Source: Archangium sp. | GTDB taxonomy: Bacteria; Myxococcota; Myxococcia; Myxococcales; Myxococcaceae | Direction: 5' to 3' | Assembly (NCBI GenBank): GCA_031367385.1 | Contig: JANLPS010000525.1 | Location: 1 to 12,593 of the forward strand | Length of the DNA stretch: 12,593 nt | Shown: piece after piece, positions 1 through 12,593 of the stretch | How the letters are laid out: each line of letters begins with the position of its first letter | Numbering within the stretch: the first letter of the stretch is position 1 | The notes under the pieces: model-generated | What the model saw: the letters and a program-made list of their open reading frames with translations, nothing else | Database searches by the model: none | Told to the model about the DNA's origin: nothing | Position numbers and translations under genes: made by a program

Positions 1-53
1 TCGCCGTAGGCCACCCGCAGCGACTGCACGTCGATTTTGACCGCTGGGCTCAC
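1..53 (-). CDS. pstB: Probable phosphate ABC transporter ATP-binding protein, N-terminus only (runs off the window)
   Basis: GTG at 53 overlaps the pstA stop (GTGA, 50-53) and reads MSPAVKIDVQSLRVAYG, typical of an ABC ATPase N-terminus. The position after pstSCA fits pstB. Only 17 codons are visible. Confidence 0.7.
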   Translation of the reverse strand, partial: MSPAVKIDVQSLRVAYG

Positions 54-949
54 AACGCTGCCCCGCGAGCGCGCGAACGCACCAGCACCGCGACGAGGTT
101 GAGCAAGAAGGTCAGCATCAGCAGCACCAGCACGGTGGCGTACATCATCGGCTGCGCGGCCTCGACGTCGGGGGCCTGGGTCGCGAGCACATAGGCGTGG
201 TACCCCAGGTGCATGAACTGCGACGAGAGGGAGGTCGGCAGGTTCGGCAGCGCGTAGGCAGCGCCGGTCAGCAGCACCGGGGCGACTTCACCAGCGCCTC
301 GGGAGATCGCCAGAATTGCGCCGGTCATGATGCCCGGCAACGCGCCCGGCAGAATGACGCGAAACAAGGTCTGCGAGCGGGTGGCGCCGAGGGCGAGGCT
401 GGCCATGCGGAGCTCGACTGGCACCGAACGCAGCGCTTCTTCGGTCGTGACGATGACGATGGGCAGGGTGAGCAAGGCCAGCGTGAGGGCGGCCCAGAGC
501 AGGCCCGGCTGAGCGAAGTGCAGGCCCGTGCCGGAGATGCGGTCGACTCCGGTGCCGATCAGCTGCACGAAGAACCCGAGCCCGAAGAGGCCGAAGACAA
601 TCGAAGGCACGCCGGCGAGGTTGGCGATGGCGGCGCGGGCCAAGCGGGCCAGGCGCGAATCGGGTGCCGCGTATTCGTGCAGGTACACGGCGGTCGCGAC
701 GCCGAGCGGCATCACGGCCACGGTCATCAGCAGGGTCAGCACCGCGGTGCCATAGATCGCGGGAAAGACGCCACCCTCGGTGACCTCGTCGCCCGGGCCT
801 TCGGTGAAGAATCTCCACGAGAGCGCGCCCCAGCCCCCGAGCACTGCGTCGACGACGACGACGACGAGCCCGGTGAGAATGAGGAGCATGGCCAGGCCGG
901 TCAGCCCTGCGAAGACCCGGTTGATTCGGCGACCGCGGGCGGGGTTCAT
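50..949 (-). CDS. pstA: Phosphate ABC transporter permease PstA
   Basis: Multi-TM protein with GGVFPAIYGT, NLAGVPSIVFGLFG, EEALRSVP...ASLALGATR (EAA loop) and RGAGEVAP. Start placed at ATG 949 (MNPARGRR); the ORF-track start at 985 lies inside the repeat insert. Confidence 0.95.
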   Translation of the reverse strand: MNPARGRRINRVFAGLTGLAMLLILTGLVVVVVDAVLGGWGALSWRFFTEGPGDEVTEGGVFPAIYGTAVLTLLMTVAVMPLGVATAVYLHEYAAPDSRLARLARAAIANLAGVPSIVFGLFGLGFFVQLIGTGVDRISGTGLHFAQPGLLWAALTLALLTLPIVIVTTEEALRSVPVELRMASLALGATRSQTLFRVILPGALPGIMTGAILAISRGAGEVAPVLLTGAAYALPNLPTSLSSQFMHLGYHAYVLATQAPDVEAAQPMMYATVLVLLMLTFLLNLVAVLVRSRARGAAL

Positions 950-1169
950 CGCGAAGCCTGTACGAAGCCGCTCATCCTGAGGCACTCGAAAAATGAAGCC
1001 CGGGTCACGGGAAGCTGCACGTGAACGCGGAGGTAAACCTTCGCCAGCGATGGGTGCTCTCCGTTCAGGGCTGTGTGCCGCCGAGCGGGCTCGGTGTGCT
1101 CGGTCGCAGCCCGGCCCGCGTCCCTCGAGATGAACGGGTTCGACTCCGAAGGGATGAACGGGTTCATCG
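942..1169. repeat. Palindromic REP/MITE-like insert 1 (218 bp plus a 10-bp flanking duplication)
   Basis: GGGTTCATCG direct repeat at 942-951 and 1160-1169. Imperfect inverted arms at 968-990 and 1139-1161 (16/23 match). Internal hairpin CCGAGC-GG-GCTCGG at 1081-1094. Shares CTCATCCTGAG (971-981) with insert 2. Confidence 0.7.
946..1167 (-). CDS. Putative 73-aa bridging micro-ORF spanning insert 1, no recognisable family
   Basis: ATG overlaps the pstC stop (ATGA 1167-1164) and TGA overlaps the pstA start (ATGA 949-946). Translation is unproven. Confidence 0.4.
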   Translation of the reverse strand: MNPFIPSESNPFISRDAGRAATEHTEPARRHTALNGEHPSLAKVYLRVHVQLPVTRASFFECLRMSGFVQASR

Positions 1170-2111
1170 TCCCCTCGCCCGCTGAACCCGGTTTCTCGCC
1201 CAGGCCCCGACGGTGCCGTTGAGCACCAGGTTCACCACGAACAGCATCACGCCCAGAAAATACAGCAGCGACGTGTGGGTACTGCCAGGCACCACCTCGC
1301 CCATCTCAGCGGCGATGGTGGCCGACAACGTTCGCGTCGAATCGCTCAACCTCGCCGACACGATCGCGGCGTTGCCCGAGGCCATCAACACGATCATCGT
1401 TTCTCCGACCGCGCGCCCGAAGCCCAACACCAGCGCCCCCAGCACCCCCGGAGCCGCCGCCGGCAGCACGATACGCCACGCGGTGTCCCACCTGGTGGCG
1501 CCCAGGGCGAAGGAGGCCTCTCGGTACGAGCCCGGCACCGCCCGCAGCGCATCTTCAGTGACGGTGAACACAATCGGCACGATCGCCAGCGCCATCGCGA
1601 CCCCCGCGACGATCGCGTTGAGCCGGTAGGGCCAATCGAACAGCGACTGAAGCGCGCTCGCCAGCACCATCAGCGCAAAGAACCCCAACACCACGGAGGG
1701 GATACCCGCCAGCAACTCGACCACCGGCTTGATCACCTCGCGCAGCCGTGGAGGCGCGAACTCCGCGCTGAACACCGCCGCCGCGATGCCCACCGGCGCC
1801 GCCAGCACCATCGCCACGCCCGTCACTTTGAGGCTCCCGATGATCAGCGGCACCACGCTGATCTTCGGCACCCGCGAAATCGGCTGCCACACCCAGGCCG
1901 GTGGCCGCCCCTCGCGAACTGCTTGCGGCAAGAACAGCTTCGCAAACGAGACGTCGTGATCGAACAGCAGCGGCAACGCCTCGCGGGCGATGAACACCAG
2001 CATCAGCAGCAACACGACCAGGCCGCTCATGCCGGCGACAGTGACGAGCCACTCCACCACCCGGTCTGTGCGCGAAATTCGAAAGGGAGCGGCCATGTCG
2101 TCTTTGCTCAC
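1164..2111 (-). CDS. pstC: Phosphate ABC transporter permease PstC
   Basis: KPVVELLAGIPSVVLGFF, EDALRAVP...EASFALGATRW and GRAVGETMIVLM motifs. GTG start overlaps the pstS stop (GTGA 2111-2108). Confidence 0.95.
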   Translation of the reverse strand: MSKDDMAAPFRISRTDRVVEWLVTVAGMSGLVVLLLMLVFIAREALPLLFDHDVSFAKLFLPQAVREGRPPAWVWQPISRVPKISVVPLIIGSLKVTGVAMVLAAPVGIAAAVFSAEFAPPRLREVIKPVVELLAGIPSVVLGFFALMVLASALQSLFDWPYRLNAIVAGVAMALAIVPIVFTVTEDALRAVPGSYREASFALGATRWDTAWRIVLPAAAPGVLGALVLGFGRAVGETMIVLMASGNAAIVSARLSDSTRTLSATIAAEMGEVVPGSTHTSLLYFLGVMLFVVNLVLNGTVGAWARNRVQRARGR

Positions 2112-2917
2112 TGCAGCGGCAAGAACCCCGCTCGATCTGCAATGGCCTGACCCTCGGGCGATCGCACGAACTCGAGAAAAGCAGCGGTGTCAGCCGAGGG
2201 GTGCACCGGCACATAAAAGTACAGCTGGCGCGACAAAGGGTATTTACCTGACATCACATTCTCGCTGGTGGGGAGCACCTCTTCGTCTCCGATTCGAACC
2301 GCCAGCACCCGAACGTTGCGCGCGAAGGCAGTGCCTCCAAAGCCCATCGCCCACGGCTCATGCGAGACCGCGTTGACCACCGCGCCGGTGCCCTCGAGGG
2401 GCTGCAGGGTCGAGGCGAAGTCTTCGTCGTGCAGCACCCGCTCTTTGACGAACCCGTAGGTGCCCGAGGTGCTCTCACGGGTGTAGGTGATGATCTGGCG
2501 ATCGGGCCCACCGAACGCCGACCACCGGGCCACATCGCCCAGCAGCACGTCGCGCAGCTGCTCGAGGCTCAGCGCCCGAACCGGGTTCTTCGCGTTCACG
2601 AAAAACGCCACGCTGTCGCGTACCACCGGTACCACGATCGGAGCGTGCCCCAACTTGGCGGCCAACCGGGCCTGCTCTTCTTCGCCCAACGGGTGCGAGC
2701 TGGTGGCGATGTCGGTTGCTCCGCTCTCGAGGGCCGCGAGGCCCGTACCCGAGCCGCCGCCGGTGATCTGTACGGTGATGTCGGGGTGTTTTCGGCTGAA
2801 CGCGCGAGCCCAGCGTTGTGAGAGGCCGACCAGCGTATCTGAGCCCTTGATGGTGATCGTACCCGCAGCGGCCGGGGCTGCCAGCACCGCCAACAGCACG
2901 GCCGCGAGTCGTGTCAC
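2108..2917 (-). CDS. pstS: Phosphate ABC transporter substrate-binding protein PstS
   Basis: Cleavable signal peptide ([18 protein letters not shown]). Motifs ITIKGSDT, GGGSGTG, RESTSGTY and YPLSRQLYFY. GTG start overlaps the upstream regulator stop. Confidence 0.93.
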   Translation of the reverse strand: MTRLAAVLLAVLAAPAAAGTITIKGSDTLVGLSQRWARAFSRKHPDITVQITGGGSGTGLAALESGATDIATSSHPLGEEEQARLAAKLGHAPIVVPVVRDSVAFFVNAKNPVRALSLEQLRDVLLGDVARWSAFGGPDRQIITYTRESTSGTYGFVKERVLHDEDFASTLQPLEGTGAVVNAVSHEPWAMGFGGTAFARNVRVLAVRIGDEEVLPTSENVMSGKYPLSRQLYFYVPVHPSADTAAFLEFVRSPEGQAIADRAGFLPLQ

Positions 2918-3612
2918 GCGGGAGCGACCGGCTGGTTCTCGTCAGACAGCCGGTACCCGACGCCGCGAACGGTCTCGACCAGGTTTCGCGCGACGCCCAG
3001 CTTTTCACGCAGACGCATCACATGCGTGTCGACGGTGCGGGTCTCTTGCTGGCTGGTGATGCCCCACACCTCGGCCAGCAGCTGCTCGCGCGACTGCACC
3101 CGGCCCGGGCGCGACATCAGGTGCTGCAGCAATCGAAACTCGAGGGCGGTGAGCTCGACGGGTTCACCGGCGACGGTGGCACGGTGGGTGCCCACGTCGA
3201 TGGTCAGCTCGCCCAGCTGCAAGATCACAGCGGGCTCTGACTGGTGCGCCCGGCGCAAGATGGCCTTGACCCGCAAGACGAGCTCACGGGGGCTGAATGG
3301 CTTGGTGACGTAGTCGTCAGCGCCCACTTCGAACCCATCGACCCGGTCGGCCTCTTCACCGCGCGCGGTCAACATCACGATGGGCACGAGCTTCATTCGA
3401 GGGTCGGTGCGAAACCGGCGGCACACTTCTTTGCCAGAGATGTCAGGCAGCATTAGGTCGAGCAGCACCAGGTCGGGCACGCGCTGCGCAACGGTGGCCA
3501 GCGCCGCTTCGCCGGTCAACGCCACCTCGGTTTCGAGGCCCGCTTGCTGAAGGTTGAACTCCACCAGGCTGGCGAGGTCGGCTTCGTCATCGACGATGAG
3601 AATGTGGGCCAT
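2914..3612 (-). CDS. phoB: OmpR/PhoB-family response regulator, first gene of the pst operon
   Basis: Receiver domain ([28 protein letters not shown]) plus winged helix ([33 protein letters not shown]). Coupled to pstS. Confidence 0.88.
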
Positions 3613-3659
3613 GGGCTCAGCTTCCTAGGCTTGACCCACGACGCATGGGTGGAGCCTCG

Positions 3660-3677
3660 GCAACGTTTGTGTGACGG
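3660..3677 (-). promoter_or_regulatory. Possible degenerate Pho box
   Basis: Minus strand reads CCGTCACACAAACGTTGC: half-sites GTCAC and GTTGC at 11-bp spacing with an A-rich linker, about 48 bp upstream of the phoB-pstS operon. The second half-site is poor. Confidence 0.35.
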
Positions 3678-3740
3678 TTGCGCTCGCTACTGGCAGCTCT
3701 GCCGTGCCCCACAACAGTCAATATGCAACGTCTTGCGAAC

Positions 3741-4760
3741 CTACTGCTCGTCGGGGAGCGGAAAATCAAACACGTCGGTCGGCTCGCCCTCTTCGTGATC
3801 GGTCTCGCGCATCAAGTCAGGCACCGACGGCATCGGGCCGCTGGTGCTCATGAGCTCGTCGGCGAGCTCATCGGCCTGGGTCGATTCACCAGGCGGCGGC
3901 AACACCACGCCTGGGGGCGCCGGCATCGCAATTCGCAGCGAGGCGTCGGCGGGTTTCATCGAGGGCGGCGCTCCGGGGGGCGGCTTCAAGTAGGGCGGCA
4001 ACCCCGAGTGACGGCGCGCGGCCTCTGAGAGCAGCGCGTGATGCCGGTAGCGGCACTCGAGCATTTTGTGAATCAGCAATGGAGCGCCCGGCACCTTGCG
4101 ATCTTGTAACGCCTGAGTCGCCTTGCGCACCGGGTAGCGCACCCGCCGAATCTGCACCCGCCACCCGCGTGGAGTGAACGTGAACAACCCCCACGCCGGT
4201 CGCAGGTCACCATCGCGGGGTATGCCAGCCGAGGCCACGTCGGCGATCACCATGCGGCCGACCCGCCGCCGGTAAGGAAAGTGGAGGTGCCCGAAGGCCA
4301 CCGCCGCCGCGTCGAGGTTGCCCAAGAAGCGCCGCAGCAGGTGATCGTCGAGCGTCGGCTCGATCGATTCTTCGAGGTTGCGGGGGTTCGCGTGGCACAC
4401 GTAGAGGTCTTGGCCTTTGCGAGGGCTGAACCGGGTCGAGAACGGCAGCTCTCCCAGCCGCTTGGTACGGGCCGAGCCGAGCTGATCGCGTGTCCACTCC
4501 AGGAGCTCAGTCTTCCAGTGGTCGGCTTCGCGGTACGCGCCGCCCAGGTAATTGCCGGCGAGGTAGCAATCGGTGTTGCCCATCAGTAGCGCGTCGCAGG
4601 CATCTTCGAGACAGTCGACGGTCTCAGCGGGGTACGGGCCGCGCAAGGCGAGGTCTCCCGCCGCGCAGATGAAATCGGGCGACTGCCTTTTGATGTCTTC
4701 GAGTACTGCTTCAACGGCTGGCAAATTGCCGTGAATGTCGGCCAACACCGCAACCCGCAT
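3741..4760 (-). CDS. Calcineurin-like metallophosphoesterase with a Pro-rich and acidic C-terminal tail
   Basis: Motifs LADIHGN, AGDLA, GNTD, CHANP and FGHLH. Starts 12 bp after the phoR stop. From memory this resembles the Myxococcus xanthus phoP1-phoR1-pph2 arrangement (not verified). Confidence 0.88.
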   Translation of the reverse strand: MRVAVLADIHGNLPAVEAVLEDIKRQSPDFICAAGDLALRGPYPAETVDCLEDACDALLMGNTDCYLAGNYLGGAYREADHWKTELLEWTRDQLGSARTKRLGELPFSTRFSPRKGQDLYVCHANPRNLEESIEPTLDDHLLRRFLGNLDAAAVAFGHLHFPYRRRVGRMVIADVASAGIPRDGDLRPAWGLFTFTPRGWRVQIRRVRYPVRKATQALQDRKVPGAPLLIHKMLECRYRHHALLSEAARRHSGLPPYLKPPPGAPPSMKPADASLRIAMPAPPGVVLPPPGESTQADELADELMSTSGPMPSVPDLMRETDHEEGEPTDVFDFPLPDEQ

Positions 4761-4772
4761 GATTCGGGCACT

Positions 4773-6164
4773 CTAGCTGCTCAAGCCAGAATTCCCAGCG
4801 GTTCCAATGATTTCGGGGTGCGATGGGGTCGGTTCGGGCTCGGCGACCCCGGTCTTGGGCAGCTGGAGAAAGAACGTGCTGCCCTGGCCTGGGGTGCTCT
4901 CGACGCGCACTTCTCCGTTCATCGCACTGACGAGGTGCTTGACGATCGAGAGGCCCAACCCGGTGCCGCCCATGTCGCGGCTGCGGCCTTTGTCGACCCG
5001 GTAGAAGCGCTCGAAGATGCGAGGCAGGTGGCGGGCTTCGATGCCTGGGCCGTCATCGCGAATCGAGATCTCCATCGTGTCATTGACCGGGCGCGCGGTG
5101 ACCCACACGTGCCCGTTGGGAGGCGTGTACTTGACCGCGTTGTCGAGCAGGTTGAGCAGCACCTGTTCGATGGCCCGTCGGTCACCGAAGGCGGTCAGCT
5201 CGGGGGCGATTTGCAGCTCGATGGCGGTGCTTCGAGCGCGGGCCTTTGGGCGAATGGCTTCGCTGGCGCGCTGGGCCGCCTCGGCGAGCTCGACCGGCTT
5301 GCGCTCGAGCATCAGCTGCTTCGATTCGAGCCGCGAGAGCTCGAGGAGATCTTCGACCAGCTCGGAGAGCCGCTCTGATTGCCGGTGAATGATGTCGACC
5401 ATCTTCGGAGCTGCAATCGGGTCGCTCACCGCGCCTGACATCAACGTCTCTGAATACCCGCGAATGGCGGTGATCGGCGTTCGCAGCTCGTGGCTCACGT
5501 TGGCGACGAAGTCTTTGCGAACCTTCTCGAGGCGGCGCAGCTCGGTCACGTCGAAGAACACCGCCGAGCTGCCACCCAGCTCACGGCCCAGGGGAGAGAC
5601 ATGCACCGACAGCACCCGGGGCCGAACCCCATCGAGCGCGACCTCGAGCCGGGTGGTCATGTTGTCGCGGCAGGCCTGCTCGACCGCCAGCTGCAGCTCG
5701 GCGCTGCGCAACAGCTCGACCGGCCGACGCCCTGCGAGCTGCTGCCCGGCGAAGAGCATCTCCTTGAGCGCGTTGTTGTGCTCCATCACCGTGCCATCGT
5801 TGCTGGTGATCCACACGCCTTCGGCCATGCCGTCGATCACCGCGCGCATCACGGCCAGTTGCCGGCCCATCTCGAGCGCACTCTGGGCGGTCTCGTGAAC
5901 GTGCTGGGCCAATCGGTTCGGGTTGTCGGGGTCGTTGGTGGCGTCTTCGAAGGGCGCGACGCGCAGGCCTCGGGCTGCTGCTGCCATGGCATCGGCCCGT
6001 TGAATCAAGGGTTGGGCGACGCGAATGGCGGTCACCGCGGCCAGCACTCCCGCCCCGATCGAGGCGATCATCGCCGAGCCCGATTGCCCGGTGGTGAACA
6101 GCACCAGGGCAAAGACGCCGAGCGCCGAAAGCACAGGCCACACCCAGAGGGTCTTGAGCTGCAT
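4773..6164 (-). CDS. phoR: Phosphate regulon sensor histidine kinase PhoR
   Basis: Two N-terminal TM segments, a PAS-like region, H-box KDFVANVSHELRTP, N-box NLLDNAVKY, DDGPGI, IFERFYRVDKGRSRDMGGTGLGL. ATG at 6164, with an alternative GTG at 6167. Confidence 0.93.
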   Translation of the reverse strand: MQLKTLWVWPVLSALGVFALVLFTTGQSGSAMIASIGAGVLAAVTAIRVAQPLIQRADAMAAAARGLRVAPFEDATNDPDNPNRLAQHVHETAQSALEMGRQLAVMRAVIDGMAEGVWITSNDGTVMEHNNALKEMLFAGQQLAGRRPVELLRSAELQLAVEQACRDNMTTRLEVALDGVRPRVLSVHVSPLGRELGGSSAVFFDVTELRRLEKVRKDFVANVSHELRTPITAIRGYSETLMSGAVSDPIAAPKMVDIIHRQSERLSELVEDLLELSRLESKQLMLERKPVELAEAAQRASEAIRPKARARSTAIELQIAPELTAFGDRRAIEQVLLNLLDNAVKYTPPNGHVWVTARPVNDTMEISIRDDGPGIEARHLPRIFERFYRVDKGRSRDMGGTGLGLSIVKHLVSAMNGEVRVESTPGQGSTFFLQLPKTGVAEPEPTPSHPEIIGTAGNSGLSS

Positions 6165-6203
6165 CACGATGCCTCGCGCCCTACCCCAGATCTGAGAGAA
6201 AAA

Positions 6204-6881
6204 TCACGACACGAGCTTGTAACCGACGCCGCGAATGGTCTCGATGATGTCACCCGCCGGCCCCAGCTTCTCGCGCAGCCGTTTGATGTGAGTGTCGACC
6301 GTGCGGGTGGTGATCTCGGCCTCGATGCCCCACACGTCTGAGAGCAAGGTCTCGCGGGTCTGCACCCTGCCCGGCCGCTCGAGAAAGGTCTTGAGCAGCC
6401 GAAATTCGAGCGCAGTCAGCACGACCAGCTCGCCTTTGACGCGCACCTCGTGGCGTTCGGCGTCGAGCGCGATGGCTTTGATGCTCAGCGCCTTGCCGAC
6501 CGGAGCCACCTCTTCTCCATGCCGCCGCAGCACCGCTTTGACCCGCAAGAGCAGCTCTTTGACCGAGAACGGTTTGACCACGTAGTCATCGGCGCCCAGC
6601 TCGAGGCCCTTGACGCGGTCGCTCTCTTCGCCGCGCGCGGTCACCATGATCAGCGGCGTGCGTCGGGGCTCGGTCTCGCGAATCAGCCGCGCGACCTCGG
6701 TGCCCGCGATGTCGGGGAGCATCAGGTCGAGCAGCAGCAGCTCGGGCTTGAAGATCTTGTGGCGGGCGATGCCAGCGGCTCCGGTTCGGGCGACCTCGAC
6801 CTCGTGACCGTCGCTCTTCAAGTTGTATTCGAGGAGCGAGGCGAGATCTTGCTCGTCTTCGATGACCAAAATTCGCGCCAT
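6204..6881 (-). CDS. phoB: OmpR/PhoB-family response regulator, likely cognate of PhoR
   Basis: [39 protein letters not shown] and ETIRGVGY. Directly upstream of phoR. Confidence 0.88.
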   Translation of the reverse strand: MARILVIEDEQDLASLLEYNLKSDGHEVEVARTGAAGIARHKIFKPELLLLDLMLPDIAGTEVARLIRETEPRRTPLIMVTARGEESDRVKGLELGADDYVVKPFSVKELLLRVKAVLRRHGEEVAPVGKALSIKAIALDAERHEVRVKGELVVLTALEFRLLKTFLERPGRVQTRETLLSDVWGIEAEITTRTVDTHIKRLREKLGPAGDIIETIRGVGYKLVS

Positions 6882-6931
6882 GGCGTTTGCCTTCTAACGC
6901 AGTTCGGCCCGTGGCATAAGCCAGAGCTTCG

Positions 6932-7279
6932 ATGGCAAGCGGCTCAGACAAGCGACGCGAAACCCGAGTACCTCTCGACTTGTGGGTCGAGGCCGAGCGC
7001 GAAGGCGAGACGTACTACCAGCGCGCGCTCAACCTCTCGGTCGGCGGCGTGTACTTCGCGCAGACCGTGCCGATGCCGCTGGGCACCCGGGTGAAGCTCA
7101 CCTTCACCCTGCCCGGCGAGACCTCCGAGTTCAGCTGTCAGGGCGAAGTGGTGGCGGCCAAAGAGATGGGCATGGGCGTGCACTTCGTCGACCTGGCGCT
7201 CAAAGATCGCAGGCGCGTCGAAGCGGCGATCGAGCGCATCGAGACCAAGCTCGAGATTCGAAAATCAAAGCCCGCCTAA
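6932..7279 (+). CDS. Stand-alone PilZ domain protein (candidate c-di-GMP receptor)
   Basis: RxxxR (RRETR) and (D/N)xSxxG (NLSVGG) motifs, with GEVV and GMGVHF strands; 115 aa. Confidence 0.85.
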   Translation: MASGSDKRRETRVPLDLWVEAEREGETYYQRALNLSVGGVYFAQTVPMPLGTRVKLTFTLPGETSEFSCQGEVVAAKEMGMGVHFVDLALKDRRRVEAAIERIETKLEIRKSKPA

Positions 7280-7290
7280 CGGCAGCACCG

Positions 7291-8110
7291 TCACCACGAG
7301 TCGAGCACGGCGCGTACGCGTCGAGCGACGACCTCGGTGTGCGTCAGCAACAGCCCGTGATCGGCGCCGGGCACCACCTCGAGGGCCACCGGGTGCGGGA
7401 GCGACTGGACTCGCTGGCGCATGAATGAAGCCGGCACGCGAACGTCGCGCTCTCCGGTGATGACGCTGACCTGCGCGCTGGGGGTCTCGCCGATGCCCGA
7501 GACGAAGATCGCGGCCCCAAAGAGCTCAGCGTGCGCCGCGCCGAAGAAGGCCCCGTTCGACAGACCCACCATCAGCACCCGGCGGCGATCGACTCTGGGC
7601 GGGAGATCTCGCAGGGTGTTCTCGACGACGGCTCTGCCTCGAGCCGTGTCCCACTGGGCGGCCCAGTCGAGCGCGGGGGCGACGATGACGACGCGTGAGC
7701 CGATGGTGGAGCTCGCCAACGCCTGCACGTACACCGAGCTCAAGCCGCCGAAGCCGTGTAGAAAAACCAGGCCTGGCAGAGGGTCCGTGCCCGGCGGCTC
7801 GTACCTGAGCCCTCGAACCGCACCAGGGGCCGTTGGAGGTGCAGGCCACGCCCTCACAGACCACCCACCCCGCCGGTTCATTCGGCACCAGCACCCGCAG
7901 CATCATGAACCCCGCGGCGAAGGTGCTCGCCGCGACGCCCCACCGACGCCGGGTCGCAGGAACGCTGAGCGTGAGCCCGAGCATCAGCGCCGAACCCGTG
8001 ACACCGACCAGGGCCAGGCTCCAATGGCCGACCGCCACCGCCAGCACTCCCGCGGTGAGCGAACCCAAGGAGATCAACGCGAAGAGGAGCCTGGCGAGGG
8101 TTCGCAGCAT
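7291..8110 (-). pseudogene. Membrane-anchored alpha/beta hydrolase split by a frameshift (or sequence error)
   Basis: The frame from ATG 8110 gives about three TM helices up to roughly NGPW (~7825). A different frame gives VFLHGFGG, GLSNG (GxSxG), GERD and GADH up to the stop at 7291. The 820-nt span is not a multiple of 3. Confidence 0.65.
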
Positions 8111-8163
8111 CGCCCTGGGTTCTACGCGGGCTTTGCCTGCAGCCCGAATTGAAGGCTCTGCGT

Positions 8164-8193
8164 TTGACTCCGCTTGCCCCCATCGGGTAAGAG
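8164..8193 (+). promoter_or_regulatory. Possible sigma70-type promoter for yceD-rpmF
   Basis: TTGACT (8164-8169), 18-bp spacer, TAAGAG (8188-8193), 30 bp before the ATG. The -10 match is weak. Confidence 0.35.
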
Positions 8194-8223
8194 TCGCCGC
8201 CTTGCGGGGTCGTTCGCTGCCAA

Positions 8224-8868
8224 ATGCTTGTAAAGATTGAAGAAATACAAGAACAGGGGCTCACTCTCACCGAGCCAATCAAGCCGGCCGTGTTGGCCGA
8301 GGCGCTGACCGACAGCGACGACTTCTCGCTCGTCTCGTCTGGCCCGCTGACGGCTTCGTTCAAGAAGGTCTCGGGCAAGGTGCATCTGACGGGCGCGTTC
8401 GACGTGACGGTCACGGCCCCCTGCAAGCGCTGCCTGCTCGACACCGAGCTCACCGTGCCGGTCGCGTTTTCGCTGCGCATGGTCAAAGAGGCGCCCAAGC
8501 CCGACGAGCACGAGCTGGCGGCCGAAGCGGCGCGGGCGGCGGCGCTGGCGGCTGACCCGAACAAGCGCCCGAAGCGAAAGAAGCAGAGCGCCAAGCAAGA
8601 CGAGGCCCTCGACGATGAGCTCGAGGGGTCGATTGAGCTCGATGACATCGATGCCGAACCCTTCGATGGCAAGACCATCGACCTCGACCCGATCGTGCGA
8701 GAGCAGGTTTTGCTGGCATTACCGCTGTCGGTGTTGCACAGCGACGATTGCAAAGGCCTCTGCATGGTCTGCGGGCAAGATTTGAACGCGAAAGATTGCG
8801 GCCATGGCGGCCAGAAACAGATAGACCCCCGCCTCGCGAAGCTGGCCGAATTCAAGTTGAAGAACTGA
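8224..8868 (+). CDS. yceD: YceD/DUF177 family metal-binding protein
   Basis: PCKRCL, IDLDPIVREQVLLALP, CKGLCMVCG and IDPRLAKL; canonical position before rpmF. Confidence 0.92.
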   Translation: MLVKIEEIQEQGLTLTEPIKPAVLAEALTDSDDFSLVSSGPLTASFKKVSGKVHLTGAFDVTVTAPCKRCLLDTELTVPVAFSLRMVKEAPKPDEHELAAEAARAAALAADPNKRPKRKKQSAKQDEALDDELEGSIELDDIDAEPFDGKTIDLDPIVREQVLLALPLSVLHSDDCKGLCMVCGQDLNAKDCGHGGQKQIDPRLAKLAEFKLKN

Positions 8869-8896
8869 AGAGCGATTTTGAAAGGAAGATGAAGCC

Positions 8897-9085
8897 ATGG
8901 GTGTCCCCAAGAAACGCACGTCGAAGATGCGCCGAGATATGCGCCGTGCCGGTAACAACGCGTTGAAGACTCCGGTTCAGGTCTCGAAGTGCTCGAACTG
9001 CGGAGCGTCGATCATGCCGCACCGGGTGTGCCCGTCATGCGGGTTCTACGGCGGCAAGAAGCGCCTCGCCGGTACTGCTGACTGA
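8897..9085 (+). CDS. rpmF: 50S ribosomal protein L32, zinc-ribbon form
   Basis: MGVPKKRTSKMRRDMRR, CSNC and PHRVCPSCGFY. Confidence 0.97.
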   Translation: MGVPKKRTSKMRRDMRRAGNNALKTPVQVSKCSNCGASIMPHRVCPSCGFYGGKKRLAGTAD

Positions 9086-9125
9086 TTCTCGAGCTTTCGA
9101 CTTTTCGCTCGACACGTTTGACGCG

Positions 9126-9161
9126 ACCGGGTGGGCCTCTTGGTGGGGCCCGCACGGTTTT
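9126..9161 (+). terminator. Probable intrinsic terminator or attenuator after rpmF
   Basis: GC-rich stem ACCG-G-GTGGGCC / GGCCCGC-A-CGGT followed by a short T run. Confidence 0.55.
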
Positions 9162-9285
9162 CGTGTATCTGGCTTCGTTCGCTCGAAGCGGGTGAATGCG
9201 CTCGCGACTCTGTGCAGCTGGTTTCGCGCCTGCGAAAAGTCATACGCGGTGACACAGATGCGCCTTTGTGTGTACACGCTCCCCT

Positions 9286-10269
9286 GTGATTCGCGCGCAA
9301 ATCATCGGCACCGGCGGCTACGCACCAGAAAAAGTGGTGACCAACGCTGATCTCGCGAAAATCGTCGAGACGAGCGACGAGTGGATCGTCGATCGCACCG
9401 GTATTCGAGAGCGCCGCATGGCCGCTGACGATGAAGTGACGTCAGACATGGCGGTCAAAGCCGCGATTCGCGCCCTCGAGATGGCGAACACCCGAGTCGA
9501 TGAGATCGACATGATCGTGGTGGGCACCATTTCGCCCGACATGCCGATGCCCGCCTGCGCTGCGTTCGTGGCCCACAAGCTCGGCGCGAAGAATGCCTTT
9601 GCCTTCGACGTGTCGGCGGCCTGTGCAGGCTCACTGTACGGCATGTCAATCGCCACCCAGTTCATCGCCACCGGCATGGTCAAGCGGGCGCTGGTGATCG
9701 GCGTCGAGCTGCTCACGCGCATCATCGACTGGCAAGACCGCAACACCTGCGTGCTCTTCGGAGACGCCGCCGGCGCGATGGTGCTCGGCCCCTCGGTCGA
9801 TGGCGTGCGCGGCATTCTCACGACGCACCTGCACACCGACGGCGCGCAGACCCAGATTCTCTGCATACCCGGAGGCGGGTCGAAGACCCCGGTGTCGCAG
9901 CAGATGATGGCTGACAAGCTGCACAAGGTCTCGATGAACGGCCGCGAGGTGTACAAGTTCGCGGTGCGGGCGCTGACCGAAGCGCTGGCCGAGGCGCTGG
10001 CCGCCAACAACATGACCGCTGATCAGATCACCCACCTGATCGCGCACCAGGCAAACATTCGCATCGTTCAGGCGGTGCTCGAGCGCGCGAACGTGCCGAT
10101 TGAAAAAGCGTGGATCAACATACACAAGTACGGCAACACCTCGTCGGCTTCGCTGCCGATGACGCTCGACGAGGCGAACCGCGCGGGCCGGCTCAAGACC
10201 GGAGACACCATCGCGATGATGGCCATTGGCGCGGGCATGTCGTGGGGCAGCGCGTTGGTGCGGTGGTGA
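9286..10269 (+). CDS. fabH: 3-oxoacyl-ACP synthase III
   Basis: TSDEWIVDRTGIRERR; catalytic Cys (SAACAG), His (AHQAN) and Asn (YGNTSSAS). Start chosen at GTG 9286; alternative 9268. Confidence 0.96.
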   Translation: MIRAQIIGTGGYAPEKVVTNADLAKIVETSDEWIVDRTGIRERRMAADDEVTSDMAVKAAIRALEMANTRVDEIDMIVVGTISPDMPMPACAAFVAHKLGAKNAFAFDVSAACAGSLYGMSIATQFIATGMVKRALVIGVELLTRIIDWQDRNTCVLFGDAAGAMVLGPSVDGVRGILTTHLHTDGAQTQILCIPGGGSKTPVSQQMMADKLHKVSMNGREVYKFAVRALTEALAEALAANNMTADQITHLIAHQANIRIVQAVLERANVPIEKAWINIHKYGNTSSASLPMTLDEANRAGRLKTGDTIAMMAIGAGMSWGSALVRW

Positions 10270-10273
10270 TGCG

Positions 10274-11200
10274 ATGAGCACGGCCTTCGTTTTTCCAGGT
10301 CAGGGCAGTCAGTCGGTCGGCATGGGCCAGGCGTTGGCGGCCGCGTTTCCCGAGGCGAAGGCGGTGTTCGAGGCGGCCGACGATGCGCTCGGCGAAAAGC
10401 TCTCGACCCTGTGCTTCGAGGGGCCTGAAGACAAGCTCAAGCTGACCGCGAATACCCAACCGGCGATCTTGACGGTGTCGGTGGCGGCGCACGCGGTGTT
10501 CTCGAAGCGCTTCGGGGCCCTGCCCGCGTTCGTGGCCGGGCATTCGTTGGGTGAGTATTCGGCGCTGGTCGCCAGTGGCGCGCTGTCGTTGGCCGACGCG
10601 GTTCGGTCGGTTCGCGCTCGCGGTACGTTCATGCAAGAGGCCGTGCCGCCTGGAGTCGGGGCGATGGCCGCGGTGCTGGGCCTGCCGCCAGAGAAGATCG
10701 TCGAGATCTGCGCCGAGGCGTCGCAGGGTGAGGTCGTCTCGGCGGCCAACTTCAACGAGCCGAACCAGACGGTGATCGCTGGGCATGTCGCGGCGGTCGA
10801 GCGGGCCTCGGTGGCGCTGAAGGCGGCTGGGGCGAAGCGGGTGTTGCCACTGCCTGTGAGCGCTCCGTTTCATTGCGCGCTGATGCAGCCGGTGGTGCCT
10901 CGGTTGGCCGAGGTGCTGGGTACGGTCAGGTTCAACGCGCCCAATGCGCCGGTGGTCAGCAATGTCGAGGCGGCTGCGAACCAAGATGCCTCGAAGATCG
11001 TCGCGCTGTTGCTGCGGCAAGTGGTCGGGTCGGTGCGGTGGGTCGAGACGGTTCAGGCGCTCGAGAAGGCCGGAGTGACGAAGATCATCGAGCTTGGGCC
11101 CGGCAAGGTGCTCAGCGGGCTGGTGAAGCGAATCAGCCCGAACGTGCCCTGCGTGAATGTCGAAGACCCGGCGTCGCTCGAGAAGGCGCTCGCCTCATGA
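10274..11200 (+). CDS. fabD: Malonyl-CoA:ACP transacylase
   Basis: [32 protein letters not shown] and [14 protein letters not shown] at 10274, 4 bp after the fabH stop. Confidence 0.97.
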
Positions 11201-11390
11201 GCGCTCGTGTGGAGTTCGGAGATCGTCGATCGCACACGCTCATCGTGAGCACCCCAGGACCTCTCATGGTGAGCCTGTCGAACCACGAACCACGTAGCCG
11301 GCTGCTCAGTGCGGTCGTTGGACGAGCTCAGGATGAGGGCTCTCCTCTCGCGCTCAACGCGACGCACCACGAAACCCGAGCAGCCCATGA
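11196..11390. repeat. Palindromic REP/MITE-like insert 2 (about 190 bp)
   Basis: CATGA at both ends (11196-11200 and 11386-11390). Inverted arms at 11261-11282 and 11318-11339 (16/22 match). Extra partial arm at 11237-11250. Tandem GAACCAC at 11280-11293. CTCAGGATGAG at 11327-11337 is the reverse complement of 971-981. Confidence 0.75.
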
Positions 11391-11394
11391 CTGA
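11197..11394 (+). CDS. Putative 65-aa bridging micro-ORF spanning insert 2, no recognisable family
   Basis: ATG overlaps the fabD stop (ATGA 11197-11200), reads MSARVEFG...[10 protein letters not shown]...AAHD, and stops 8 nt into fabG (ATGACTGA). Translation is unproven. Confidence 0.35.
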
Positions 11395-12136
11395 CTTCGC
11401 CAACAAAGTCGCCCTCGTGACCGGAGGCTCCCGTGGCATCGGCCGCGCGATCGCGCTCGAGCTGGGCCGCCGTGGCGCGACGGTCATCATCAGCTATGCC
11501 GGCAATGAAGCCGCCGCCACCGAGACCCTCAAGCTGCTCACCGAGGCCGGAGTCGCCAAGAGCAAAGCCATTCGCTTCGACGTCGCCGACACTGCCGCCT
11601 GCGCGCAGGCCATCGAGGGCGTCGTCACCGAGTTCGGCCGCATCGACGTGCTGATCAACAACGCCGGCGTCGCCATCGACGGCCTGATCATGCGCTTCAA
11701 AGACGACGACTGGGACCGAACCCTCGACACCAACCTGCGTGGCGCCTTCGCCCTCATTCGCGCCGCATCGCGCCCGATGATGAAGCAGCGCGGCGGGGCC
11801 ATCGTCAACGTTTCGTCAATCGTCGGAGAAACCGGCAACGGTGGTCAGGCCGCCTACGCCGCCTCGAAAGCCGGGCTGATCGGCCTCACCAAAGCCGTCG
11901 CCAAAGAGCTCGCCTCGCGCAGCATTCGGGTCAACGCCGTCACGCCGGGGTTCATCGCCACCGACATGACCGCCGAGATACCCGACGGCATGAAGGCGAA
12001 GCTGCTCGAGTCGATACCACTTGGCCGGCTGGGTCTGGCCGAAGAAATCGCCAAATCAGTCGCTTTTCTGGCCTCCGACGCCGCCTCGTACATCACCGGC
12101 GAAACCCTCAAGGTCAACGGCGGCATGTACATGTAG
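11387..12136 (+). CDS. fabG: 3-oxoacyl-ACP reductase
   Basis: SDR motifs [17 protein letters not shown] and PGFIATDMT. Start at ATG 11387; upstream in-frame starts fall inside the insert. Confidence 0.97.
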
Positions 12137-12227
12137 TTTCACCGTTGGTTCAACCCTCGGCCGTGTGGTATCGGCCGTGTTCTTTACGACTCACAAAGCC
12201 GCACCCCACCCCCAAGGAAACACGCAA

Positions 12228-12470
12228 ATGACCGCGACGAACGTAGAAGCGAAGGTCAAGTCGATCATCGCCGACCAGCTCGGAGTAGGCGAAGACGAGA
12301 TCAAGCTCGAGTCGTCTTTCATTGAAGACCTCGGCGCCGACTCACTCGACATCGTCGAGCTCGTGATGGCCATGGAGGAGGAATTCGAAATCGAAATTCC
12401 CGACGAAGAGGCCGAGAACATCAAGGCCGTGGGCGACGCCATCAACTACATCAACACCCACAAGAAGTAA
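12228..12470 (+). CDS. acpP: Acyl carrier protein
   Basis: [20 protein letters not shown] with the phosphopantetheine Ser; SD-like AAGGA at 12214-12218. Confidence 0.98.
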
Positions 12471-12480
12471 GGCGACCATC

Positions 12481-12593
12481 GTGTCGACCCCACTCCGACG
12501 CGTCGTGATTACCGGTACCGGCCTGATTACGGGCTTGGGCACCGGTACCGAAAAAAACTGGCAAGCGATTCTGGCGGGCAAGTCGGGCATCGG
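12481..12593 (+). CDS. fabF: 3-oxoacyl-ACP synthase II, N-terminus only
   Basis: GTG 12481 reads MSTPLRRVVITGTGLITGLGTGTEKNWQAILAGKSGI, a typical FabF start directly after acpP. Confidence 0.9.
   Translation, partial: MSTPLRRVVITGTGLITGLGTGTEKNWQAILAGKSGI

Follow-up and report, generated by a model that had tools for sequence, protein, structure and literature searches.

The pstC/pstA junction and its insert

The window, by which is meant the whole stretch of DNA analysed here (12,593 nucleotides, contig JANLPS010000525.1 of the Archangium sp. assembly GCA_031367385.1), carries the genes pstC and pstA on its minus strand, and between them lie two copies of a 10-mer, a short open reading frame (the micro-ORF) and the arms of a palindromic repeat. 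A second junction with a bridging frame is found on the plus strand, between two genes that we take to be fabD and fabG. The features are as follows.

1164..2111, minus strand: pstC (TIGR02138, 250 bits, over the cut-off; present in the ORF list), its stop TGA at 1166-1164 inside the first ATGA
50..949, minus strand: pstA (TIGR00974, 246.7 bits, over the cut-off; present in the ORF list), its start in agreement with relatives
1160..1169, minus strand: first CGATGAACCC, with the pstC stop, the micro-ORF start and the opening bases of the repeat's left arm
942..951, minus strand: second CGATGAACCC, with the micro-ORF stop and the pstA start
946..1167, minus strand: bridging ORF of 73 codons (micro-ORF), from ATGA to ATGA, its peptide without conservation
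1139..1164, minus strand: decayed left arm, copy 1 (73% over 26 nt against the left arm of the copy on contig C80)
1117..1141, minus strand: decayed left arm, copy 2, a tandem repeat of GAACCCGTTCATC (weak profile match at 1120-1140, E 6.6; 71% over 45 nt against the C80 copy)
1030..1105, minus strand: extra spacer of about 77 nt with approximate boundaries, absent by alignment from five sister copies
966..1013, minus strand: right arm, of a subtype with 10 copies (92% over 48 nt against C80; profile match at 990-967, E 6.7e-5)
11197..11394, plus strand: second bridging ORF, of 65 codons, at the presumed fabD/fabG junction, spanning a repeat pair of the same family (fabD stop at 11198-11200, fabG ATG at 11387)

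As the first-pass annotation had stated, the two copies of CGATGAACCC lie 218 nt apart on the minus strand (1169-1160 and 951-942), and a stop-free frame of 73 codons, from 1167 to 946, joins the two ATGAs. The frame begins with an ATG that overlaps the pstC stop and closes with a TGA that overlaps the pstA ATG at 949, the position at which pstA also starts in relatives; an alternative in-frame GTG for pstA is found at 985, inside the right arm of the repeat. The AACCC of the first CGATGAACCC is at the same time the beginning of the left arm. GTGA overlaps are present at phoB/pstS, at pstS/pstC and at the end of pstA, so the annotation's account of the other pst junctions holds as far as the contig reaches, the gene downstream of pstA, named there pstB, being truncated by the contig start. 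The bridging ORF between the presumed fabD and fabG terminates in ATGACTGA, with an overlap of -8.

A scan of positions 850-1300 returned no promoter or terminator, and Rfam covariance models gave nothing over 942-1169 at E values up to 5. Upstream of the pst genes, two PhoB-like response regulators (2914-3612 and 6204-6881, minus strand) flank a histidine kinase and a metallophosphoesterase, and the synteny of this region with the fab cluster is maintained in relatives. Contigs from three runs (X1, X5 and X6) carry the insert identically, letter for letter, with no joint that skips it, and their agreement makes an assembly artefact unlikely, X1 and X5 being perhaps the source of this DNA.

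There are 110 occurrences of the 10-mer genome-wide, and a 10-nt match is seen in 0.85% of ATGA junction pairs drawn at random. Because 37% of spacer shuffles yield an open frame of the micro-ORF's length, the 73-codon frame taken alone is unremarkable, and the earlier caution that such ORFs arise by chance was well placed. The codon use of the micro-ORF is nevertheless more gene-like than that of shuffles (GC3 0.78 vs 0.63, p=0.003), as it is in two of ten bridges, a feature that would fit a genuine small-protein gene but that may reflect adaptation to translation or a captured coding scrap. Against a small-protein gene, both ends of the ORF are repeat arms and the ORF is missing from relatives; the peptide has no match in Pfam or NCBIfam, and a search of 1.84 billion representatives returned only the peptide itself and two weak matches in long proteins (one over residues 7-34, the other with no passing stretch), with no conserved homolog. 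With neither a family nor a conserved homolog, a conserved small protein is rejected, a genuine small-protein gene of any kind is extremely improbable, and the peptide itself is likely irrelevant.

An empty site in related genomes

The first-pass annotation had predicted that relatives would show the junction without the insert. A search of 41 genomes gave 30 loci, from which the 11 best-scoring ones with pstC were taken, and in ten of them the pstC/pstA overlap is -4, the remaining one being +1; the congeneric genome G001 has the -4 arrangement. A further set of relatives, from which one unpublished genome was left out, scored -4 in 21 of 22 cases, and the 22nd, unscored, shows ATGA by eye. 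The junction of the relatives is a plain RTGA overlap, as predicted. Since relatives have the -4 overlap, the 218 bp, judged by comparison of these junctions, is a lineage-specific insert in an ancestral 4-base pstC/pstA overlap; it is a real and recent repeat insertion.

The same congeneric genome has a -4 overlap at five of the eight testable junctions that are bridged in Archangium sp., the other three being +1, +60 and +73. The five plain junctions are pstC/pstA and those that we take, from their sequences, to be murC/murB, purN and the next gene, batA/batB, and an upstream gene (x) with tatD. At the presumed fabD/fabG junction, 6 of 13 relatives have a spacing of -4 or -1. One other relative (G012, locus L048) has an unrelated 357-nt spacer at this junction.

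The insert belongs to a dispersed palindromic repeat family

Alignment with five sister copies resolves the insert into a left-arm/right-arm pair in which the left arm is doubled and decayed and about 77 bases are extra. For this middle part of about 77 nt, a search of the genome gave only matches of 15-19 nt and no similar sequence. The alignment identifies the 218 bp as an inverted pair, now decayed, from a family of REP-like palindromes that is non-autonomous. Profiles of three arm subtypes located 342 arms at 246 loci in this genome, and the earlier proposal of a non-autonomous element is borne out to the extent that the insert is a copy of this dispersed repeat. The arms start with CCGTTC or CTCTC and have an imperfect stem; the GTAG tag is absent from their consensus, and ATGA and GATGAAC are contained in them.

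Of the 246 loci, 103 lie between co-directional genes, 75 between convergent and 18 between divergent genes; 28 fall within called genes and 22 at contig edges. The convergent share (75 of 196 intergenic loci) far exceeds the background of 286/2834 (p=2e-28). Twenty-two good-scoring loci are read in frame within called genes, to which they add 10-45 residues (contigs C17, C153, C202, C233, C340, C471 and others); a likeness for such in-frame intragenic arms is provided by the Rickettsia palindromic elements, as they are described in PMC3733652. G001, which is 87% complete, contains no match to the arm pattern, against 174 in this genome, and arm matches were found in 19 of 121 genomes of the order, mainly in one distant genus; the family therefore expands patchily. 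Within the present lineage it would have spread mainly near the 3' ends of genes.

Bridging frames are in excess across the genome

For a genome-wide test, 6709 genes were called with a codon model in which overlaps earn no bonus, the starts being the caller's own and not curated. From the 103 co-directional loci, 80 with a gap of 20-450 nt containing the arms were retained and 23 were dropped. A strict bridge was defined as a stop-free ORF that starts at an RTGA at the upstream stop and overlaps, at its end, the called start of the downstream gene by -4. Ten of the 80 repeat-bearing junctions are strictly bridged, against 18 of 2132 repeat-free ones (Fisher p=1.7e-8), and the real spacers, whether dinucleotide-shuffled or shifted in phase, lead to an expectation of about 2.5 bridges (p=0.001). 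Without the contig of this window the count is 9/70, with a null of 2.6 (p=0.0007). The enrichment of doubly coupled open ORFs over shuffled controls that the first-pass annotation anticipated is thus present.

The signal lies in the junctions whose upstream gene ends in ATGA. Among 13 such genes, nine are followed by a bridge (-4 or -8), two are fused, one has a frame that runs past the start and one a frame that stops short, and for GTGA-ended genes the pattern is weak (3/16 bridged, eight stopping short). ATGA stands ahead of the repeat at 13 of the 80 junctions, in comparison with 33 of 740 convergent gene ends (p=2e-4). The bridged inserts measure 25-286 nt and cover all three length phases, and every reading frame and either orientation of the arms is represented among them, so there is no built-in ORF. 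In-frame fusions number six against about four expected, which is not significant, although with a different arm set they number 10 against 4.3, which is significant.

Among 14 loosely scored bridges, C402 looks like a real small gene, presumably TusA-like, and C123 has an uncertain downstream start; both lie outside the strict ten. A minimal bridge of 10 codons precedes the presumed tatD (G000:C494:23719-23751), where the host stop is merged with the TGAG of the arm and half an arm is left. At two further sites, on C375 (minus strand, stop near the 16100-14186 gene end) and at C443:21361, no arm was detected, a bridging ORF is present and the stop/start context is duplicated over about 15 and 12 nt, respectively; other inserts may therefore follow the same rule.

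A second lineage, G085, was read over 60 stretches (1.17 of 4.0 Mb) as an independent case. The test of -4 bridges alone gave 3/72 vs 12/325, which is not significant. Its elements (L109-L168) have extended inverted ends, the left end TGATGGCC.. supplying a -1 start together with the stop of the upstream gene, and the right end often reading ..GGCC/ATGA at the downstream start. Starts at -1 were added post hoc, once the element ends had been seen to read TGATG, and the count then became 8/72 vs 15/325 (p=0.047; phase null 3.3, p=0.009), so that this lineage backs a relay filter only weakly and post hoc. In two other genomes, G060 and G068, the counts were 0/5 and 0/4, samples too small for a test.

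It could be argued that the repeat simply inserted with a duplication of ATGA and that the frame is open here by luck, as the shuffles mentioned above and the negative -4-only test in G085 would allow. The genome-wide excess, on the other hand, survives three controls and the removal of this window, and such a neutral origin is considered very unlikely. The best reading of the excess, with translation itself being inferred, is a survival filter for translational relay, to which we assign a probability of roughly two in three.

Insertion at overlaps and the question of targeting

The first-pass annotation had proposed an element that targets stop/start overlaps or is only tolerated at them, and had noted the duplicated 10-mer at the two ends of the insert. 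No target-site duplication characterises the family: the flanks of 34 paired elements share 4.4 nt, against 4.5 nt by chance, which dismisses both a family-wide 10-bp rule and a MITE with fixed duplication, even though inverted arms are present. The 11 bridged junctions share 3-10 nt, with a mean of 5.6 compared with 5.1 for ATGA pairs by chance (p=0.10).

A targeted element in the manner of MIRUs, in which a mobiliser selects and duplicates RTGA overlaps and the element brings a built-in ORF, would account for the presence of two ATGAs, one at each end, in place of the ancestor's single one, most clearly at the presumed batA/batB and x/tatD junctions in comparison with G001, and also for the 9-10 nt common to the flanks in two of the 11 bridged junctions (p=0.02). 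The pst and batB inserts moreover have a common right flank ending GCGATGAACCCC, although ATGAACCC also begins pstA natively in one relative, and the extended end of the G085 elements brings a stop and a -1 start with it. Most loci, however, lie away from overlaps, with 75 of the 246 convergent, 18 divergent and 28 in called genes, the arms are read in every frame and both orientations, and the paired elements lack the duplication that such a mobiliser would leave. Targeting is therefore unlikely, and of the two options proposed earlier it is tolerance that fits, only 10 of 80 junctions being strictly bridged.

For a repeat that enters without such targeting, an insert in an overlap would be tolerated only if stop and start both remain, because an overlap has no spacer. 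The second ATGA could have come from a short duplication, from microhomology with the arms or from later mutation. Selection would then have retained those copies whose frame brings ribosomes to the next start, whether by a -4 or a -8 overlap or by extending the next protein in frame at its N-terminus.

Translation signals and folding at the pstA start

The Shine-Dalgarno (SD) signal of pstA is weak, at -2.5 kcal/mol against a median of -5.1 over 690 overlap starts, energies computed with a presumed anti-SD sequence, no 16S 3' end having been found. The absence of a strong SD noted in the first-pass annotation is hence confirmed for pstA, but a weak downstream SD is no general trait, since bridged junctions have a median of -4.5 kcal/mol and several bridged genes have good SDs.

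This median, no weaker than that of overlap genes, would suit an explanation in which the frame is kept open only for ribosome cover of the mRNA, which would melt the hairpin or guard against Rho polarity, and pstA starts on its own signal or at the in-frame GTG at 985; short ORFs that relieve attC hairpins in integrons are a precedent, according to the account in PMC8876359. Cover alone does not require an exact -4 stop, yet the exact phase is enriched (10 vs 2.5), and the pstA SD is weak. Cover without relay is accordingly thought improbable, about as much so as a targeting element.

In a fold of the naked RNA, the start codon of pstA is base-paired to the left arm. The mean unpaired value of this start is 0.30 in naked RNA and 0.49, 0.29 and 0.40 with the micro-ORF masked, and the natural junction of G001 is equally paired (0.32); folded as a whole, the insert is no more stable than its shuffles (z -1.2). 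Masking of the micro-ORF thus opens the pstA start inconsistently, and folding was rejected as proof of start-codon unmasking.

In the relay reading, ribosomes that finish pstC would re-initiate on the micro-ORF, open the hairpin of the repeat as they pass and initiate anew at pstA. On the evidence of the junctions compared, the repeat in the ancestral pstC/pstA overlap likely survived because an open junk frame that links the pstC stop with the pstA start would relay ribosomes.

A candidate mobiliser

A RAYT was rejected as mobiliser, this 98%-complete genome having no PF01797 (Y1_Tnp) match. Four GIY-YIG matches are present: one small gene (G000:C388:19220-19495; L046:821-1096) is flanked by inverted arms, a second (G000:C321:30755-31027) has an arm just downstream, the match on C181 has no arms, and the fourth lies within a long ORF. 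Small nucleases flanked by palindromes have been the subject of previous work. Among 15 related GIY-YIG loci from a species collection, four (L094, L097, L099 and L102) have the same arms adjoining the gene by profile and a fifth has an arm variant by eye, the related loci bearing the titles Dehalococcoidia, Chloroflexota, a delta proteobacterium and Sphingomonas.

By association, the arm-flanked small GIY-YIG nuclease is a candidate mobiliser. A more elaborate proposal, which we hold only tentatively, is that a GIY-YIG nuclease of about 95 residues, instead of a transposase, drives the family, that entry into operon junctions lacking a spacer occurs via ATGA microhomology with the arms, and that the ends evolve in individual lineages to bring a stop and a start, which would make a self-coupling, MIRU-like element out of a REP. 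Within the literature covered, which took in few subscription journals, no GIY-YIG/REP link was found, nor any paper on this palindrome family or on MIRU-like ORFs in REPs.

Relation to known elements

MIRUs (Supply et al. 1997, as summarised in PMC12548453 and PMC3184786) are units of 40-100 bp that carry an ORF and insert at start codons, where their own ORF couples at -4. Like a MIRU, the pst insert is a short repeat in an operon junction with empty and filled sites, a small ORF in overlap with the gene on either side, coupling at -4 to the gene at the site and a 4-nt repeat at both ends. Unlike MIRUs as summarised there, the present elements are pairs of palindromic arms, of 218 bp here and 25-286 nt elsewhere, are read in any frame and stand at overlaps in a minority of cases. 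Compared by description, the insert would work like a MIRU but is no MIRU by size or design.

The CGTC REPs (Di Nocera et al. 2013), in the description available from PMC3733652, have an unpaired CGTC tag, a stem of 8-9 bp and a loop of 4-5 nt. They resemble the present family in their imperfect hairpins, in occurring mostly as inverted pairs at convergent or co-directional 3' ends and sometimes in frame in genes, and in having no flanked tyrosine transposase. The differences are the tag, which is CCGTTC or CTCTC here, and, by that same partial description, the lack there of any named GIY-YIG gene and of the bridging ORFs seen here. Judged by description, the present palindromes are REP-like and come near to the CGTC class.

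REPINs and their RAYTs, in the outline in which they are considered here, are similar in that both systems combine inverted palindrome pairs, themselves non-autonomous, with a presumed mobiliser that is present once and has the repeats on either side, and they differ in that the present genome has no Y1_Tnp gene, the arms have no GTAG tag and the arm-flanked gene is a small GIY-YIG nuclease. The short ORFs of integron attC sites and ORF-11 in attI1, as presented in PMC8876359, offer another parallel, in which a junk ORF lets ribosomes cross a palindrome and re-start while the peptide is unimportant, though attC and attI1 are integrase recombination sites in cassette arrays, in contrast to the chromosomal housekeeping operon found here without an integron. 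For MIRUs and attC sites, the relay principle has already been published.

Implications

The genome-wide statistics would mean that translational coupling is selected strongly enough to filter repeat insertions in core operons, such as that for phosphate uptake and, going by the gene names that we presume, those with fatty-acid, cell-wall and purine genes. A MIRU-like layout can thus arise without a built-in ORF, and about a dozen natural pairs of filled and empty sites make re-initiation versus unfolding testable. Additionally, PMC3733652 points to a gap concerning how REPs without a transposase are moved, and the arm-flanked GIY-YIG genes are a candidate answer to it.

Follow-up and report, generated by a model that had tools for sequence, protein, structure and literature searches.

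A repeat-bearing stretch between duplicated ATGA motifs at the fabD–fabG junction of an Archangium genome and its 65-codon frame, a likely ribosome relay

Results

Organization of the fabD–fabG junction

The window analysed here (the whole stretch of DNA, 12,593 nt, from a source genome, G000, with a G+C content of 65%) contains fatty-acid and phosphate-transport genes, in which a 190-nt stretch, hereinafter insert 2, lies between fabD and fabG, and another, insert 1, between pstC and pstA. The window forms the start of contig C154, and a near-cut-off match to TIGR02266, a model linked to Myxococcus, points to a probable myxobacterial source. The names of these four genes pass the NCBIfam cut-offs. 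The features at the two junctions are as follows:

10274..11200 (+): fabD, ACP S-malonyltransferase (TIGR00128, above cut-off), its stop TGA lying in CATGA
11180..11186 (+): GAGAAGG, a Shine-Dalgarno-like sequence in the 3′ end of fabD, before the micro-ORF start
11196..11200 (+): left CATGA, where the fabD stop overlaps the micro-ORF start by −4; the same-genus genome G001 has one ATGA overlap at this point
11197..11394 (+): bridging ORF of 65 codons, a likely ribosome relay, with no protein family or homologue and a non-coding hexamer score
11201..11237 (+): single-copy left flank; in the local fold the left ATGAGCG is predicted to pair with CGCTCAT at 11237–11243
11238..11250 (+): partial repeat copy (5′ half), by comparison with the repeat consensus
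11260..11287 (+): full type-A hairpin repeat, profile score 51 bits
11280..11293 (+): two tandem GAACCAC 7-mers, a tail common in the repeat family
11313..11340 (−): degenerate inverted repeat copy making a REP-like dimer, profile score 15.6 bits (threshold 14)
11341..11385 (+): single-copy right flank by genome comparison, with a weak Shine-Dalgarno signal
11386..11394 (+): right CATGA and ATGACTGA, where the micro-ORF stop overlaps the fabG start by −8
11387..12136 (+): fabG, 3-oxoacyl-ACP reductase (TIGR01830, above cut-off)
946..1167 (−): insert 1, a 73-codon bridging ORF between pstC and pstA with −4 overlaps at both ends and a 10-nt duplication, CGATGAACCC
968..995: type-B repeat in insert 1, from the profile search

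A first-pass annotation had described insert 2 as set between two CATGA copies 190 nt apart and bridged by a 65-codon ORF that runs from the fabD ATGA into fabG with an 8-nt overlap. This layout was recovered in full: the left CATGA (11196–11200) contains the fabD stop (11198–11200), the right one (11386–11390) contains the fabG ATG at 11387, and 11197–11394 encodes 65 residues and a stop. The one-base difference in phase from insert 1 was likewise confirmed, with 218 nt between the two ATGA motifs of insert 1 and 190 nt in insert 2. Two of its descriptions held in part. The inserts are related in that they have a short repeat family in common, but they do not align along their length; the inverted arms exist (11261–11282 and 11318–11339, 16 of 22 positions complementary by hand count), but the predicted fold does not pair them. 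The recurring part of insert 2 is only a 28-nt oriented hairpin (core 28–34 nt), and the genome matches of its flanks elsewhere are not beyond chance. In insert 2, two copies and a fragment of this REP-like hairpin are embedded in single-copy DNA; the insert is not a single mobile unit with an ORF of its own, and its arms are copies of a genome-wide repeat.

A scan of 11100–11450 gave no promoter-like or terminator-like site, and Rfam gave no match in the window. The fold of the whole insert is modest (z −1.75; 8/200 shuffles), and that around the fabG start is weak. The Shine-Dalgarno duplex energy is −4.1 kcal/mol at 11180..11186 against −2.2 kcal/mol before fabG, values computed with a general anti-Shine-Dalgarno motif, a search of the genome for the 3′ end of the 16S rRNA having returned no real match. 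GAGAAGG thus appears to be the old initiation signal of fabG.

Across the spacer, the 11197–11394 frame is the sole open one among the three forward frames. It remains open in 31% of spacer shuffles and in 63% when the repeats are held fixed, and the CATGA count of 25 is at chance level (21.9 expected). About half of the ORF derives from the repeat and its hexamer score (−16.7) is non-coding; its 65-residue peptide has no Pfam family and no homologue candidate among proteins of 35–114 residues. Taken alone, the ORF is compatible with chance. Moreover, ATGACTGA also begins fabG in a second genome, G006, so that the −8 stop may be older than the insert.

Elsewhere in the window (9086–9285), rpmF is followed by a spacer of about 200 nt with a hairpin and then by fabH, without plsX, which usually sits between rpmF and fabH; G001 aligns throughout. 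Upstream of the pst genes, a sensor kinase and a metallophosphoesterase are bracketed by two paralogous response-regulator genes (2914–3612 and 6204–6881; 75–78% alike in stretches); we presume this set from its context to be PhoB/PhoR-like.

The junction in relatives

At both fabD–fabG and pstC–pstA, G001 has direct ATGA overlaps, i.e., empty sites, as the first-pass annotation had expected of fabD–fabG in relatives. Among 29 fabD–fabG loci (the best of 37 matches outside the source genome), the spacing is −4 in 10, −1 in 2, 1–12 nt in 12, 18–52 nt in 4, and 357 nt in 1; the spacer is therefore at most 12 nt in 24 of the 29, rather than the ordinary long spacer lacking an overlap allele that the annotation had named as the contrary outcome. 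Metagenome junctions, of which 46 of 80 loci were scorable, have −4 in 12/46 and at most +7 in 33/46, and insert 2 is absent from all 46. Exact matches to the fabD end were absent from the metagenome contigs scanned, and a plasmid search yielded nothing but distant fabD/fabG. Judged from these sequence comparisons, insert 2 is the derived state.

Other material also occurs at this junction. In the relative G012 it holds an antisense gene with a Kunitz/BPTI domain (PF00014; L004:1150–1368, − strand), and four metagenome contigs (L465, L471, L491, L495) have fabD and fabG separated by a gene of about 1.2 kb that looks like fabF by eye and, in three of the four, closely overlaps both neighbours.

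We also compared 18 junctions with relatives, a set chosen partly by outcome and hence not a test: G001 provided data for 16, eight of which are at −4 there, and seven of these eight are bridged in the source genome. The junction on contig C56 is −4 in G001, yet lacks a single bridging ORF here. In the reverse comparison, 11 of 44 G006 junctions have adjacent orthologues in the source genome, five of them at −4 (four bridged or fused, one closed). For two bridged spacers, C92 and C249b, the bridging frame, read by hand, is already open in G001, and some repeats therefore entered existing linker ORFs. The ancestral comparison was made without C58 and C479 (unmatched in five genomes), C280 and C357 (pair not adjacent), and C8, C91, C115, C187, C287, C356, C410, C425, and C498. 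Separately, the spacer at C249:8599–8717, with its counterparts L055, L058, and L061, is conserved in sequence across four genomes and holds an open micro-ORF, being 21 nt longer, in frame, in the source genome by way of a repeat fragment; it is possibly an older conserved linker ORF or an RNA element.

A high-copy hairpin repeat and small GIY-YIG nucleases

A profile of the hairpin matched 279 sites in the source genome and 1 in a reversed control; a variant with a longer loop added 17 (0 in the control), for a total of 296. A degenerate pattern matched 194 times in the source genome and 0–5 times in each of 40 relatives, showing that, among the relatives compared, the repeat has expanded in the source genome only. 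Its stem covaries (TGG/CCA in 103, TCC/GGA in 42, TGC/GCA in 8, and CCC/GGG in 7 of 192). The exact type-A core also occurs, among the matches listed, in Devosia, Aminobacter, Dehalococcoidia, and others. The 279 profile matches fall in junctions (219), called genes (37), and other places (23), with convergent pairs favoured (70/181 repeat-bearing junctions vs 934/5779). As in insert 2, copies often pair up as inverted dimers, accompanied by 5′ partial copies and tails of 7-mers. The consensus starts with CTCTCAT or CGTTCGT and is without a terminal CGTC or GTAG; the repeat could be among the further families in the supplements of PMC11893778 and PMC3733652.

The type-A consensus holds GTGA on its forward and ATGA on its reverse strand, such that a stop of its own overlaps a start; at C56:10724–10900 this stop/start overlap allows a three-step relay. 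Multi-step relays as a class are without enrichment (1/31, 4/51, 15/256). The source genome also has a second repeat family, e.g., C443:21378–21445, with AAAGGGGACAGGCT terminal inverted repeats and 76 arm matches, whose GGGGACAG agrees with the TIR motif given in the available text of PMC3733652.

Two genes for GIY-YIG proteins of about 100 residues adjoin repeats: that at C388:19214–19522 (L051) has inverted type-A repeats on both sides, and that at C321:30767–31030 (L052) has a type-B repeat after it, on one side. They belong to a repeat-flanked clade of seven members (support 100/99, with the bootstrap not fully settled), all of which have adjacent hairpins, four by pattern and three as variant hairpins seen by eye, against none of 21 single-copy relatives outside the clade. 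G001 has only the single-copy, UPF0213-like kind. The best solved relatives of the GIY-YIG protein are the UPF0213 proteins 1zg2 and 1ywl, which we take to be a CDD family other than cd10448. Of 123 loci from other phyla, two have the nuclease next to the repeat. The C388 and C321 genes are thus candidates for new hairpin nucleases of the Ssn-like type, and their association with the repeats suggests that a small GIY-YIG nuclease may spread them.

Phase of bridging frames across genomes

We scored co-directional repeat-bearing junctions of 30–400 nt, dropping those with the stop inside the repeat; gene calls came from our own script, the endpoint was chosen after seeing the source genome, and the null randomised the phase while keeping the real spacers. 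Twenty-six such junctions have an upstream stop in ATGA or GTGA: eight have an exact −4 bridge, two a −8 bridge, eight are fused in frame, and eight are closed. Exact bridges are thus in excess (8/26 vs 2.0 expected, p about 0.0003), also when the window's own two junctions are removed (7/24 vs 1.7 expected). Repeat-free spacers, serving as control, match the expectation (11/256 vs 9.1, p=0.29) and so calibrate the null for the exact class; it is calibrated for that class only, because the near and fused classes exceed expectation in the control too. Repeat junctions with other stops have an exact bridge in 2/44. Run-on frames occur at 0/26 of the ATGA/GTGA-stop junctions against 9/44 of those with other stops. 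The two −8 bridges are fabD–fabG and C58, where both of the open frames of that phase end; a stop at −8 is available in 68 of 2345 genes starting with ATGA or GTGA.

Twelve bridging peptides have no common sequence or frame and have non-coding scores, and the inserts, 67–286 nt in length, have no common termini, length, or orientation. Duplications at the inserts are 4–12 nt and centred on ATGA/GTGA. Weaker downstream Shine-Dalgarno signals at bridged junctions were also considered and rejected: the mean is −5.0 at bridged against −2.3 at closed junctions, opposite to the prediction of strict dependence, although fabG itself has a weak signal.

The second genome, G006, carries an unrelated repeat, a CCCTCTCCC...GGGAGAGGG hairpin with at least 311 copies (L155–L256); the positions used cover roughly the first third of the full set and, beyond that, a single variant as far as 7.0 Mb. 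Exact bridges are again in excess there (6/22 vs 2.1 expected, p about 0.007; 5/21 without one case seen earlier); bridged or fused junctions make up 16/22 against 3/22 at other stops, and 5/22 are closed. The G006 hairpin sits in the orthologues of two junctions that bear the source-genome repeat (L056, L133), and both have exact bridging ORFs. With a third family, the terminal-inverted-repeat element, one of five junctions with ATGA/GTGA stops is bridged exactly and has a 12-nt duplication. In G010, 2 of 10 junctions have such a stop, one fused and one closed; among 19 junctions from other phyla, scored with crude gene calls, two have it and both are closed, and there is no bridging. Statistically, chance does not account for this phase excess, seen in two genomes whose repeats are unrelated. 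The first-pass suggestion of a general behaviour stands at this level, for the source genome and for G006 with its different repeat, but not for the single locus, which is not significant alone.

Discussion

A ribosome relay retained for coupling?

Termination-reinitiation coupling requires overlaps or very short distances, with −8 as a known enriched spacing, according to the available text of PMC10666635 and PMC12548453, the latter also citing one study of coupling across longer gaps. Against this background, we consider it probable that the 65-codon frame, within a 190-nt repeat-bearing stretch between duplicated ATGA motifs, is a ribosome relay retained for restored coupling. Repeats, presumably spread by the GIY-YIG nuclease whose genes they flank, would have inserted at an ATGA overlap, where an insertion would have to duplicate the ATGA or rebuild a stop or a start. 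A duplication of the ATGA is likely, because the fabD stop and the fabG start both had to survive. Ribosomes ending fabD may then restart at the left ATG by means of the old signal in the fabD end, flatten the hairpins as they relay across them, stop at ATGACTGA, and restart on fabG. Since the left ATG would capture terminating ribosomes, the allele would be harmless only if its frame delivers them to fabG, and alleles that break coupling would be purged. Our best reading is that selection lets through only coupling-preserving insertions, whereby junk DNA turns into a relay ORF. The peptide itself is probably without function and irrelevant: with twelve peptides unrelated and non-coding, and this one lacking a homologue, translation rather than the product is likely what is selected.

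The locus can be read in other ways, among them a neutral one, in which the cell tolerates a REP-like patch, the left ATG remains from the duplication, the open frame is accidental, and fabG initiates independently. The rates at which the frame survives shuffling, the closed frames tolerated at 8/26 junctions, the weak fold at the fabG start, and the 357-nt fabD–fabG junction with an antisense gene in one relative all agree with it. We nevertheless judge it rather unlikely, as it leaves unexplained the phase excess in two genomes under a calibrated control, the absent run-on frames, and the weak signal before fabG (−2.2). Selection could instead have kept the ORF to hold ribosomes on 190 nt of otherwise bare and structured mRNA, preventing Rho polarity or decay, and not for reinitiation on fabG. 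Polarity on untranslated RNA is established, as the available text of PMC12548453 indicates, and good downstream Shine-Dalgarno signals are frequent at bridged junctions. However, any nearby stop should then do, whereas open out-of-frame stops lie only at −4 (eight) or −8 (two); this argument is blunted in that the stop positions partly follow from the duplicated TGA, and we regard selection against polarity as improbable.

A MIRU-like mobile unit with an ORF of its own, targeting ATGA overlaps possibly because the reverse-strand ATGA mimics the TCAT end of the repeat, would account for the 4–12-nt duplications centred on ATGA/GTGA and for a tag-like context after the left ATGA in 5/12 cases against 83/445 ordinary overlaps. 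Yet the inserts lack common termini, length, orientation, or peptide and their flanks are single-copy, as many as 70/181 repeat-bearing junctions are convergent, and the same outcome is seen with repeats lacking TCAT, which together make such a unit very unlikely. Acquisition of a genuine small-protein gene at this junction, as the 65 codons and start signal might suggest, is scarcely credible in view of the ORF's hexamer score, its half-repeat composition, and the missing Pfam family and homologue candidate. An assembly artefact at the repeat is equally remote: none of the contigs listed spans the whole of insert 2, their pieces ending at 11238–11289, but contigs of 4/4 runs from two studies (one of the runs being perhaps the source of the window itself) cross the left junction into it, and insert 1 is spanned in X1, X2, and X3. 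In a second strain, insert 1 differs by a frame-keeping gain of 9 nt and six substitutions, with no new stop, as a single event.

Returning to the relay reading, we hold a wider form of it with evenly divided confidence, namely that overlaps act as a genome-wide sieve making relay ORFs from unrelated REP-like families, and that the repeats are spread by a UPF0213-related sister clade of Ssn with its own hairpin motif. Static genomes make it difficult to tell whether selection for coupling maintains the very common ATGA overlap or whether the overlap arises as a by-product; when repeats insert into overlaps, they perturb them naturally, and the resulting phases can be counted in any repeat-rich genome. 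If the sieve reading is true, these insertions would allow selection on coupling to be read out naturally and by counting, separately for each gene pair. The reading would also account for certain orphan small ORFs that matter through being translated rather than through their product, show a route from non-coding to translated DNA, and single out candidates for a new nuclease family specific for hairpins.

Comparison with known systems

The closest precedent in architecture is the mycobacterial interspersed repetitive unit (MIRU; Supply et al. 1997, as described in the available text of PMC12548453 and PMC3184786), a unit of 40–100 bp in 40–50 copies, each carrying an ORF. As in MIRUs, insert 2 occupies a start/stop overlap, is bounded by a short direct repeat, and has an empty counterpart in a relative, and its internal ORF overlaps both neighbours (−4 left, −8 right), an arrangement proposed to keep coupling. 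Unlike a MIRU, the 190-nt insert is unique and the recurring part is a 28-nt hairpin alone, copies of which face either way and mostly lie elsewhere; each bridging ORF is made anew with another sequence and frame, and three unrelated repeat families give the same outcome. Insert 2 is therefore not a MIRU, because no unit carries the ORF.

The Ssn proteins are single-domain GIY-YIG nucleases of about 100 residues (CDD cd10448) flanked by inverted, oriented hairpin repeats (SRM/NTS) in hundreds of copies, and they cleave single-stranded DNA site-specifically at the repeat (PMC11893778, available text). The small GIY-YIG gene found here is likewise flanked by inverted, oriented, high-copy hairpin repeats. 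Unlike in that system, however, 0/296 repeats overlap matches to the published SRM motif (79 matches in the source genome vs 45 in a reversed control), and the nearest solved relatives of the protein are UPF0213. The accessible portion of PMC11893778 describes no link to operon junctions or translation.

REP/BIME elements are short extragenic hairpins that form dimers in opposite orientation, lie behind stops and between convergent genes, and in some cases sit in frame within genes (PMC3733652, available text). The present repeat resembles them as a 20–40-bp hairpin of high copy number, mostly extragenic, with inverted dimers and stem covariation. It differs from the CGTC- and GTAG-tagged REPs in that its consensus has neither end tag. 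RAYT-associated REPs are linked to a tyrosine transposase, and the gene seen beside the present repeat encodes a GIY-YIG nuclease; bridging ORFs at overlaps are not mentioned for REP/BIME in the accessible text of PMC3733652. Unlike in MITEs, the repeats are internal, there is no constant body, the flanks are single-copy, and the insert lengths vary between 67 and 286 nt.

Like the short ORFs over integron attC/attI sites (PMC8876359, available text), the bridging ORF would be non-functional, with ribosomes crossing a hairpin by termination-reinitiation, and like the leader ORFs of bicistronic designs (PMC12548453, available text), it would deliver ribosomes to the next gene by the same means. 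Unlike either, it is found without integron parts, in chromosomal core operons, and recurs after repeat insertion. In the accessible literature, which included few subscription papers, we found no REP-derived bridging ORFs beyond the MIRU and integron precedents. What appears to be new here is the quantitative evidence that unrelated repeats converge on a bridging-ORF architecture by filtering.
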